Below, piece by piece: positions 1 through 50,753 of a stretch of DNA of 50,753 bases. The DNA comes from Nanobdellota archaeon (lineage in GTDB: Archaea; Nanobdellota; Nanobdellia; Parvarchaeales; Parvarchaeaceae): NCBI GenBank assembly GCA_021851145.1, contig JAJZJK010000001.1, forward strand, positions 1 to 50,753, in the 5' to 3' direction. Below the pieces are notes generated by a model. That model searched no databases, had not been told where the DNA came from, and worked only from the letters and a program-made list of their open reading frames with translations. How positions within the stretch are numbered: the first letter of the stretch is position 1; every line of letters starts with the position of its first letter. Both the position numbers and the translations under genes were made by a program.

Positions 1-68
1 ACATAAAAAGAACAGTTTTGTATTACGTAAATATTATCTAATTGACTTAATTATTAACTCATTTGTGG

Positions 69-1787
69 TTATTCTGCGAAATAAACATTTGAAGCCTTTT
101 GCTCCAAATCCAGTCTGCTTCCTTTCTGATTAATTCTTGGCCTTCCACTGTCTTTATCCCTTCTTATAGTCACATCTATGCTTTTAAGGAAGTTATTTAT
201 TGCCTTGCCAGTGCTTTCTATCTGGTCTGTCATACCCTTAACCCCCTTTTTACCGCTGAATAATATGCTTTTTGGACATGTTGAATCAAGAAATGCAAGG
301 TCATGGTCAACTATTATAGCGCATTTCTTTCTTGATGAAATAAAGGAGGATATTATGTTCATACATTCTAACCTGTCTTCTATATCTAAATTTGCAGAAG
401 GTTCATCTATAAGGTAGATATCAGCGGGTTTAATCAGCGTTGTAACTATAGCCAGTTTTTGTAATTCACCGCCCGAAAGTGTATTTACGTTTTTTGTCAT
501 TATCTTATTTATCCCTAATTTGTTTATAGCAGATAAAATGCCCATATCGCTTTCATACTGAGGATTTGTGTTTAATAATGCATCTTTTACAATCATGTCA
601 AAAGGTTTTAAAAATTGTGGTTTATACGAAATTTTTATACCTAGGTCTAATTTGCCAATATTTGTTTCAATAACTCCTGCAAGCGCCTTTATAAAAGTGC
701 TTTTACCGATTCCATTTTCGCCTATAATCCCTATAATATCCCCCCGATAAAGTTGCCCTCCTTTGGTATCTAAACTAAAGTTATCAAGCTTAACGATAAA
801 TTCCGGCCATGAAATAAACTGTTCATTTGTAACAGGAGGTAAAGTCTTCTTAATTTTTATGCTATAATCCCTAAACCTTACATTTTCAGTCTGAAGGTAC
901 CCATCTAAATAGGTATTTATGCCGTTTCTGGACGGCATAATATGAGAAGCTATACCATAGTTTGATTCTGATCCATATAAAACTTGTATGTACTCTGTAA
1001 GATAGTCCAGCATTACTAAATCATGTTCTACTACCACAACGGTCTTATTCTCAAGGGCTTCCTTGATTTTTGTAGCGACATTTATTCTAGCATTTATGTC
1101 TAAGTAGTTCATAGGTTCATCAAATATGTAGACATCTGCTTTCTCATCCAATGTTTTTGCTATTTCAACTATCTGAGACTCTCCTCCGGATAACGTTTCA
1201 GCATCTCTATCCAAAATGTCTTCGGATACTAAATTAAAGCGGTTAGTTTTCACGAGATCCTTTACCTTTCCTGACTGGTAAAAGGACTGGTTTTTCTTCG
1301 CTATTCTTAGGTTATTACTGTAAAGTTTTGTAAGGTAAGGTTGGATATCCTTCCCTCTGAATGCTTTTATTACCTCTTCATATGAAGGTTCTTTTTTAAA
1401 ATCACCAAAATTTGGAATAAGCTCATTTGAGATAAGTTTTATATTTGTGGTTTTTCCAATACCATTCCGGCCTATCAAACCAACCACTTTGTTTTCTATA
1501 GGGGTTGCTATATTGAAAGTTCTAAAAGTGTTTATCCCATACTGGAATGTTATATCCTTCGCCATCTCATCTGGCAAATTTATTATTCTTATCGCATCAA
1601 AAGGGCATCTCTTTACACATATACCGCAGGATATACAAAGGCTTTCAGTTATTGCAGCCTTTCCATTCTCTCTGGCGTATACAGTTTCCTTTGCGCCTTG
1701 CCTAACTCTTGGGCAAACCTCTGCACAAATGTAATTACAGTTATCTGGCGCTTCACATTCTGTTTCTTTTATTACAGCAACTCTCAT
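69..1787 (-). CDS. abce1: ABCE1 / RNase L inhibitor-type ribosome-recycling ATPase (2x[4Fe-4S] domain + twin ABC cassettes)
   Basis: N-terminal ferredoxin-type Cys motifs (CNYICAEVCP; CISCGICVKRCP). Two ABC cassettes follow (Walker A GRNGIGKTT and GENGIGKST; signatures LSGGESQ and LSGGELQ). Start trimmed from the ORF-track 1913 to Met43 (MRVAVIKE, ATG at 1787), because the longer form overlaps the divergent gene at 1886. Confidence 0.9.
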   Translation of the reverse strand: MRVAVIKETECEAPDNCNYICAEVCPRVRQGAKETVYARENGKAAITESLCISCGICVKRCPFDAIRIINLPDEMAKDITFQYGINTFRTFNIATPIENKVVGLIGRNGIGKTTNIKLISNELIPNFGDFKKEPSYEEVIKAFRGKDIQPYLTKLYSNNLRIAKKNQSFYQSGKVKDLVKTNRFNLVSEDILDRDAETLSGGESQIVEIAKTLDEKADVYIFDEPMNYLDINARINVATKIKEALENKTVVVVEHDLVMLDYLTEYIQVLYGSESNYGIASHIMPSRNGINTYLDGYLQTENVRFRDYSIKIKKTLPPVTNEQFISWPEFIVKLDNFSLDTKGGQLYRGDIIGIIGENGIGKSTFIKALAGVIETNIGKLDLGIKISYKPQFLKPFDMIVKDALLNTNPQYESDMGILSAINKLGINKIMTKNVNTLSGGELQKLAIVTTLIKPADIYLIDEPSANLDIEDRLECMNIISSFISSRKKCAIIVDHDLAFLDSTCPKSILFSGKKGVKGMTDQIESTGKAINNFLKSIDVTIRRDKDSGRPRINQKGSRLDLEQKASNVYFAE

Positions 1788-1885
1788 TTTCTTGACATCA
1801 TATCCGTATAAATAAATACCTTTATGCCTTAATATATTTATAAACGAGTTGAAAACTTTTATATTTATGCTGCTATTAACAATTA

Positions 1886-2359
1886 ATGGAAAACAGCGAT
1901 CCGGAATGTTCAATTGAAGAACATGAAAATATTCTTAAGATACCAAAAGATAAGCATACTGATGATGAAATAAAAGAGATACTTTCAAACTACAAAAAAG
2001 TAGCAGTTGTTGGCATGTCAAGAGAAGAAGGGAAGGAAAGTCATGAAATCCCAGAATATTTAATAAACAAAGGATATGATGTAACTCCTGTAAATCCAAA
2101 TGCTGATTCAATATTAAATAAAAAGTCTTATCCCTCTATTGAAGAGGTTCCTGGAACAGTTGAGATAGTGGATATATTTAGACCCTCAGATAAAGTTTTG
2201 CCGGTTGTTAAAGCAGCAATAAGCAAAAATCCTAAAGTGATATGGATGCAAGAAGGGATATCAAACGAAGAAGCAAGAAAACTTGCAGAAAGCAAAGGTA
2301 TAACAGTAATATTTAACCGGTGCATGATGAAAGAACATGTTAGATTGTTTGGGGATTAA
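1886..2359 (+). CDS. CoA-binding domain protein (YccU/YneT-like)
   Basis: 157-aa ORF with KKVAVVGMSREEGKESH...VTPVNP...VDIFRP...VIWMQEG pattern typical of the CoA_binding_2 fold. Divergent from abce1. Confidence 0.75.
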   Translation: MENSDPECSIEEHENILKIPKDKHTDDEIKEILSNYKKVAVVGMSREEGKESHEIPEYLINKGYDVTPVNPNADSILNKKSYPSIEEVPGTVEIVDIFRPSDKVLPVVKAAISKNPKVIWMQEGISNEEARKLAESKGITVIFNRCMMKEHVRLFGD

Positions 2360-2407
2360 CAGGAATATTTATATATAATAATTATTACTCTGTAACTGTT
2401 AAAATTT

Positions 2408-2815
2408 ATGGTAACTGCAGTTTGTGAATGCTACAAGTGTAATTACAGGTTTAATTATGAATATATCCCCGGGGTTTCCTACCATTCAATAAGGCTTGGG
2501 AACAAAAGAATATTTAGATGCCCAAAGTGCAGAACACTGCAAAAGTTTGATTTGACGAATAAAGGCCCTGATAAATCATTAAAAACATATGGCGACAGCT
2601 CGGAACTAGGGATTGGAGCAAAGATCTGGGTTACTATGCTTTTGCCTACCTTTATACTTGTATTTGCAGGGGCCGTTTCTTTCTTTACTTTCATACAACC
2701 TTTGTATCTTCATTTCGTTTTGATTGCAATTGCTGTTGTATGGGTATTCGGATACCTTACATATCTTATAATAGCAGTAGGCCCAAAAACGGCAAAGGCG
2801 GGTCAGAGGAGGTAA
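2408..2815 (+). CDS. Membrane protein with N-terminal zinc-ribbon (CxxC...CxxC)
   Basis: CECYKC...CPKC four-Cys ribbon followed by two hydrophobic helices. No family recognised. Confidence 0.5.
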   Translation: MVTAVCECYKCNYRFNYEYIPGVSYHSIRLGNKRIFRCPKCRTLQKFDLTNKGPDKSLKTYGDSSELGIGAKIWVTMLLPTFILVFAGAVSFFTFIQPLYLHFVLIAIAVVWVFGYLTYLIIAVGPKTAKAGQRR

Positions 2816-2818
2816 GCC

Positions 2819-3367
2819 ATGGTATACAGCTTTGTAATTTCAGAGGGTAACTTCAATTTTATACTTCTCTTACCTGTAATAATAGGAATAATTGTTATCT
2901 TCCTAGGGGTTTTTGCCAAGAAAAAGAATGAAAACACAAAAGGAATAAAAAATACTGTTTATATTACAATAGGAGTAGGTGCAGTTATTATTATTGTAGG
3001 GGTAGTTCTGTTTTTGCTGTTAATAGAACCTTATACTGTCAAAATAGGAAATGGTTACATATCTGTGGTGGGTTCTAGCATTGATGGCGGGAGCATAAAT
3101 GTAACCTCCAATGAAATCGAATCCGCATATCTCGGCAATATAGCAACAGGTAATCTTACTCTATCTTTAAGAACTGATGGCACAAGCATTGGAAACATAA
3201 ATGCAGGCAGTTTTTTACTTAGTAATAATGCGAAAGCATATGTTGCATCAGAAAACGGTACTGATGTCATAATAAAGCTAAAGGATGGTAGTTATCTAAT
3301 TGTAGGAAATAACAATACGGATGCTTTAGCGGCAATAATTTCAAAATATGTTTACAATGTAAGCTGA
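2819..3367 (+). CDS. Membrane-anchored protein, possible bacterial-PH-like C-terminal domain
   Basis: Two N-terminal TM helices, then a beta-rich soluble domain. Starts 3 nt after the previous stop. Function unknown. Confidence 0.5.
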   Translation: MVYSFVISEGNFNFILLLPVIIGIIVIFLGVFAKKKNENTKGIKNTVYITIGVGAVIIIVGVVLFLLLIEPYTVKIGNGYISVVGSSIDGGSINVTSNEIESAYLGNIATGNLTLSLRTDGTSIGNINAGSFLLSNNAKAYVASENGTDVIIKLKDGSYLIVGNNNTDALAAIISKYVYNVS

Positions 3368-3420
3368 TTTGTAAAAAAGCAACAAAAAAGCATTTATCTT
3401 ATAACCATCCATACTAATCT

Positions 3421-5151
3421 ATGACAGACTACGTGTTAAACAGCAAGTTTAACGACCCTTTTAACAAGGTTAAATTTGGAGTTTCTATAGGTGAGAGAAA
3501 CCAACTAGAAGAGTTCTCTAAAGTTCTTAGAAGCGGTGCTAGGATGGTTGAGGTTGATATCGCAAGTGTTTACGGGTTAGGTGGAGAACAAGGGAATGCT
3601 GCAGATACTATAGGTAAAACGGAAAGAGAGGCAATAGCCAATCTTGCAAAGACAAATGATGTTGATTTAAGCGTGCATGCCCCATGGGCCCTGAATTTTT
3701 CAGGGATTAACCCCCAATCTGGAAAGAAAGAAGAAGGATATGAGCACTTAGTTGAGAGAGAAATAGGTACTGCTTTGCAGTTTGCTGATGATATAAGTAA
3801 AAAGATGGGCAGGAGTAACATGCCTGTAATATTTCATGCCTCCTCAGACAATTTCTCTGATCCAGACAAAAGCCTAGTTTATACTATCTATGATCAAAAA
3901 GAGGATAAAATCCTGCAGACACAGAGCCAGGAAATTGATTTGGGGATAGATAAGGATAGCATGAATGGTTCTGGAGACATAAAATCAGTTGCTGAACAAA
4001 AATTCAAATCGATATATGGTGAAGAGCTTTACAAAAAACTGTTAGCAGGAGACAGAAATAATAAAAGGCTGGGTTATATATCAGATGAAGGTAAGGTTGT
4101 ATTAAACCCTGAAGGGTCTTTTGAATTCTTAAAAGAAAAGAATATGCAGCAATTTAATCAGGAAAGAGCAAATTTAAACCTTAGTTTAAGAAACCTTGAA
4201 TATCAGAAAGTTGATTATATGTCTAGATTAAGCGCCGCAAAAGCAAGATCAGACAAATTAGAATTGGAGAATACACAGAGGGAACTTGGAAATATAGAGA
4301 AAATGATTAAGACCTTAAATGAAAAATACGCAGAGCTTGATATAGACGAGAAAAATATTAACAGCAGGTTTGTTCCTTATGATGAAAAAGCTCCAGAAAT
4401 TGCAGCCAAAGGAATAGTAAAAGCTGCCATGTTCTCATATAACAATACAGAATCAAAGCCCATGATACTTGTTGAAAATCCTATGTCACCAGAAATGTCG
4501 TTAAGTAATCCTAAAGATACTGCTGCAGCTGTAAGGATAGCTAGGGAGGAGTTTACAAAGGAACTTCAAGAAAAAAAGCATTTGTCACTTAGAGAAGCGG
4601 AGCGCATAAGCAGCAACTTAATCGGTATAAATCTAGATATAGGACACATAAACGTCTTTAAATCATACATAAACCCTCAGACAGGGCAGCCTTATTCAGA
4701 TAGAGACATAGTAGAGATGGCAAAGTCGGCAGGAGATTATTTAAAAAGGTACCACTTAAATGATAATATGGGTAACAGAGACAGTCATCTTCCTTTGGGA
4801 CAGGGTAACGCGCCAATAAAAGAGGTTTATGATGCTATGATGGACAAGGGCCTGGATGTTCCTGCAATAATGGAGGTTTTTGGAGGTTTAGGAGGACTTG
4901 AAAGCGGAACTGTTCAATCATTGCAGTATATGGGTGCCCCATTATACGGTAATCTGCCCTATGTATCAATGCCAGCTTACTTCGCCCAGCCTTACTCTTC
5001 CATAATAGGAGATTTCTCGTCATATACTGATATTGGGGCAAAGGATGATTTCTTTTCTTATAGTGGATTCGGCGAGTTATTCCCAGTTATAGGCGGGGGT
5101 TATATGAATGATAGAGGGAATTCGAGATTTCCTGGAGCACAAATGATATGA
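3421..5151 (+). CDS. Xylose-isomerase-like / AP-endonuclease-2 TIM-barrel protein with a large central coiled-coil insertion
   Basis: N-terminal barrel motifs (VEVDIA..., LSVHAPW, VIFHAS). C-terminal barrel motifs (ILVENP, INLDIGHINV, YHLNDNMGNRDSHLPLGQGNAPI). They are separated by about 200 aa rich in heptad-like K/E/L sequence. Aromatic-rich C-terminal tail. Confidence 0.65.
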   Translation: MTDYVLNSKFNDPFNKVKFGVSIGERNQLEEFSKVLRSGARMVEVDIASVYGLGGEQGNAADTIGKTEREAIANLAKTNDVDLSVHAPWALNFSGINPQSGKKEEGYEHLVEREIGTALQFADDISKKMGRSNMPVIFHASSDNFSDPDKSLVYTIYDQKEDKILQTQSQEIDLGIDKDSMNGSGDIKSVAEQKFKSIYGEELYKKLLAGDRNNKRLGYISDEGKVVLNPEGSFEFLKEKNMQQFNQERANLNLSLRNLEYQKVDYMSRLSAAKARSDKLELENTQRELGNIEKMIKTLNEKYAELDIDEKNINSRFVPYDEKAPEIAAKGIVKAAMFSYNNTESKPMILVENPMSPEMSLSNPKDTAAAVRIAREEFTKELQEKKHLSLREAERISSNLIGINLDIGHINVFKSYINPQTGQPYSDRDIVEMAKSAGDYLKRYHLNDNMGNRDSHLPLGQGNAPIKEVYDAMMDKGLDVPAIMEVFGGLGGLESGTVQSLQYMGAPLYGNLPYVSMPAYFAQPYSSIIGDFSSYTDIGAKDDFFSYSGFGELFPVIGGGYMNDRGNSRFPGAQMI

Positions 5152-5933
5152 TGGAAGAGAATAATGAAAAAGGACATTTGGAGTTAAGGGGTTACGATGC
5201 AGCATATAAATTTGCAAAAGAAATATTCGAAAAATACCCGAAAGTAATGAAAACAATTGTTTTGTTCGGGTCTTACAGTAAAGGCAAGGAAACTGAGGAC
5301 AGCGATGTAGATATAATGATTGTAATGGATGATGTTTTGAATAAACTTGATGAAAATGTGCAATCTCTCATATTCTCAGACGTTGACAAATTAGTGAAAG
5401 AAAGCCAAGTAAAATTGCACATGAATTTCGTAACTTTAACTGCCTTTTGGCGTGGAGTAATCGCTGCAGATCCAGTTTCTATAAACGTTCTTAAATATGG
5501 CGTTCCACTGATAGATACTGGCTATTTTGAACCATTACAGGCACTCCTCAATATGGGGGAGATAAAACCGACGGAGGAATCTATTTACGCCTCATTAACA
5601 AGAAGCGAGTTATATTCAAATTCTGCGAGACTTAAACTTGCTTCTGTAATAACCGACATGTATTGGGCCGTTGTAAATTCTGCGCAATCGGCTATAATGC
5701 GGCAAGGGGATGTGCCTCCCTCACCAGAAGTAATCCCAGAAATGCTTTTGAAACTTGAAGGGAGGGGGCTTATAAAAAAGAAGCAGATAGACGATTTTAA
5801 TGAGATATTTACGCTAGGAAAAAGGCTATTTCACGGCGAAAAATTGGACATAACCGGGGAAAAAGCACAAGATATACTTTCGAAAGGATTAGACTTCAAC
5901 TCTAAGATGGCAGACCTTGCAAAGTCTAAATAA
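5148..5933 (+). CDS. Nucleotidyltransferase (MNT/Pol-beta superfamily) domain protein with helical C-terminal domain
   Basis: VLFGSYSKGKETEDSDVDIMIVMDD = G[SG]-x9-13-DxD NTase signature. The ATGA start/stop overlaps the upstream gene. Confidence 0.7.
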   Translation: MMEENNEKGHLELRGYDAAYKFAKEIFEKYPKVMKTIVLFGSYSKGKETEDSDVDIMIVMDDVLNKLDENVQSLIFSDVDKLVKESQVKLHMNFVTLTAFWRGVIAADPVSINVLKYGVPLIDTGYFEPLQALLNMGEIKPTEESIYASLTRSELYSNSARLKLASVITDMYWAVVNSAQSAIMRQGDVPPSPEVIPEMLLKLEGRGLIKKKQIDDFNEIFTLGKRLFHGEKLDITGEKAQDILSKGLDFNSKMADLAKSK

Positions 5934-6477
5934 ATATATTTATTAGTATCCCTAATAAAGCGCTTATAGCTGCTATAAGCAGGCCAATACCTGCGGTTTT
6001 TAGCCCTTCTTTTATCTTTTTGAATTTTTCTTCTTGGGAATAACTTCCTATAATTGCTAGCACAAATAAGCTTAACAGCAGTGAAATAATGCTTGTCGTA
6101 ATATCCTCCTTTGCGTTTATTGCGTAATAAAGTAGGTAAGGGAAAAGCACTATAGCGCTGCCTATTAATGTCGATACAAAGCTAACCTCTGCATAGGTAA
6201 TGTTTTTAGCTTTTTTGAGTTTTGTCATCTTTTTAGGGTTATACTCCTTTGCAAACAGTACTTGTTTATACTCCTTTAACTGTTGCCCTAACATAAAATT
6301 CTCAGCGTTATATGTTGAAAAGAAATTAGATAAAGAACCGCTTATTCCTACTAAGAGAATTGATGTAAAAGTTAATTGATAGCTATGGAATATGGAAATT
6401 CCTAAAGATATACCTAAACCCAGAAAAAGACCGTCGCTTAAACCTAATATTGCGTATCTACTTTTTGCTCTTTCCAT
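5926..6477 (-). CDS. Integral membrane protein, VIT1/CCC1-like (COG1814-like) candidate
   Basis: N-terminal ILGLSDGLFLGLG motif resembling the VIT family, and about 5 TM helices. Overlaps the upstream DUF211-like gene by 20 nt. Confidence 0.5.
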   Translation of the reverse strand: MERAKSRYAILGLSDGLFLGLGISLGISIFHSYQLTFTSILLVGISGSLSNFFSTYNAENFMLGQQLKEYKQVLFAKEYNPKKMTKLKKAKNITYAEVSFVSTLIGSAIVLFPYLLYYAINAKEDITTSIISLLLSLFVLAIIGSYSQEEKFKKIKEGLKTAGIGLLIAAISALLGILINIFI

Positions 6478-6730
6478 TAGAACTTACTGTGGCTTCATCT
6501 AAACTGTTTATAACTGTACCTCTATCTTTTAAGGCCTTTTGTATGCCGTCAAAGTTTATTTTTGAGCCCTCAATAACCACCTTTAATCCTTCAGTATGTA
6601 TGTCTACTTCTACTACTTTTATGAAAACATCCCCATTTTTTACGTATTTTGAGATATCATTAGCAAGGTCTATTATAGTATATTCTCCTATTGGCTTTAC
6701 TGCGTCTATAACAAGTCTACTTAAATACAT
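6458..6730 (-). CDS. DUF211 / COG1888-family small archaeal protein
   Basis: 90 aa. LSRLVIDAVKP...IDLANDISK...VVEVDIHTEGLKVVIEGSKINFDGIQKAL...GTVINSLDE matches my memory of the DUF211 pattern. The mirror ORF on + (6450-6734) is rejected. Confidence 0.7.
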   Translation of the reverse strand: MYLSRLVIDAVKPIGEYTIIDLANDISKYVKNGDVFIKVVEVDIHTEGLKVVIEGSKINFDGIQKALKDRGTVINSLDEATVSSNGKSKK

Positions 6731-6851
6731 ATGACTTTATTTTATGGATATTTGTATTAATAAATCTTTAATTTTGGTCATAAGTATTGTTTTTTTCCAA
6801 TTTTCTCAATAAAAGTAAATATTTAAATAGTATCAATTTTAGTATGTAAAT

Positions 6852-7223
6852 ATGATTTCAAATAGAAAAGCACAGGGTTTACCTATTAATACAATAATAC
6901 TTATCGCAGTAGGTTTGCTTATACTGGTTCTTTTGATTACTTTTGTATTAGGAGGGTTCAAGGGCTTAGGTGCAGCATCTCCTTCAAGCTCTACTTTATC
7001 AGCATTTTCTTCTACATGTTCAACTTATTCTACTGTAACTCCAGCAAGCCTCGGTTTTCAGGAGTGGTGTTCTCAGGTAGTGGCTAATCCTTCAGGTTCA
7101 GGTACTTATCATTGTTACTCTGATTTAGCAGACGCTCCCGGAACTAATTCTACTACTATATCTTTGTCGAATGGAACTACTATGGGTTATAGTAACTGCG
7201 TTGCCGCTGGCTACGTTTCTTAA
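6852..7223 (+). CDS. Archaeal type IV pilin-like protein (class III signal peptide)
   Basis: MISNRKAQG|LPINTIILIAVGLLILVLLITFVL: a short basic N-terminus, a small residue, then a hydrophobic helix. Ser/Thr-rich mature part with 4 Cys. Confidence 0.6.
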   Translation: MISNRKAQGLPINTIILIAVGLLILVLLITFVLGGFKGLGAASPSSSTLSAFSSTCSTYSTVTPASLGFQEWCSQVVANPSGSGTYHCYSDLADAPGTNSTTISLSNGTTMGYSNCVAAGYVS

Positions 7224-7265
7224 GTCTAAACAAAGCTTTTTATTTACTTAGTTTGTTTTTAGTAA

Positions 7266-7901
7266 ATGAAGAAAAGATCTATTGTAACAAATGTGCTGAT
7301 GGCTGTTCTTTTGATAGTAATCCTAGCAGCAATATTGTATGCATTTAAAATGCATGTCGTACTTTTCAATTCCTGCTATTTTTCAAATGAGACTTTGGCA
7401 GTAAACAGTTCCGGTCCATTCTGTCTGCCTAACCAAGGTATCAATATAATAATAAACAGGTCAATTTTGTCTTATTACCCAAATTCTACTCTGGCCATAC
7501 ATAATCAAAATGTATCTGCGTTGCCTTTCTCTTTCTTGGATGGCGATCCTCTAATAACTGTTTGGAATGAGCCTACTTCCTTATCTTTCAATTCGTATTC
7601 TTTTTTAACAATCCCAGATACTTTTAAGGTGCATATGGTTTATAATGCATCAGCAACCACCTACTTTATAGTTATGACTAATGAGCAATACGTTAATTGG
7701 GTAAACACTAAGGACTTGCAGGGAAATTACGTAGCTATGCAAACTGGAAAAAATATCTCATTTTGGTTTAATCAAAGCACAGGCTGTGCGGGATATGTTG
7801 CAGTAATCGAATCAGTTTCTGGCGGCCCTTTATCTATTTCTCCGGATGAAAAAATACTTTATGATCCTGCAAGTTCACCTACAGGAGCATGCGCAGGTTA
7901 A
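7266..7901 (+). CDS. Membrane-anchored secreted protein, many N-glycosylation sequons
   Basis: N-terminal anchor MKKRSIVTNVLMAVLLIVILAAILYAF. At least 8 N-x-S/T sequons (NET, NSS, NRS, NST, NVS, NAS, NIS, NQS). No family recognised. Confidence 0.5.
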   Translation: MKKRSIVTNVLMAVLLIVILAAILYAFKMHVVLFNSCYFSNETLAVNSSGPFCLPNQGINIIINRSILSYYPNSTLAIHNQNVSALPFSFLDGDPLITVWNEPTSLSFNSYSFLTIPDTFKVHMVYNASATTYFIVMTNEQYVNWVNTKDLQGNYVAMQTGKNISFWFNQSTGCAGYVAVIESVSGGPLSISPDEKILYDPASSPTGACAG

Positions 7902-7939
7902 AATGTCAATTTTAAATTCTTTAAGATGTATTATATAAC

Positions 7940-8551
7940 ATGGAAATTGATATTTTTGATGCAGTAAACGAATTAAAGAGCTTTTATGATGAGAATGCAC
8001 CTCTTTCAAAGATAAGCGGCTTAATAGCCTATAAAAAGGCACTTATAACCTTAGAATACAAAGAAGGAGTAATCAAACTCAAGGCACAGCACCCTTTAAA
8101 CATAAAAATTTACAAAATATACAATATTCTGATGAGGCTTTTCCTTGTAAAATCAGTGAAGCTCACTGTCGATTTTATGGAAAGCAATCAACAGAAATCT
8201 GTTTCAAAGCAGTTTGGGCCTGATGAAAATATAGACCCCATAATTGAAGATTTAAAAGGCTTACCACATGATAGTATAACGGATATAATAATAGACACAG
8301 ATTACTTTAAACTAGTTGAAACACAAGATATGAGTGATAACGTATCTATAATGCTTAAAAAGAACGGTAAAAAAGAGCTTTTTAAGAGCCTATCAAATTA
8401 TTTGTTCCCATTCATGAATATGCCCGCAAACGAATCTTTAACCGAAGAGATAAACTTTTCAAAACAGGATGACCAGTTAACTGTCGATGTATTGATGAAA
8501 ATTGACGGTTCACCTATGGGTATAAAATCTAAAAAAGTGAGGTTAGTATAA
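7940..8551 (+). CDS. Hypothetical protein (first gene of the KaiC-like/GTPase operon)
   Basis: 203-aa ORF. Its stop abuts the next start (8551/8552). No motif recognised. Confidence 0.5.
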   Translation: MEIDIFDAVNELKSFYDENAPLSKISGLIAYKKALITLEYKEGVIKLKAQHPLNIKIYKIYNILMRLFLVKSVKLTVDFMESNQQKSVSKQFGPDENIDPIIEDLKGLPHDSITDIIIDTDYFKLVETQDMSDNVSIMLKKNGKKELFKSLSNYLFPFMNMPANESLTEEINFSKQDDQLTVDVLMKIDGSPMGIKSKKVRLV

Positions 8552-9220
8552 ATGGAAGCAATACAAACAGGATTTAAATCATTTGATGGACTTACAGGGG
8601 GTTTAGATTACAGGAAAGTTTATTCATTATTTGGGGATAAAGAATCTGGCAAGGAGCAGTTCATATATAAACTTGTTCAATCAGCCCTTTCAGCTAAAAT
8701 TGCGATTGTTTATACTTTAACTTCAAAATCCTATTCTGATTTAATAAGTGAATTTAATTCAAGAGGCATAAACATAAATCCCTATTTAGGCAATAGCTTT
8801 AAAATACTAGATGATTTTAGTAGAACTAATTCTCCAAGTGCTACCGATAACTCCTATGCGAAGATACTTAACGGCCCACTAGATTTGACAGGGTTGTCAG
8901 TTTCATTGTCTACTGTTAATGGCGATTTTATAAAAGATGCAAAACCGGTTATAAACATATTTGATAATCTATCAAATCTTCTTATGTATAACAATCCAGT
9001 GACTGTTTATAGATTCCTACAATTTATATGCGGTAAAGCAAAATTAGCAGGGATAACTACATTGTTTTCGGTGGATACTGCGATGCATACTCCAGATATT
9101 ATAGAGACTATAAAAAATCTTTCAGATGCTGTAATAGACTTAAAGCTTGATAATGGTAAGAGATATTTTAAGATATCAGGAGTAAGTAAGGAGGTACTTG
9201 AATTCAAAGAGCTTGAATGA
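8552..9220 (+). CDS. KaiC/RecA-superfamily ATPase-like protein with degenerate Walker A
   Basis: FKSFDGLTGGL...LFGDKESGKEQF (G-x4-GK kept, Ser/Thr replaced by Glu). Walker-B-like VINIFDNLSNLL. Size and layout of single-domain KaiC-like proteins. Confidence 0.65.
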   Translation: MEAIQTGFKSFDGLTGGLDYRKVYSLFGDKESGKEQFIYKLVQSALSAKIAIVYTLTSKSYSDLISEFNSRGININPYLGNSFKILDDFSRTNSPSATDNSYAKILNGPLDLTGLSVSLSTVNGDFIKDAKPVINIFDNLSNLLMYNNPVTVYRFLQFICGKAKLAGITTLFSVDTAMHTPDIIETIKNLSDAVIDLKLDNGKRYFKISGVSKEVLEFKELE

Positions 9221-9253
9221 TATATTTAAAAGTAATTATTTCTATATTGTTAT

Positions 9254-10492
9254 ATGGTGGAATATAAAGGATTGGATGGTACGGAAGAGGATATAGATCC
9301 TTACTTTGGTATAGCCAAATTGGATGAGCAACTTAAAGGTATACCTGAAAAGAAAATGGTGTTAATCTCAGCCTCACCCTCTGTTGGTAATGAGGTATTC
9401 GGTTATCAAATAATCCACAAGAACATAAATTCAGGAGTAAAAGTATTGGTATTCCTTAACAGAACTTCTCCACAGTCTTATTTAACAGACATGAAAGACT
9501 ATGATTTTCCTGCAAATGATAATCTTTTCATATTAGATGCATACAGCGGCATAACTGGTATAAAATCCAATGAAACGGATCACATAAAAGTTATAGACAA
9601 TCCTTATGACAAAGAAGAAGTAAAGTCAAAGGTGCTTGAAGCCCTTAACCATGGATATGGGCTGATAGTAATAGACTCATTTTCATTGCTTGCAGACTTC
9701 TTCGATTTTTCATTCGCAATATCCTTTATGGATGAAATAAAAAAGGCAGTAATCAGCAATAATTCTGCAGCGGTTCTTCTTTTTACTGATTGGGGATATG
9801 AAAAAGAGAATGTAGATAAACTGCTTTCAAATGTTAATTCTACTATCGAAGTTAAAGGAATCGAAAAAAGAGTGATATTCGGTCAATACTTTGCTGTTTT
9901 GAAGTGTGATTGGATTGAAGGAACTCCTGCTCTGGCATCGGTTCTTTTCAAGGCAATTAAACCTGGAGGAATAAAAGTCTATTTCCCTAAGATTTTAGTT
10001 ACCGGGCCTACAGATGCAGGAAAAAGTTCATTTATACACAGCGCTTCTAAGGATGCTGTAAGCGTTGATAAACTTGGTGGGACTATAGCCCTTGACCATG
10101 GAAGTGTAGACTTCAGAGGGTATCGTGCGGATTTATTCGGAACTCCTGGACAGGAAAGATTCGATCCATTACTTAAGATGCTCGGAGAGGAAGCTATAGG
10201 CGTATTTCTTATAGTAGACTCAACAAAGCCAGAGCAGTTCCCAAGGGCAGTTGAAATGCTAAGGAAAACAGAGACTTATGGCCTGCCTGTTGTAGTAATA
10301 GCCAATAAAGCAGATCTTAAAGGTGCACTTAAATCAGATGAAATAAGAGAAAAACTTCACTTGGACTCTGCAATAACACTTATATCAACAGTAGCAGAGG
10401 ACTTATCAAAAGTTGATCCAAATGAACCTACTAAACTAAAATCGGAGGGAATAAACGAAGCGTTATCTGCGTTATTTAAGCAGTTAACATAA
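9254..10492 (+). CDS. Fusion protein: N-terminal KaiC/RecA-like module (no P-loop) + C-terminal MglA/COG2229-type small GTPase
   Basis: N-terminal half: IAKLDEQLKGIP...VLISASPSVGNEVF, GLIVIDSFSLL. C-terminal half: G1 VTGPTDAGKSS, G2 Thr in GGTIALDHG, G3 DLFGTPGQERF, G4 ANKADL. Confidence 0.75.
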   Translation: MVEYKGLDGTEEDIDPYFGIAKLDEQLKGIPEKKMVLISASPSVGNEVFGYQIIHKNINSGVKVLVFLNRTSPQSYLTDMKDYDFPANDNLFILDAYSGITGIKSNETDHIKVIDNPYDKEEVKSKVLEALNHGYGLIVIDSFSLLADFFDFSFAISFMDEIKKAVISNNSAAVLLFTDWGYEKENVDKLLSNVNSTIEVKGIEKRVIFGQYFAVLKCDWIEGTPALASVLFKAIKPGGIKVYFPKILVTGPTDAGKSSFIHSASKDAVSVDKLGGTIALDHGSVDFRGYRADLFGTPGQERFDPLLKMLGEEAIGVFLIVDSTKPEQFPRAVEMLRKTETYGLPVVVIANKADLKGALKSDEIREKLHLDSAITLISTVAEDLSKVDPNEPTKLKSEGINEALSALFKQLT

Positions 10493-10522
10493 TTATTTAA
10501 ATAAAGAATTTATAAATTAAAT

Positions 10523-10897
10523 ATGGCTACAAAATCAGAACAGTTAAAAAGCGTTTTACAGAGATTAAGCACAGTTGGCGGAATCAAAGCGTCGGCTGTA
10601 ATATCCTCTAATGGTTTACCTATGGTATCTTTAATGCCTGAAGATGTAGACCCTAATACATTTGCAGCAATGTTAGCTTCTATGGTGGGCTCAGCAGAAA
10701 CTGCTATTAAGTCATTGGGTGCGAAAAATACTTTGGAGAGGGTTGTAGCAGAATCTAAAGACATAAGAGTTGTTGCTGTACAAGCTGGCGAAGATGCAAT
10801 ACTTACAATAATGATTGACCCTAACACGAATTATGGTCTGATTCTTTTAGAATCTTCTAAAGCATCAACTGAAATAGCTGGAATAATGAAGCAGTAA
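10523..10897 (+). CDS. Roadblock/LC7 (MglB-like) domain protein
   Basis: 124 aa. GGIKASAVISSNGLPMVS...DPNTFAAMLASMVGSAETA...VVAESKDIRVVAVQAGEDAILTIM matches the Robl_LC7 pattern. The antisense ORF 10510-10827 is rejected. Confidence 0.8.
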   Translation: MATKSEQLKSVLQRLSTVGGIKASAVISSNGLPMVSLMPEDVDPNTFAAMLASMVGSAETAIKSLGAKNTLERVVAESKDIRVVAVQAGEDAILTIMIDPNTNYGLILLESSKASTEIAGIMKQ

Positions 10898-10909
10898 TAA
10901 ATCATCTAA

Positions 10910-11314
10910 ATGTCGTTTGTTCTTTTTATTTGTAAATACAATAATGGTAGAAGTCAGATAGCAGAGGCCTTCTTTAATAACCTTACTAAGAAGCACAAAG
11001 CCATAAGTGTGGCGGGTAGTTTAGTTGGTAAGGGAATAAACGATTTAGATATAAAATTAATGAAGGAGCGGTTCGGAGTAGATATGAGTGGTCAGTTCCC
11101 AAAGCCTCCAAATAATGATTTGTTAAAAAATGCAGATAGAATAATAATTGTCTGTGATCCTAAAGACTGCATACTTATACCAAAAACCTACATAGAAAAG
11201 GCAGAGCACTGGTATATACCCGAATTGGAAGGACGTTCTGCTGAAGAGAAAGTAAAAATAATAGAAGATATTTACGAAAAGGTCAAGGAGTTAATTTCAG
11301 AGTTAGATAAATAA
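10910..11314 (+). CDS. LMW protein-tyrosine-phosphatase / thioredoxin-coupled ArsC-family protein
   Basis: CX5R(S) P-loop FICKYNNGRSQIAEAFF at the N-terminus. A downstream Cys pair IIIVCDPKDC sits where ArsC redox cysteines lie. Starts 12 nt after the Roadblock gene. Confidence 0.75.
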   Translation: MSFVLFICKYNNGRSQIAEAFFNNLTKKHKAISVAGSLVGKGINDLDIKLMKERFGVDMSGQFPKPPNNDLLKNADRIIIVCDPKDCILIPKTYIEKAEHWYIPELEGRSAEEKVKIIEDIYEKVKELISELDK

Positions 11315-11324
11315 AAATAAAACC

Positions 11325-11597
11325 TTAGCTTTTCAATGTTTTAAGGATTTCATCAACCTTATCTATGTTGTCCTGTTTTATTGCTTCTATTATCGCAAGC
11401 TTGTCCTTTTTTCTTACCTTTATTTTTTCTCCATTTTTAGTTATCTTTAATTGTTCCTTGTCTAAGTTTACAGGTAGTTTTTCGTTTCTTGGCTGAAAAT
11501 CTTCGTGCTCTTCTTTCTTCACGTACTTTACTTCATAGCCATTGAATTTTACTTCTTTTACAGCTTTACCTTGCTGATGAGTATACCATTCTTCCAT
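11325..11597 (-). CDS. Hypothetical Lys/Glu-rich small protein
   Basis: 90-aa ORF convergent on the preceding operon. No recognisable motif. Confidence 0.4.
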   Translation of the reverse strand: MEEWYTHQQGKAVKEVKFNGYEVKYVKKEEHEDFQPRNEKLPVNLDKEQLKITKNGEKIKVRKKDKLAIIEAIKQDNIDKVDEILKTLKS

Positions 11598-11676
11598 GAT
11601 TATAACAAGATTTTGAAGGTTAAATAATTTATGATAGGTATTTATAAGTTATTCTAAATTATATATAATGCTTTAA

Positions 11677-11760
11677 GCTCAGGTTGCGTAACCTGGCATC
11701 GCGTAAGCCTGGAGAGCTTATGGGAGCAATCCCTTGAGGGTCCGAATCCCTCCCTGAGCG
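11677..11760 (+). tRNA. tRNA-Ser (anticodon GGA)
   Basis: Hand-folded. Acceptor GCTCAGG/CCTGAGC; anticodon stem TAAGC/GCTTA with loop CTGGAGA. Long variable arm GGGA-GCAA-TCCC (class II). T arm GAGGG-TCCGAAT-CCCTC, discriminator G. No intron and no encoded CCA. Confidence 0.9.
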
Positions 11761-11978
11761 AATGATTTTTAGTTTGTATCCATTAAGTCTTTAAATATAG
11801 TTTAAAGCAACGTGTATAATGTGAAGAAGATTGGTAATCCAGCTTTTTCTGTTAAAGAGCGGTATATTTGCGCCTTTGATGGATATTCATTCTGTTTCGA
11901 ACGTTAGTTCAATAATAGCAATCTGCCGTAATTTTGGCTTATAAATGTATAAATATCAAATATCTTTTAGAACTATCT

Positions 11979-12827
11979 ATGGGCATACCGTTTAATATAC
12001 TGCATATAGCTTTTGAATTATTAGTAATAACTTTAGTTTCTTATACTATCTACTACCTTATATCAAAGTTTATAACTAGAATAAGCGATATTAAACAAAG
12101 ATACAATCTAAAGAAAATATTAGCAATTATCATTCTTTTTATTGACTTTGTTATAATTATTTCAATATTTGTAAACAATAGCAGCATAGTAGCATTGTCT
12201 GCTGGTCTTTTTTCTGCAGGGATAGCATTCTCATTAAGAGACCCTCTAACTAGTTTTCTTGCCTGGATAATAATTCTTCTCATGAGACCGGTTAAAGTTG
12301 GTGATAGAATAAAAATAGGAACAGAAGAAGGGGATATTATAGACATAAGTATGTTTTTTATAACAATAATGGAGATAAATGACTGGGTAGAGGGTGATCT
12401 TTATACTGGAAGGATAGTTGAGATACCAAACAACAAGATAATGAGCGAAGACGTAATAAACTTTTCAAAGAGCTTTGAGTATATCTGGGATAATATAACT
12501 ATCCCGATACTATTTGAATCAGACTACAAGAAAATATCTAATGAAATAAAGAAAATAGCAGAAGGAAAAACAAAAAAATTCCTTAGAGGAGCAGAAAAAG
12601 ACTATGAAAAACTAAAGAAAGAGTATTTTATATCTAGAGGGGATATACACCCAAGAGTTTTTGTATCATTCAATGATAATTACATAAAAATAAATTTAAG
12701 ATATATAACAAATCTATGGGAAAGAAAGAAAACACAAAGCGAGATAAGCTCAGGAATACTTGATTATCTCCATAAAAATAAAATAGAGGTAGCTTCTTCA
12801 TCTATAATAGTTTCTAATAAAAAATGA
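11979..12827 (+). CDS. MscS-family small-conductance mechanosensitive channel
   Basis: 3 TM helices, then RPVKVGDRIKIGTEEGDIIDISMFFITIME (the MscS beta-domain signature). The ORF-track start 11934 is TTG. I prefer the first ATG at 11979. Confidence 0.8.
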   Translation: MGIPFNILHIAFELLVITLVSYTIYYLISKFITRISDIKQRYNLKKILAIIILFIDFVIIISIFVNNSSIVALSAGLFSAGIAFSLRDPLTSFLAWIIILLMRPVKVGDRIKIGTEEGDIIDISMFFITIMEINDWVEGDLYTGRIVEIPNNKIMSEDVINFSKSFEYIWDNITIPILFESDYKKISNEIKKIAEGKTKKFLRGAEKDYEKLKKEYFISRGDIHPRVFVSFNDNYIKINLRYITNLWERKKTQSEISSGILDYLHKNKIEVASSSIIVSNKK

Positions 12828-13013
12828 TGGAGTTTTAAACTAAGAGTCGAAAGATAACTGACGTATCTTTAGTTTTTGCTGCTATAATTTTTAATGCCTT
12901 TGTCACATCTTTAAATTTATTTGCGTTTGAACACTCTTTACAAATATATGTTAATGCAAGTATGTCACAAGTAATATAACTATATTTAAATATAAAAAGA
13001 GGTTAATTATGAA

Positions 13014-13436
13014 ATGGAAAAGATAATAATTTTTGTTACTAAATACTCTGTGGAATCTTTTTATAGCATGCAGGCATTGTTGATGGGTGCAGGTAACAAT
13101 GATGTAAACACTGAAATAATACTCAATGGTGCGTCAGTTCTTGCTGTCACAACGCAGTTCTATAATAAATTTCCAAAAACTGATTTAGAGAATGAGTATT
13201 CAAAGATTATAATGGATATTTGGAGCACAGGTGAGTTTCCAGAATGGCTTAATGTTTTAAATACGGCAAAAAAGAACGGCAAATTGAAGGTGTATGTATG
13301 CCAACCGTGCATTGAGATTTTTCAGAAAAAATTAGGCAAGTTAGATCTTCTTGATATAGTAGATGGAAAGATTAATGGTGTAGAGATATTTGATAAACTA
13401 AAAAATGACAAAGATTACCTGTTTTTGACAGTATAA
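13014..13436 (+). CDS. DsrE/DsrF-like (DrsE_2-type) family protein
   Basis: KIIIFVTKYS...ALLMGAGNNDVNTEIILNGASV...KVYVCQPCIEIF resembles the DrsE_2 family layout (from memory). Confidence 0.45.
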   Translation: MEKIIIFVTKYSVESFYSMQALLMGAGNNDVNTEIILNGASVLAVTTQFYNKFPKTDLENEYSKIIMDIWSTGEFPEWLNVLNTAKKNGKLKVYVCQPCIEIFQKKLGKLDLLDIVDGKINGVEIFDKLKNDKDYLFLTV

Positions 13437-13462
13437 GCGATTCAAATTACGTAAAGACGGTT

Positions 13463-13675
13463 ATGAGTGTCGGCTCTGCCTACTATTTTACTATGCTTAC
13501 AATCCGTGATTTTTCCAAAAAAGCAAACACTGGTGAATCTCTTAAGATTTTATACAAAGATGAATTAGACTCTTCAGTTATCGAGTCTATAAACATAATC
13601 ATAAAAGAAATAGGCCTTACTGCAGAGATAAAAACCGATACAAAACCGAATTATATAATATTTACAAAAGAATGA
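13463..13675 (+). CDS. TusA/SirA-like small protein lacking the catalytic cysteine
   Basis: 70 aa. GESLKILYKDELDSSVIESI...NYIIFTKE aligns by eye with TusA (GETLLIIADDPATTRDI...YLIRK). The protein contains no Cys at all. Confidence 0.45.
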   Translation: MSVGSAYYFTMLTIRDFSKKANTGESLKILYKDELDSSVIESINIIIKEIGLTAEIKTDTKPNYIIFTKE

Positions 13676-13687
13676 TTAAATAACTGT

Positions 13688-14230
13688 TTATTTAACTTTG
13701 AATTCGCTTGCCCTACTTAAAATTCTAGCTTTCTGCATTATGTATTTAGCTGCAACTAAAATAACAATACCTGTTATTAGTGTTAATATCCCGTATACTG
13801 GTATTTTAAATATCATAAAGGCCACTGCTATGCCGATTGCAGGAGGGTGCTCACTATCAGTTTCAAACAGTAAAAATGATACTATAAAGATGATTACGCC
13901 CGCCATAATGTAGAAATTTATAAATCTAGAAAGAAAGAATCCAAAGTATCCGAAAAAGCCTGCAATAAGGTAACTTTTAACAAATCTTGTTTTCTTTGCA
14001 GCTTTTGAATACGGCATCAAAAATAAAATGAATGCACTGCTTGCGAAAGAAGTAAATATCAAGGCAGATGCCCCGCTTATTTCCCTTATATCAAAATTTA
14101 TTTCATGCAATATAAAAATAAGCAGTACAACTACAAAAGAAGTGGCAATTAATGGTATAAAAATGTTGTTTCTGTTAAATTTATGTTTTAATTTTCTGTA
14201 TTCTTTATGGCTGAGTTCACTTTTCTTCAT
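13688..14230 (-). CDS. HPP-family integral membrane protein
   Basis: 4-5 TM helices and a literal SEHPPAIGIAVA motif. Start overlaps the thrS stop by 14 nt. Confidence 0.6.
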   Translation of the reverse strand: MKKSELSHKEYRKLKHKFNRNNIFIPLIATSFVVVLLIFILHEINFDIREISGASALIFTSFASSAFILFLMPYSKAAKKTRFVKSYLIAGFFGYFGFFLSRFINFYIMAGVIIFIVSFLLFETDSEHPPAIGIAVAFMIFKIPVYGILTLITGIVILVAAKYIMQKARILSRASEFKVK

Positions 14231-16124
14231 ACTCTGATTTATTTTTAATACTATTTAAAAGATCGCTTACAAATTCATCTATTTCCACATTATATTTAGT
14301 TTTTCCCTTTCTATTTCTTACAGCAATTGTTTTCTTTTCTTCTTCTTTATCCCCTATTACTATCACAAAAGGAACTTTTTCAAGCTGAGCCTTTCTTATT
14401 CTGTAGTCAAGCGTGCCATTCTCAGTATCACTTTCTGCTCTAATTCCATTCTCTTTCAGTTTTTTAATTATTTCTTCTGCATATTTGTTGTTTCTTTCGG
14501 TTATAGTAAGTAATTTAACCTGTACAGGAGAAAGCCACACGGGTAGTTCTCCCTTTGAGTTTTCGAGTATTATCCCCATGAATCTCCCTATTGTACCCAT
14601 TATTGAACGGTGTATAACTATCGGAAAGTGTTCTTTATTGTCATTTCCAATGTACTTTGCGTCAAACCTCACTGCAAGGTTAAAGTCCAATTGTATAGTA
14701 GATACTGCATAAGCATCTTCTACCTTTCCACTGAAATCAAGCACGTAAATGTCAATTTTAGGTCCGTAAAATGCGCCATCTCCCTCCTTTATCTCGTATT
14801 TATAATCTCTTTTTTCCAAGGCGTCTTTGAGTATGCTTTCTGCCTTGTCCCAAAGCGCGTCTTCACCTATTCTCTTTTCAGGCCTTGTGGCAAGTTTCAT
14901 AATTGGCTTAAAATTAAACGGTTTGTAAGTTTCATCCATTATATCAAACATTCTAAGTATCTCACTTTCTATCTGTTCTTCTGTAACGTATACATGGGAA
15001 TCATTTTGTTCCATTAGTCTAGTCCTTAGAAGTCCATCTAATGTGCCTTCAAGTTCATATCTATGCAGAAATCCATAATCTGCAAGTCTCATTGGCAGAT
15101 CTCTATAACTTCTTGTTTTTGATCTGAAAAGTAATGCAGAGAATGGGCAGTTCATGGGCTTCAAACCATATTCTTCATCTGATTCAAAGGGAGTAACCTT
15201 AAACATGTTCTCTTTGTATTTATCAAAGTGGCCGCTTATTTTCCAAAGATCTATTTTTGCAATCAATGGAGTTATGATTTCACTGTACTCGTATTTTTTA
15301 TCCAGCTCTCTGGCAAATTTTAAAAGTTCGTTATATATTACTGTTCCTTTTGGAGTAAAGAACGGCGAGCCAGGAGAAAGTTCTGAAAATTCGAAAAGTT
15401 CTAGGTCTTTTCCAATTTTTTTATGATCATGTTCCTTTCTTTCGTCTATTAGTCGCAAATAATCATCTAATTCTTTCTTAGAAGGAAAACTGATTCCGTA
15501 AATTCTTGTCATAACCTCTCTTTTGCTGTCTCCTTTCCAATACGCTCCGGAAACCTTTAATAATTTTACAGCTCCCAAATACCCTGTAGAGGGTATGTGT
15601 GGCCCCCTACATAAATCATAAAATTCTCCATTTCTGTATATGCTTAAATTGCCATTTACACCTTCTATTATCTCCAGCTTGAATTTGTTATTTTTTAACA
15701 GTTCTCTTGCCTCTTCTTTTGATATATCTTTCCTTTCGAAGGGAAGTTTCTCTTTTATCACCTTCTCCATCTCTTTTTCTATTTTTTCTAGATCATTATC
15801 TCCAATTTTAAGGTTGTAAATATCATAGTAAAATCCTTCGTCTATTGCTGGGCCTATTCCAAGCATTGCATCAGGATATAACCTCTTTACAGCAGTTGCA
15901 AGTATGTGTGCAGAAGAATGCCAGAATACTTTCTTGCCAGTTTTATCATTAAAAGTAAAGAATTTTATCTCCCCTCCCTCTTTTACTTCAGAGGATAAAT
16001 CTATAAGTCTGCCATTTATCTCTGCTACAATTATATCCTTTGGTGCTTTGAATTCTCTTGCTATATCTATAGCTTTTTCTCCTTCCTTGAATTCTCTTTC
16101 ATTACCATTATATACAATTTTCAT
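14217..16124 (-). CDS. thrS: Threonyl-tRNA synthetase (TGS + bacterial-type N2 editing domain + class II core + anticodon-binding domain)
   Basis: 635 aa. Contains FWHSSAHILATAVKRLYP and YDLCRGPHIPST (editing domain), and class II motifs including LHRYELEGTLDGLLRTR. Confidence 0.95.
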   Translation of the reverse strand: MKIVYNGNEREFKEGEKAIDIAREFKAPKDIIVAEINGRLIDLSSEVKEGGEIKFFTFNDKTGKKVFWHSSAHILATAVKRLYPDAMLGIGPAIDEGFYYDIYNLKIGDNDLEKIEKEMEKVIKEKLPFERKDISKEEARELLKNNKFKLEIIEGVNGNLSIYRNGEFYDLCRGPHIPSTGYLGAVKLLKVSGAYWKGDSKREVMTRIYGISFPSKKELDDYLRLIDERKEHDHKKIGKDLELFEFSELSPGSPFFTPKGTVIYNELLKFARELDKKYEYSEIITPLIAKIDLWKISGHFDKYKENMFKVTPFESDEEYGLKPMNCPFSALLFRSKTRSYRDLPMRLADYGFLHRYELEGTLDGLLRTRLMEQNDSHVYVTEEQIESEILRMFDIMDETYKPFNFKPIMKLATRPEKRIGEDALWDKAESILKDALEKRDYKYEIKEGDGAFYGPKIDIYVLDFSGKVEDAYAVSTIQLDFNLAVRFDAKYIGNDNKEHFPIVIHRSIMGTIGRFMGIILENSKGELPVWLSPVQVKLLTITERNNKYAEEIIKKLKENGIRAESDTENGTLDYRIRKAQLEKVPFVIVIGDKEEEKKTIAVRNRKGKTKYNVEIDEFVSDLLNSIKNKSEYEEK

Positions 16125-16253
16125 TTAATTTCCTGTATCCTAATATATTAATATCTTTAATAGTGAGGTTAATCTCTAAAATAAATTATTTTTGCTTTAT
16201 TGCTCCTCAGTTCATTAAATAAAATATTAAAGCGCCAAACTACATAAAAATAT

Positions 16254-16430
16254 ATGATTTTTAACAAAAAAGGGATGGAATTAGGTATAACCATTGTTAT
16301 AATTATAGTAATTGCTCTTGCGTTACTTGTAGTATTATTATTTCTTCTAAAAGGAGGTATATTCACACCTGTAAGCCACCTTATAAGCTCATCTCCTAAT
16401 ACTTCTTCTATAAATAGCAGTTTGCCTTAA
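16254..16430 (+). CDS. Small pilin-like protein (class III signal peptide), not in the ORF track
   Basis: 58-aa ORF read by hand: MIFNKKG|MELGITIVIIIVIALALLVVLLFLLKGG...SSSPNTSSINSSLP. It lies antisense to the compositionally odd ORF 16169-16366. Confidence 0.4.
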   Translation: MIFNKKGMELGITIVIIIVIALALLVVLLFLLKGGIFTPVSHLISSSPNTSSINSSLP

Positions 16431-16518
16431 TCTAGCATAATACAAGTTTTTGTAGGTATTCCATTAAAAAAACTGGAATTTTTATAAATAGGAGTATTAT
16501 CTCAATTTTTAATTTTAT

Positions 16519-16959
16519 TTAACAAATTGAATAGTCTAAAGTGTAACTTTTTCCAGCTGTCAATTTTGTTGTATAAGGCTTATTTTCGGAGGTACTGTTA
16601 GCACATTGTACCCCGTAAGGAGATAATATTGGGTAAGCTTCCAATGAATAATTTCCTTTTCCAGAAATTACACTTATGCTGCTATTTAGATAAGCAGAAT
16701 AATTCTGGCCATTGTAATTTATTGTCCAAGAATATACCGAGCTTGCAAAACTGCTGCAGTAAGAACTACAATTATATGCTGTAAAGTTTGTTGTTAACTC
16801 TGTAGGCAAATTGCCGTTAAATCCAGATACTGTTTTCCCAATATTACTTAAGTTAGTTACTATGTAACTCCTTATAGCAGAGTCGAATATTACAAGTATT
16901 ACTATCGCTATGATTGCAGTTATTAATACAAATGTACTGAAATTTATTTGGCCTTTCAT
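16519..16959 (-). CDS. Archaeal type IV pilin-like protein (class III signal peptide)
   Basis: MKGQ|INFSTFVLITAIIAIVILVIF, then a Ser/Asn/Tyr/Cys-rich extracellular part with several N-x-S/T sequons. A 4-nt overlap with the upstream methyltransferase gene. Confidence 0.55.
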   Translation of the reverse strand: MKGQINFSTFVLITAIIAIVILVIFDSAIRSYIVTNLSNIGKTVSGFNGNLPTELTTNFTAYNCSSYCSSFASSVYSWTINYNGQNYSAYLNSSISVISGKGNYSLEAYPILSPYGVQCANSTSENKPYTTKLTAGKSYTLDYSIC

Positions 16960-17549
16960 ACCCTTTTTACACTATAAATAACTACAACTGGTAAGATATA
17001 ATTGTTTTTTTTGTGAAAATTCATTGTTTTCCCAATTTTTAGCTTGCCAATTGGTTTTAGATCTAGTTTATTTTTTTCTGCGATTTGGGCTATATTTTTA
17101 TTATCTTTGTATATAAAAAATATATTATCCGCTATGCTTTTCAATTTTTTTATAAAAGCCTCAATATTAAAATTGCTTTGAAATCCAAACGGTGGATTAG
17201 AAATTGCAATATCATATCTTTTAGTTATATCAAAAAGATCTGACTCAATAGCGTTGACATTAACAACTTTAATTCTTGATATGTTGCTTTCTGCTGTTGC
17301 TATTGATTTCTTGTCAATATCATACATATCAACGGACTCGGCACCAAAAAGTGAAGCGGTTATGCCAAGTATACCATTTCCACATCCTATATCAGCTACT
17401 TTTTTATCCTTAATTGAAATCTCAGAATCTACAAAGTTAATTAAGTCATAAGTTAAATCTATATCAGTTGAGTATTGTTCTAATTTTGTTATGCTATTAT
17501 CTATATCGTCTAGTTTTGATAAATTTCTATAAATTTCAATTTTTTTCAT
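16956..17549 (-). CDS. METTL5-like N6-adenine (NPPF) class I SAM methyltransferase
   Basis: SAM motif I VADIGCGNGILG and catalytic DIAISNPPFG. The ORF-track start 17594 is TTG. The first ATG (MKKIEIY) is at 17549. Confidence 0.75.
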   Translation of the reverse strand: MKKIEIYRNLSKLDDIDNSITKLEQYSTDIDLTYDLINFVDSEISIKDKKVADIGCGNGILGITASLFGAESVDMYDIDKKSIATAESNISRIKVVNVNAIESDLFDITKRYDIAISNPPFGFQSNFNIEAFIKKLKSIADNIFFIYKDNKNIAQIAEKNKLDLKPIGKLKIGKTMNFHKKNNYILPVVVIYSVKRV

Positions 17550-19359
17550 TTTTAATAATCTCAGATGCAATTTTATACGCTTCTTTTGCGTCAAAGGTGG
17601 TTCCTATTCTGTCTTTTAGATTTACTACAAGAGAATCTATCTTAATACTATTATTATTTTTTATTAATTTTTCAATTTCCTCTTTCAATTCCTTATCTGT
17701 CTTTTTTCTAAGCCCCTTTTCTTGTATTATCTCATCAACATCTTTATCTTTTAAGGCAATGTTTTCCATTATTATCCTTGCTGATTCCCGGGTTATCTGT
17801 TTATCCTTTATCTTTTTTAGTATCTCCTCTATCACTCCTTGGTCTATTTCTTTTTCAAATCGTCTTTTTATATATTTCCAGTCCTCAATTGCAACCTGGA
17901 TTATTACATTAAAATCTAATCCAGTTGTATTTTTTAAGTGCACTGCTTCATTAAGTTTTCTGGATGAAATGAGTTGATCCAAAAACTCATCAGATATGTT
18001 TAGCTCTGCTTTTAGTGAGTCTACGCTTCTTCCAATGTAATCTTTTCCATTTTTTAAAATATCCTTATCCACTTCTAATATTGGCATGTCAGTTTCAACA
18101 TACATTCTATCTTTTCCGCCCATTGGTCTTAAAAATTTAGTCGTATTGTCTTCTTGAACTAGTCTTACCTCTGAAGGTACATCCTTAAGTAAAGAAATAA
18201 TCCTATCTTTAATTATGTTTATTGTTATACTTTCATAACCTTTATCGCATATTGAAAATAAAAATGAGTCATTATCACCACAAGATAAAACTTTAGTTAT
18301 TTCTTCTTTGTCCTCTTCACTTATTCCATATGCAGGCAACTCATCATAATGTATGATTCCGTAACCTAATTTAATTTTTAAGTAGTCACTTACCTCACCG
18401 CCGAATCTTTTATTCTCGCAAATATAAGTCCCTAAAACTCCTTTTAATCCATTTAGCTTCATTCCAATGATACTTTTTTCGTTTTTTATTGCAGTCTTTA
18501 TCAAGTTTGATGCCGTATTGTTAAATATTGGTTTTATATCCTTCCAGCCCCAGTCTGAAACTTCATCAGCTATGTAACCTTTATCATTTTTTATTTTTAT
18601 CAAATTTTCTTGTCTCTTGGCTTCGTTTAATATAACTTTATCCATCTCTCTTATGTTCTGGAATCCCTTCAATTCTACTCTTTTTCCACCTTCAATAGAG
18701 AGATTTACATCTTGCCTTATTGTGCCAATTCCTCTTTTTACATTAAATAACCTTGTAAATTTTCCAAATTGCATTGCTATCTCCTTGGCCTCATTTTCAT
18801 CAGTATCTATAACTCCTGTAGCAATTTCTATAAGTGGTATCCCTATCCTATCTAAGAAGTAAACAGTTTCTTCCCTGTTTTCTGTTTCTTTTCTTGCAGA
18901 ATCTTCTTCTATGGAAATTGTATCGATTTTTATTTTTTTATCCTTAAAATTAAATCCACCATTTACAGCCAGTATTGCTGTTCTTTGGAAGCCAGTTGTA
19001 TTAGAGCCATCAACTATTGTTTTTCTCATAAATATCAAGTTATTTAGAATGTATGCATTCAATGCATAAGACATGTTAACGCCAGTTGAAAGGGCTTCTT
19101 TATCTATTTCATGTGGCGGTTCTTCATCTATATCTACAAGACAGTCTGTATCATCAAATAACTTATATCTTATTCTTTTTGTTTTTTGCCCTTCAAATTC
19201 TGCACTTACATCTATTTTTCCGCTTTCTCCAAAAGATGGTTTTATTATTCTTTCTATCTCTGCATAGTTTTTATCTTCTTTTATCTCAGACTTGCATCTA
19301 CAAAAAAGTTTGCCAGAATCTATTTGTATATGCCATTCAAAACCACATTTTATTTTCAT
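17536..19359 (-). CDS. gatE: Glu-tRNA(Gln) amidotransferase subunit E
   Basis: 607 aa. N-terminal MKIKCGFEWHIQ (GatB/E family start), an AspRS-like insertion and a C-terminal GatB/YqeY-like tail. Immediately downstream of gatD with an ATGA overlap. Confidence 0.92.
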   Translation of the reverse strand: MKIKCGFEWHIQIDSGKLFCRCKSEIKEDKNYAEIERIIKPSFGESGKIDVSAEFEGQKTKRIRYKLFDDTDCLVDIDEEPPHEIDKEALSTGVNMSYALNAYILNNLIFMRKTIVDGSNTTGFQRTAILAVNGGFNFKDKKIKIDTISIEEDSARKETENREETVYFLDRIGIPLIEIATGVIDTDENEAKEIAMQFGKFTRLFNVKRGIGTIRQDVNLSIEGGKRVELKGFQNIREMDKVILNEAKRQENLIKIKNDKGYIADEVSDWGWKDIKPIFNNTASNLIKTAIKNEKSIIGMKLNGLKGVLGTYICENKRFGGEVSDYLKIKLGYGIIHYDELPAYGISEEDKEEITKVLSCGDNDSFLFSICDKGYESITINIIKDRIISLLKDVPSEVRLVQEDNTTKFLRPMGGKDRMYVETDMPILEVDKDILKNGKDYIGRSVDSLKAELNISDEFLDQLISSRKLNEAVHLKNTTGLDFNVIIQVAIEDWKYIKRRFEKEIDQGVIEEILKKIKDKQITRESARIIMENIALKDKDVDEIIQEKGLRKKTDKELKEEIEKLIKNNNSIKIDSLVVNLKDRIGTTFDAKEAYKIASEIIKNEKN

Positions 19360-20651
19360 ATCAAAAATTCATTTATTTTACTTCTTTCCTTAATTTCTCC
19401 TGCTAAATTAATTGACATTACTTTTTTAACCTCTTCTAATTTTTTAGAATTTCCAAGTGCAAACATAAGCTTTACAAATGCAGTTTCGGTTGTCATATCT
19501 CCTACATATATAATATTATCAAATTTTGAGATTTCACGTAATGTACTGTATACAAATTTATTTGTTGATCCATAAATTGTTTGAGGTGTTATAACGATTG
19601 GCACACCGGCCTTTTCAGCTTTTTTTAATGAGTTTATGATTGTTTTATCCTCTAAAGGGAGATTACCAAAACCTGTGGCAGCAATTACAATTCCATGAAC
19701 TTTGTTATCAATATAATAATCAATTATGTCTCCACCCATAGAAGGGTAGCTGTATATTAATTTCACATTGTCATCTAGTTTGTTGTTAAATTTAGTATTG
19801 TCATTTTTTGGGATTATGTCAGGGGATAATTCGTTTATTTTTCCACTAATATGTACTTTTCCAAGAGGCTCAATGTTTATTGGCCTAAATGCATCTCTTC
19901 TTTCTGTATGCATTTTTCTTGCTTTATTCCCTCTTAATATATAATTGTACTCATCATTTAAGTTGGCATGCATACATATTACTGATTCTCCGCCGGGAAA
20001 ATTATTTGCAGTAAATGCGGATAAAAGGAGGTTTGTAGAAGCATCTGTAGAACCCCGGTCTGTGCTTCTTTGTGACCCAGTAAAAACTACAGGAACGGAC
20101 AGAGGATTTAAAAGAAAGGAAAGTGCTGATGATGCAAAATGCATAGTATCCGTGCCACTAGTCACTATAATTCCTTTACTTCCATTACTTATGCTATTTT
20201 TAGCTTCTTTGGCAATTTTTATCCAATCTGAAGGCAGCATATTTTCTGATAGCTTTTTCATTAAATTTACTATAGAAATTTTCCCCTGCTTTTCTAGATC
20301 TGGAGATATTTTGAAGTAATAATCACTGTCTACAGATGGAGAAACTCCTCCGGTCTTGTAATCAATCTTAGAAGATATGGTTCCCCCTGTGGTTATTATA
20401 GTTATATCCGGATCATTAATTTCATTTTTATTTTCTTTTTGTGTCTTTTCTACTTTCTCTGCTTTCTCTATTATTTTGATATCAGTAATAGAATCCTTTG
20501 GAATCGCAATATCATAACCTGATTTGAGTTTTATTACTGCAATTTTTTCCTCTTCTTTTATAAATTCTCCATTGAAAATTTGACTGTCTATTTTTAGCTC
20601 TATCAAATCTCCAAATGAAAGATTATTCATTTCTATTTTTTTAATAGCCAT
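19356..20651 (-). CDS. gatD: Glu-tRNA(Gln) amidotransferase subunit D (asparaginase-type)
   Basis: Asparaginase motifs IITTGGTISSKIDYKTGG and VTSGTDTMHF, preceded by the GatD-specific N-terminal beta domain. Confidence 0.92.
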   Translation of the reverse strand: MAIKKIEMNNLSFGDLIELKIDSQIFNGEFIKEEEKIAVIKLKSGYDIAIPKDSITDIKIIEKAEKVEKTQKENKNEINDPDITIITTGGTISSKIDYKTGGVSPSVDSDYYFKISPDLEKQGKISIVNLMKKLSENMLPSDWIKIAKEAKNSISNGSKGIIVTSGTDTMHFASSALSFLLNPLSVPVVFTGSQRSTDRGSTDASTNLLLSAFTANNFPGGESVICMHANLNDEYNYILRGNKARKMHTERRDAFRPINIEPLGKVHISGKINELSPDIIPKNDNTKFNNKLDDNVKLIYSYPSMGGDIIDYYIDNKVHGIVIAATGFGNLPLEDKTIINSLKKAEKAGVPIVITPQTIYGSTNKFVYSTLREISKFDNIIYVGDMTTETAFVKLMFALGNSKKLEEVKKVMSINLAGEIKERSKINEFLI

Positions 20652-20801
20652 TATAATATTTGCTTCTATAATGTTTTAACTCTTTTCATTTGCATTTTTA
20701 TGGCCAGTATAGAATTAATTATGTTTACAGATGTGTATACTCTATGACAACAATCTTTTTAAATGAATAAAAACTATTATTGTTATTTAAATAAATAGAA
20801 T

Positions 20802-20831
20802 AAATTTGAATGTTGGGGAACATTCAAATTT
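20802..20831. repeat. Perfect 13-bp inverted repeat with GGGG loop (AAATTTGAATGTT-GGGG-AACATTCAAATTT)
   Basis: Read directly. It sits in the 272-nt divergent gatD/ftsZ intergenic region, about 110 nt upstream of the preferred ftsZ start. Confidence 0.8.
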
Positions 20832-20930
20832 TAATCATAACGCTGTAAGTTGGGTCACTTACTTGTTTTTCTTAATAAAATATAGGCACATTGGGAATAT
20901 AAAGCTTTCGCTTTTTATTTTCAATGCAAC

Positions 20931-20935
20931 GGAGG
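20931..20935 (+). promoter_or_regulatory. Shine-Dalgarno-like GGAGG upstream of ftsZ paralogue 1
   Basis: GGAGGGG lies 6 nt before the ATG at 20942. This is why I prefer that start over 20924. Confidence 0.4.
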
Positions 20936-20941
20936 GGAAAA

Positions 20942-22027
20942 ATGGTAATGGATTTGCTTGTTGAAAGCGCACTAAAAGCCAGTAGAGAAGAAGGTATGAA
21001 CGAACCTTTATTCAACCAGGCTTTAATAAAAGTTGTAGGAGTCGGTGGCGGCGGAAATAATATGGGCAATTGGCTCTTTAAAAAAGGAGTCAAAGGCGCG
21101 GAAGTAATTCTAGCTAATACAGATCAAATACAGTTAAATGCAAGGAATGGGGATAAAAAGATTCTTATCGGAAAAGAGTTAACTAAAGGTTTAGGTGCAG
21201 GCGGTTTTCCTGAGAAGGGAAAAATGGCGGCGGAAGAATCTTCTAGGGAGCTTAAGGACTCATTAAGAGGCGCAGACCTTGTTTTCGTATGTGCAGGTTT
21301 GGGTGGTGGAACAGGTACTGGTGCGGCTCCAGTTATTGCAAAACTTGCAAAAGATATGGGAGCAATCGTTATAAGTACTGTAACGATGCCATTTAAAACT
21401 GAAAGGAAAAGGGTAGAATCTGCAGAGGCAGGTCTAGAAGAATTAAGGAACAGCTCTGATACTGTTATTGTAATAGACAATAATAGGTTAGTAAGCATGG
21501 CAGGTAATCTTCCAATAGACCAAGCATTCAATGTGGCAAATGAGGTAGTTGCAACTATGATAAAAGGGATAGTTGAAACGATCTCCGATGCAAGTGCATT
21601 GGTGCACCTTGACTTCGCAGACATTAAGGCAATAATGAATAAAGGAGGAGTATCTGTAATCGGAATAGGTGAGACAGATGCTTCAGATTCAAGGGTAACT
21701 GAAGTTGTAAGAAGAGCTCTTAACAATCCACTTTTGGACGTAAGTTATAAGGGTGCGAAGGGTGCTCTTATACACATTTCAGGAGGGCCTGACTTAACTC
21801 TTGCAGAAGTAAACCAGATTGGAGAAATGGCAACTCAGTCTTTGGATCCGGATGCAGTAGTTATCTGGGGTGCAAAGGTAGATGAGTCTCTTTCTGGAAA
21901 GTTAAGGGTCATGACAATAATAACGGGAGTAAGCTCTCCTTACTTATTGGGACCTGAAGAGATAAACACTCTCTCCAAAACTACCGGTGCTATAAACCAG
22001 GAGCTTGGGATAGAGATACTTAAGTAA
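20942..22027 (+). CDS. ftsZ: Cell division protein FtsZ (paralogue 1)
   Basis: VVGVGGGGNN and tubulin signature GLGGGTGTGAAPVIA; NTD(Q) motif ILANTDQIQL. Alternative upstream ATG at 20924. Confidence 0.93.
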   Translation: MVMDLLVESALKASREEGMNEPLFNQALIKVVGVGGGGNNMGNWLFKKGVKGAEVILANTDQIQLNARNGDKKILIGKELTKGLGAGGFPEKGKMAAEESSRELKDSLRGADLVFVCAGLGGGTGTGAAPVIAKLAKDMGAIVISTVTMPFKTERKRVESAEAGLEELRNSSDTVIVIDNNRLVSMAGNLPIDQAFNVANEVVATMIKGIVETISDASALVHLDFADIKAIMNKGGVSVIGIGETDASDSRVTEVVRRALNNPLLDVSYKGAKGALIHISGGPDLTLAEVNQIGEMATQSLDPDAVVIWGAKVDESLSGKLRVMTIITGVSSPYLLGPEEINTLSKTTGAINQELGIEILK

Positions 22028-22034
22028 ATTATTT

Positions 22035-22050
22035 GGCCCCAATTGGGGCC
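22035..22050 (+). terminator. Palindromic GC hairpin GGCCCCAATTGGGGCC after ftsZ
   Basis: Perfect 6-bp GC stem 8 nt after the stop, followed by AT/T-rich sequence. Its role in archaeal termination is uncertain. Confidence 0.35.
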
Positions 22051-22075
22051 ATATTATATTTATCAAAATTTCCTC

Positions 22076-22106
22076 AAAAAAATAAACGGGGGGTTAAAAC
22101 CCCTCG
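22076..22106 (-). terminator. Hairpin + T-tract downstream of the PadR-like gene
   Basis: On the minus strand, a 7-bp stem (CGAGGGG-TTTTAA-CCCCCCG) lies 5 nt after the stop, followed by TTTATTTTTTT. Confidence 0.45.
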
Positions 22107-22111
22107 TCCCC

Positions 22112-22405
22112 CTATTTTTGAATTTCTGAATATAACCTTTCAAAGTATGCTAAAGCTTTTTTCTCTTCTGAAAGGCCTTTTTTAGTAATTGAGTATATCT
22201 TTCTCTTTCCTTTTTTCTTTCCCGCTATAAATCCGCTGGTAGACAATCGTTTAAGTGCAGGGTAAATTGTGCTTGCAACTGGCTTTTTTCCACGGTATTT
22301 TTCTATATTTTTAGCGATTTCTTCTCCGCATAGGTTTTTTTTCTTTAACATATTTAGTATCTGGAAAGAAAGCATACCCCTCATGTCGCAACCATTTTTT
22401 GCCAT
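22112..22405 (-). CDS. PadR-family winged-helix transcriptional regulator
   Basis: 97 aa. LSFQILNMLKKKNLCGEEIAKNIE...STIYPALKRLSTSGFIAGK...RKIYSITKKG is the PadR pattern. Confidence 0.8.
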   Translation of the reverse strand: MAKNGCDMRGMLSFQILNMLKKKNLCGEEIAKNIEKYRGKKPVASTIYPALKRLSTSGFIAGKKKGKRKIYSITKKGLSEEKKALAYFERLYSEIQK

Positions 22406-22516
22406 ATTCTATTATGAAGTTACTAGTTTTATATACTTTATTGCGTTAAATATCCAAAAATAGTAAAATCTCCATTAAATATTAAAGATTATAACTTAAT
22501 GTTGTTATAAGTTAAA

Positions 22517-23047
22517 ATGGGAAAGATAGTTTATAATTCTCCATTCAATACCTTAAAGGTAGAGGAGGATTACCAAAGAGTCAGAGGTAAAAAATTAAGA
22601 GATTTTAGGATACTTAAAAATGACGCAGTAGTTATACTTCCTTTCTTGGATAATGATACTATAATAATTGAAAAGCAATTTCGTTTCCCTGTAAATAGAA
22701 AGTTACTTGAATTACCAGCAGGTTCTATAGAAAAAGGAGAAAAAAGAGAAGTAGCAGTTAAAAGAGAATTAGCAGAAGAAACTGGTTATTCCCCTAAAAA
22801 AGTCAAATTTATGTTTAAAGCCTGGAACAACCCGGCATTGATGAATTACTTTGAGTATTACTATCTTGCTTGGGACCTATATAAAACTAAAAAGAATTTA
22901 GACGAAAATGAAGTTATAACTCCTATAAAAATGAAATTCAATGATGCAATAGAGATGGTCTATAACGGTAAAATAAAAGATACAAAAACTATGCTTGCTT
23001 TAATGTTTTATAAAAATATGAATAAAATTAATAAGCTAAGGATATAG
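22517..23047 (+). CDS. NUDIX hydrolase (ADP-ribose pyrophosphatase-like)
   Basis: Complete Nudix box GSIEKGEKREVAVKRELAEETGY. Confidence 0.85.
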   Translation: MGKIVYNSPFNTLKVEEDYQRVRGKKLRDFRILKNDAVVILPFLDNDTIIIEKQFRFPVNRKLLELPAGSIEKGEKREVAVKRELAEETGYSPKKVKFMFKAWNNPALMNYFEYYYLAWDLYKTKKNLDENEVITPIKMKFNDAIEMVYNGKIKDTKTMLALMFYKNMNKINKLRI

Positions 23048-23048
23048 A

Positions 23049-23669
23049 ATGGGAGAGAAATTTGTTTCATTGCACTGCTTCAAGGTGAATTTTAACGGTG
23101 CAGATATCAATAAAAAAGAATTAATTAACAAGATAAGTGAACTTGCAGCTAAAGAATCGGATCAGGAGTTTATATGCAGACAGTATCTTTCGATAAAACA
23201 TAACGCAGATTTAATACTTTTTAATATAGCCGATTCTTATGAAACTCTGTTATCCTTTAAAGAAGCATTAATGAGTCTTTTTTCTAAGGTATTAACTGAA
23301 ACTTATAGTTATTTTTCAATTTATGAGCATCCCAACGCCAATTATCTGAAAGAAGATGATACCTTAAAATACTTAGTAGCATACCCTGTGAAAAAAGACC
23401 CTAGCTGGTATCTGCTTGAAGAAAATGAACAAAATCGGATCACAAAAGATCATGTAAATCTAGCTGTAAATGACCCAAATAATAAAAATATTAGGTCTTA
23501 TACGACTTACTCCTTTGCTATTGATGACTTTGAATTCTTAGTTTTATATGAAGTAGATTCACTTACTAAATGGATGAGAGTAGCAAGGAACCTTAGAAAA
23601 GCTGAAGCAAGGAATTGGATAACTGTTGAAAGTCCAGTTTTTGTTGGCAAAAAAGCAACAATTGTTTAA
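23049..23669 (+). CDS. Chlorite dismutase-family (Cld/HemQ-like) protein
   Basis: YLVAYPVKKDPSWYLL...RITKDH...IRSYTTYSFAIDDFEFLVLYE...WMRVARNLRKAEARNW resembles the Cld/HemQ C-terminal domain. Starts 1 nt after the Nudix stop. Confidence 0.7.
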   Translation: MGEKFVSLHCFKVNFNGADINKKELINKISELAAKESDQEFICRQYLSIKHNADLILFNIADSYETLLSFKEALMSLFSKVLTETYSYFSIYEHPNANYLKEDDTLKYLVAYPVKKDPSWYLLEENEQNRITKDHVNLAVNDPNNKNIRSYTTYSFAIDDFEFLVLYEVDSLTKWMRVARNLRKAEARNWITVESPVFVGKKATIV

Positions 23670-23974
23670 TTTTCCTTTTTTACTTCATTGAATATCCTAT
23701 GGTAGGGCCTGCCTTCTATTATCCCTTTTCCGTATTCAGTTGTTTCATGAAAAGCTTTAGCAGTTGTAAATTCCCTAAATGAATCTGCGTCCTTCCATTC
23801 ACTGTATATCATGTACTCAGTTGCGTTTGTTTCTTCTCCAACTTTTTTGTATATACTCGCCTTCTCAAAGCCATTTACATTGTTTTTCAAATACTCAACT
23901 ACTTTCTGAAAAGTATCCTCAAATTCTTTCTCGTGTCCTTTTTTTACGTTGTAGTACAATCCTACGTTTATCAT
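23666..23974 (-). CDS. Antibiotic-biosynthesis-monooxygenase (ABM) domain protein
   Basis: 102 aa. Ferredoxin-like ABM pattern (GHEKEFEDTF...YSEWKDADSFREFTTAKAFHE). Shares a TTAA stop/stop overlap with the convergent Cld-like gene. Confidence 0.7.
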   Translation of the reverse strand: MINVGLYYNVKKGHEKEFEDTFQKVVEYLKNNVNGFEKASIYKKVGEETNATEYMIYSEWKDADSFREFTTAKAFHETTEYGKGIIEGRPYHRIFNEVKKEN

Positions 23975-24051
23975 GTTTTAATCTAGCAATTTATATATAT
24001 TAATATTTGTATCGTATAAGTTATATATAAATAACTGCTGTTAAAATAAAT

Positions 24052-24975
24052 ATGTCAGAGCTTAAATGGATTGAAAGGGAATTTTCTGGCCAAGAAACCT
24101 TTGATGGCGCAGGAGTTAGGCTTAAAAGAATATTTGGAGGGCCAAACTCATACCTTCTAACTGACCCTTTTCTTTTGCTGGATCATTTTGGTTCTGACAA
24201 GCCTAAGGATTATATTGCGGGTTTTCCCTGGCATCCGCATAGGGGCATAGAAACTGTTACATACCAGCTAGAAGGAAAAACTGAGCATGAGGACAGCGAA
24301 GGCAACAAAGGTTCGATATACCCTGGAGATTTGCAGTGGATGACTGCTGGCAGTGGAATATTTCATACAGAAATGCCAAAACCGCTTAATCTAAAAGACG
24401 AAAAAGAAAATTTGTTAAGTACCGGAATGCCTAATTCAGTTGTAGGTATGCAGCTTTGGATAAATCTTACTAGAAAAAATAAAATGTCTGACCCAGTTTA
24501 CAGATATATAAGCGGCCGTAAGGTTCCGGAAATAGAAAATAGCATGGGTGCAAAGGTAAAAATCGTATCTGGAGAGTTTCTAAAGAATATTGGAGCTTTA
24601 AAGATGGATGATGAAAGAAATATTACCTATTTGGATATTAAAATGAGAGAAGAAGCTATTTTTGATTTCGATGTTAAAACTGGTTATACTTCTTTAGTTT
24701 ATATTCTTACTGGAAAAGCAATGCTAAACGGGAAGAGTCCTTTATTAAAAGGCAATGCATATCTATTTTCTCATTCTGGAACGAAAATTCACATAGAAAC
24801 CGATCAGGAAAAAACAAGGTTTATATTACTTACTGGCAAACCAATAAGAGAACCAATCGCATGGTACGGCCCAATAGTCATGAACACAAATGATGAACTT
24901 TCACTGGCATTTAATGAGTTAGATAATGGAAATTTCATAAAAAATAGGAAACCCTCCTTCCAAGATATAGATTAA
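24052..24975 (+). CDS. Pirin-family bicupin protein
   Basis: GFPWHPHRGIETVTYQLEGKTEHEDSEGNKGSIYPGDLQWMTAGSGIFHTEMP is the pirin N-terminal cupin metal-site signature. Confidence 0.9.
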   Translation: MSELKWIEREFSGQETFDGAGVRLKRIFGGPNSYLLTDPFLLLDHFGSDKPKDYIAGFPWHPHRGIETVTYQLEGKTEHEDSEGNKGSIYPGDLQWMTAGSGIFHTEMPKPLNLKDEKENLLSTGMPNSVVGMQLWINLTRKNKMSDPVYRYISGRKVPEIENSMGAKVKIVSGEFLKNIGALKMDDERNITYLDIKMREEAIFDFDVKTGYTSLVYILTGKAMLNGKSPLLKGNAYLFSHSGTKIHIETDQEKTRFILLTGKPIREPIAWYGPIVMNTNDELSLAFNELDNGNFIKNRKPSFQDID

Positions 24976-25006
24976 ACTTATTATACACAAAAAATTAATA
25001 ACATGG

Positions 25007-25471
25007 ATGGAATCGTTTATACAAGGGGTAATACCAAACATTTCTTATACCTCTAATAAAGGGGAAATTCTATATTTATTTTTTAGCTTATCTGAAATGT
25101 TTATAATAGATGATTCAAAGGTTGATAGTATACTGTCAGAATCCCCAATAGGCATGTGGCCTGCAAGTGGCGCAGTAATAGATGCAAGCACTCCGTCTGT
25201 AGAATTATCGACTTTTAAAGAAAAAATGGATAAAACTTACAAGAAAAATATCGATTATGATTATCTAAAAGAATTATCAGATTCTGTTGTAAACTATTCA
25301 GATATAAAAACATTCAAGCTTTTTTCTGATAAAATAAACTTCATAAAAATAGAAATCGAAGCTGATAAAGAGACTTTTAGCTTTATAACTGATTACATCG
25401 ATTCAGCGCTTTTAGAGGAATACGAAAGAATGCTATTTGCTTTATTTGGAAGCAAGTTTTCTTTCAATTAA
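25007..25471 (+). CDS. Hypothetical protein
   Basis: 154-aa ORF with no motif recognised. TTAA stop/stop overlap with the convergent parvulin gene. Confidence 0.45.
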   Translation: MESFIQGVIPNISYTSNKGEILYLFFSLSEMFIIDDSKVDSILSESPIGMWPASGAVIDASTPSVELSTFKEKMDKTYKKNIDYDYLKELSDSVVNYSDIKTFKLFSDKINFIKIEIEADKETFSFITDYIDSALLEEYERMLFALFGSKFSFN

Positions 25472-25743
25472 TCTAATCTTTTTATTATGTGATAACCAAA
25501 CTGCGTTTTTACAGGTTGAGAAACCTGTCCTTTGTTCAAAGAAAATGCGGCTTTTTCGAATTCCTTTACCATAATTCCCCTTCCAAAATACCCTAAATCA
25601 CCGCCTTTTCTTCTCGAACTATCAATTGAGAACTGTTCTGCGAGCTTTGAAAAGCTTTCTCCTTTGTTTATCCTTTCAAGAATGCTGTATGCAATAGACT
25701 GCTTGTCTACCAATATATGCGCGCATCTTATTTTATCTACCAT
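25468..25743 (-). CDS. Parvulin-type peptidyl-prolyl cis-trans isomerase (PpiC)
   Basis: 91 aa. CAHILV...GGDLGYFGRGIMVKEFEKAAFSL...VKTQFGYHIIKR. Confidence 0.9.
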   Translation of the reverse strand: MVDKIRCAHILVDKQSIAYSILERINKGESFSKLAEQFSIDSSRRKGGDLGYFGRGIMVKEFEKAAFSLNKGQVSQPVKTQFGYHIIKRLD

Positions 25744-25751
25744 ATTAATAG

Positions 25752-25824
25752 TGGGCCCAGGGAGGTTCGAACTCCCGGCCTTCTGCGTGTAAGGCAGACG
25801 TCATAACCACTAGACCATAGGCCC
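25752..25824 (-). tRNA. tRNA-Val (anticodon TAC)
   Basis: Reverse complement folds by hand. Acceptor GGGCCTA/TGGGCCC (one G-U); anticodon stem TCTGC/GCAGA with loop CTTACAC. T arm GGGAG-TTCGAAC-CTCCC, discriminator A. No CCA encoded. Confidence 0.9.
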
Positions 25825-25850
25825 TTACAACTTTTTAAGTAACGTTTATT

Positions 25851-25860
25851 ATTTAAATTA
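25851..25860. promoter_or_regulatory. Palindromic TATA-like element ATTTAAAT shared by the divergent tRNA-Val and HAD gene
   Basis: It lies 28-34 nt upstream of the tRNA-Val 5' end (minus strand) and about 20-28 nt upstream of the ATG at 25880 (plus strand). Positional inference only. Confidence 0.35.
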
Positions 25861-25879
25861 TCACTTATCTTATAATTAA

Positions 25880-26461
25880 ATGAAAAAGCTATCCGCAATA
25901 GTTTCTGATTTTGATGATACATTGTTTTTCAATAAAAAAGCATTGATCTACGCTGCTAAAGAGCTATACGAAAGTTTGATAAAAGATGAAAATATAAACC
26001 AAGATTACAAACTTTTAAATGATTTAGAGATTACAATAGGGGAAGGAAAAGTAGCAAAAGGTTTCAATAAAAAATGGAAAAATAAATTGTATACTCTTGC
26101 TTATGTAAAATATGGCGAAGAATTGTCTCCAAATGAGCCTTTAATTAATTATTTAAATGAGGGTGTTAAAAATGGTTCAGAACTTATAATCTTGAGTGCA
26201 CGGGGTGAAGAATTTAGAAAGGAGACCGAAGGCCTTCTAAATGCACATAACTTAAATTATAATTCAGTAATACTCCCAAAAGATCATGAATTGAAAGATG
26301 AAGAATGGAAATTGTTGGAGATAAAAAAACTGAGCAATCAATATAATAATATATCGTTATTTGAAGATAAGGAAGAAAACATCAGGTATATCTTGAATAA
26401 TCTAGATGTAAAAAATCTTAGGTGCTATCTTGTAAATCACTCAATTATCACCGAAATGTAG
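25880..26461 (+). CDS. HAD-superfamily phosphatase
   Basis: Motif I VSDFDDTLFF (DxDxT), motif II ILSAR, C-terminal acidic motif LFEDKEEN. Confidence 0.7.
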   Translation: MKKLSAIVSDFDDTLFFNKKALIYAAKELYESLIKDENINQDYKLLNDLEITIGEGKVAKGFNKKWKNKLYTLAYVKYGEELSPNEPLINYLNEGVKNGSELIILSARGEEFRKETEGLLNAHNLNYNSVILPKDHELKDEEWKLLEIKKLSNQYNNISLFEDKEENIRYILNNLDVKNLRCYLVNHSIITEM

Positions 26462-26517
26462 TTATTATCCAAAAATAAACATTTTTATTGCTTGTGTAAT
26501 TAAATGATTTGTTAACT

Positions 26518-26591
26518 GGGCTCGTAGCTTAACTCGGTAGAGCATCCGGCTCTTAACCGGATTGTTGCGGGTTCAAATCCCGTCGAGCCCA
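26518..26591 (+). tRNA. tRNA-Lys (anticodon CTT)
   Basis: Hand-folded. Acceptor GGGCTCG/CGAGCCC; anticodon stem TCCGG/CCGGA with loop CTCTTAA. T arm GCGGG-TTCAAAT-CCCGT, discriminator A. No CCA encoded. Confidence 0.9.
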
Positions 26592-26691
26592 TTTATATTT
26601 TAGAGTATAATCCCTGGCTTGTTAATGTGAAGATATTTGAAAGCATTTATACTAATTAAAATCTAAACTATTTAAGAGTGATAACAATTTT

Positions 26692-28131
26692 ATGGAAGAG
26701 CACACTACTGGTTCGCATAAGCTTGAAGATATTCTCAAAAATAACAGCAATATTAATATGGCTGAAAGCACAAGAAAACGCCTTTCGGATTTTGATGTGA
26801 AAATACTTAGCAGGCTTGTTAAAGAGGAGTTAAAAACCGATAGTTTAGAGGGCTATTTCTTCAAAAATTTTATAGAAGATGTACCTCTGCCCCCATATAA
26901 TTTGGAAGGCCGTTTTGAGCTTATGAAAAAGCAGTATGAAGCGGCTCCCAAATACGTGGTTAAGCCCATTCTGGCTATTAAAGTAAATGGAGAAAAAGAG
27001 AAAATATCTGGATATATTTTAGAAAAATTAAGTGGCATAACACTTCACGAAGCAATAAACAATGATCTAACAAGTAGCTACAACTATAATATCCCGGGCC
27101 AGCTTAATACGGCTATAAAGGAACTAAATAGAAGAGGATGCGTTCATGGGGATATACACCCCAGTAATATTATCTTAACAGAAACAGGAATAAAACTGAT
27201 AGATTCTTTATATGTTGTAGATGGGCCAAAATACGACAGATTTTTTGAAATGCTGCGAGAACGTGATGTAATAATGTTCAAAGCTTTAAAAAAGACACTG
27301 CAAGTCGCAGCTAATGGATACTTTAATAAAGCAACTCAGGATGGCTTCTCTTATTTTAGAAGTCTTGTCAATAACTACCTACCCTCACAAGATTTTTTCT
27401 CATTTAAGCTAATTCTAAATAAGAAAGACATGAAAAATGTAAAAGGTAATTCACCTTTGATAAAATGGTTTATTACTGAGGATATGGCACCAAAATACTG
27501 GGAATCATTCTTTTTCAGGCCAGAAAAAGAATCCTTTACTGTAGACGAAAGAAAGAGCGTATACGCTTACAAAGATCTTGATCATTTTATGAAGGAAAAA
27601 TTTACCTATATGAAAAACCTCCATGATATATGCCCTGATAGGGTAGTCTCTCCTATAAAGGTAATGCTGCCGGCGTCAAATTGTAAAGGTGGGTATAAAA
27701 TCGGAGAAAAATATTTATCCTATGAAAATAATTACTCCTTTAAATACAAAAGCAATCCTGAAAAAATTCCAGGGGGGTATATGGTTGAAGCGGTAGAAGG
27801 TGAATCGCTATATTCTGCGCTTGAAAAATGGCATATAAATAATTACAAAAATATCTTTGAGCAGGTAAATGAAACCATACAAAAGTTTCATAGCAATGGA
27901 TATGCTTATGGAGATCTAAACGATAGAAAAATAATGCTAACTAGACACGGCATAAAATTGCTTGATATTTTTGATTCTTTAGGTTACATAGTTTTAAAGC
28001 CGAAAAATGGGATCCTACCTTTAGATGTTTTCGACCGCGATTACAAAATTAAAAAGATGGAAGATTTGATGGTTTCTGATAATTCTAACCTCAAAAGATT
28101 AGAAAAGACTTTAAACGAATACAAAGATTAA
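26692..28131 (+). CDS. Tandem atypical (Bud32/RIO/Kdo-like) protein-kinase-fold protein: kinase + probable pseudokinase
   Basis: Two homologous halves. Catalytic-loop segments: RGCVHGDIHPSNIILTETGIKLIDSLY (HxD...N intact) and NGYAYGDLNDRKIMLTRHGIKLLDIFD (His to Tyr, Asn to Lys). Confidence 0.6.
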   Translation: MEEHTTGSHKLEDILKNNSNINMAESTRKRLSDFDVKILSRLVKEELKTDSLEGYFFKNFIEDVPLPPYNLEGRFELMKKQYEAAPKYVVKPILAIKVNGEKEKISGYILEKLSGITLHEAINNDLTSSYNYNIPGQLNTAIKELNRRGCVHGDIHPSNIILTETGIKLIDSLYVVDGPKYDRFFEMLRERDVIMFKALKKTLQVAANGYFNKATQDGFSYFRSLVNNYLPSQDFFSFKLILNKKDMKNVKGNSPLIKWFITEDMAPKYWESFFFRPEKESFTVDERKSVYAYKDLDHFMKEKFTYMKNLHDICPDRVVSPIKVMLPASNCKGGYKIGEKYLSYENNYSFKYKSNPEKIPGGYMVEAVEGESLYSALEKWHINNYKNIFEQVNETIQKFHSNGYAYGDLNDRKIMLTRHGIKLLDIFDSLGYIVLKPKNGILPLDVFDRDYKIKKMEDLMVSDNSNLKRLEKTLNEYKD

Positions 28132-28186
28132 GTGTCAAAATATAATTTTTATAAAGCTATTAATCCTTTGATTTGTATCTAATATT

Positions 28187-28939
28187 ATGCAGTCTTTACA
28201 GGGGTTTTTTAGTAGACACGCGAAGGAATACGCTAGCAGCGAAAGTCACATGTATGGAAAGGACTTAGACCTACTTATTTCAATGCTTGATTTAAATAAA
28301 AGCTACAAAGTTTTAGATATAGGTACTGGGCCAGGATTTGTTGCATTTGAGATGTCAAGTAAAGTAGCTGTATCTATCGGATTAGATATGAATGACCATA
28401 TGCTTGATATTGCAGTTAGGAAAGCGGAAGATACAAACAATAACAATGTTGTTTTTGTAAAAGGAGATGCTTTATCCTTGCCATTCCCCGATAATTCCTT
28501 TGATATAGTAACCTGTAGGAGGGCTGCGCATCATATCAAAGACAAGAAAAAGTTTATAGAGGAAGCTTGGAGAGTTCTTAAAAAAGGAGGCAGGTTTGGT
28601 ATAACTGACTTGCTAAAGCCAATGAAGGACAAAAGAGACATTTTCAATAAATTTGAAAAAGCAAGAGATATGACTTATGTTGGTTCAGAATCACTTGATT
28701 CTTGGTTCAAAATGCTAAAGACTAATGCATTTGAAATAGACAATTTTAAGACATTTGAGCTTAAAGAAACATTTCAATCCTGGCTTTCGCCTTTAAGTGA
28801 AAATAGTTTAGAAGGTAGGAGGTCCAAAAAGATACTTGATAGTAATATTGATTATTTTGAGGAAGTCTTCGGATACAACAAAGAAAGTGGTTATTTCAAT
28901 AAATCTAGGATGGTTATAATTGCGAAGAAGCCGAAATAA
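28187..28939 (+). CDS. Class I SAM-dependent methyltransferase (Methyltransf_11/UbiE-like)
   Basis: Motif I VLDIGTGPGFVA, post-I GLDMN, motif II/III VKGDALSLPFPDNSFDIVTC. Confidence 0.8.
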   Translation: MQSLQGFFSRHAKEYASSESHMYGKDLDLLISMLDLNKSYKVLDIGTGPGFVAFEMSSKVAVSIGLDMNDHMLDIAVRKAEDTNNNNVVFVKGDALSLPFPDNSFDIVTCRRAAHHIKDKKKFIEEAWRVLKKGGRFGITDLLKPMKDKRDIFNKFEKARDMTYVGSESLDSWFKMLKTNAFEIDNFKTFELKETFQSWLSPLSENSLEGRRSKKILDSNIDYFEEVFGYNKESGYFNKSRMVIIAKKPK

Positions 28940-28985
28940 AAAGCAAAGGTATAATTTTTAAAAGATAGAAAGTACTAAACTAATA

Positions 28986-29894
28986 ATGATAATTGCATTG
29001 TTATCGGCTAAGCCGTTTGAAGAGGAAAAGCTTAAGAAAATAATATCTAAAAAATTAGATCTTATAAATAATGTACAGATAGCTTTAGACAAAAATGGCC
29101 ATTTGATTCTCTATTCCGTAGATTTTCCTAAATCAATACTTTCTGTTCTTTATATTTTATCAATTGCAAACTATGCTTATTTTATTGCAGATAATGAAAT
29201 AAACGCATTAGATGCAGAGCTTGCGCTTTGTATTGAGAATTCAAGCGTAGAAGAAGGTTTAATAATAAAAGATGAGTATTCTGACATAAATTCTTTCGAC
29301 AAGTTCTTCGAAAAATATAAGATAGGGAAGTTCAAAAAAGCTGATTTAACTTCAATACCCTCTGAATTAACAAAACAAACAGAAAAAGATTTTAAGTATG
29401 TCTCTATAGACAAGCATTTTATTGTTAAAGGTATAGGTTCAGTTGTAATTGGTTTTGTATTGGGCCAATCAGTCAAAAAAGGGGAAAAACTGCTACTCCT
29501 CCCTTCATTGAAACAGTGCAGCATAAAAAGCATACAAATAATGGATGTAGACAGCGAATATGCAGACTCCGGATCACATGTTGGTTTGGCCTTGAATAAC
29601 GTTTCAGAATCCGATCTGTCAAATAATTATGCAGTGTCATCAATAAGCAAAGTTAATGAGGTACTTAATGTTAAATTAACTTTGTCCCCATTTTATAAGG
29701 AGGATCCATTTTCTAAGCAGCTTTCCTGTTCATTTTTTGGAGAGCCTTTAAGCCTTAATCTATCAAAGGATGAAAGTTCTGTGAAAGCGCATTTTAATAA
29801 GAAAATTCCGGAAATAAAAGGTTCTTATCTAATTACGGACCCGAGCCTTGCTATCGGTAAAAATAGGGTAGTTGGTAAAATTGAAGTGATCTAA
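28986..29894 (+). CDS. EF-Tu/SelB-like protein with domain-II beta-barrel but no recognisable GTP-binding motifs
   Basis: VSIDKHFIVKGIGSVVIGFVLGQSVKKGEKLLLLPSLKQCSIKSIQIMDVDSEYADSGSHVGLAL matches the translation-GTPase domain II pattern. The N-terminal ~140 aa lack GxxxxGK[ST], DxxG and NKxD. Confidence 0.5.
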   Translation: MIIALLSAKPFEEEKLKKIISKKLDLINNVQIALDKNGHLILYSVDFPKSILSVLYILSIANYAYFIADNEINALDAELALCIENSSVEEGLIIKDEYSDINSFDKFFEKYKIGKFKKADLTSIPSELTKQTEKDFKYVSIDKHFIVKGIGSVVIGFVLGQSVKKGEKLLLLPSLKQCSIKSIQIMDVDSEYADSGSHVGLALNNVSESDLSNNYAVSSISKVNEVLNVKLTLSPFYKEDPFSKQLSCSFFGEPLSLNLSKDESSVKAHFNKKIPEIKGSYLITDPSLAIGKNRVVGKIEVI

Positions 29895-29896
29895 AA

Positions 29897-30823
29897 CTAA
29901 AATATATCAGGAACCTTTTTTAGTTTTTTATAGTACTCCAATGCCGTTCTTATGCCTTCATCTGCGCTTATTCTAGCAGAGAAACCTAATTTCTCTCTAC
30001 TTTTCTGGGTATCTGCTTGTACTATATCAACATAATTTTTAAGAGGGTTATCTATATTTTTTGTTTTAATACTTTTTCCCATAGCGTAGCCAACTTTCTT
30101 TATTATCTCATTAAATGAATAGGATACTCCAGTTCCAACATTGAATATCCCATTCTCCTTACTTTTTGATGCAATTAAATTTGCGGATACAACATCTGAT
30201 ACGTTTACTAAATCCCTCCTCTGCTCACCATCTCCGTATATCATAACTTCTTTATCAAGAAGGCCTTTCCAGATTATTTGAGAAACCATATTCGCAAATG
30301 TTTTCTTGCTTTCTTCTCTTTCGCCATATACACTAAAATACCTTAAACCACAGTACTCTAATCCATACATCTGTTGGAAAAGATCTGCAAGTCTTTCCAT
30401 AGGATATCTTGCTTCTGTATAAAAATCCTTTACTTTTGGTATTACATCCTCATTGTGAGGTGGTGGGTAGCCATTGTATATTGATGAACTGGATGCAAAA
30501 ACAAGCTTACATTTGTTCTTTACACAGTAATTTAAAATAGCTATGAACTCAGATATTGCTTTTCCCACCAGAGTATTATCTTTTCTATAAATCGGAGTAG
30601 AGGAATATATTCCTGCGTGGAATACTATATCTGCTTTTCCAAGCTTGTTTATCTCTGAAGAGTTTCCTTTTATGAATTTTACCTTATTCTTTATATCCTT
30701 AATATTATTTTTATCCCCAGTGCTTAAGTTATCAATTATAGAAACAGAATAGCCTTCTTCCAAAAGCCTTTCGGCGATATGGGAACCAATAAAACCGGCT
30801 CCACCAGTTACTATTGCCTTCAT
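29897..30823 (-). CDS. NAD-dependent nucleotide-sugar epimerase/dehydratase (SDR extended family)
   Basis: MKAIVTGGAGFIGSHIAERLLEEGY...IIDNLSTG Rossmann start, with extended-SDR length and layout. Confidence 0.85.
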   Translation of the reverse strand: MKAIVTGGAGFIGSHIAERLLEEGYSVSIIDNLSTGDKNNIKDIKNKVKFIKGNSSEINKLGKADIVFHAGIYSSTPIYRKDNTLVGKAISEFIAILNYCVKNKCKLVFASSSSIYNGYPPPHNEDVIPKVKDFYTEARYPMERLADLFQQMYGLEYCGLRYFSVYGEREESKKTFANMVSQIIWKGLLDKEVMIYGDGEQRRDLVNVSDVVSANLIASKSKENGIFNVGTGVSYSFNEIIKKVGYAMGKSIKTKNIDNPLKNYVDIVQADTQKSREKLGFSARISADEGIRTALEYYKKLKKVPDIF

Positions 30824-30856
30824 ATATTGATATGAAAATGGCCATTTAAATGCATT

Positions 30857-31549
30857 TCATTTGTTTTCTTTAATGTAACTCTCTAAATCTTCTGCATTTA
30901 TCATCGGCTTTTTTACTTTGTTCATGTCATCTATTGCTATTCTTTGGCAGGCTGTGCTGATAAAGGCGTCTATCTCCCTAAATTCATTCAGTCTTTCAAA
31001 GTTTATTTCATCAGCTATTACAGAGTAAACCTGTTTTCCGTCTTTTCTAAGTTTCTCTTTTAAAATTTTTGATCCGTAGGTCTGCCCAGATTTAGTTGAC
31101 TCAATAAACATTATCTTCTTTGCAGTCAATACTGCTCCAATCCCTTGCATTATCCTTTTTCTGTATTTTTCTGCTACGTCTGCATTTATTATTTCAATAT
31201 TCTCTGTTTCAGGGTCTGCAGTTATGACTGCCTTCCCATATTTGAGGGGTATACCTAAAACATGAAACATTCCCTGTTCAAAGGCCAAAGTTGCATCACA
31301 GTCAGTACAGTCTGCAGCATAAACATCACAGCCTAAAATCTGTCCGGGGTACATAGCCCTATAAAGCGACTGTTTTACTACAAATTCTTTATCTCTTACT
31401 CTTTCCTTAAAATCATTCATTTGGTCTATAAATTGTATGGCTGCAACAAGGTTTATTTTTTTATACGGTTTTATCTCCTCATAAATCCTTTTTAAAAATG
31501 CCTCACTTAATTTGCCTTTAAATCTAGATTCAACAAAAATCATTTCCAT
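30857..31549 (-). CDS. Dph2-like diphthamide-synthesis radical-SAM protein, lacking the N-terminal domain
   Basis: YPGQILGCD, GMFHVLGIPL and IDAFISTACQRIAIDD match Dph2 domains 2 and 3. It is only 230 aa (archaeal Dph2 is roughly 330-340 aa from memory). Only 85 nt of non-coding DNA lie upstream. Confidence 0.65.
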   Translation of the reverse strand: MEMIFVESRFKGKLSEAFLKRIYEEIKPYKKINLVAAIQFIDQMNDFKERVRDKEFVVKQSLYRAMYPGQILGCDVYAADCTDCDATLAFEQGMFHVLGIPLKYGKAVITADPETENIEIINADVAEKYRKRIMQGIGAVLTAKKIMFIESTKSGQTYGSKILKEKLRKDGKQVYSVIADEINFERLNEFREIDAFISTACQRIAIDDMNKVKKPMINAEDLESYIKENK

Positions 31550-31634
31550 GATACTTTCATTATTTGTTCATTTAATAAGTTATTTATGCATATGCAAAGC
31601 TATTTATAAATAACAATCATATCTAATAAAGTCT

Positions 31635-32012
31635 ATGGAAATAAAGATTGTAATAAATGATCCAAAAACAGGGAAGTCATTTAATAAGAGTTTGGATAGT
31701 GAGAAAGCAGATCAGCTCTTTGGTAAAAAGATAAATGAGGAGTTTGATCTTTCATTTGTAGGTTTAGATGGTTATACTGGTATAATAACCGGTGGTAGCT
31801 ATATGACGGGAATGCCAATGTCAAAGGACTTAGACGGGTCAGGGCTTAGAAAAGTTCTTATAGGGAAAGGATTAGGGAATAAGCAAGACATACGTAGAAG
31901 GAAGAGCATTGCTGGTAATACAGTTGGACAGTTTACTTCTCAAATTAACATAAAAATATCAAAGTACGGAGAAAAATCTTTGGAGCAGTTATTTACACCT
32001 TCTAATGGTTAA
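31635..32012 (+). CDS. rps6e: 30S ribosomal protein S6e (eS6)
   Basis: MEIKIVINDPKTGKS...GYTGIITGGSYMTGMPM...RKVLIGKGLG...RRRKSIAGNTV. Confidence 0.9.
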   Translation: MEIKIVINDPKTGKSFNKSLDSEKADQLFGKKINEEFDLSFVGLDGYTGIITGGSYMTGMPMSKDLDGSGLRKVLIGKGLGNKQDIRRRKSIAGNTVGQFTSQINIKISKYGEKSLEQLFTPSNG

Positions 32013-33186
32013 GGATATAACAATAGATGTAGTTGGTAATTTCGCCGATGGTAAAACAACATTAGTAAAGGCAATTACTAGTGAGTCAACTTTAAGGCAC
32101 AGCGAAGAAAAAAAGAGAGGAATAACTATAAGATTAGGTTACGCACATTTTCTTATATACAAATGTGATTCGTGTGGTGCGTTTAGCAGATACAAAAAAT
32201 GTGAAGTATGCAAATCTGATTCAAGCTTGTATTATAGAGTTTCTATTATAGATTCTCCTGGCCATAAGACATTAATGACTATAATGCTTAGCGGAGCAAC
32301 ATTAGTAGACGGGGCAGTTTTAGTAATAGCCTCTAACCAAAAATGTCCTCAGCCACAAACACAAGAGCATATTGAAGCGCTTAGGATAATAGGAGTTAAA
32401 AATATAGTTGTGGCTCAGACTAAAATAGATGTAGTGGGCAAAGAGCGTGCAAAAGAAAGTTACAACGAGATAAAAGACTTTATGTCAAAAAATGGTTATC
32501 CTGATGCTAAGATTATACCAGTTTTTGCTGCACAAGATGTAAATATTACTCAGTTGATCCAGGAAATAGGTAAGTTTGAAGTGCCAGATAGTTCAAATGA
32601 AGAGAGAACCGAAATAGTAGTTGTAAGAAGTTTTGATATAAATCGGCCAGGTGCAGACATAAGTGAACTTAAGGGAGGTGTATTAGGCGGAGGGATAAAA
32701 TCCGGTTTGTTAAAGATAAATGACAATATCTCAATTTATCCAGGAGTATATATCAAAAATTCATGGAAGCCATTAAAGACAAAGGTAATAAGTATGCAAA
32801 GTGAATTCGGAACTGAAAAATCGGCTTCTAGAGGATTAATGGTAGGCATTGAAACCGACTTAGATCCATCTCTAGCAAGAAGGGATAATCTCTCCGGGGC
32901 ATTAATTGTTAAGAGTGACACTACTCCTTTGTTTAAAAATAGAATAGCAATAAAATATGAAGCAATCCAGAACAAATTTGATAAGCCATTACAAAAAAAT
33001 GAAACAGTACTATTAAATGTACTGTCTTCAAAAGTACTAGGTACAGTAGTTTCTTCCTCTAATAATGGCGTTGTTATAAATTTGGGCGCTTCATCCTTAC
33101 CTTATTTTGTGGGGGAACGTGCTATTCTTTCTAGAAAGCTTAACAATGTTTGGACTGTTGCAGGCTCTGGAAATATCTATGAATGA
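32005..33186 (+). CDS. eif2g: Translation initiation factor aIF2 gamma subunit
   Basis: G1 VVGNFADGKTTLVKAIT, RGITIRLGYA, zinc knuckle CDSCG...CEVCK, DSPGHKTLM, QTQEHIEAL, G4 variant QTKID. An 8-nt overlap with rps6e (conserved archaeal rps6e-eif2g linkage). Confidence 0.9.
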   Translation: MVKDITIDVVGNFADGKTTLVKAITSESTLRHSEEKKRGITIRLGYAHFLIYKCDSCGAFSRYKKCEVCKSDSSLYYRVSIIDSPGHKTLMTIMLSGATLVDGAVLVIASNQKCPQPQTQEHIEALRIIGVKNIVVAQTKIDVVGKERAKESYNEIKDFMSKNGYPDAKIIPVFAAQDVNITQLIQEIGKFEVPDSSNEERTEIVVVRSFDINRPGADISELKGGVLGGGIKSGLLKINDNISIYPGVYIKNSWKPLKTKVISMQSEFGTEKSASRGLMVGIETDLDPSLARRDNLSGALIVKSDTTPLFKNRIAIKYEAIQNKFDKPLQKNETVLLNVLSSKVLGTVVSSSNNGVVINLGASSLPYFVGERAILSRKLNNVWTVAGSGNIYE

Positions 33187-33538
33187 AGTTGTTGTAGACA
33201 CAAATGTAATGGTTTATTGTTTTGATGGAAAATTGGATTTAAGAAGTTTGCTAGATAATTTCCTTCAAGAAAGTTTCTCTTTGGTCACGCTAAAAAAATG
33301 CATGGATGAGTTAATTGCAATTAAAAGGCAGGATGTACATAGGTTTTTTCTTTTTTATGGGATTAAAATAGTCGATTTTTATGAAGGCAAAAACACAGAT
33401 GATACCTTATTGGGGTATTGCAAGGGTAAAAATTGCTTTTTATTTACAGAAGACAAAGACCTTAGGAACAAAGCTACTAATATTAATATAAAAACATTAA
33501 GTTTTGATGGCAGGTCTGTGAAAATCAGCAAATTATAA
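33179..33538 (+). CDS. PIN-domain protein (Fcf1/COG1412-like), conserved neighbour of aIF2-gamma
   Basis: MNEVVVDTNV...CMDEL...TDDTLL...LFTEDKDLRN acidic PIN tetrad. Start moved from the ORF-track 33107 to the ATG at 33179 (ATGAATGA overlap with the eif2g stop). Confidence 0.75.
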   Translation: MNEVVVDTNVMVYCFDGKLDLRSLLDNFLQESFSLVTLKKCMDELIAIKRQDVHRFFLFYGIKIVDFYEGKNTDDTLLGYCKGKNCFLFTEDKDLRNKATNINIKTLSFDGRSVKISKL

Positions 33539-33583
33539 AAAAATATAAATGCTTATATAGCTATAACTTTAAAAAATAGAATT

Positions 33584-33853
33584 ATGGAAAATGATATAAT
33601 ATTTGTGGGGAAGAAACCAATAATGTCATATGTTATGGCTATACTTACTCATTTGAATTCTGGGAATAATCAGGTTATAATAAAGGCAAGGGGTTCTTCT
33701 ATTTCAACTGCAGTTGATATCTCCCAGGTTACAGTGAATAAATTCATGAAGGATCTTAAGATTTCCCACATTGAAATTGGCACGGAAGAACTTGCTGATA
33801 AAGAAGGGAAGAAAAGAAATGTTTCATTTATATCAATTGAGATGAAGAGGTAA
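33584..33853 (+). CDS. albA: DNA/RNA-binding protein Alba
   Basis: 89 aa. IIFVGKKPIMSYVMAILTHL...VIIKARGSSISTAVDISQV...EIGTEEL...VSFISIEM. Confidence 0.9.
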   Translation: MENDIIFVGKKPIMSYVMAILTHLNSGNNQVIIKARGSSISTAVDISQVTVNKFMKDLKISHIEIGTEELADKEGKKRNVSFISIEMKR

Positions 33854-33855
33854 GC

Positions 33856-34500
33856 ATGATAAAGGAAAATGATTTTGTAATGATAAATTTTGTTGGAAGG
33901 ATAACAGCTACCGGGCAGATATTTGACTTAACGGATAAAAAAATTGCAGATCAAGAGAATATAAAAGGGGATTATAATTTTTCTCCAGTACTTGTTATAC
34001 CTGGAGGTAATTATGTTTTAAAGGTTTTATCGGATTCTTTAATAGGCAAAAATGTTGGAGATAAATACTCCATTACGGTTTCATCAAAAGACGGATTTGG
34101 TGAGTTTGATAAGAAGCTTATCAAGACCTACGGTATTTCCGTTTTTAGAAACAATAACATTAACCCCTCTGTTGGAGACATGATATTGTTGGATGATAAA
34201 ATGGCAACAGTTTTAGCGATAAATAGCGGGAGAGTAATGGTAAGCTATAACCATCCGCTAGCAGGTAAAGAATTAAGGTATGATATAGAGGTACTCTCAC
34301 TAATCGAAAATGATGTAGATAAATACTCTGCAATATTCCAGCATTATGTTAGCAAAGCGCCGGAAAAAGTTGAGGTTGATGGGGAAAATATAAAAATTGC
34401 TACAAAAGAGGATGTCAAGCCTTACATAAAAGACAGTATATCTATGGATATACAGAAGTATATAAACAAGAATCTTAAAACTGAGATAGTAAAAGATTAG
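33856..34500 (+). CDS. FKBP-type peptidyl-prolyl isomerase (archaeal long/SlyD-like)
   Basis: VMINFVGRI..GQIFD, DGFGEFDKKL and YNHPLAGKELRYDIEVL, with an insert-in-flap region between them. Confidence 0.85.
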   Translation: MIKENDFVMINFVGRITATGQIFDLTDKKIADQENIKGDYNFSPVLVIPGGNYVLKVLSDSLIGKNVGDKYSITVSSKDGFGEFDKKLIKTYGISVFRNNNINPSVGDMILLDDKMATVLAINSGRVMVSYNHPLAGKELRYDIEVLSLIENDVDKYSAIFQHYVSKAPEKVEVDGENIKIATKEDVKPYIKDSISMDIQKYINKNLKTEIVKD

Positions 34501-34506
34501 TAGATA

Positions 34507-34542
34507 TTTATATATAATCAGGACTGATTAATTTATTGAGGT
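34507..34542 (+). promoter_or_regulatory. TATA-like box (TTTATATATAA) plus SD-like GAGGT upstream of ftsZ paralogue 2
   Basis: The TATA-like element lies 32-42 nt upstream of the ATG. GAGGT at 34538-34542 is 6 nt before the ATG. Positional inference only. Confidence 0.3.
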
Positions 34543-34548
34543 AATAGT

Positions 34549-35676
34549 ATGGATGATATGCAAATGGATAATTCACTTAGTCAAGGGATAAAAGGAATAA
34601 AATACGATGCTAGCAAGACAAAAGAGTTTGATAAGTCTCTAGAGGAATTAATTGCATCAAGAAGAGCAAATATAAAGGTTGTAGGAGTAGGCGGTTCTGG
34701 TAACAATACTCTTAATAGAATGTTTGAAGTTGGAATAAAAGGGGCAGAGTTTATTGCAGTAAATACAGACGCAGCAGATCTTTTGTGCACTCCCGCAGAT
34801 AAAAAGATACTTATAGGTAAGGAATTAACAAACGGTTTAGGGGCAGGTGCAGATCCATCAGTAGGTGAAGCGGCTGCTAAAGAGCAGGAGCAGGAGATCA
34901 AAGAAGCGCTTCAAGGTGCGGATTTAGTTTTTATATGTTGTGGTATGGGTGGTGGAACCGGTACTGGTGCTGCTCCGGTCGTTGCGTCTGTAGCTAAAAA
35001 GATAAATGCGCTTACAATCGCAGTAGTCACTTTGCCATTTAAAGCAGAGGGCAGGAGAAGAATGAATTCTGCAATTAGTGGAGTCGAAAAACTAAAAAAC
35101 ACTGTAGACACATTGATAACAGTTCCAAATGAAAAATTAATGGCAATAGCCCCTGGTTTGCCTCTTCCAATTGCATTAAAGATAGCAGATGATGTTCTTA
35201 CAAATGCAGTTAAAGGGATAACAGAATTGATAACTAAAGCAGGACTTATAAATGTAGACTTCGCAGATGTAAAACGAATTATGTCTAACGGAGGAGTTGC
35301 GCTTATAGGTACTGGAGAAAGCGATGCTAAAGACAAAAAGCTTGAAACTGTAGTGGAAAAAGTTCTTAATAACCCACTTATAGACGTAGATGTTTCAACT
35401 GCAAAAGGTATGTTAATTGATGTAAGTGGCGGCCCTTCGCTCACTTTAGAAGAAGCAAACAAGCTTGTCGATTTAATCGGCCAAAAATTGCCTGAGGATA
35501 TAAACATAATATGGGGTGCACATATATTCCCGGACTTGAAGAATACTGTAAAGGTTCTTGCAATAATAACCGGCGTTACCTCAAAACAAATAAGCGGTAA
35601 GTCCATAGCAGAGGATCAACAACTTAAGGAAAAGAAGGAAGTTGAAGACGAGCTTGGCATAACCTTTCTAAGTTAA
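34549..35676 (+). CDS. ftsZ: Cell division protein FtsZ (paralogue 2)
   Basis: VVGVGGSGNN, FIAVNTDAADL and tubulin signature GMGGGTGTGAAPVVA. Followed directly by secE, as in many Euryarchaeota. Confidence 0.93.
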   Translation: MDDMQMDNSLSQGIKGIKYDASKTKEFDKSLEELIASRRANIKVVGVGGSGNNTLNRMFEVGIKGAEFIAVNTDAADLLCTPADKKILIGKELTNGLGAGADPSVGEAAAKEQEQEIKEALQGADLVFICCGMGGGTGTGAAPVVASVAKKINALTIAVVTLPFKAEGRRRMNSAISGVEKLKNTVDTLITVPNEKLMAIAPGLPLPIALKIADDVLTNAVKGITELITKAGLINVDFADVKRIMSNGGVALIGTGESDAKDKKLETVVEKVLNNPLIDVDVSTAKGMLIDVSGGPSLTLEEANKLVDLIGQKLPEDINIIWGAHIFPDLKNTVKVLAIITGVTSKQISGKSIAEDQQLKEKKEVEDELGITFLS

Positions 35677-35678
35677 TT

Positions 35679-36131
35679 ATGGATGAAAATAAAAGTCTTG
35701 CGGATGCTAATTCTGGTACAACTGATAAAAAAGAGGGATCAGTTAATACAGTAACTCCGTTGTCTAGTAATTCTCAGGAAGAAAAGCCTAGTATTCAAGT
35801 TGTAGATAATAAAAATATTCATAATAATCAGAATGTTACTGCACAGTCTACAGTTCAGAGCAGTTCACATGAAAATCATAAAGATGAAAAACCTAAAGTA
35901 AAGAAAAAAAGATTTCACCTATACCATGTTAAAAACCTGCTTAAAAAGGCCCATCCTTTAAACATAAAAGCAAAATTAGAGCATTACAGGTTTGAGTATA
36001 GTAGGATACTTCACCTCGCCAGAAAACCTACAAAACAGGAATTCAAAGAGCTTTCTATAATGGTAATAATCGGAACATTCATAATAGGTATACTTGGGTT
36101 TATAATACAGATGATAATTCAGGTTATCTAA
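35679..36131 (+). CDS. secE: Preprotein translocase SecE / Sec61-gamma with long low-complexity N-terminal extension
   Basis: The C-terminal ~55 aa (FEYSRILHLARKPTKQEFKELSIMVIIGTFIIGILGFIIQMII) are a canonical archaeal SecE. The preceding ~90 aa are S/T/N/Q/K-rich, and there is no internal Met to shorten the ORF. Confidence 0.8.
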   Translation: MDENKSLADANSGTTDKKEGSVNTVTPLSSNSQEEKPSIQVVDNKNIHNNQNVTAQSTVQSSSHENHKDEKPKVKKKRFHLYHVKNLLKKAHPLNIKAKLEHYRFEYSRILHLARKPTKQEFKELSIMVIIGTFIIGILGFIIQMIIQVI

Positions 36132-36239
36132 TCATAAGCAATTATTTTAAGTTTTATGCAATGTCAAGCGTATATCTTGTTAGTTATTTTATCCAGTGTT
36201 AATAATAACCTATAAATTAATTGAATTTATTAGAATAGT

Positions 36240-36797
36240 ATGTCAAAGTCAACTAACCTTAAGTCAATTCGTAGAAATAAACAAAATTGTAATATTTACA
36301 AACTTTCTCCAATTAAAGAGAATGCAAGTGTTTCGGTTGACAAAAGTGTATTGAACATAATCGATCTGTTTAGAGGGGAAACACCCAGAGCCAAATTCAT
36401 AAATGATTCACTTAAACGTGGGTTAGGTTTATTTGAAGCAGTATGGATATTCAAGGAAGAGTTGCTTGAATTAGGCATGCATGATAAGGTTATTGCAAGG
36501 GTAGCTAGGAGTTCTATAAAGCCTTTGCATAAACACGCAGGGTTTGTTGAAATAACCCAGGAAAGCATAGAATTTTACAATAAAAAACTTGATAAAGCCG
36601 TCATGAGTATAAACAAAAAATCAATTTCTGAAATAAATATAGGGTATGATAAGTTATTCAAAAAAGAATTTTATTCATACTCTGCTCCCTTGCGTTTTGT
36701 TTTTAACGGGAAAACATTATACTTATTTTTGAGGCTTCCCGGAGAGAAAAAATTTAAAGGTGACGATAAACTTTTCATAGGTCTAATCGGGGATTGA
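36240..36797 (+). CDS. Hypothetical protein, possible N-terminal ribbon-helix-helix-like segment
   Basis: 185 aa. VSVDKSVLNIIDLFRGETPRAKFINDSLKRGL looks like beta-strand-helix-helix. Its stop lies 1 nt before the P-type ATPase start. Confidence 0.45.
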   Translation: MSKSTNLKSIRRNKQNCNIYKLSPIKENASVSVDKSVLNIIDLFRGETPRAKFINDSLKRGLGLFEAVWIFKEELLELGMHDKVIARVARSSIKPLHKHAGFVEITQESIEFYNKKLDKAVMSINKKSISEINIGYDKLFKKEFYSYSAPLRFVFNGKTLYLFLRLPGEKKFKGDDKLFIGLIGD

Positions 36798-36798
36798 C

Positions 36799-39213
36799 AT
36801 GGCCAAAAGTGTTGAAATAAACAAAGAAACCGAATTTAGAAAATTATCCTCTAGCAAAAATGGGCTTTCTGACAAAGAAGCTGAGGAAAGGCTTAAAACA
36901 TATGGGTATAATGAGATAACGAGCAAAAAAGTGAATCCTATAAAAAAATTTCTTTTAAAATTCTGGGGCCCAATACCTTTAATGCTTTTTATTGTAATCT
37001 TAATATCTGTTTTTCTAGGCAAGGATATAGACGCTTACATAGTAATAGGCCTTCTTTTATTTAACGGGATAGTGGGTTTTCTTGAGGAATTTAAGGCAGA
37101 TAACACGTTAGAACTGTTAAAGAACAAGCTTTCCGTAAATGTAAATGTTCAAAGAGACAATCAGTGGAAAAGATTGCCTTCTAAATTACTTGTACCTGGT
37201 GATATAATCAGAGTAAGGATGGGGGATATAGTCCCTGCTGACTGCCTTATAATAGAAGGAGACTATCTTTCAGTTGACCAGTCAATGCTTACTGGAGAAT
37301 CACTTCCTGTAGATAAAAAGGAGGGAAGCACTTTGTTTTCTTCTTCTACAGTAAGAGAAGGGGAAGCAACTGCTCTAGTTTTAAAGACTGGAAAAAACAC
37401 TTCATTTGGTAAAACCGCAGATCTTTTGAAGATCGCAGGCGGAAAAATGCACTTGGAGAACGACATTTTAAAGCTACTTAAATATCTTATTTATGTTGAT
37501 GTTCTGCTTATTATCGCAGTTTTTATAGCATCTTATATCTCCCACATAAATCTGCTTACAATAATTCCATTTTCTCTTCTTATCCTTTTAGCATCAGTTC
37601 CAGTTGGTTTGCCCGCAGCATTTACAGTTGCAATGGCGTATGGTACAGAAAGGCTTTCATCAAAGAACATATTAGTCACTAAACTTGAAGCTATAGAGGA
37701 AGCCTCTACAATGAATGTAGTCTGCCTTGATAAAACCGGTACCATTACAAGTAATCAGCTTTCAGTTTCCGAGCCATTTGGATATGGTAAATTTTCAGCA
37801 GAGGATGCCCTTTTTTATGGATCAATTGCATCAAAGAGGGAGGATAATGATGAGATAGATAATGCTATCATAGACGGCCTTAAAAAATACAATACAAAAA
37901 AGTTAGAATTAGACTATAAGCTAGTGAAATTTACGCCTTTTAGCCCTTCTACAAAAATATCTCAGGCTGATGTTATACTAAATGGAAAGAAAATGTCTGC
38001 AATAAAAGGCTTTCCAGAAATTGTAATGAAAAAATGCGCTTTAGACTCATCAGAAACAAAGAAAGTAAATGCAAAGATAAAAGAGATGTCTTTAAAGGGT
38101 TATCGTACTATAGCAGTGGCCGCTAAATTAAGTGATAAAAAAGACTGGTCTTTTGTAGGCATAGTTCCATTAAATGATAAGCCGAGGGAAGACAGTAAAA
38201 CTCTGATAGAAGAGCTTAAGGCGTTGGGAATAAAAACAAAGATGCTTACTGGAGACAATATTGATACAGCAAAGGAAATAGCTAAGGAAGTTGGGATTGG
38301 AGAAAAAATACTGGATGTTAAAACTTTGGAGGGCTTAGACGAGAAAACTCTTTCAAGGTTAATTATCGAGCATGATGGATTTGCAGGAGTATTCCCCAAG
38401 GACAAATATGCCATAGTAAAGGCGTTGCAAGACGCTGGTTATCATGTAGGTATGACCGGGGATGGAGTGAATGATGCACCTGCGTTAAAACAAGCAGAAG
38501 TTGGTATAGCCGTTTCAAATGCTACGGATGTAGCAAAAAGCGCTGCAACAATAGTTTTAACTTCTCCAGGAATAGAACCAATAGTAAATGCAGTAAAAGA
38601 AAGCCGATCCATATTTGAAAGGATGATAAGTTATACTTTAAACAAAGTAACTAGGATATTCCAGATAGCATTTTTCCTTTCTATCGCTTTTATAATACTA
38701 AAGTTCCTTCCAATAAGGGCCGTGCAGCTTATTCTTATGATATTCTTAAACGACATAGGGAGTATAGCTTTATCTACCGACAAGGAAAGCTATTCTAAGA
38801 GGCCAGACGCTTGGGATATAAAAGCGATATTCTACGCTTCCACACTTTTTGGAGCGATGGTAATACTTGAAGTTGGTATCCTAGCTTACTTTGGCTTATT
38901 TTATTTCCATTTGAGCCATTCTTCATTTGAGACATTCATGTTCGTTGCATTTATGTTTTCTATAGAGGCACTTCTTTTGTCAATAAGGTCTAGAAGAAGG
39001 TTTTTCAATTCAAGGCCAAGCATACCTGTCATGCTGCAGATAATACTGGCGATTGTAATAACAGCTATAATAGCATATTTCGGTATATTAATGTCAAGCA
39101 TAAGCATATACTACATTCTATTTATGGGGGTTGTTGCAGTTGTCTTCCTTTTAATAACAGACTATATAAAGATATTTGCTTACAAAAAAGATAAAGAGTT
39201 CTCGCTGCTTTGA
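36799..39213 (+). CDS. P-type ATPase, plasma-membrane H+-ATPase-like (P3A type)
   Basis: TGES (MLTGESLPV), phosphorylation site CLDKTGTITSNQ and hinge MTGDGVNDAPALKQAEVGIAV. The N-terminus GLSDKEAEERLKTYGYNEI...FLLKFWGPIPLM resembles fungal/plant/M. jannaschii-type H+-ATPases. Confidence 0.85.
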   Translation: MAKSVEINKETEFRKLSSSKNGLSDKEAEERLKTYGYNEITSKKVNPIKKFLLKFWGPIPLMLFIVILISVFLGKDIDAYIVIGLLLFNGIVGFLEEFKADNTLELLKNKLSVNVNVQRDNQWKRLPSKLLVPGDIIRVRMGDIVPADCLIIEGDYLSVDQSMLTGESLPVDKKEGSTLFSSSTVREGEATALVLKTGKNTSFGKTADLLKIAGGKMHLENDILKLLKYLIYVDVLLIIAVFIASYISHINLLTIIPFSLLILLASVPVGLPAAFTVAMAYGTERLSSKNILVTKLEAIEEASTMNVVCLDKTGTITSNQLSVSEPFGYGKFSAEDALFYGSIASKREDNDEIDNAIIDGLKKYNTKKLELDYKLVKFTPFSPSTKISQADVILNGKKMSAIKGFPEIVMKKCALDSSETKKVNAKIKEMSLKGYRTIAVAAKLSDKKDWSFVGIVPLNDKPREDSKTLIEELKALGIKTKMLTGDNIDTAKEIAKEVGIGEKILDVKTLEGLDEKTLSRLIIEHDGFAGVFPKDKYAIVKALQDAGYHVGMTGDGVNDAPALKQAEVGIAVSNATDVAKSAATIVLTSPGIEPIVNAVKESRSIFERMISYTLNKVTRIFQIAFFLSIAFIILKFLPIRAVQLILMIFLNDIGSIALSTDKESYSKRPDAWDIKAIFYASTLFGAMVILEVGILAYFGLFYFHLSHSSFETFMFVAFMFSIEALLLSIRSRRRFFNSRPSIPVMLQIILAIVITAIIAYFGILMSSISIYYILFMGVVAVVFLLITDYIKIFAYKKDKEFSLL

Positions 39214-39217
39214 TAAC

Positions 39218-40048
39218 ATGAAAACAAGCAGATACTTAATATTTCTGTTTTCTTTTTTGTTTTCCTACTTAATTTATTTTTTCTTTCATTCTTACAATCA
39301 ATTTTATTATGCAGTGCCAATTGCAGTTCTTTCGTCACTTATTTTATTGACTTATACATCACATAAGAATTATTTTTATGTAGTTTTTGCAGGTTTAATA
39401 GTGTTGGTTTTTTCTAGGTTAATACCAATAAACTTTTCTATTGAGTTGATTTCTCTAAGTCTGTTTATACAGTTTTTGTTTATATCGGATTTGTCATTAA
39501 AAGCCTCCAAAATTAGCAGTAAGCTAGAAGTAAGAAGAGACCTGGTTCAAATCGTTATAGGGAGCATATCTTTATTTGTAATTGCATTAGCTTACAAGCA
39601 ATTGCTTTTGGCGTTGATTCTTTTAGGCATACTTTCAGCGCACATTATACTGGTTTATGGCAATAAAATCAAAAAATGGACAAATTTACTGGAAAGAGAG
39701 GGGGTTATATTTGGTTCAGGAGCAATCTCAATGGCAGTTGGTGTCACTTTATTATTAGGGTTGATAACTCATCAAAATTTTCTTTTTTTTAGTATGTTTT
39801 CTCTATTAATTTCAGATCCTATTGCCACTGTAACCGGTTTGAAAATAATGAAAAAACCCGGAAATAAATCGTTTGTAGGAAGTGCTGCCTTCTTTATTTC
39901 TTCATTAATCCCGGGGTTAATACTTTTTGGAGCATTTGGGATTGTTTTTTCATTCATATTAATGCTTGCAGAGAGATTTAGCCCAATTGATGATAATATT
40001 TTTATAGCAATTATAGCAGTTTTTCTGTCTTTTGTCTTTATCATATAA
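39218..40048 (+). CDS. Polytopic membrane protein, dolichol/polyprenol kinase (CTP-transferase-1 family, COG0170-like) candidate
   Basis: C-terminal LLISDPIATVTGLKIMKKPGNKSFVGSAAFFISS resembles the SD..A...G...G..KS.EGS motif. Start set to the first ATG after the ATPase stop (the ORF-track start 39176 overlaps the ATPase). Confidence 0.5.
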   Translation: MKTSRYLIFLFSFLFSYLIYFFFHSYNQFYYAVPIAVLSSLILLTYTSHKNYFYVVFAGLIVLVFSRLIPINFSIELISLSLFIQFLFISDLSLKASKISSKLEVRRDLVQIVIGSISLFVIALAYKQLLLALILLGILSAHIILVYGNKIKKWTNLLEREGVIFGSGAISMAVGVTLLLGLITHQNFLFFSMFSLLISDPIATVTGLKIMKKPGNKSFVGSAAFFISSLIPGLILFGAFGIVFSFILMLAERFSPIDDNIFIAIIAVFLSFVFII

Positions 40049-40077
40049 TTTAAATATTAGGAGGTTGATAAAAAATA

Positions 40078-40713
40078 ATGTCGAGTATCTTTTCAAGTGA
40101 AGTTTTCGTTGAATTCTCAACTATACTTATATTTTTGTTAACTGTCCCGTTGGCATCATTAATGACATACAAATTCTTTAAGAAAAAAGCAAAAAGCCAA
40201 CTGGCTTGGTCTTTAGGACTTTGGCTGTTCGGAGTAGGGGTTTTACTAGAAATTTTGTTCTCATTTAACTTTTATAATGCCTTCTTGATAAAAGTTTATC
40301 TTGCATCAGTCGCTTTCCTGGTTAGCTTTTTAGCTTTAGGTTCAACTGTATTACTAAAGAATAAAAAAGTTTTCAGTTATTATGGTATATTCTTTATTTT
40401 ATCAGCAATATTTGTTGTATATTCTCTTATAGTTTCTACAATAGGGAATGTGCTTACAAACTATGTTGTTTTCGGAGTTCTTCCGCTTCTTGTAGTAATT
40501 TCCTCTTCTGTAATGACTTTTCCGGCGGCTGCCATGCTTATAGCAGTAGCTGTGATTTCATACAGAAAAACATCAAATAAGAAGATGCTTTCTATAATTG
40601 CAGGGGTTGTTATTGTCAGTGTAGCAGGCTCTCTATATATCGCGCATTTTCCAACGTTCTTATACTATTCTGAATTCATTGGGATACTACTCCTTTGGCT
40701 GGGTTTTATATAG
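40078..40713 (+). CDS. Hypothetical polytopic membrane protein
   Basis: 211 aa with about 6 hydrophobic helices. No motif recognised. Confidence 0.5.
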   Translation: MSSIFSSEVFVEFSTILIFLLTVPLASLMTYKFFKKKAKSQLAWSLGLWLFGVGVLLEILFSFNFYNAFLIKVYLASVAFLVSFLALGSTVLLKNKKVFSYYGIFFILSAIFVVYSLIVSTIGNVLTNYVVFGVLPLLVVISSSVMTFPAAAMLIAVAVISYRKTSNKKMLSIIAGVVIVSVAGSLYIAHFPTFLYYSEFIGILLLWLGFI

Positions 40714-40775
40714 TTTTTAAATACCCCTTTAAATTTAATAGGAAAAATATAAAAGCTTAAAATAAGTTAAATTAA

Positions 40776-42380
40776 ATGCCAACAAAGTTTATAGTAGTTT
40801 TAGGATCAATAATGAGTGGGTTAGGCAAAGGGGTTGTATCCTCTTCTATAATGAAGATACTGGATATGTATAATTTTAAGGTCCTACCAATAAAGTTTGA
40901 CGGTTACTTAAATTATGACTGTGGAACTATGAACCCTTATAGGCATGGAGAAGTTTTTGTATTAGACGATAAAGGGGAGGTAGACATGGATTTTGGAACT
41001 TATGAAAGGTTCCTTAATAAAAATCTTACAAGTAGCTCTTCTATAACAGGAGGTAAACTCTTCGGAAGTATAATAGAAAAAGAAAGAAAAGGGGAATATC
41101 TTGGTGAGGATGTTCAAGTGATACCCCACCTTACAAATGAGATACAGGAAAAAGTAAAGGATTTTGCAATCAAAAATAAACTTGATTTTGTTGTAATAGA
41201 AGTTGGCGGAACAGTTGGAGATATCGAGAATGGTTATTTTATTGAGGCTATGAGACAGCTTTCTCTTAAAGAAGAAGTAATATTTGTTGACGTTACATAT
41301 GTGCCAAGGTTGAAAACCGTCGGTGAGCAAAAAAGCAAGCCAACTCAGTCAGCTTTTAGAGCTTTAATGGGGATGGGGATAATGCCAAACTTTCTTATCT
41401 GTAGAACAGATGGGGAGATGAGCGAAGGTATAAAAAAGAAACTTGCAATGTTTACAAGTTTGGATGAAAATAGGGTAATAAATGATCCAGATATGGACTC
41501 CCCCTATCAACTGCCACAGTACCTAATAGACCAGAATTTTGATAAGATCCTATTAAACTCATTAAAATTACCAAATAAAAAAATAAATAAGCAAAAATTT
41601 GCAAAGTGGAGCAGAGACGTTGGAAAAATTACCAGTAAAGACGGGAAAAACATTACAGTAGCTGTTGTAGGTAAGTATGTTGAATTAAAAGACTCGTATG
41701 TAAGTGTCAAAGAAGCTTTAATGCACGCAGCAGGGAAATTATCAATTAATCTAAATATAAAGTGGATCGAATCTGAATTACTTGAAAAATCAGATCCATC
41801 AGTTGTTCTAAAAGGAATAAAAGGTTTAGTGGTCCCGGGCGGATTTGGGAAAAGAGGTATAGAAGGGATGATAACAGCAATAAAGTATGCCAGAGAGAAC
41901 AAGATACCTTACTTAGGATTGTGTTTGGGCATGCAGTTAATGGCTGTGGAATTTGCAAGAAATGTTTGTGGTTTAAAGGGCGCAAACTCAACCGAATTTG
42001 ATCCTAAAACAAAGTACAATATAATTGACATTTTACCCTCACAAGTTTCAATAAAGCAGAAGGGGGGCACAATGCGTTTAGGTGCCTGGGATATGGTAAT
42101 AAAAAATAAAGATTCAATTGCCTTTTCATCTTATAATAAAAAGGTAGTGTCTGAACGACACAGGCACAGGTACGAATTTAATAATAAATTTGGGAAAACT
42201 TTAGAGAATTCAGGACTTAAAGTAACCGCAACTACAACCGACAATAAATTAGTAGAGATTATAGAATGGCCAATAGGTTTTGGAGTAGCTACACAGGCAC
42301 ATCCTGAGCTGAAATCCAGGATAGAATCTCCTGCCCCGCTGTTTCTATCATTTCTTAGTGCTTCAAAGGATATCAGTTAA
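40776..42380 (+). CDS. pyrG: CTP synthase
   Basis: GKGVVSSSI, YLNYDCGTMNPYRHGEVFVLDDKGEVDMDFGTYERF, GATase nucleophile YLGLCLGMQ, and ERHRHRYEFN. Confidence 0.95.
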   Translation: MPTKFIVVLGSIMSGLGKGVVSSSIMKILDMYNFKVLPIKFDGYLNYDCGTMNPYRHGEVFVLDDKGEVDMDFGTYERFLNKNLTSSSSITGGKLFGSIIEKERKGEYLGEDVQVIPHLTNEIQEKVKDFAIKNKLDFVVIEVGGTVGDIENGYFIEAMRQLSLKEEVIFVDVTYVPRLKTVGEQKSKPTQSAFRALMGMGIMPNFLICRTDGEMSEGIKKKLAMFTSLDENRVINDPDMDSPYQLPQYLIDQNFDKILLNSLKLPNKKINKQKFAKWSRDVGKITSKDGKNITVAVVGKYVELKDSYVSVKEALMHAAGKLSINLNIKWIESELLEKSDPSVVLKGIKGLVVPGGFGKRGIEGMITAIKYARENKIPYLGLCLGMQLMAVEFARNVCGLKGANSTEFDPKTKYNIIDILPSQVSIKQKGGTMRLGAWDMVIKNKDSIAFSSYNKKVVSERHRHRYEFNNKFGKTLENSGLKVTATTTDNKLVEIIEWPIGFGVATQAHPELKSRIESPAPLFLSFLSASKDIS

Positions 42381-42410
42381 TTATATAAAGAATAAAATTG
42401 CTTTATTGTT

Positions 42411-42476
42411 ATGGCAGAAGAAGATGAAGGAAAATGCAGCTGCGGTGGTAACTGTGGATGCGGTTGTTCTGATTAA
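42411..42476 (+). CDS. Candidate 21-aa Cys-rich, metallothionein-like micropeptide (MAEEDEGKCSCGGNCGCGCSD)
   Basis: Hand-translated ATG...TAA ORF 30 nt after the pyrG stop. It has 5 Cys in CxC/CGCGC arrangement and is followed by a T-run (AAATTTTT). It is a local G+C-rich island in AT-rich spacer and is too short for the ORF track. Confidence 0.35.
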   Translation: MAEEDEGKCSCGGNCGCGCSD

Positions 42477-42556
42477 ATTTTTGGTTTAATTCTTATTGTA
42501 TTCTTAAAAAAAGGTTTATTTAAACCTATTTATATAGGTTCTATTCTATAAAAAAG

Positions 42557-43045
42557 ATGGAAGAAAAATTAAAATCTTTCCTAATAAATGAGCTTTTATC
42601 TTCAGGTTTTTCTAATTCAAAAGCTTCAGAACTAGAAAAAAAGCTTTCACGTCTAGGTTCTGCTGGAAATAACGTTGCTGCTGATTTAACAACTTACAGC
42701 AAAAATTATGAAAGTAATAAAAAAATGTTTTATGAAAGATCTATAAATACACTCAGTCAATATGTTTATACCGATACTGTAGCTTATCTTTCGAGCAAAC
42801 TGTTTTCATCCAAAAATGACAACACCGATTGCGCTTTAGATCTTCTTGGAAAGGGATATATTTCCTCTTATGTTAATTTTTTAGATATTAGTTATAAACA
42901 TTCAAAAGGAATAGAATTTCTTTATAAAGTATTTTCTCAAGGTGATTTTAATGAAGAGAAAATTAAAGATTTAATAAGAGAAGATGTAAAAGAAAGAGAT
43001 TTAAAGAAGCTTATCCCACAAGAGATTTTATCTAATATTTATTAA
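42557..43045 (+). CDS. Hypothetical protein
   Basis: 162-aa ORF with no motif recognised. Its 3' end overlaps the convergent SWIM gene by 14 nt. Confidence 0.45.
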   Translation: MEEKLKSFLINELLSSGFSNSKASELEKKLSRLGSAGNNVAADLTTYSKNYESNKKMFYERSINTLSQYVYTDTVAYLSSKLFSSKNDNTDCALDLLGKGYISSYVNFLDISYKHSKGIEFLYKVFSQGDFNEEKIKDLIREDVKERDLKKLIPQEILSNIY

Positions 43046-43352
43046 TCTTATCTTTGTTTTTAATGTATACATTTCTTATCTTTAACATATGCTTGCAAGG
43101 TACTCCATAGTACTGAACGGATTCACAAGTGCAGTTTCCGCCTAATAAATACATAGAAGCTTGTAGGTAGTCGATTTCTACCTTGTGAAAATATCCCTCT
43201 CTTGATTCACTTTCAGTATATCCTGAGATTTTAGTTGTCCTGCCATTTATATTAATCCCATAAATTCTAGTTTTTTTATCAGAAGATATAACCAAACAAG
43301 GACTTCCTAATATCTCATCTAATTTGTAGGTTTTTTGATTTGCTGATGTCAT
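43032..43352 (-). CDS. SWIM-type zinc-finger protein
   Basis: CTCESVQYYGVPCKH = CxCx(n)CxH SWIM signature near the C-terminus of a 106-aa protein. Confidence 0.65.
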   Translation of the reverse strand: MTSANQKTYKLDEILGSPCLVISSDKKTRIYGININGRTTKISGYTESESREGYFHKVEIDYLQASMYLLGGNCTCESVQYYGVPCKHMLKIRNVYIKNKDKINKY

Positions 43353-43552
43353 ATAAAATATAAGAAAGTTACAACTTAAATATTTAAATTTTATTAATTT
43401 TACACATTACTTAACTTTTTTAGAATTAGTCAATTAAATTATACCCACCTAGTTTTATATTTGAATTTGCCTTTTTTTAAATCCTGTTATAGCCACTTAA
43501 TTATTAAAATTGTACCTAAAGTTTAATATCCTATCAATTGTTATTAATACAA

Positions 43553-45310
43553 ATGGCGTTAAATTTTACAGATTTTAAGGATATTGGATTTATAAGCAAT
43601 CAATTAACAAGTTCTTTGATAGATAAAAATGGTAATGTGTTGTGGCTTTGTTTCCCCAGATTTGATTCAGATCCATTTATTTCCTATTTGTTAGATGAGA
43701 AAAATGGGGGCATTTTTAAGATTAGCCCATTATCCCCATTTTCATCATCTCATAAGTATACTGCGCCAAATATCCTGCATACTAATTTCAAAACTTCTGA
43801 AGGAAGTGCAGATATAAACGATTTTTTAATACCTGGAAAATCAATACTTGTTAGAAACATAAACTCCGAAATAACAACACAGCTTAATTTTAATCCCTTG
43901 TTTAATTTTCATACAATGAACTTTAATTATTCTGAGGATGGCAACAAAATAATTTTTGACGGTAAAACTGGGAAAGGAAGGCTAGTGTTAGAGATAGCTG
44001 GAGAATATAAAAAAACTGGTGATTTTACTTGGCAGATAGAGAAAGGCCTGAATCAAGTTATACTTTCTTACTATCCTTCTGCTGAGATTTACGAGTTAGA
44101 AAGTAAAAATGTTTCTCAATCAAATCTTTCAAAAGCTTTAGATTCTACTATAGATTATTGGGGAGCTTATACAGAACGCATAAAACTAAGTCTGGTTGGT
44201 ACAAATTTAGAGGAGTTCGAACAGCTTTTAAGATCTTCAGTTTTTACAATACTGGGACTTACATACTCACCAAATGGAAGTATAATAGCTGCACCTACAG
44301 CATCTTTGCCCGAGGATCCGGGAGGCAATAGAAATTGGGATTATAGATATGTTTGGGTAAGGGACTCAGCTATAATGGCTTCTGCGCTTTGTAATCTCGG
44401 GTTTAATACTGAAAGTAGAAGAGCGCTTGAATTCTTGTTTAGTATGATAGATTATTCTGGTAAGCCACTTTATAACCTTTACAGGGTCGATGGTACAAAG
44501 ATTTATGGAGAGAGGTATGTTGACTCTTTAAATGGCTTTATGGATTCGAAGCCAGTTAGAATTGGTAACCGAGCTACTAATCAGATACAACTAGACATAG
44601 AAGGGGAGTTCTTGTATGCTGTAAAGAACTATTTTGATTCTAACAAAGATAAAGAATTTATACAAAATCATTTGAAAGCCATAGAGTATATAGCAGATTG
44701 GTTAGCAGATAATTGGCAGCTTGCAGATTCAGGGATATGGGAAAAACCAGATGATCATGAGTATGCACATTCGAAAGTAATGATTTGGGTCGCTTTAGAA
44801 AGCGCTGGAAAGTTAGTTTTAGAGCTAGGAGGGGTTGACAGGTGGAAAGAAACTAGAGAAGAGATAAAACAGTGGGTTATGTCAAATTGTGTGAAGGATG
44901 GATATTTTATAACTTTTCCTAAAAGTAATGATATTGATGCTACGGTTTTGTCATTCCCTATTTACGGTTTTATAGACGCAAATGACCCCATATTCATCAA
45001 AACCTTAAAAGTAGTCGAAAAAACATTGTTTATAAAAGGATTTGTTTATAGGTACAATTTTGATTCACTTGGTAAATCTAATCACGCTTTTGTTTTATGT
45101 TCTATGTGGTTAGCTTCGGTTTATTCTAAAACAAAAAGAAAAGACGATGCAATAAATCTGCTTAAAAATGTAAAAAGTATAGTTGGCCCAAATAATCTAA
45201 TAGGTGAGGATATAGACATACACAATAAAGTTTTTACAGGCAATTTTCCACAAGGGTTTGTACACGCAGCATTTATAAATTCTATTATAGACATTCTAAA
45301 CAACAATTAA
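43553..45310 (+). CDS. Glycoside hydrolase family 15 (glucoamylase/glucodextranase/trehalase-like)
   Basis: NRNWDYRYVWVRDSAIMASAL plus (alpha/alpha)6-barrel-length C-terminal region with IWEKPDD..H. The ORF-track start 43538 is TTG; the first ATG is at 43553. Confidence 0.85.
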   Translation: MALNFTDFKDIGFISNQLTSSLIDKNGNVLWLCFPRFDSDPFISYLLDEKNGGIFKISPLSPFSSSHKYTAPNILHTNFKTSEGSADINDFLIPGKSILVRNINSEITTQLNFNPLFNFHTMNFNYSEDGNKIIFDGKTGKGRLVLEIAGEYKKTGDFTWQIEKGLNQVILSYYPSAEIYELESKNVSQSNLSKALDSTIDYWGAYTERIKLSLVGTNLEEFEQLLRSSVFTILGLTYSPNGSIIAAPTASLPEDPGGNRNWDYRYVWVRDSAIMASALCNLGFNTESRRALEFLFSMIDYSGKPLYNLYRVDGTKIYGERYVDSLNGFMDSKPVRIGNRATNQIQLDIEGEFLYAVKNYFDSNKDKEFIQNHLKAIEYIADWLADNWQLADSGIWEKPDDHEYAHSKVMIWVALESAGKLVLELGGVDRWKETREEIKQWVMSNCVKDGYFITFPKSNDIDATVLSFPIYGFIDANDPIFIKTLKVVEKTLFIKGFVYRYNFDSLGKSNHAFVLCSMWLASVYSKTKRKDDAINLLKNVKSIVGPNNLIGEDIDIHNKVFTGNFPQGFVHAAFINSIIDILNNN

Positions 45311-45404
45311 TGTTGGCAGCTAAATTCTAAATAATTTTAAAATTCTTAAATTGTAAAATTTACAAATAATAAGCTTTATATATTAGAATTTTTCTATAAA
45401 AACT

Positions 45405-46067
45405 ATGAAAAAGGAGGCTATTTTAGATTCCTTATTGAATAATGCTGAAAAAATAGATTCTCATGTTTCATATGTTGAAAATATAGATTTTATGCTTTCT
45501 TTTGCAGTTTTAAAGATAAATCCTCCCGGTTATAGAGTTGATCCAGAATATGAATTATACAAAAATTCAAACGTTGTAACATTCAAAAGAACACACGCTT
45601 ACATTTTAAATGAAGGAGGAAAGGATATGCTTTATTTATTTAAAAACAGTGTCCCTGATAAATCAATTTATATCTCAGATGGAGAAGACGACAATTTATT
45701 CAGCGAAAATTTTAAGGATAAACTTATCTACACAGTCGGTTTATTTGACAGAAAAAAGGCAGACCCGACAAGCAGTTTTTTTAAGTGTTATAAAATTATA
45801 TTAAATGACTCCTTAAATGCCAAGGATCTAGATGAAAAAAGAGAGTACATTATAAAGAATATAAGAACGAATGTAGATGGCCAAACTGTGTGCTGGCACA
45901 TATACCCTGCTATTGAAAATGAGAATAAAGTCTTGAACATATTAGAGCATAACAACCCAAATAATTTGAAGCTAGCAAAACTGGCAGAAAATGAAGAAAC
46001 TGGTGATACACATTATATTCCGGTAGAAAAAGACAGGAAAAATTGGAAAAAATATATAACTCCCTAA
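45405..46067 (+). CDS. Hypothetical protein
   Basis: 220-aa ORF with no motif recognised. Confidence 0.45.
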   Translation: MKKEAILDSLLNNAEKIDSHVSYVENIDFMLSFAVLKINPPGYRVDPEYELYKNSNVVTFKRTHAYILNEGGKDMLYLFKNSVPDKSIYISDGEDDNLFSENFKDKLIYTVGLFDRKKADPTSSFFKCYKIILNDSLNAKDLDEKREYIIKNIRTNVDGQTVCWHIYPAIENENKVLNILEHNNPNNLKLAKLAENEETGDTHYIPVEKDRKNWKKYITP

Positions 46068-46113
46068 AATTTAGTTGATATTATCACCGCTCACTTTACA
46101 AACTAAATTTTTT
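46068..46113 (+). terminator. Hairpin (AATTTAGTT...AACTAAATT) followed by a T-run
   Basis: A 9-bp inverted repeat with a 24-nt loop starts right after the stop at 46067 and runs into TTTTTT (46108-46113). Confidence 0.35.
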
Positions 46114-46227
46114 AGTAGTTTCTTATGTTGAGAAAAACCAGACTTTTGTGTTCAGGTGATACTACCTGCCATAAACTATTGAATAATCTATAAAAAGCTT
46201 TAAATAAACCAAATTCTTATAAATAAA

Positions 46228-46893
46228 ATGCAAGATAAACCAAAGAAAAACAATTTCCTTGTTTATGAAGTAATTGCAGTAGCCGTTATTGTAATAATTG
46301 CAGTAGTTATAATCTATACATTGGTTCCTTCTTCCCCTTCAGCTGCACTACTTAAATTTGTGCACACTGTGCCTAGTGGAGTAACTGTATATTCTGCGAA
46401 TAATTCAATAGTTATAAGCGGATCCAACGTTACAATCCCAATAGTTGCATATGAAAACATTTCTTATAATCCAATCTATAACATAACCTATCCGATTAAT
46501 GTAACAGCAGCAGATTCATATCTTGAGACGCCAAATCATGAGCTTCCATACTTTGGGGATTATGGCTTAATAGACCCAACATTTGTTATAAAGAATGGTT
46601 CCACCGTGAACTTTGTTTTCATAAACCTTGGAGCAGAAATACATATATTCGCTATAACCCCGCAAGCGCCCCCTTTTAATCCATTTACCACTCTTTCTCC
46701 CATTTCATTAAAAGCGGATCTTTTGTATTTGCCGGCACTACCACCTCCAGCTAACTTTAACAATCCTTTTAGTGGAAGTATCTATTCAACAAGCGGATCC
46801 TATACATTCAATGTAACCGGTACTTACTATTACCTTTGTCCTATACCAGGACACGCAGAATTGGGCATGTACGGTAAAATTGAGGTAGTGTGA
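46228..46893 (+). CDS. Membrane-anchored sulfocyanin-like type-1 (blue) copper protein, copy 1
   Basis: N-terminal TM anchor. C-terminal ligand loop YYYLCPIPGHAELGMYGKIEVV (Cys-x4-His-x4-Met), with an upstream His in GAEIHIFAI. Confidence 0.8.
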   Translation: MQDKPKKNNFLVYEVIAVAVIVIIAVVIIYTLVPSSPSAALLKFVHTVPSGVTVYSANNSIVISGSNVTIPIVAYENISYNPIYNITYPINVTAADSYLETPNHELPYFGDYGLIDPTFVIKNGSTVNFVFINLGAEIHIFAITPQAPPFNPFTTLSPISLKADLLYLPALPPPANFNNPFSGSIYSTSGSYTFNVTGTYYYLCPIPGHAELGMYGKIEVV

Positions 46894-47624
46894 TGGAAAA
46901 TACTAAAAATAACAATGCAATGATTCTAGCAATAATAGTTGTGATAGCTATCATAGTTATAGTAGTGGCGTTCCTTACTATTAACCACACAATAAGCTTT
47001 GCAGGCCCTGTGTCAATTTCAGTTTCTACTGCTTTAAGCACTGTGCCAGCAGGCGTTACTGTCAATGCAGCTACCAACACCGTATATATTAATAAATCGG
47101 CGACAATTTCTATGGGAATGATAGACAACTTGTCTTCAGATCCTACAAATAACATAACTCTGAATTCAACAGTACCAGGAACAAGCATACCTTATAAAGC
47201 ATTGTTAGGTGAGTTGGATCTGCAGGCGCTTCCGGCTTTTACTTTATATGGGCTTGTTAACCCAACTATAGTAATAAAGCAAGGTTCTACAGTAACTTTC
47301 GATGCATTTGATTTGTCTGATTATGCTTATCATGGGTATATGATTGTAAATAACAGCTACCCGCCACCTTACTCTACTTCAGGACCAGAAGGCGCATTTG
47401 ATGGTTATACTGGTGCAAATGATATTGTTGTGAAAGGTATACTTATACCGCCTCCTAAGAATGGAAGAATATATGAAGAAAGCGAAACATTCGCAGCAAA
47501 TACCAATGGAACATATTGGTATCTTTGTCCGGTATTTGGGCACGCAGAATTGGGCATGTATGGTAAGATAGTAGTAAGTAGTTCTCCTTCTTCTGTAAAT
47601 ACAAACAGTAATGGCTATTCTTAA
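46893..47624 (+). CDS. Membrane-anchored sulfocyanin-like type-1 (blue) copper protein, copy 2
   Basis: N-terminal TM anchor. YWYLCPVFGHAELGMYGKIVV with an upstream His in YAYHGYMIV. The ATG overlaps the previous TGA by 1 nt (the ORF-track start 46890 is GTG). Confidence 0.8.
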   Translation: MENTKNNNAMILAIIVVIAIIVIVVAFLTINHTISFAGPVSISVSTALSTVPAGVTVNAATNTVYINKSATISMGMIDNLSSDPTNNITLNSTVPGTSIPYKALLGELDLQALPAFTLYGLVNPTIVIKQGSTVTFDAFDLSDYAYHGYMIVNNSYPPPYSTSGPEGAFDGYTGANDIVVKGILIPPPKNGRIYEESETFAANTNGTYWYLCPVFGHAELGMYGKIVVSSSPSSVNTNSNGYS

Positions 47625-47637
47625 TTAGTTTTAGTTA

Positions 47638-48612
47638 ATGGAAAAAGTTAAGCTTAGGTTTGACAAAATACCTTTTATAACTAGGATTGTTTTGGGTGCA
47701 ATTTTTATAGCAGATTCTCTGCTTAAGCTGATACCAGATTCTGCTTTTCTTATAAAGGAAAACGTCCTTACGGGAGCATACGGTGCATGGTCATTTGTTT
47801 ACCCTTGGGTTGCATTCTGGGCAAACTTTACTGCAAATAATATAAATTTCTTTGTATATTTTGCAATAATTGTTGAATTCTTAATAGGTTTATTTCTTAT
47901 ACTCGGCTTTTGTAAGAAGTTTCTATACATTGCAGGAGCTGTATACTCAATAGCAATATGGCTCACTATAAGTCAGTTCGGAGGGCCTTATATAGCAGGA
48001 ACACTTGACATAGGTGCAACTCCCATCTATTTTCTTTTATTTTTACTGTTAATATTTTCTGAAAGGAATTTTAACGTTTATGATCTTTCAATTGATAAAG
48101 CAATAAAAAAGAGGTTCAATTTATGGGGAAAACTTGCGTTCTTCAAGAAAGTAAAATCAAAAAACGAGAAAATAACTGTTTTTGCAATATCTTCAATAGC
48201 ATTTGGTGCAGTACTCGCAGTAAACGCCTCTTTAAAACTAGTAAGCGGCACTGCTTCAAATGTAGCGGGCAATCAGCTAATGCAAATTTTAGGAGAGCCT
48301 AAATTTTTGATTCCATTCTTTTTATTTTGGGACAAATTAATATTGCCCAATATCCAGCTATTTCTGTACATATACGCATTTTCAGAGTTTTCTATAGCTT
48401 TGCTGCTTATTTTTGGTCTATTTAGGAGGGAGGTTTATATTGCAGGGATAGTTTACAGCCTGTTTTCATGGTCAGTTATACAAGGTTTTGGAGGGCCCTT
48501 CTTTGCCGGAGTAACAGATTTAGCGGCAGGGCCTTTGTATATTCTTATATTTATTATGTTTATTTTTTACAATTCAAACACAAAACTTTCAGCTTTTTAT
48601 ACTAAAAAATAA
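47638..48612 (+). CDS. Internally duplicated polytopic membrane protein (two DoxX/DoxD-like halves, tentative)
   Basis: The halves align by eye: FFVYFAIIVEFLIGLFLILGFCKKFLYIAGAVYSIAIWLTISQFGGPYIAGTLDIGATPIYFLLFLLLIF versus LFLYIYAFSEFSIALLLIFGLFRREVYIAGIVYSLFSWSVIQGFGGPFFAGVTDLAAGPLYILIFIMFIF. The family assignment is weak. Confidence 0.55.
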   Translation: MEKVKLRFDKIPFITRIVLGAIFIADSLLKLIPDSAFLIKENVLTGAYGAWSFVYPWVAFWANFTANNINFFVYFAIIVEFLIGLFLILGFCKKFLYIAGAVYSIAIWLTISQFGGPYIAGTLDIGATPIYFLLFLLLIFSERNFNVYDLSIDKAIKKRFNLWGKLAFFKKVKSKNEKITVFAISSIAFGAVLAVNASLKLVSGTASNVAGNQLMQILGEPKFLIPFFLFWDKLILPNIQLFLYIYAFSEFSIALLLIFGLFRREVYIAGIVYSLFSWSVIQGFGGPFFAGVTDLAAGPLYILIFIMFIFYNSNTKLSAFYTKK

Positions 48613-48642
48613 CTATTTATATTTTAATTCTTTATACTTAAT

Positions 48643-49197
48643 ATGAATAGTTCAAAGCCAGAGGCAGTAGTTTACAGCAGTTCTAAAAAATTAACATATC
48701 TAAAACTTGGATTTGCTGCTCTTATAATAATCACCGCTATATTAGTTTTTTTTACAGTTTACCCAAAAATAACCTCTGTTTCTGCTATAACTTCAGTTTC
48801 AAGTTCTGTTAGTATTACCGGCCCTTCAAATTATAACTACTTATTTGCTTTAAATTACGCTTTTGTTGGATTTGATATTGTTATCGGTATTGCGTTGTTG
48901 TTCTTCGGGATAATCGCATTTATTGCATTGTTTAAACACCGAAAAGATAACGCCCCAATAACCACTATGATACTCAATCTTAATAGAAGCAGCAACCCTT
49001 TTTCCCTTCTTATACTGGCTTCAATAATGGTTTTAATTGCGATAGTAGCTTTCTTTGTAAGTATACTGACAAGTTATGCTATTCTTTCATTTTTAGTAGG
49101 TGTAATTCTTGGGACAGTAGCATTTCTGCTTGTGGCCCTGTCAATTATAAATATTTCATTGAAATACTTAGTGAGGTTTGTTTTTAATTATGACTAG
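48643..49197 (+). CDS. Hypothetical polytopic membrane protein
   Basis: 184 aa with about 4 TM helices. No motif recognised. Confidence 0.45.
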   Translation: MNSSKPEAVVYSSSKKLTYLKLGFAALIIITAILVFFTVYPKITSVSAITSVSSSVSITGPSNYNYLFALNYAFVGFDIVIGIALLFFGIIAFIALFKHRKDNAPITTMILNLNRSSNPFSLLILASIMVLIAIVAFFVSILTSYAILSFLVGVILGTVAFLLVALSIINISLKYLVRFVFNYD

Positions 49198-49558
49198 TGC
49201 AATTTTGATAAGTACTTCTTCTGTAAACCCTCTGGCAGGTTTTATTTTGCCAATAATATTGGTTTCAATAGCGGCTTTGTTATTGGTAGTATCTTTAATA
49301 CTCTTCTTTAAAAGGTTTTATTCTATGCGGGTTGCAAGCACTCAAAGGGTTGCGCTATTTAAAAATAATTGGTGGAAATTGTCTATACTATTTCTTGCGC
49401 CAGCCGTTGTAACTTTGTTTTTAATCGCAGGGCTTTTTGCTCCTACATCATTTGAGATATATTTCTATCTTTACGGCTTGCTCGTAAGTATAATCTTAGC
49501 AGAAGCCGTCATAATTTCAATAATAAGGGTGCTAGGAATAAATAAACAGGTTATTTAA
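49190..49558 (+). CDS. Hypothetical membrane protein
   Basis: About 3 TM helices. First ATG at 49190 (ATGACTAG overlap with the previous stop). The ORF-track start 49178 is TTG. Confidence 0.45.
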   Translation: MTSAILISTSSVNPLAGFILPIILVSIAALLLVVSLILFFKRFYSMRVASTQRVALFKNNWWKLSILFLAPAVVTLFLIAGLFAPTSFEIYFYLYGLLVSIILAEAVIISIIRVLGINKQVI

Positions 49559-49605
49559 GTCGTTAAAATATAAACTATTTTATATAATAAGCTTTTTTAT
49601 AGGTA

Positions 49606-50505
49606 ATGAACCTAAAAATAAAGAATAGGATTTATTTCATACTCTTTGTGTTGATAATTTTCTCAGTAATAGCTTACCTGTTTACTTTGATTCCAGGCAT
49701 ACCCACAAACATAGATGGAGTTGTCTATATTATCCTTATACTTATCTCAGGTGTTTTAATAGTGAATTTTTTAAGCGATATAATAGAAGCCAAAGCAAAT
49801 AATAAAAATAAACAGGTTAGCAATACAATAGTTTTTGTTGTAAGGCTATCTGGTTATATAATAGTAATTGCTATTGCCCTAGCTTCTTTTAAGATAGGCT
49901 TAACCTCAGTTATCCTCGGTGGAGGGTTTATAGGGGTAGTTGTTGGCTTAGCCGCACAAGCTTCTCTTTCTAATTTTTTCAGCGGTATAGTACTGCTTTT
50001 TTCTAAACCATTTAACATCGGGGATAATATAACTTTAAGCACTTGGCAGTATGGTTTGATAGCACCTAGTTACCCTCCAAAATTCTTTTCTAATGATTTC
50101 CTTGTTCCAGGGTACACTGGAACAGTAGAAAAAATGACATTAACTTTCACTACGATTCGTCTGGACAATAATATACCTATAAAAATCCCAAATAGCATTG
50201 TATTGCAAGCATCAATATTTCTTAATAATGAAGAATACAGGAATGTAAAGGTAAGATATGAAGTGCCTTCGAGTATAGACCCGAATATATTTATAAAAAC
50301 AGTTCAAACTGAATTAAAAAAATTAGGCTTTATAAAGGGCCAGCCTGAGATATTTATATCGGAAACTAGCTTTGCAAATAAAAGTAATGTCTTTTCAGTT
50401 AATTCCGTATGCAAATCTAAATCTGATGACCTCCCGAGAAGCGAGATAATTAAAGTTTTAATTAAAGCAAGCAACTTGCTTGGAAAATCTAAGGCAAGAA
50501 AGTAA
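49606..50505 (+). CDS. MscS-family small-conductance mechanosensitive channel (second copy in window)
   Basis: 3 TM helices, then LSNFFSGIVLLFSKPFNIGDNITL and a beta-domain. Confidence 0.8.
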   Translation: MNLKIKNRIYFILFVLIIFSVIAYLFTLIPGIPTNIDGVVYIILILISGVLIVNFLSDIIEAKANNKNKQVSNTIVFVVRLSGYIIVIAIALASFKIGLTSVILGGGFIGVVVGLAAQASLSNFFSGIVLLFSKPFNIGDNITLSTWQYGLIAPSYPPKFFSNDFLVPGYTGTVEKMTLTFTTIRLDNNIPIKIPNSIVLQASIFLNNEEYRNVKVRYEVPSSIDPNIFIKTVQTELKKLGFIKGQPEIFISETSFANKSNVFSVNSVCKSKSDDLPRSEIIKVLIKASNLLGKSKARK

Positions 50506-50649
50506 TTTTATCTTTACACAGTTTATGTATTGTTATAAGTTCTAGTGTTAAATATAAAAAAATAAAGTATAAAAGTCTAAATTGTGTTTAAAAATGTTAT
50601 TATAACTAATACTTTCATATTTTTATTCAATAAAGAAAAAAATTACCAA

Positions 50650-50753
50650 ATGGAATTTAAAATTAAGGAAAGAACAGCGTTTGATGTAAAAATAGAAAAT
50701 GATGAAAATAAGCGTAAAGACATAATAAAATTCTTGAAGGCTAGAATAAAAGA
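50650..50753 (+). CDS. 5' end of an unidentified ORF running off the window
   Basis: ATG at 50650 is open to the window end (MEFKIKERTAFDVKIENDENKRKDIIKFLKARIK...). Too short to classify. Confidence 0.25.
   Translation, partial: MEFKIKERTAFDVKIENDENKRKDIIKFLKARIK

Follow-up and report, generated by a model that had tools for sequence, protein, structure and literature searches.

A KaiC-like/small GTPase fusion encoded with a stand-alone KaiC-like protein and a Roadblock protein across archaeal lineages

Background

What does a small GTPase do when it is fused to a KaiC-like domain, preceded by a second KaiC-like protein and followed by a Roadblock/LC7 protein? The question is raised by a gene cluster in the window, i.e. 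the whole 50,753-nucleotide stretch of DNA analysed here, which comes from an ARMAN-4-like parvarchaeal genome. Signal transduction in archaea is poorly understood. KaiC-like proteins are proposed to serve as its 'signal transduction hubs', and inactivated KaiC (iKaiC) domains are described as well (Makarova, Galperin and Koonin 2017, cited in PMC5847659). MglA/MglB-type switches are thought to be ancient, and almost none of the KaiC-like or MglA/MglB proteins have been studied in archaea. The genes examined here physically unite the themes of KaiC hub and GTPase switch.

Layout of the locus

At the centre of the cluster lie four plus-strand genes, namely g1 (7940-8551, 203 aa), K (8552-9220, 222 aa), F (9254-10492, 412 aa) and R (10523-10897, 124 aa), with spacers of 0, 33 and 30 nt. 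K is a stand-alone KaiC/RecA-fold protein. F joins an inactivated KaiC-like N-terminal domain (residues 1-244, positions 9254-9985) to a complete small GTPase (residues 245-412, positions 9986-10492), and R is a Roadblock/LC7 protein resembling MglB and CvnB. The first-pass annotation had described these genes as co-directional and 0-33 nt apart, with positions 8551 and 8552 abutting; both the reading frames and the spacers agree with this, and each of the motifs it quoted (DGLTGGL, LDEQLKGIP, INIFDNLSNLL, LIVIDSFSLL, GPTDAGKS, DLFGTPGQERF and NKAD) was found in the translations.

The tight co-directional run is in fact longer than four genes. Two further plus-strand genes precede g1, the first (6852-7223) for a pilin-like protein whose signal peptide is of class-III type, the second (7266-7901) for a protein anchored in the membrane by its N-terminus, the spacers being 42 nt between them and 38 nt to g1. 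Downstream, 12 nt after R, lies a gene of the ArsC/LMW-phosphatase fold (10910-11314, plus strand). A TATA-like TTTAAATA is located about 23 nt upstream of 6852, and the upstream pair may belong to the same transcription unit as the module. Since TATA-like runs occur in every spacer of the locus (genome G+C is 33%), reading the spacers for promoters and terminators is uninformative, and co-transcription cannot be judged from the sequence. The whole cluster is flanked by housekeeping genes (ABCE1, ThrRS and GatDE).

Conservation and neighbourhood of the three genes

Gene neighbourhoods were compared in 83 loci in addition to that of the window (85 fusions in all). R adjoined F in 73 of the 85 cases and K did so in 65, while both were adjacent in 61 and both were found within 5 kb of F in 74. 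The order was K-F-R in 57 cases and R-F-K in Methanobacteria. Median spacers were 1 nt between K and F and 0 nt between F and R, with numerous overlaps of 1-4 nt, so that overlapping stop and start codons are frequent between the genes of this triad. The lineages involved are Parvarchaeota, Woese-/Nanoarchaeota, Altiarchaeota, Archaeoglobaceae, Methanosarcinales/Methanoperedens, Methanocellales, Methanobacteria and Thermoplasmatota, and at least 579 relatives were present among the species genomes scanned. Because the arrangement recurs in distant archaeal phyla, it is not due to chance. The survey thus bore out the expectation that the genes would be syntenic elsewhere, and the fused architecture turned out to be common rather than rare. 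Spanning DPANN and euryarchaeal lineages, the triad is among the most tightly conserved operons that contain either component, and it occurs in genetically tractable groups, i.e. Methanosarcinales and Methanobacteria.

The conserved unit consists of three genes, K, F and R. The four-gene unit proposed initially therefore stands only in part: the synteny of K, F and R extends far past close relatives, while g1 accompanies them in Parvarchaeota only. In other lineages, genes encoding PAS, PAS-HisKA-HATPase, GAF, HAMP, V4R, TrmB or HTH_3 proteins were found near the triad. Clustering of all neighbours revealed no common effector gene, the companions being lineage-specific only.

A role in anti-phage defence or in a mobile element was considered as well. 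PADLOC gave no meaningful match (the mad8 match, E 0.0098, covered 26 P-loop residues alone), PHROGs contained no phage family matching the module proteins, and given also the housekeeping flanks, such a role was rejected.

KaiC-like modules

It had been claimed that both K and the N-terminal part of F adopt the RecA/KaiC fold, and profile searches and structural superposition confirmed it. K matched Pfam DUF7504 (4.8e-10) and KaiC PF06745 (9.7e-9), and residues 19-243 of F matched Pfam KaiC (4e-7). The family profiles of both modules hit KaiC as well as PH0284, with values from 1e-23 to 1e-31 (KaiC 8zn5 1.3e-31 and PH0284 1.2e-24 for K; PH0284 1.9e-23 for the F N-domain). In Foldseek, the AlphaFold model of F superposed on PH0284 with a TM of 0.82 and an rmsd of 2.8 A and on FlaH (4yds) with a TM of 0.78, the best 50 matches being filled by KaiC chains. 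Both modules thus possess the RecA-like alpha/beta core of the KaiC/RecA superfamily (PF06745). Aligned with each other, the F N-domain and the K family gave an hhalign probability of 99.8% (E 7.6e-30), and the two are paralogues.

The nucleotide-binding motifs are another matter. The Walker A pattern GxxxxGK[ST] is present neither in the F N-domain nor in K of this window. In F, the site reads SPSVGNE here and PGVE as the family consensus, and the Walker A lysine is absent from all 65 aligned sequences (PGVE/PSVG); a Walker-B-like motif DS(F/L)S is retained. As for K, its Walker A reads GDKESGKE here, i.e. the lysine remains but Glu stands in for the Mg-binding Ser/Thr. Among the 64 K sequences used for motif analysis the family pattern is GPPxxGK[E/D/S], with the lysine retained in 60 of 62 and with GKS in Methanobacteria and Archaeoglobaceae. 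F (NxxxP) and K of this window (TLTSKS) both lack the catalytic Glu pair that follows strand 2, and no other K sequence has more than one acidic residue at that site (one was seen in 41 of 63). The Walker-B-like motifs pointed out earlier are correct, both containing Asp (FDNLS in K, IDSFS in the F N-domain), although in many Methanosarcinales K sequences this Asp is changed to Asn; the weightier point is that Walker A is lost in F and deviant in K. Because of this, both modules are best read as pseudo-ATPase or nucleotide-sensor modules and not as ATPases.

An opposite reading would have K and/or the F N-domain as active KaiC-type ATPases or autokinases and the module as a phosphorylation timer coupled to the GTPase. 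The nearly universal P-loop lysine of K, the GKS variants and the single acidic residue in two thirds of its sequences (the 41 of 63 given above) would all suit a timer, as would the gene of the LMW-phosphatase fold that follows the operon in the closest relatives. However, the complete absence of the lysine from F, the combination of GKE with a missing catalytic Glu in K of the window and the Asp to Asn changes in Methanosarcinales speak against it, and the phosphatase-like gene, which resembles arsenate reductase, does not share the conservation of the triad. We regard a timer as improbable.

The fused GTPase domain

Over residues 246-409, the C-terminal domain of F matched Pfam Arf (8.2e-12) and Ras (7.5e-8), and F matched NCBIfam small_GTP (4.8e-16). 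All G motifs are present: G1 GPTDAGKS, G2 T277, G3 GTPGQ and G4 NKAD. In family alignments GPxxAGKS, T277, NKxD and Q300 are invariant or nearly so, and the G3 residues G296-T297-P298-G299-Q300 are invariant, with Gly in place of the Asp of the DxxGQ motif of other small GTPases. Around the G2 Thr the family consensus is LGTTIALD (GGT in the window), with Thr rather than Arg and hence no Arg finger. There is no insertion between G1 and G2, only 20 residues separating K257 from T277, which is consistent with the archaeal type of MglA. The GTPase domain is the best-conserved part of the module (mean pairwise identity 0.66), and the linker KPGGIKxYIPKILVTGP that joins it to the KaiC-like domain is conserved too, nine of its positions being invariant.

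A G3 of the form GTPGQ without Asp and a Thr, not Arg, beside the G2 Thr are the signature of MglA Groups 2-5 (PMC4316618). The F sequences combine this signature with a complete Ras-like G domain and the catalytic Gln. Judged by these motifs, F carries at its C-terminus an MglA Group 2-5 (COG2229-like) small GTPase, in line with the complete MglA/COG2229-kind GTPase seen by the first-pass annotation. The single-domain architecture of these groups (about 160-200 aa) is not shared, all verified F members having 380-425 aa and a KaiC-like N-terminal domain; the MglA survey by Wuichet and Sogaard-Andersen (2014) took in short single-domain proteins only.

At sequence level, Arf, Arl and Rab give the domain higher scores than bacterial MglA does, the latter being absent from the best 60 PDB sequence matches of F. 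This bears on a different explanation, according to which the GTPase acts in translation or ribosome biogenesis, or in Arf-like membrane remodelling, and the KaiC-like parts are merely oligomerisation domains. The top Pfam and PDB sequence matches are indeed Arf and Arl, and in 10-17 Methanosarcinales/Methanoperedens loci housekeeping genes, i.e. YhbY, ribosomal S19e and a PDCD5-like gene, follow the triad. Yet this adjacency is limited to one order, GTPGQ is the MglA-type and not the Arf-type G3, and F has no lipidation motif and no amphipathic N-terminal helix, since the KaiC-like domain occupies the N-terminus of the GTPase. A translational or Arf-like role is thus very improbable.

The Roadblock partner

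The gene that follows F had been called a Roadblock/LC7 (MglB-like) gene, and the searches bore this out. R matched Pfam Robl_LC7 (6.9e-15), and its family profile matched PDB 9jue_D (1.4e-29), the Asgard Roadblock 7f8m (3.4e-24), CvnB5 (6.4e-13) and MglB (2.4e-6). An Asp-Gly pair has been described for the MglB partners of Group 2-5 MglA (PMC4316618). The corresponding family motif of R is SRDGLL, in which D is present in 61 and G in all of the 71 sequences; R of this window and of its closest relatives has Asn-Gly at this place. R is predicted to be the regulator of the fused GTPase, as a GAP and/or GEF platform.

Lineage-specific companions

The first gene of the cluster, g1, had been taken for a conserved-looking unknown, which did not hold beyond Parvarchaeota. 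It occupies position -2 in all 8 Parvarchaeota loci, and its homologues come from Parvarchaeota only; the few distant relatives (for example P0156) are not linked to the triad. A search of its profile against 1.8 billion representative proteins returned 10 matches, and Pfam, NCBIfam, PHROGs and PADLOC gave no assignment. The AlphaFold model (pLDDT 91) has an alpha/beta fold, for which Foldseek detected no match in PDB and BFVD (best E about 8e-3, TM about 0.15). Weak CYTH, Mediator and Roadblock fold matches were set aside as noise; kinship with Roadblock proteins in particular was rejected at an hhalign probability of 0.9%. We consider g1 an accessory gene of this lineage.

The phosphatase-like gene at 10910-11314 matched Pfam LMWPc (3.4e-12) and arsenate reductase models (about 3e-14, below the model cut-offs). 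Its cysteines comprise a CX5R-S motif at C8, plus C82 and C87. A homologue is present only in the closest relatives (loci L005-L008), and the gene is more likely a neighbour than part of the module.

Conservation of the two upstream genes, which hold positions -4 and -3, is likewise confined to Parvarchaeota loci, and neither gene matched Pfam. The signal peptide of 6852-7223 was called heuristically (RKA/QGLPINTIILIAVGLL). It is these genes that suggest a further possibility, namely that the triad specifically regulates a type IV pilus or archaellum-like machine. A FlaH/ArlH-like protein of KaiC fold would dock on the ATPase that drives assembly, and the timing or placement of the filaments would be set by the GTPase/Roadblock pair, much as MglA/MglB controls type IV pili in bacteria. 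The structural proximity of the F N-domain to FlaH (4yds) agrees with this, as does the presence of the pilin-like gene (signal peptide K[AG]/QGLP) and the membrane-anchored gene upstream in 8 of 8 Parvarchaeota loci. In one Nanoarchaeia genome, moreover, a T2SSE ATPase, a KaiC-like gene and membrane proteins precede F, and archaeal T4P loci frequently hold KaiC-like arCOGs and the Roadblock arCOG02603 (Makarova et al. 2016). On the other hand, the pilin call is made on the signal-peptide motif, with no Pfam match. The same heuristic flagged 19 of the 83 loci; outside Parvarchaeota and the Nanoarchaeia contig these were isolated hydrophobic N-termini, with no pilus assembly genes nearby. Nor did the loci of Methanosarcinales, Methanoperedens, Archaeoglobaceae and Methanobacteria contain pilus genes within 6 kb. 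A dedicated pilus regulator is thus unlikely, if the least so of the three alternatives.

Proposed mechanism

The reading that we favour, and consider rather probable, is that K, F and R constitute an uncharacterised archaeal signalling switch, driven by GTP and mounted on an ATPase-derived scaffold. That the GTPase is gated by such a scaffold, as had been suggested at the outset, is plausible. Against the favoured reading stand the higher sequence scores of the GTPase with Arf, Arl and Rab, the Asn-Gly of R in this window and the lack of a common effector among the lineage-specific neighbours. The model builds on what was observed above, i.e. the identity of the domains, the state of their motifs, the fusion, the paralogy of the KaiC-like modules and a wide synteny in which genes overlap; from these we infer that the three proteins form a physical complex, that R has a GAP/GEF role and in which direction the signal passes. 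In this model F is an MglA-type GTPase permanently tethered to a KaiC-fold domain devoid of P-loop nucleotide binding. The KaiC-like modules of K and F would assemble into a hetero-oligomer of the RecA/KaiC type, serving as a scaffold and possibly, via K, as a slow nucleotide sensor. This oligomer would present the GTPase domains, to which a dimer of R would bind and set their GTP/GDP state as MglB does with MglA. Depending on the assembly of the scaffold or on its nucleotide state, R could then reach the GTPase, or the GTPase an effector, more or less readily. Inputs might come from sensor proteins like those whose genes lie close to the triad in other lineages (PAS, histidine kinases, GAF, V4R and HAMP), and in Parvarchaeota the output may concern the adjacent pilin-like surface proteins.

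A bolder version of this switch is conceivable, in which K and F build a hetero-hexameric KaiC-like ring with a second tier of MglA-type GTPases (compare CI/CII of KaiC), read out by Roadblock dimers, in archaea at large; in host-dependent DPANN, Parvarchaeota among them, it would control pilin-like proteins of cell-cell contact. In this specific form it is speculative and rather unlikely. If true, the two-tier ring of K and F would be a P-loop machine without precedent among described signalling devices. Knowing the function of the triad would in any case put the 'KaiC hub' proposal to a test, show how a small GTPase can be governed by a pseudo-ATPase scaffold, and bear on the pre-eukaryotic history of GTPase-Roadblock regulation.

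Comparison with known systems

Public records already carry domain-level annotation for the parts of the triad, K being listed as 'RecA-superfamily ATPase-like protein implicated in signal transduction', and the supplements of arCOG and T4P papers give general arCOG names only. The full-text searchable literature, to which Makarova et al. 2017 (mBio 8:e01959-17) does not belong, contained no KaiC-GTPase fusion, no triad and no functional study. Within that literature, the statement that no characterised system has the fused architecture is therefore upheld.

One of the closest counterparts is the MglA/MglB polarity switch of Myxococcus xanthus and Thermus thermophilus, where the gene of a Ras-like GTPase likewise lies beside that of its regulating Roadblock/LC7 protein, and where the canonical Asp is missing from G3 as it is in F. 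The differences are several: MglA has TVPGQ whereas F has GTPGQ (Group 2-5), F lacks the intrinsic Arg finger and the bacterial G1-G2 insertion, its GTPase follows a KaiC-fold domain in the same protein, and a third partner, the KaiC-like K, is encoded alongside (adjoining in 65 of 85). The actinobacterial conservon CvnA-D (MglA Group 2) is similar in that several genes form a signalling cassette, CvnD being its GTPGQ-type GTPase and CvnB its Roadblock protein, and in that a sensor kinase often accompanies it. Unlike it, the triad contains neither an equivalent of CvnC (DUF742) nor an obligatory membrane histidine kinase, and it is archaeal only, with the KaiC-like scaffold pair unique to it.

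As for the KaiC-like side, FlaH/ArlH consists of one KaiC-like domain (about 230 aa) and lies structurally close to the F N-domain. ArlH, whose Walker A is intact, binds ATP and is the partner of ArlI; in F, by contrast, the P-loop is lost and a GTPase attached, and no archaellum operon is present here. Small GTPases are coupled functionally or covalently to Roadblock-fold regulators also in Rag GTPase/Ragulator and in Asgard fusions (PMC10933270), and the R profile matches Asgard Roadblock structures, as noted above. There, however, the GTPase is fused to Roadblock or longin domains, while F is fused to a RecA/KaiC fold and R is a separate gene. Finally, the archaeal KaiC hubs and iKaiC proteins, as far as PMC5847659 conveys their description, share with the triad a single-domain KaiC/RecA fold, often dead ATPase sites, and fusion or linkage to signalling domains. 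An uncharacterised combination of already annotated parts, the triad is best read as a variant that joins the themes of MglA/MglB and of the 'KaiC hub'.

Gene layout

Four co-directional genes had been read in the first-pass annotation, and the ORF/translation check matched all of them exactly in coordinates and strand: gene 1 (7940-8551, +, 203 aa), K, encoding a stand-alone KaiC/RecA-fold protein (8552-9220, +, 222 aa), F, encoding a KaiC-like N-domain fused to a C-terminal small GTPase (9254-10492, +, 412 aa), and R, encoding a Roadblock/LC7 protein (10523-10897, +, 124 aa). Every motif quoted in that annotation was also found in the translations. The spacers between the genes are 0, 33 and 30 nt in order. 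While the common direction and the spacing were thus confirmed, the run does not end with these four genes: two further genes lie upstream (6852-7223 and 7266-7901, both +, spacers of 42 and 38 nt) and another one downstream (10910-11314, +, 12 nt after R), beyond which a convergent gene bounds the block on its 3' side. The G+C content of the window is about 33%, and its genes are 87-92% identical to those of Candidatus Parvarchaeum acidiphilum ARMAN-4 and related Parvarchaeota MAGs. On the minus strand, diverging from the pilin-like gene 6852-7223, are two genes with a 20-nt overlap, for a VIT1-family membrane protein (5926-6477) and a DUF211 protein (6458-6730).

Conservation and synteny of the triad

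More than 800 relatives came from the protein search. Nearly all of the best 120 were full-length fusion proteins (380-426 aa) and belonged to Parvarchaeota, Nanoarchaeota, Altiarchaeales, Methanosarcinales, Methanoperedens and Hydrothermarchaeales. At least 579 relatives were found in a scan of species-representative genomes, from which 79 loci added Woesearchaeota, Archaeoglobaceae, ANME-2, Methanocellales, Methanobacterium, Alkanophaga and Thermoplasmatota. For the analysis of synteny, ORFs were called in 83 loci and the window and assigned by iterated profiles built for genes 1, 2 (K), 3 (F) and 4 (R); genes on the same strand within 150 nt were counted as neighbours.

Synteny was found across the 83 loci, in many archaeal lineages. 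R adjoined the fusion gene in 73 of 85 cases and K in 65, and both did so in 61, in the order K-F-R (57) or R-F-K (4); Methanobacteria typically have R-F-K(-K). Both genes lay within 5 kb of the fusion in 74/85. Median spacers were 1 nt (K-F) and 0 nt (F-R), and the genes overlapped in 21/60 K-F and 30/65 F-R pairs. Such minimal spacers and frequent overlaps are the signature of a co-translated operon. K, F and R are a conserved, tightly coupled three-gene module. Gene 1, previously described as a conserved-looking unknown, does not belong to this core, as among the loci it was detected in Parvarchaeota only (L005-L012).

In Woese- and Nanoarchaeota, the parts of the triad are scattered over a few kb, with V4R, PAS and TrmB genes between them. 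Two Halobacteriota MAGs (JAXHTJ010000016.1 and JAXHUQ010000001.1; loci L013 and L021) contain two KaiC-GTPase fusions each, in a single co-directional array with three to four Roadblock and several V4R genes; these arrays are an expanded version of the module. One K-F-R triad (L066, JAIWAT010000091.1) is labelled as 'Anaerolineales bacterium'. Its gene lengths and spacing are those of a Methanosarcinales contig (L064), and the label probably reflects mis-binning rather than an occurrence in bacteria.

Elsewhere, genes for V4R, PAS-only, GAF, HAMP, TrmB and HTH_3 proteins and for PAS-HisKA-HATPase kinases adjoin the triad. In Methanosarcinales and Methanoperedens, it is followed on the 3' side by genes for YhbY, S19e and a PDCD5-like protein. 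In a Nanoarchaeia MAG (L002/L016, JANQNC010000001.1, at the end of a 1.3 Mb contig), the fusion gene is preceded by genes for a T2SSE-type ATPase, a 279-aa KaiC-like protein, a 691-aa protein and four small proteins without Pfam matches, and followed by one for a 106-aa membrane-like protein, with no recognisable Roadblock gene there. Among the loci examined, no effector gene was conserved beside the triad, and family searches on the module returned no match to a defence or phage family.

The GTPase domain and the neighbouring Roadblock protein

The complete small GTPase expected in the C-terminal half of F was confirmed: residues 245-409 matched Arf (8.2e-12), Ras (7.5e-8) and TIGR00231 small_GTP (4.8e-16), and in this half a profile of 20 F sequences matched Arl3, Arf and Rab (about 1e-13). 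The domain is intact: G1 reads GPxxAGKS, G2 is T277, G4 reads NKxD, and the Ala at G5 is conserved. No other part of the module is as well conserved, the mean pairwise identity being 0.66 here, 0.56 for R and 0.49 for each of the two KaiC-like modules.

G3 reads G-T-P-G-Q and is invariant in the fusion family. MglA Groups 2-5 are defined by the same GTPGQ together with a Thr next to the G2 Thr, where Group 1 has its Arg finger, and archaeal MglA members lack the bacterial insertion between G1 and G2 (Wuichet and Sogaard-Andersen, PMC4316618). In the fusion family, G2 is LGTT (GGT in the window) and only 20 residues separate the G1 Lys from the G2 Thr. The fusion is missing from that survey because the latter took in short single-domain proteins only. 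Since plain sequence scores place Arf, Arl and Rab before bacterial MglA, we file the domain as 'MglA Group 2-5 type by signature', an assignment made by motifs. A rival reading of the module, as a translation or membrane GTPase, was scored lower than the one proposed below.

The Roadblock/LC7 claim for R likewise held, with a match to Pfam Robl_LC7 at 6.9e-15. The family profile matched an archaeal Roadblock structure (9jue_D, 1.4e-29), Asgard Roadblock (7f8m, 3.4e-24), the conservon protein CvnB5 (6.4e-13) and MglB (2.4e-6). An Asp-Gly pair is common to partner MglB proteins (Wuichet and Sogaard-Andersen, PMC4316618); the R family motif SRDGLL has D in 61/71 and G in 71/71 sequences, with Asn-Gly at this position in the Parvarchaeum clade. 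An antisense ORF within the Roadblock gene (10510-10827, -) is open in 17 loci of different lineages (cluster 'c4', with a median length of 132 aa, including L019, L020, L026, L040, L043 and L050); rather than a gene, this is probably a shadow cast by the Ala/Gly-rich sense frame.

Two degenerate KaiC-fold modules

The proposed KaiC/RecA fold was borne out for both modules. K matched Pfam DUF7504 (4.8e-10) and KaiC PF06745 (9.7e-9), and its profile (25 orthologues) matched KaiC structures (1.3e-31) and PH0284, a single-domain RecA-superfamily protein (1.2e-24). Residues 19-243 of F matched Pfam KaiC (4e-7), and the N-terminal half of the 20-sequence F profile matched PH0284 (1.9e-23). An AlphaFold2 model of F (65 homologues; pLDDT 87.8, pTM 0.77) superposed in its N-domain on PH0284 (TM 0.82, rmsd 2.8 A), SSO2452 (TM 0.79) and FlaH/ArlH (TM 0.78). 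Homology between K and the N-domain of F was established by hhalign (probability 99.8%, E 7.6e-30, 13% identity).

In all 65 fusion proteins, the N-domain lacks the Walker A Lys (the position reads PGVE, or PSVG in the window) and the catalytic Glu pair, while a DS(L/F)S Walker-B-like strand and D24, P42, F49, D95, W180 and Y182 are invariant. Because the Lys and the Glu pair are missing, the domain is, as judged by its motifs, an inactivated KaiC, termed 'iKaiC' by Galperin et al. 2018. The ARMAN-4-type fusion carries an extra 12-residue N-terminal insertion (window 9254-9307; VEYKGLDGTEED; model pLDDT <50) that is missing from other Parvarchaeota orthologues.

The K family retains a Walker A GPPxxGK with Lys in 60/62 sequences (GDKESGKE in the window); the residue after it is acidic (E or D) in most lineages, and Methanobacteria and Archaeoglobaceae have S there. 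Most K proteins have one acidic residue at the catalytic-Glu position (TTRES; TLTSKS in the window), and the Walker B Asp present in the window (FDNLS) is replaced by Asn in many Methanosarcinales. All 25 aligned K sequences share D87 and R154. These features suggest that K binds nucleotide but turns over little or none of it. The rival reading of the module as an active KaiC-type timer was likewise scored below the one proposed in the last section.

Lineage-specific neighbours

Homologues of gene 1 were found in Parvarchaeota only, where 5.8 billion proteins yielded 32 clusters and an exhaustive profile search against 1.8 billion gave 10 representatives, and a distant relative lies in an unrelated context. 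Its model (pLDDT 91) consists of repeated helix-plus-hairpin units, with no significant structural match in PDB and BFVD and no profile relation to Roadblock. Genes 6852-7223 and 7266-7901 are lineage-specific to the same degree. The N-terminus of the former product carries a conserved K[A/G]|QGLPINTIILIA motif, typical of class III (type IV pilin) signal peptides in archaea, and the latter has an N-terminal membrane anchor. Another pilin-like gene (16519-16959, -) starts with MKG|QINF and continues with a hydrophobic stretch; none of these three pilin-like genes has a Pfam match. Owing to the pilin-like neighbours, surface filaments are a candidate output of the module in Parvarchaeota; that the module is a dedicated pilus regulator was scored lower.

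The product of 10910-11314 (+) has an ArsC/low-molecular-weight phosphatase fold, with CX5R-S at C8 and with C82 and C87, as in arsenate reductases of the thioredoxin type and in LMW phosphatases, and scores under the curated arsenate-reductase cut-offs. Outside the four closest relatives (L005-L008), no orthologue stands beside the triad. Such a gene fits an arsenic-rich acid-mine habitat, and a phosphatase adjoining KaiC-like proteins deserves attention.

Proposed function and comparison with known systems

The module comprises two paralogous degenerate KaiC-fold proteins, one of which covalently bears an intact MglA-type GTPase, and an MglB/CvnB-like Roadblock protein. RecA/KaiC-fold proteins act as oligomers whose nucleotide sites lie where subunits meet, and the P-loop Lys is present in K and not in F, a pattern typical of active/pseudo-enzyme pairs. 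From this, we infer that the KaiC-like modules of K and F would build a hetero-oligomeric scaffold. By analogy with MglB, Roadblock dimers might set the state of the GTPase, and sensor proteins encoded nearby may supply the input.

In agreement with the first-pass annotation, no characterised system with a covalent iKaiC-GTPase fusion and an obligatory KaiC-like paralogue was found in the searchable literature, the reach of which did not include Makarova et al. 2017. In public records, the parts carry generic names only ('RecA-superfamily ATPase-like protein implicated in signal transduction', 'GTP-binding protein', 'Roadblock/LC7'); EEZ92722 is an entry for K and EEZ92720 one for R. The module is real, widespread and uncharacterised, its parts are recognised, and a conceptual frame for it already exists. 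The closest known systems are MglA/MglB and the actinobacterial conservon, which have the GTPase-Roadblock pairing in common with the triad, the archaeal KaiC-like/iKaiC 'hub' proteins, which share its degenerate KaiC fold, FlaH/ArlH, and GTPase-Roadblock assemblies of the Rag/Ragulator type.

What the first reader, a model, noticed from the sequence alone, without database searches (positions are those of the whole stretch)
42411..42476. Unannotated 21-codon Cys-rich ORF resembling a copper metallothionein
Hand translation gives MAEEDEGKCSCGGNCGCGCSD. Five of its 21 residues are Cys, arranged as C-x-C and C-G-C-G-C. An acidic N-terminus is present and aromatics are absent. This composition is reminiscent of small fungal/cyanobacterial metallothioneins, for example the CxC-rich Neurospora Cu-MT type. 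The ORF sits in an otherwise AT-rich spacer 30 nt after pyrG and is followed by a T-run. It is invisible to length-thresholded ORF callers. Metallothioneins are essentially undescribed in archaea. The surrounding genome carries other metal/acid-niche genes (sulfocyanins, H+-ATPase, ArsC-like).
Basis: seen in the sequence. Interest (0 to 1): 0.62.

Follow-up and report, generated by a model that had tools for sequence, protein, structure and literature searches.

The report
Conserved cysteine-rich mini-gene in Parvarchaeota
A 21-codon reading frame just after the CTP synthase gene is a real, never correctly annotated gene of tiny acid-mine archaea, and its product has the make-up of a miniature metallothionein, a protein class not described in archaea, though metal binding is untested.

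Summary
The ORF at 42411-42476(+) reads MAEEDEGKCSCGGNCGCGCSD, exactly as reported. It is a real gene.

- **Conservation:** A syntenic orthologue occurs in all 11 related Parvarchaeota loci I could fetch, giving 11 distinct peptides including the window's own. These loci have pyrG 68-86% identical to the window and GC 31-48%.
- **Peptide pattern:** The peptides are 21-27 aa. They run M-A, then an acidic/Lys stretch, then (Cys-x) four to five times, then Cys-Ser-Asp/Glu. They hold 5-6 Cys and no aromatic, His or hydrophobic residue.
- **Selection:** Cys, Gly and Ser codons vary freely at the third base. pN/pS is 0.13 in this frame against 2.06 and 0.78 in the other sense frames.
- **Transcription signals:** Every copy has a TATA box ending 21-22 nt before the ATG, which is the leaderless-promoter layout. 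A T-rich tract follows the stop codon in most copies.
- **RNA alternative:** No RNA family or RNA structure explains the sequence.
- **Known families:** Pfam, NCBIfam and the PDB give no match, so it is not a homologue of any known metallothionein family. It does meet every sequence-level criterion of the operational class.
- **Most likely role:** A cytosolic thiolate-cluster peptide that buffers Cu(I), or other thiol-loving metals or metalloids, in metal-rich acid mine drainage.
- **Not tested:** Metal binding and expression. The three available metatranscriptomes contain nothing from this organism.

The parts
42381..42389 (+). Archaeal TATA box (TTATATAAA), starting 1 nt after the pyrG stop codon and ending 21 nt before the ATG. 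This predicts a leaderless transcript starting at or next to 42411.
   Evidence: a TATAWA or TTTATAAG element ends 21-22 nt before the ATG in all 11 orthologous loci; among long ORFs of this window the same motif clusters 19-25 nt before the start codon.
42411..42476 (+). 21-codon gene encoding MAEEDEGKCSCGGNCGCGCSD: an acidic N-terminal tail followed by a (Cys-x)n thiolate-rich core.
   Evidence: establish the ORF. Orthologues appear. pN/pS is 0.13. All Cys columns mix TGC and TGT, Gly columns use all four codons, and Ser uses all four TCN codons.
42478..42482 (+). T5 run directly after the stop codon, a likely archaeal oligo-T terminator.
   Evidence: T-rich tracts follow the stop codon in most orthologues. 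The rest of the downstream spacer cannot be aligned between relatives.
40776..42380 (+). pyrG (CTP synthase). This is the syntenic anchor only and is not functionally tied to the mini-gene.
   Evidence: The mini-gene lies 13-30 nt after pyrG in 11 of 12 sequences (the window and 10 of the 11 fetched loci). In L014 a 155-aa gene on the opposite strand lies between them.

Best explanation
42411-42476 is a leaderless, independently transcribed micro-gene. It is confined, as far as I could look, to one clade of acid-mine Parvarchaeota (DPANN archaea).

Its product is about 2.1 kDa and has two parts. The first is a highly acidic, probably disordered N-terminal tail (MAEE[DE].E.K). The second is a core of five or six cysteines at every second position, separated by Gly, Ser, Asn or Asp.

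Inferred mechanism: the apo-peptide is unstructured. The thiolates wrap around a small polynuclear metal-thiolate cluster. With six Cys the most economical options are:
- a Cu(I)4(S-Cys)6-type cluster;
- two divalent ions in a Zn2/Cd2-Cys6 arrangement;
- two As(III) or Sb(III) ions.

The peptide would then act as a cytosolic buffer or sink, like a metallothionein, in a very small cell living in metal-rich, acidic water. Cu(I) is favoured for two reasons. CxC runs are typical of Cu(I)-thiolate proteins, and Cu(I)-thiolate clusters survive low pH.

Shown here: the gene is real and under purifying selection, it has promoter architecture, and its composition is MT-like. Inferred only: translation in vivo, metal binding, and which metal. 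My confidence that the gene is real is about 0.93, and that it acts as a metal-thiolate binder about 0.5.
For: 1. **Orthologues.** They occur in 11 fetched loci, and with the window this gives 11 distinct peptides. M1, A2 and four Cys columns are invariant, and a fifth Cys column and the penultimate Ser are nearly so.
2. **Codon signature.** Among six close orthologues the variable columns fall 5/3/16 by codon position, with pS 0.735 and pN 0.093.
   - For six ungapped 22-codon genes pN/pS is 0.13 in this frame. It is 2.06 and 0.78 in the other sense frames.
   - The one antisense frame with a low ratio (0.19) has stop codons in three orthologues.
   - Every Cys column mixes TGT and TGC.
3. 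**Divergent genomes.** The peptide is kept across genomes of 31-48% GC.
4. **Promoter.** The TATA box ends 21-22 nt before the ATG in all 11 loci. That is the typical spacing for genes of this window.
5. **Composition.** Cys is 22-29%, there are no aromatic, His or hydrophobic residues, and the pI is about 4.1.
6. **Single origin.** Carriers form a pyrG clade with 100/99 support plus one deeper branch, and one origin is compatible with the tree.
7. **RNA ruled out.** No Rfam family matches, the fold z-score is -1.36, and covariation is negligible.
8. **Ancestral neighbour.** In 8 of the 11 fetched loci the next gene is a DUF1059 protein, which JGI names 'predicted small metal-binding protein'.
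9. **Ecology.** Parvarchaeota live in metal-rich acid mine drainage and encode blue-copper proteins, and copA was detected in only some MAGs (3 of the five in one study) (PMC7779479; PMC5864196). Sulfocyanin-like genes lie 3.8 kb downstream in the window.
10. **Precedent.** Small fungal Cu-MTs with 7 Cys bind about 6 Cu(I), and Cu(I)-MT complexes persist below pH 3.5 (PMC13107397).
Against: - There is no experimental or transcript evidence. Three metatranscriptomes from a study whose DNA runs hold the organism have no contigs on this region, or on pyrG.
- There is no sequence homology to any MT family.
- No metal-handling gene or metal-sensing regulator is consistently adjacent. DUF1059 adjacency is clade-specific: it is absent from the window and L001-L004, and more distant DUF1059 loci carry no Cys-rich ORF.
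- Five or six Cys is at the low end for a stable cluster, so oligomerisation may be needed.
- The window's own copy has lost one Cys (TGY to GGT), as has L002 through a 6-nt deletion. Cys number is therefore not strictly fixed.
- Length changes come in 3- or 6-nt steps, which keep the frame. Indel phase is therefore not in itself evidence of coding.
Confidence: 0.5

Rival explanations
1. Thiol redox or oxidant-scavenging peptide. The repeated C-G-C units would act as a gene-encoded low-molecular-weight thiol or disulfide buffer, or as an isomerase mimic, in an archaeon without glutathione. Metal storage would not be its main role.
For: The core is made of CxC units, mostly CGC. From general knowledge, the CGC tripeptide motif is redox-active and has been described as a protein-disulfide-isomerase mimic. 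Acid-mine organisms face strong oxidative stress, and Parvarchaeota carry few antioxidant systems (thioredoxin reductase and peroxiredoxin; PMC7779479). Known MTs also scavenge oxidants, so this role overlaps with the main reading.
Against: No redox partner gene is linked in the conserved neighbourhood. Alternating Cys with no fold and Gly/Asp spacers is the classic metal-thiolate pattern. Variants with DCDC spacers (L028, L029) move away from the CGC motif.
Confidence: 0.13
2. Precursor of a ribosomally synthesised, post-translationally modified peptide, for example a linear azole-containing peptide. The acidic N-terminus would be the leader and the Cys/Gly/Ser/Asn stretch the core.
For: From general knowledge, the composition of the core resembles Cys/Gly/Ser-rich azole-peptide cores. 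The architecture is a charged N-terminal part followed by a Cys-rich C-terminal part.
Against: No YcaO, dehydrogenase, radical-SAM, lanthipeptide, protease or exporter gene was found. This holds for 40 of the 53 ORFs of 110 aa or more in the 50.7-kb window and for the conserved neighbourhoods of relatives. The 'leader' is only 8-13 residues. The genomes are ultra-small (0.53-0.76 Mb in one Parvarchaeota family, PMC7779479) with little biosynthetic capacity. The peptide has no export signal.
Confidence: 0.06
3. A micro-protein with another role, binding a partner protein and perhaps carrying a single structural metal site. One example would be a modulator of the neighbouring DUF1059 protein or of another enzyme. 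It would not be a metal buffer.
For: The mini-gene stays next to DUF1059 even where it is separated from pyrG (L014). Many archaeal micro-proteins act by binding larger proteins (general knowledge).
Against: The window and L001-L004 keep the mini-gene after DUF1059 has gone from the site. DUF1059 loci outside the clade have no such ORF. There are no hydrophobic residues to form an interface.
Confidence: 0.2
4. Not a gene. It would be a chance ORF inside a conserved non-coding element such as the pyrG 3' terminator, a regulatory RNA, or a hexanucleotide (TGYGGN) microsatellite.
For: The core is a 6-nt repeat whose expansions and contractions keep any frame open. The ORF is tiny, and ORFs with at least 5 Cys arise about 0.6 times per shuffled window.
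Against: Substitutions concentrate at third codon positions, with pN/pS 0.13 only in this frame. The ATG, the stop codon and the TATA box at fixed distance are conserved in 11 loci across 31-48% GC. There is no Rfam hit and no significant or covarying structure. The flanking spacer is not conserved.
Confidence: 0.04

Closest known systems
Fungal family-8 (fungi-I) copper metallothioneins of Neurospora crassa and Agaricus bisporus (about 25 aa, 7 Cys, about 6 Cu(I); PMC13107397)
   Same: Both are extremely short single-domain peptides. Cys is mostly in C-x-C units separated by Gly, Ser or Asn, and there are no aromatic residues or His. A Cu(I)-thiolate cluster is expected.
   Different: There is no detectable homology. 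Here the Cys form one almost uninterrupted CxCxCxCxCxC run of 5-6 Cys, preceded by an 8-13-residue acidic tail. From my own knowledge, the fungal peptides space their CxC pairs with longer loops and lack the acidic tail. This family is archaeal and leaderless, and its metal binding is untested.
Bacterial metallothioneins (SmtA/BmtA, Pfam PF02069; mycobacterial MymT)
   Same: Prokaryotic, small, Cys-rich, cytosolic metal-buffer proteins.
   Different: From general knowledge, these are about 50-60 aa with a folded zinc-finger-like core that includes His and aromatic residues (SmtA), or with mixed Cys/His motifs (MymT). No Pfam hit was found here.
Phytochelatins and synthetic (Glu-Cys)n peptides
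   Same: Short acidic peptides with a thiol at every second residue that chelate Cd, Cu and As (general knowledge).
   Different: Phytochelatins are made enzymatically with gamma-Glu linkages. This peptide is gene-encoded, with Gly, Ser, Asn or Asp spacers and the acidic residues gathered at the N-terminus.
PF12669 FeoB-associated Cys-rich membrane protein
   Same: A small protein with a Cys/Gly-rich tail. It was the only Pfam family to appear at all (E = 7.4 for one orthologue).
   Different: The score of 7.4 bits is far below the cut-off of 27. That family carries a membrane helix, and this peptide has no hydrophobic residue. It is not a member.
Other unannotated Cys-rich mini-genes of archaea noted earlier in this scan (Micrarchaeota 41 aa/11 Cys, Nitrosopumilales 15-47 aa, Thermoplasmata 38-49 aa)
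   Same: They share the profile: hidden from gene callers, conserved, CxC-rich, MT-like and untested.
   Different: These are unchecked AI notes. This family is shorter and has its own acidic-tail-plus-(CG)n design.

Membership tests
Metallothionein (operational class) | Low molecular mass (below about 10 kDa) | tested here: met
   2.0-2.7 kDa, 21-27 aa.
Metallothionein (operational class) | High Cys content (about 15-35%) in conserved CxC, CxxC or CC motifs | tested here: met
   22-29% Cys. Four Cys columns are invariant and one is nearly so, all in C-x-C register.
Metallothionein (operational class) | Absence or scarcity of aromatic residues and His | tested here: met
   None in any of the 11 peptides.
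Metallothionein (operational class) | High metal content bound in metal-thiolate clusters, shown by stoichiometry and spectroscopy | not testable with these tools
   This needs the peptide and metal titrations.
Metallothionein (operational class) | Expression, often induced by metal | tested here: inconclusive
   The only RNA runs offered (X14-X16) have no contigs on this locus or on pyrG. No other RNA run holds it.
Known MT sequence families (Pfam Metallothio*, PF02069 bacterial, fungal families; PDB MT chains) | Detectable sequence homology to the family profile | tested here: not met
   No Pfam family at E up to 10 except a spurious PF12669 hit. NCBIfam gave none. The PDB gave none for the single sequence or the 11-sequence profile at E up to 10.
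RiPP precursor (linear azole-containing peptide / TOMM) | Co-located maturation genes (YcaO cyclodehydratase, dehydrogenase, protease or exporter) | tested here: not met
   None among the 40 window ORFs scanned or among called genes around the orthologues.
RiPP precursor (linear azole-containing peptide / TOMM) | Leader peptide long enough for enzyme recognition (typically 20 aa or more) | tested here: not met
   Only 8-13 residues come before the first Cys.
Structured non-coding RNA or terminator element | Rfam match, or a stable covarying secondary structure | tested here: not met
   No Rfam hit at E up to 1. Fold z = -1.36. The consensus structure is -5.9 kcal/mol, with one compensatory pair out of 8.

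The most novel reading that the evidence does not exclude
This would be an independently evolved metallothionein family of DPANN archaea and among the shortest gene-encoded metallothioneins known (21-22 aa). A single (Cys-x)5-Cys run would cage one Cu(I)4S6-type cluster, or two Zn/Cd/As ions, and an acidic tail would keep it soluble. It would serve as the cytosolic metal buffer of ultra-small cells in acid mine drainage. Together with the other hidden Cys-rich mini-genes flagged in this scan, it would show that archaea do have metallothioneins and that these have been missed because gene callers discard ORFs this short.
Probability: 0.4. Interest if true: 0.78.

Novelty: new variant of a known kind. 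Interest (0 to 1): 0.62.

Why it matters
One review states that metallothioneins occur in all organisms except archaea (PMC8836122), and another that they are not widespread in prokaryotes (PMC8490943). Here is a clearly selected, promoter-equipped gene in uncultured acid-mine archaea whose product satisfies every sequence criterion of the class.

It is invisible to standard annotation. The one public gene call over it, in assembly GCA_021832485.1, is in the wrong frame.

If it binds metal, three things follow:
- It fills a gap in how DPANN archaea with genomes as small as 0.53-0.76 Mb (reported for one Parvarchaeota family) cope with copper, arsenic and other metals.
- It provides a minimal 22-residue natural scaffold for metal-thiolate cluster chemistry that is stable at low pH.
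- It argues for systematic searches for very short Cys-rich genes.

The test is cheap: the peptide can be bought as a synthetic 22-mer.

Tried and rejected
- **Length limits.** The search for homologous proteins refuses queries under 40 aa. Structure prediction and the search of protein representatives need at least 30 aa, so they could not be used.
- **JGI metagenome collection.** The scan with the peptide alignment matched 352 stretches, and none was confirmed by tblastn. A degenerate DNA pattern gave 5 hits, all chance matches: four inside longer frames of unrelated DNA at 44-65% GC, and one (L011) a separate short GT-repeat ORF.
- **Viral contigs.** None.
- **RNA evidence.** Three metatranscriptomes have no contigs from the organism.
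- **DUF1059 linkage.** I tested whether the mini-gene travels with DUF1059 beyond the clade. It does not.
- **More distant pyrG neighbourhoods.** Loci with pyrG 63-66% identical (L016-L018) have no such ORF.
- **Read-through.** Extension of pyrG by read-through is rejected. Two in-frame stop codons lie between pyrG and the ATG (read from the sequence), and by the coordinates the mini-gene start is in a different phase from pyrG in L002 and L004.
- **Alternative ORF.** The overlapping 43-aa GTG ORF (42358-42489) is rejected, because that frame has pN/pS 2.06.
- **Cys-sensing leader peptide.** I rejected the idea that the ORF controls the downstream gene. That gene has its own TATA box, and it differs between relatives.

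Full report
**1.

The + strand at 42411-42476 reads ATG...TAA and encodes MAEEDEGKCSCGGNCGCGCSD. Its layout is as follows:
- It starts 30 nt after the stop codon of a 534-aa CTP synthase gene (pyrG, 40776-42380).
- A T5 run at 42478-42482 follows it.
- It is a GC island (about 0.43) in a spacer of about 0.2 GC.

On composition alone it is only moderately improbable:
- Of 165 ATG-ORFs of 20-45 aa in the window, two have at least 5 Cys.
- Shuffled windows give 0.575 such ORFs.
- Only 0.02 per shuffled window have three or more CxC motifs.

The sequence is identical in contigs of five other mine-drainage or tailings runs from four studies. This includes the GGT codon where relatives have Cys. The only variant in the 321 bases laid lies in the downstream spacer.

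**2. Where the window comes from.**

The genome-contig scan with pyrG returned five MAGs labelled Parvarchaeota or 'Nanoarchaeota', at 80-86% pyrG identity. The DNA runs that hold the window are mine-drainage and mine-tailings metagenomes.

**3. It is a conserved gene.**

All five MAG loci carry a 21-22-codon ORF at the same place. I took further pyrG homologues from the protein collection and looked up their contigs. This added L013, L014, L015, L026/L027, L028 and L029. In all there are 11 distinct peptides:

| Locus | Peptide |
|---|---|
| window | MAEEDEGKCSCGGNCGCGCSD |
| L001 | MAEEEKEEKCGCGCGCSCGCSD |
| L002 | MAEEENEDKCGCGCSCGCSDE |
| L003 | MAEEENEEKCGCGCNCGCGCSD |
| L004 | MAEEEKEEKCGCGCNCGCGCSD |
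| L005 | MADEEKEGKCGCGCGCNCGCSD |
| L013 | MAEDDKESCGCGCGCGCGCSD |
| L015 | MAEDAKEENSGCSCGCNNNCGCGCSDQ |
| L014 | MANEEPRKEEDKSCDCGSGCGCGCC |
| L028 | MAEEEKEEKCGCGCGCDCDCSD |
| L029 | MAEDEKKEGCGCDCGCNCDCSE |

These genomes range from 31 to 48% GC. On a pyrG tree the carriers form a clade with 100/99 support, plus L014 on a deeper branch, and a single origin is compatible with the tree.

Three more distant loci (pyrG 63-66% identical) have no such ORF near pyrG. Whether it lies elsewhere in those genomes could not be tested.

**4. Selection acts on the protein, not on the nucleotides.**

- Among the six closest orthologues, variable columns fall 5/3/16 by codon position. Summed pS is 0.735 against pN 0.093.
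- Across all 11, every Cys column mixes TGT and TGC. Gly columns use all four GGN codons, and the penultimate Ser uses all four TCN codons.
- For six ungapped 22-codon genes pN/pS is 0.13 in this frame. The other two sense frames give 2.06 and 0.78.
- The only antisense frame with a low ratio (0.19, the wobble-matched one) contains stop codons in three orthologues.
- The spacer after the stop codon cannot be aligned between relatives.
- No Rfam family matches. The RNA fold is not better than shuffles (z = -1.36). The alignment fold is weak and shows almost no covariation.

One caveat applies. The core is a (TGYGGN)n hexanucleotide repeat, and length changes occur in 3- or 6-nt steps (L002, L015). 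The phase of the indels is therefore not independent evidence of coding.

**5. It has its own promoter.**

In all 11 loci a TATA box (TATATAAA, or TTTATAAG in two loci) ends 21-22 nt before the ATG. In the window it lies at 42381-42389, starting 1 nt after the pyrG stop codon. Among long ORFs of the window the same motif clusters 19-25 nt before start codons. This fits a mostly leaderless gene organisation, so transcription should begin at or next to the ATG. No Shine-Dalgarno-like sequence is conserved. T-rich tracts follow the stop codon in most loci.

The downstream gene has its own TATA box and differs between relatives. It is a 162-aa unknown protein in the window and L001-L004, and a DUF1059 protein in L005, L013-L015 and L026-L029. 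The mini-gene is therefore not an upstream leader ORF for it.

**6. What the product looks like.**

- It is 2.0-2.7 kDa with a pI of about 4.1 and 22-29% Cys.
- It has no aromatic residue, no His, and no hydrophobic residue after Met1.
- An acidic, Lys-punctuated tail of 8-13 residues comes first. Cys then occupies every second position, with Gly, Ser, Asn or Asp as spacers, and the peptide ends Cys-Ser-Asp/Glu.
- It has no signal peptide or membrane segment, so it should be cytosolic.

**7. Comparison with known families.**

Pfam gives nothing at E up to 10 except a spurious 7.4-bit match of one orthologue to PF12669. NCBIfam gives nothing. The PDB gives nothing for either the single sequence or the 11-sequence profile. 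It is therefore not a homologue of any curated metallothionein family.

Metallothioneins are, however, an operational and polyphyletic class, and all of its sequence-level criteria are met here. The closest analogues are the roughly 25-aa, 7-Cys fungal Cu-thioneins of Neurospora and Agaricus. These bind about six Cu(I), and Cu(I)-MT complexes remain stable below pH 3.5 (PMC13107397).

One review states that MTs exist in all organisms except archaea (PMC8836122), and another that they are not widespread in prokaryotes (PMC8490943). The phrase 'archaeal metallothionein' occurs in no paper of the library. Two genomic papers on Parvarchaeota list copA, arsC, merA and blue-copper proteins. One of them contains no mention of metallothionein. 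I did not search the other for the word.

**8. Context.**

Pfam scans covered 40 ORFs, about three quarters of those of 110 aa or more in the window.
- **Near the mini-gene:** a P-type ATPase, unknown membrane proteins, pyrG, an unknown 162-aa protein, a SWIM zinc-finger protein on the opposite strand, and a GH15 glucoamylase.
- **3.8 kb downstream:** two sulfocyanin-like blue-copper proteins.
- **Farther away:** a VIT1 transporter and an LMW-phosphatase/ArsC-like protein.

None of these is a metal chaperone, a metal-sensing regulator or a peptide-modifying enzyme.

The DUF1059 neighbour, named 'predicted small metal-binding protein' by JGI, stays adjacent even in L014, where the pair is separated from pyrG. 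Two findings weaken the link. DUF1059 is missing from the window and L001-L004. More distant DUF1059 loci carry no Cys-rich ORF. I therefore treat the linkage as weak, clade-specific evidence.

**9. Most likely mechanism (inference).**

An unstructured acidic peptide uses its six thiolates to enclose a small metal-thiolate cluster. The candidates are:
- a Cu(I)4S6-type cage, as known from other six-Cys Cu(I) sites (general knowledge);
- two divalent ions;
- two As(III) ions.

It would buffer thiol-loving metals in the cytosol. Cu(I) is favoured because CxC runs are typical of cuprous-thiolate proteins and because such clusters tolerate acid. The organism also needs copper for its blue-copper proteins while living in metal-rich water.

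The rivals are a thiol redox buffer, a partner-binding micro-protein and a RiPP precursor. The last is disfavoured by the absence of maturases and by the 8-13-residue 'leader'.

**10. Expression is untested.**

The only RNA runs offered, three small metatranscriptomes from a study whose DNA runs hold the organism, have no contigs on the locus or on pyrG. This says nothing either way.

**11. Earlier notes of this scan.**

Those notes list several other unannotated Cys-rich mini-genes in Micrarchaeota, Nitrosopumilales and Thermoplasmata that were read the same way. They are unchecked AI notes and are not independent support. They do suggest that this is one member of a wider, overlooked class. 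No word-level match to this peptide was found among them.

**Verdict.**

The gene is real (about 0.93). The metallothionein-like reading is the best explanation but is unproven (about 0.5). It is a new, non-homologous variant of a known functional kind, in a domain where that kind has not been described, and it can be tested cheaply with a synthetic peptide.

Noticed in passing
L026:3143-3238 and L027:2457-2552 (GCA_021832485.1 and an ENA assembly): The only public gene call overlapping the mini-gene is a 31-aa ORF (MKKKKENVDAVADATVDVQIKFIRFFRNTYK) in the +1 frame. That frame has pN/pS of about 2, so the call is in the wrong frame. The real 22-codon gene (L026:3136-3204) is not called.
   Followed up: yes
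L005:4765-4998; L013:4251-4484; L014:4887-5108; L015:4269-4478; L026, L027, L028, L029: A DUF1059 gene (69-81 aa, with conserved Cys7, Cys14, His33 and His38; JGI name 'predicted small metal-binding protein') with its own TATA box follows the mini-gene in 8 loci. It is missing at this site in the window and in L001-L004. Nothing has been published on its function: only 2 papers mention DUF1059, each once.
   Followed up: partly
window 43032-43352 (-): A 106-aa SWIM zinc-finger protein on the opposite strand overlaps the 3' end of the unknown 162-aa gene (42557-43045) by 14 nt. Homologues are kept convergent to the same neighbour in L001 and in L015, L028 and L029 (also present, beside DUF1059, in L005 and L013). 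A stand-alone SWIM protein in a DPANN archaeon has no obvious role.
   Followed up: no
window, all long ORFs: TATAWA motifs cluster 19-25 nt before start codons, with a second, smaller cluster at 29-34 nt. This suggests that most genes of this genome are transcribed as leaderless or near-leaderless mRNAs.
   Followed up: partly
window 42447-42449 (GGT) and L002:4637-4702: The number of Cys in the family changes by point mutation (TGY to GGT in the window, fixed in five other runs) and by gain or loss of units in 3- or 6-nt steps (L002 lacks one Cys-x unit, and L015 has an inserted C-N-N-N). This is a small-scale version of the modular evolution described for metallothioneins.
   Followed up: partly
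one search hit list (pyrG): The pyrG of this Parvarchaeota clade is 60-65% identical to pyrG of many Micrarchaeota MAGs, about as close as to another MAG labelled Parvarchaeota (63%). This may point to shared ancestry or to gene transfer between the two acid-mine DPANN groups.
   Followed up: no
window 34935-34997 (+): The only other small ORF in the window with at least 4 Cys and at least 15% Cys among those of 50 aa or fewer (MLWYGWWNRYWCCSGRCVCS) lies out of frame inside the ftsZ gene (34549-35676). It is rich in aromatic residues and is most likely a chance ORF.
   Followed up: no
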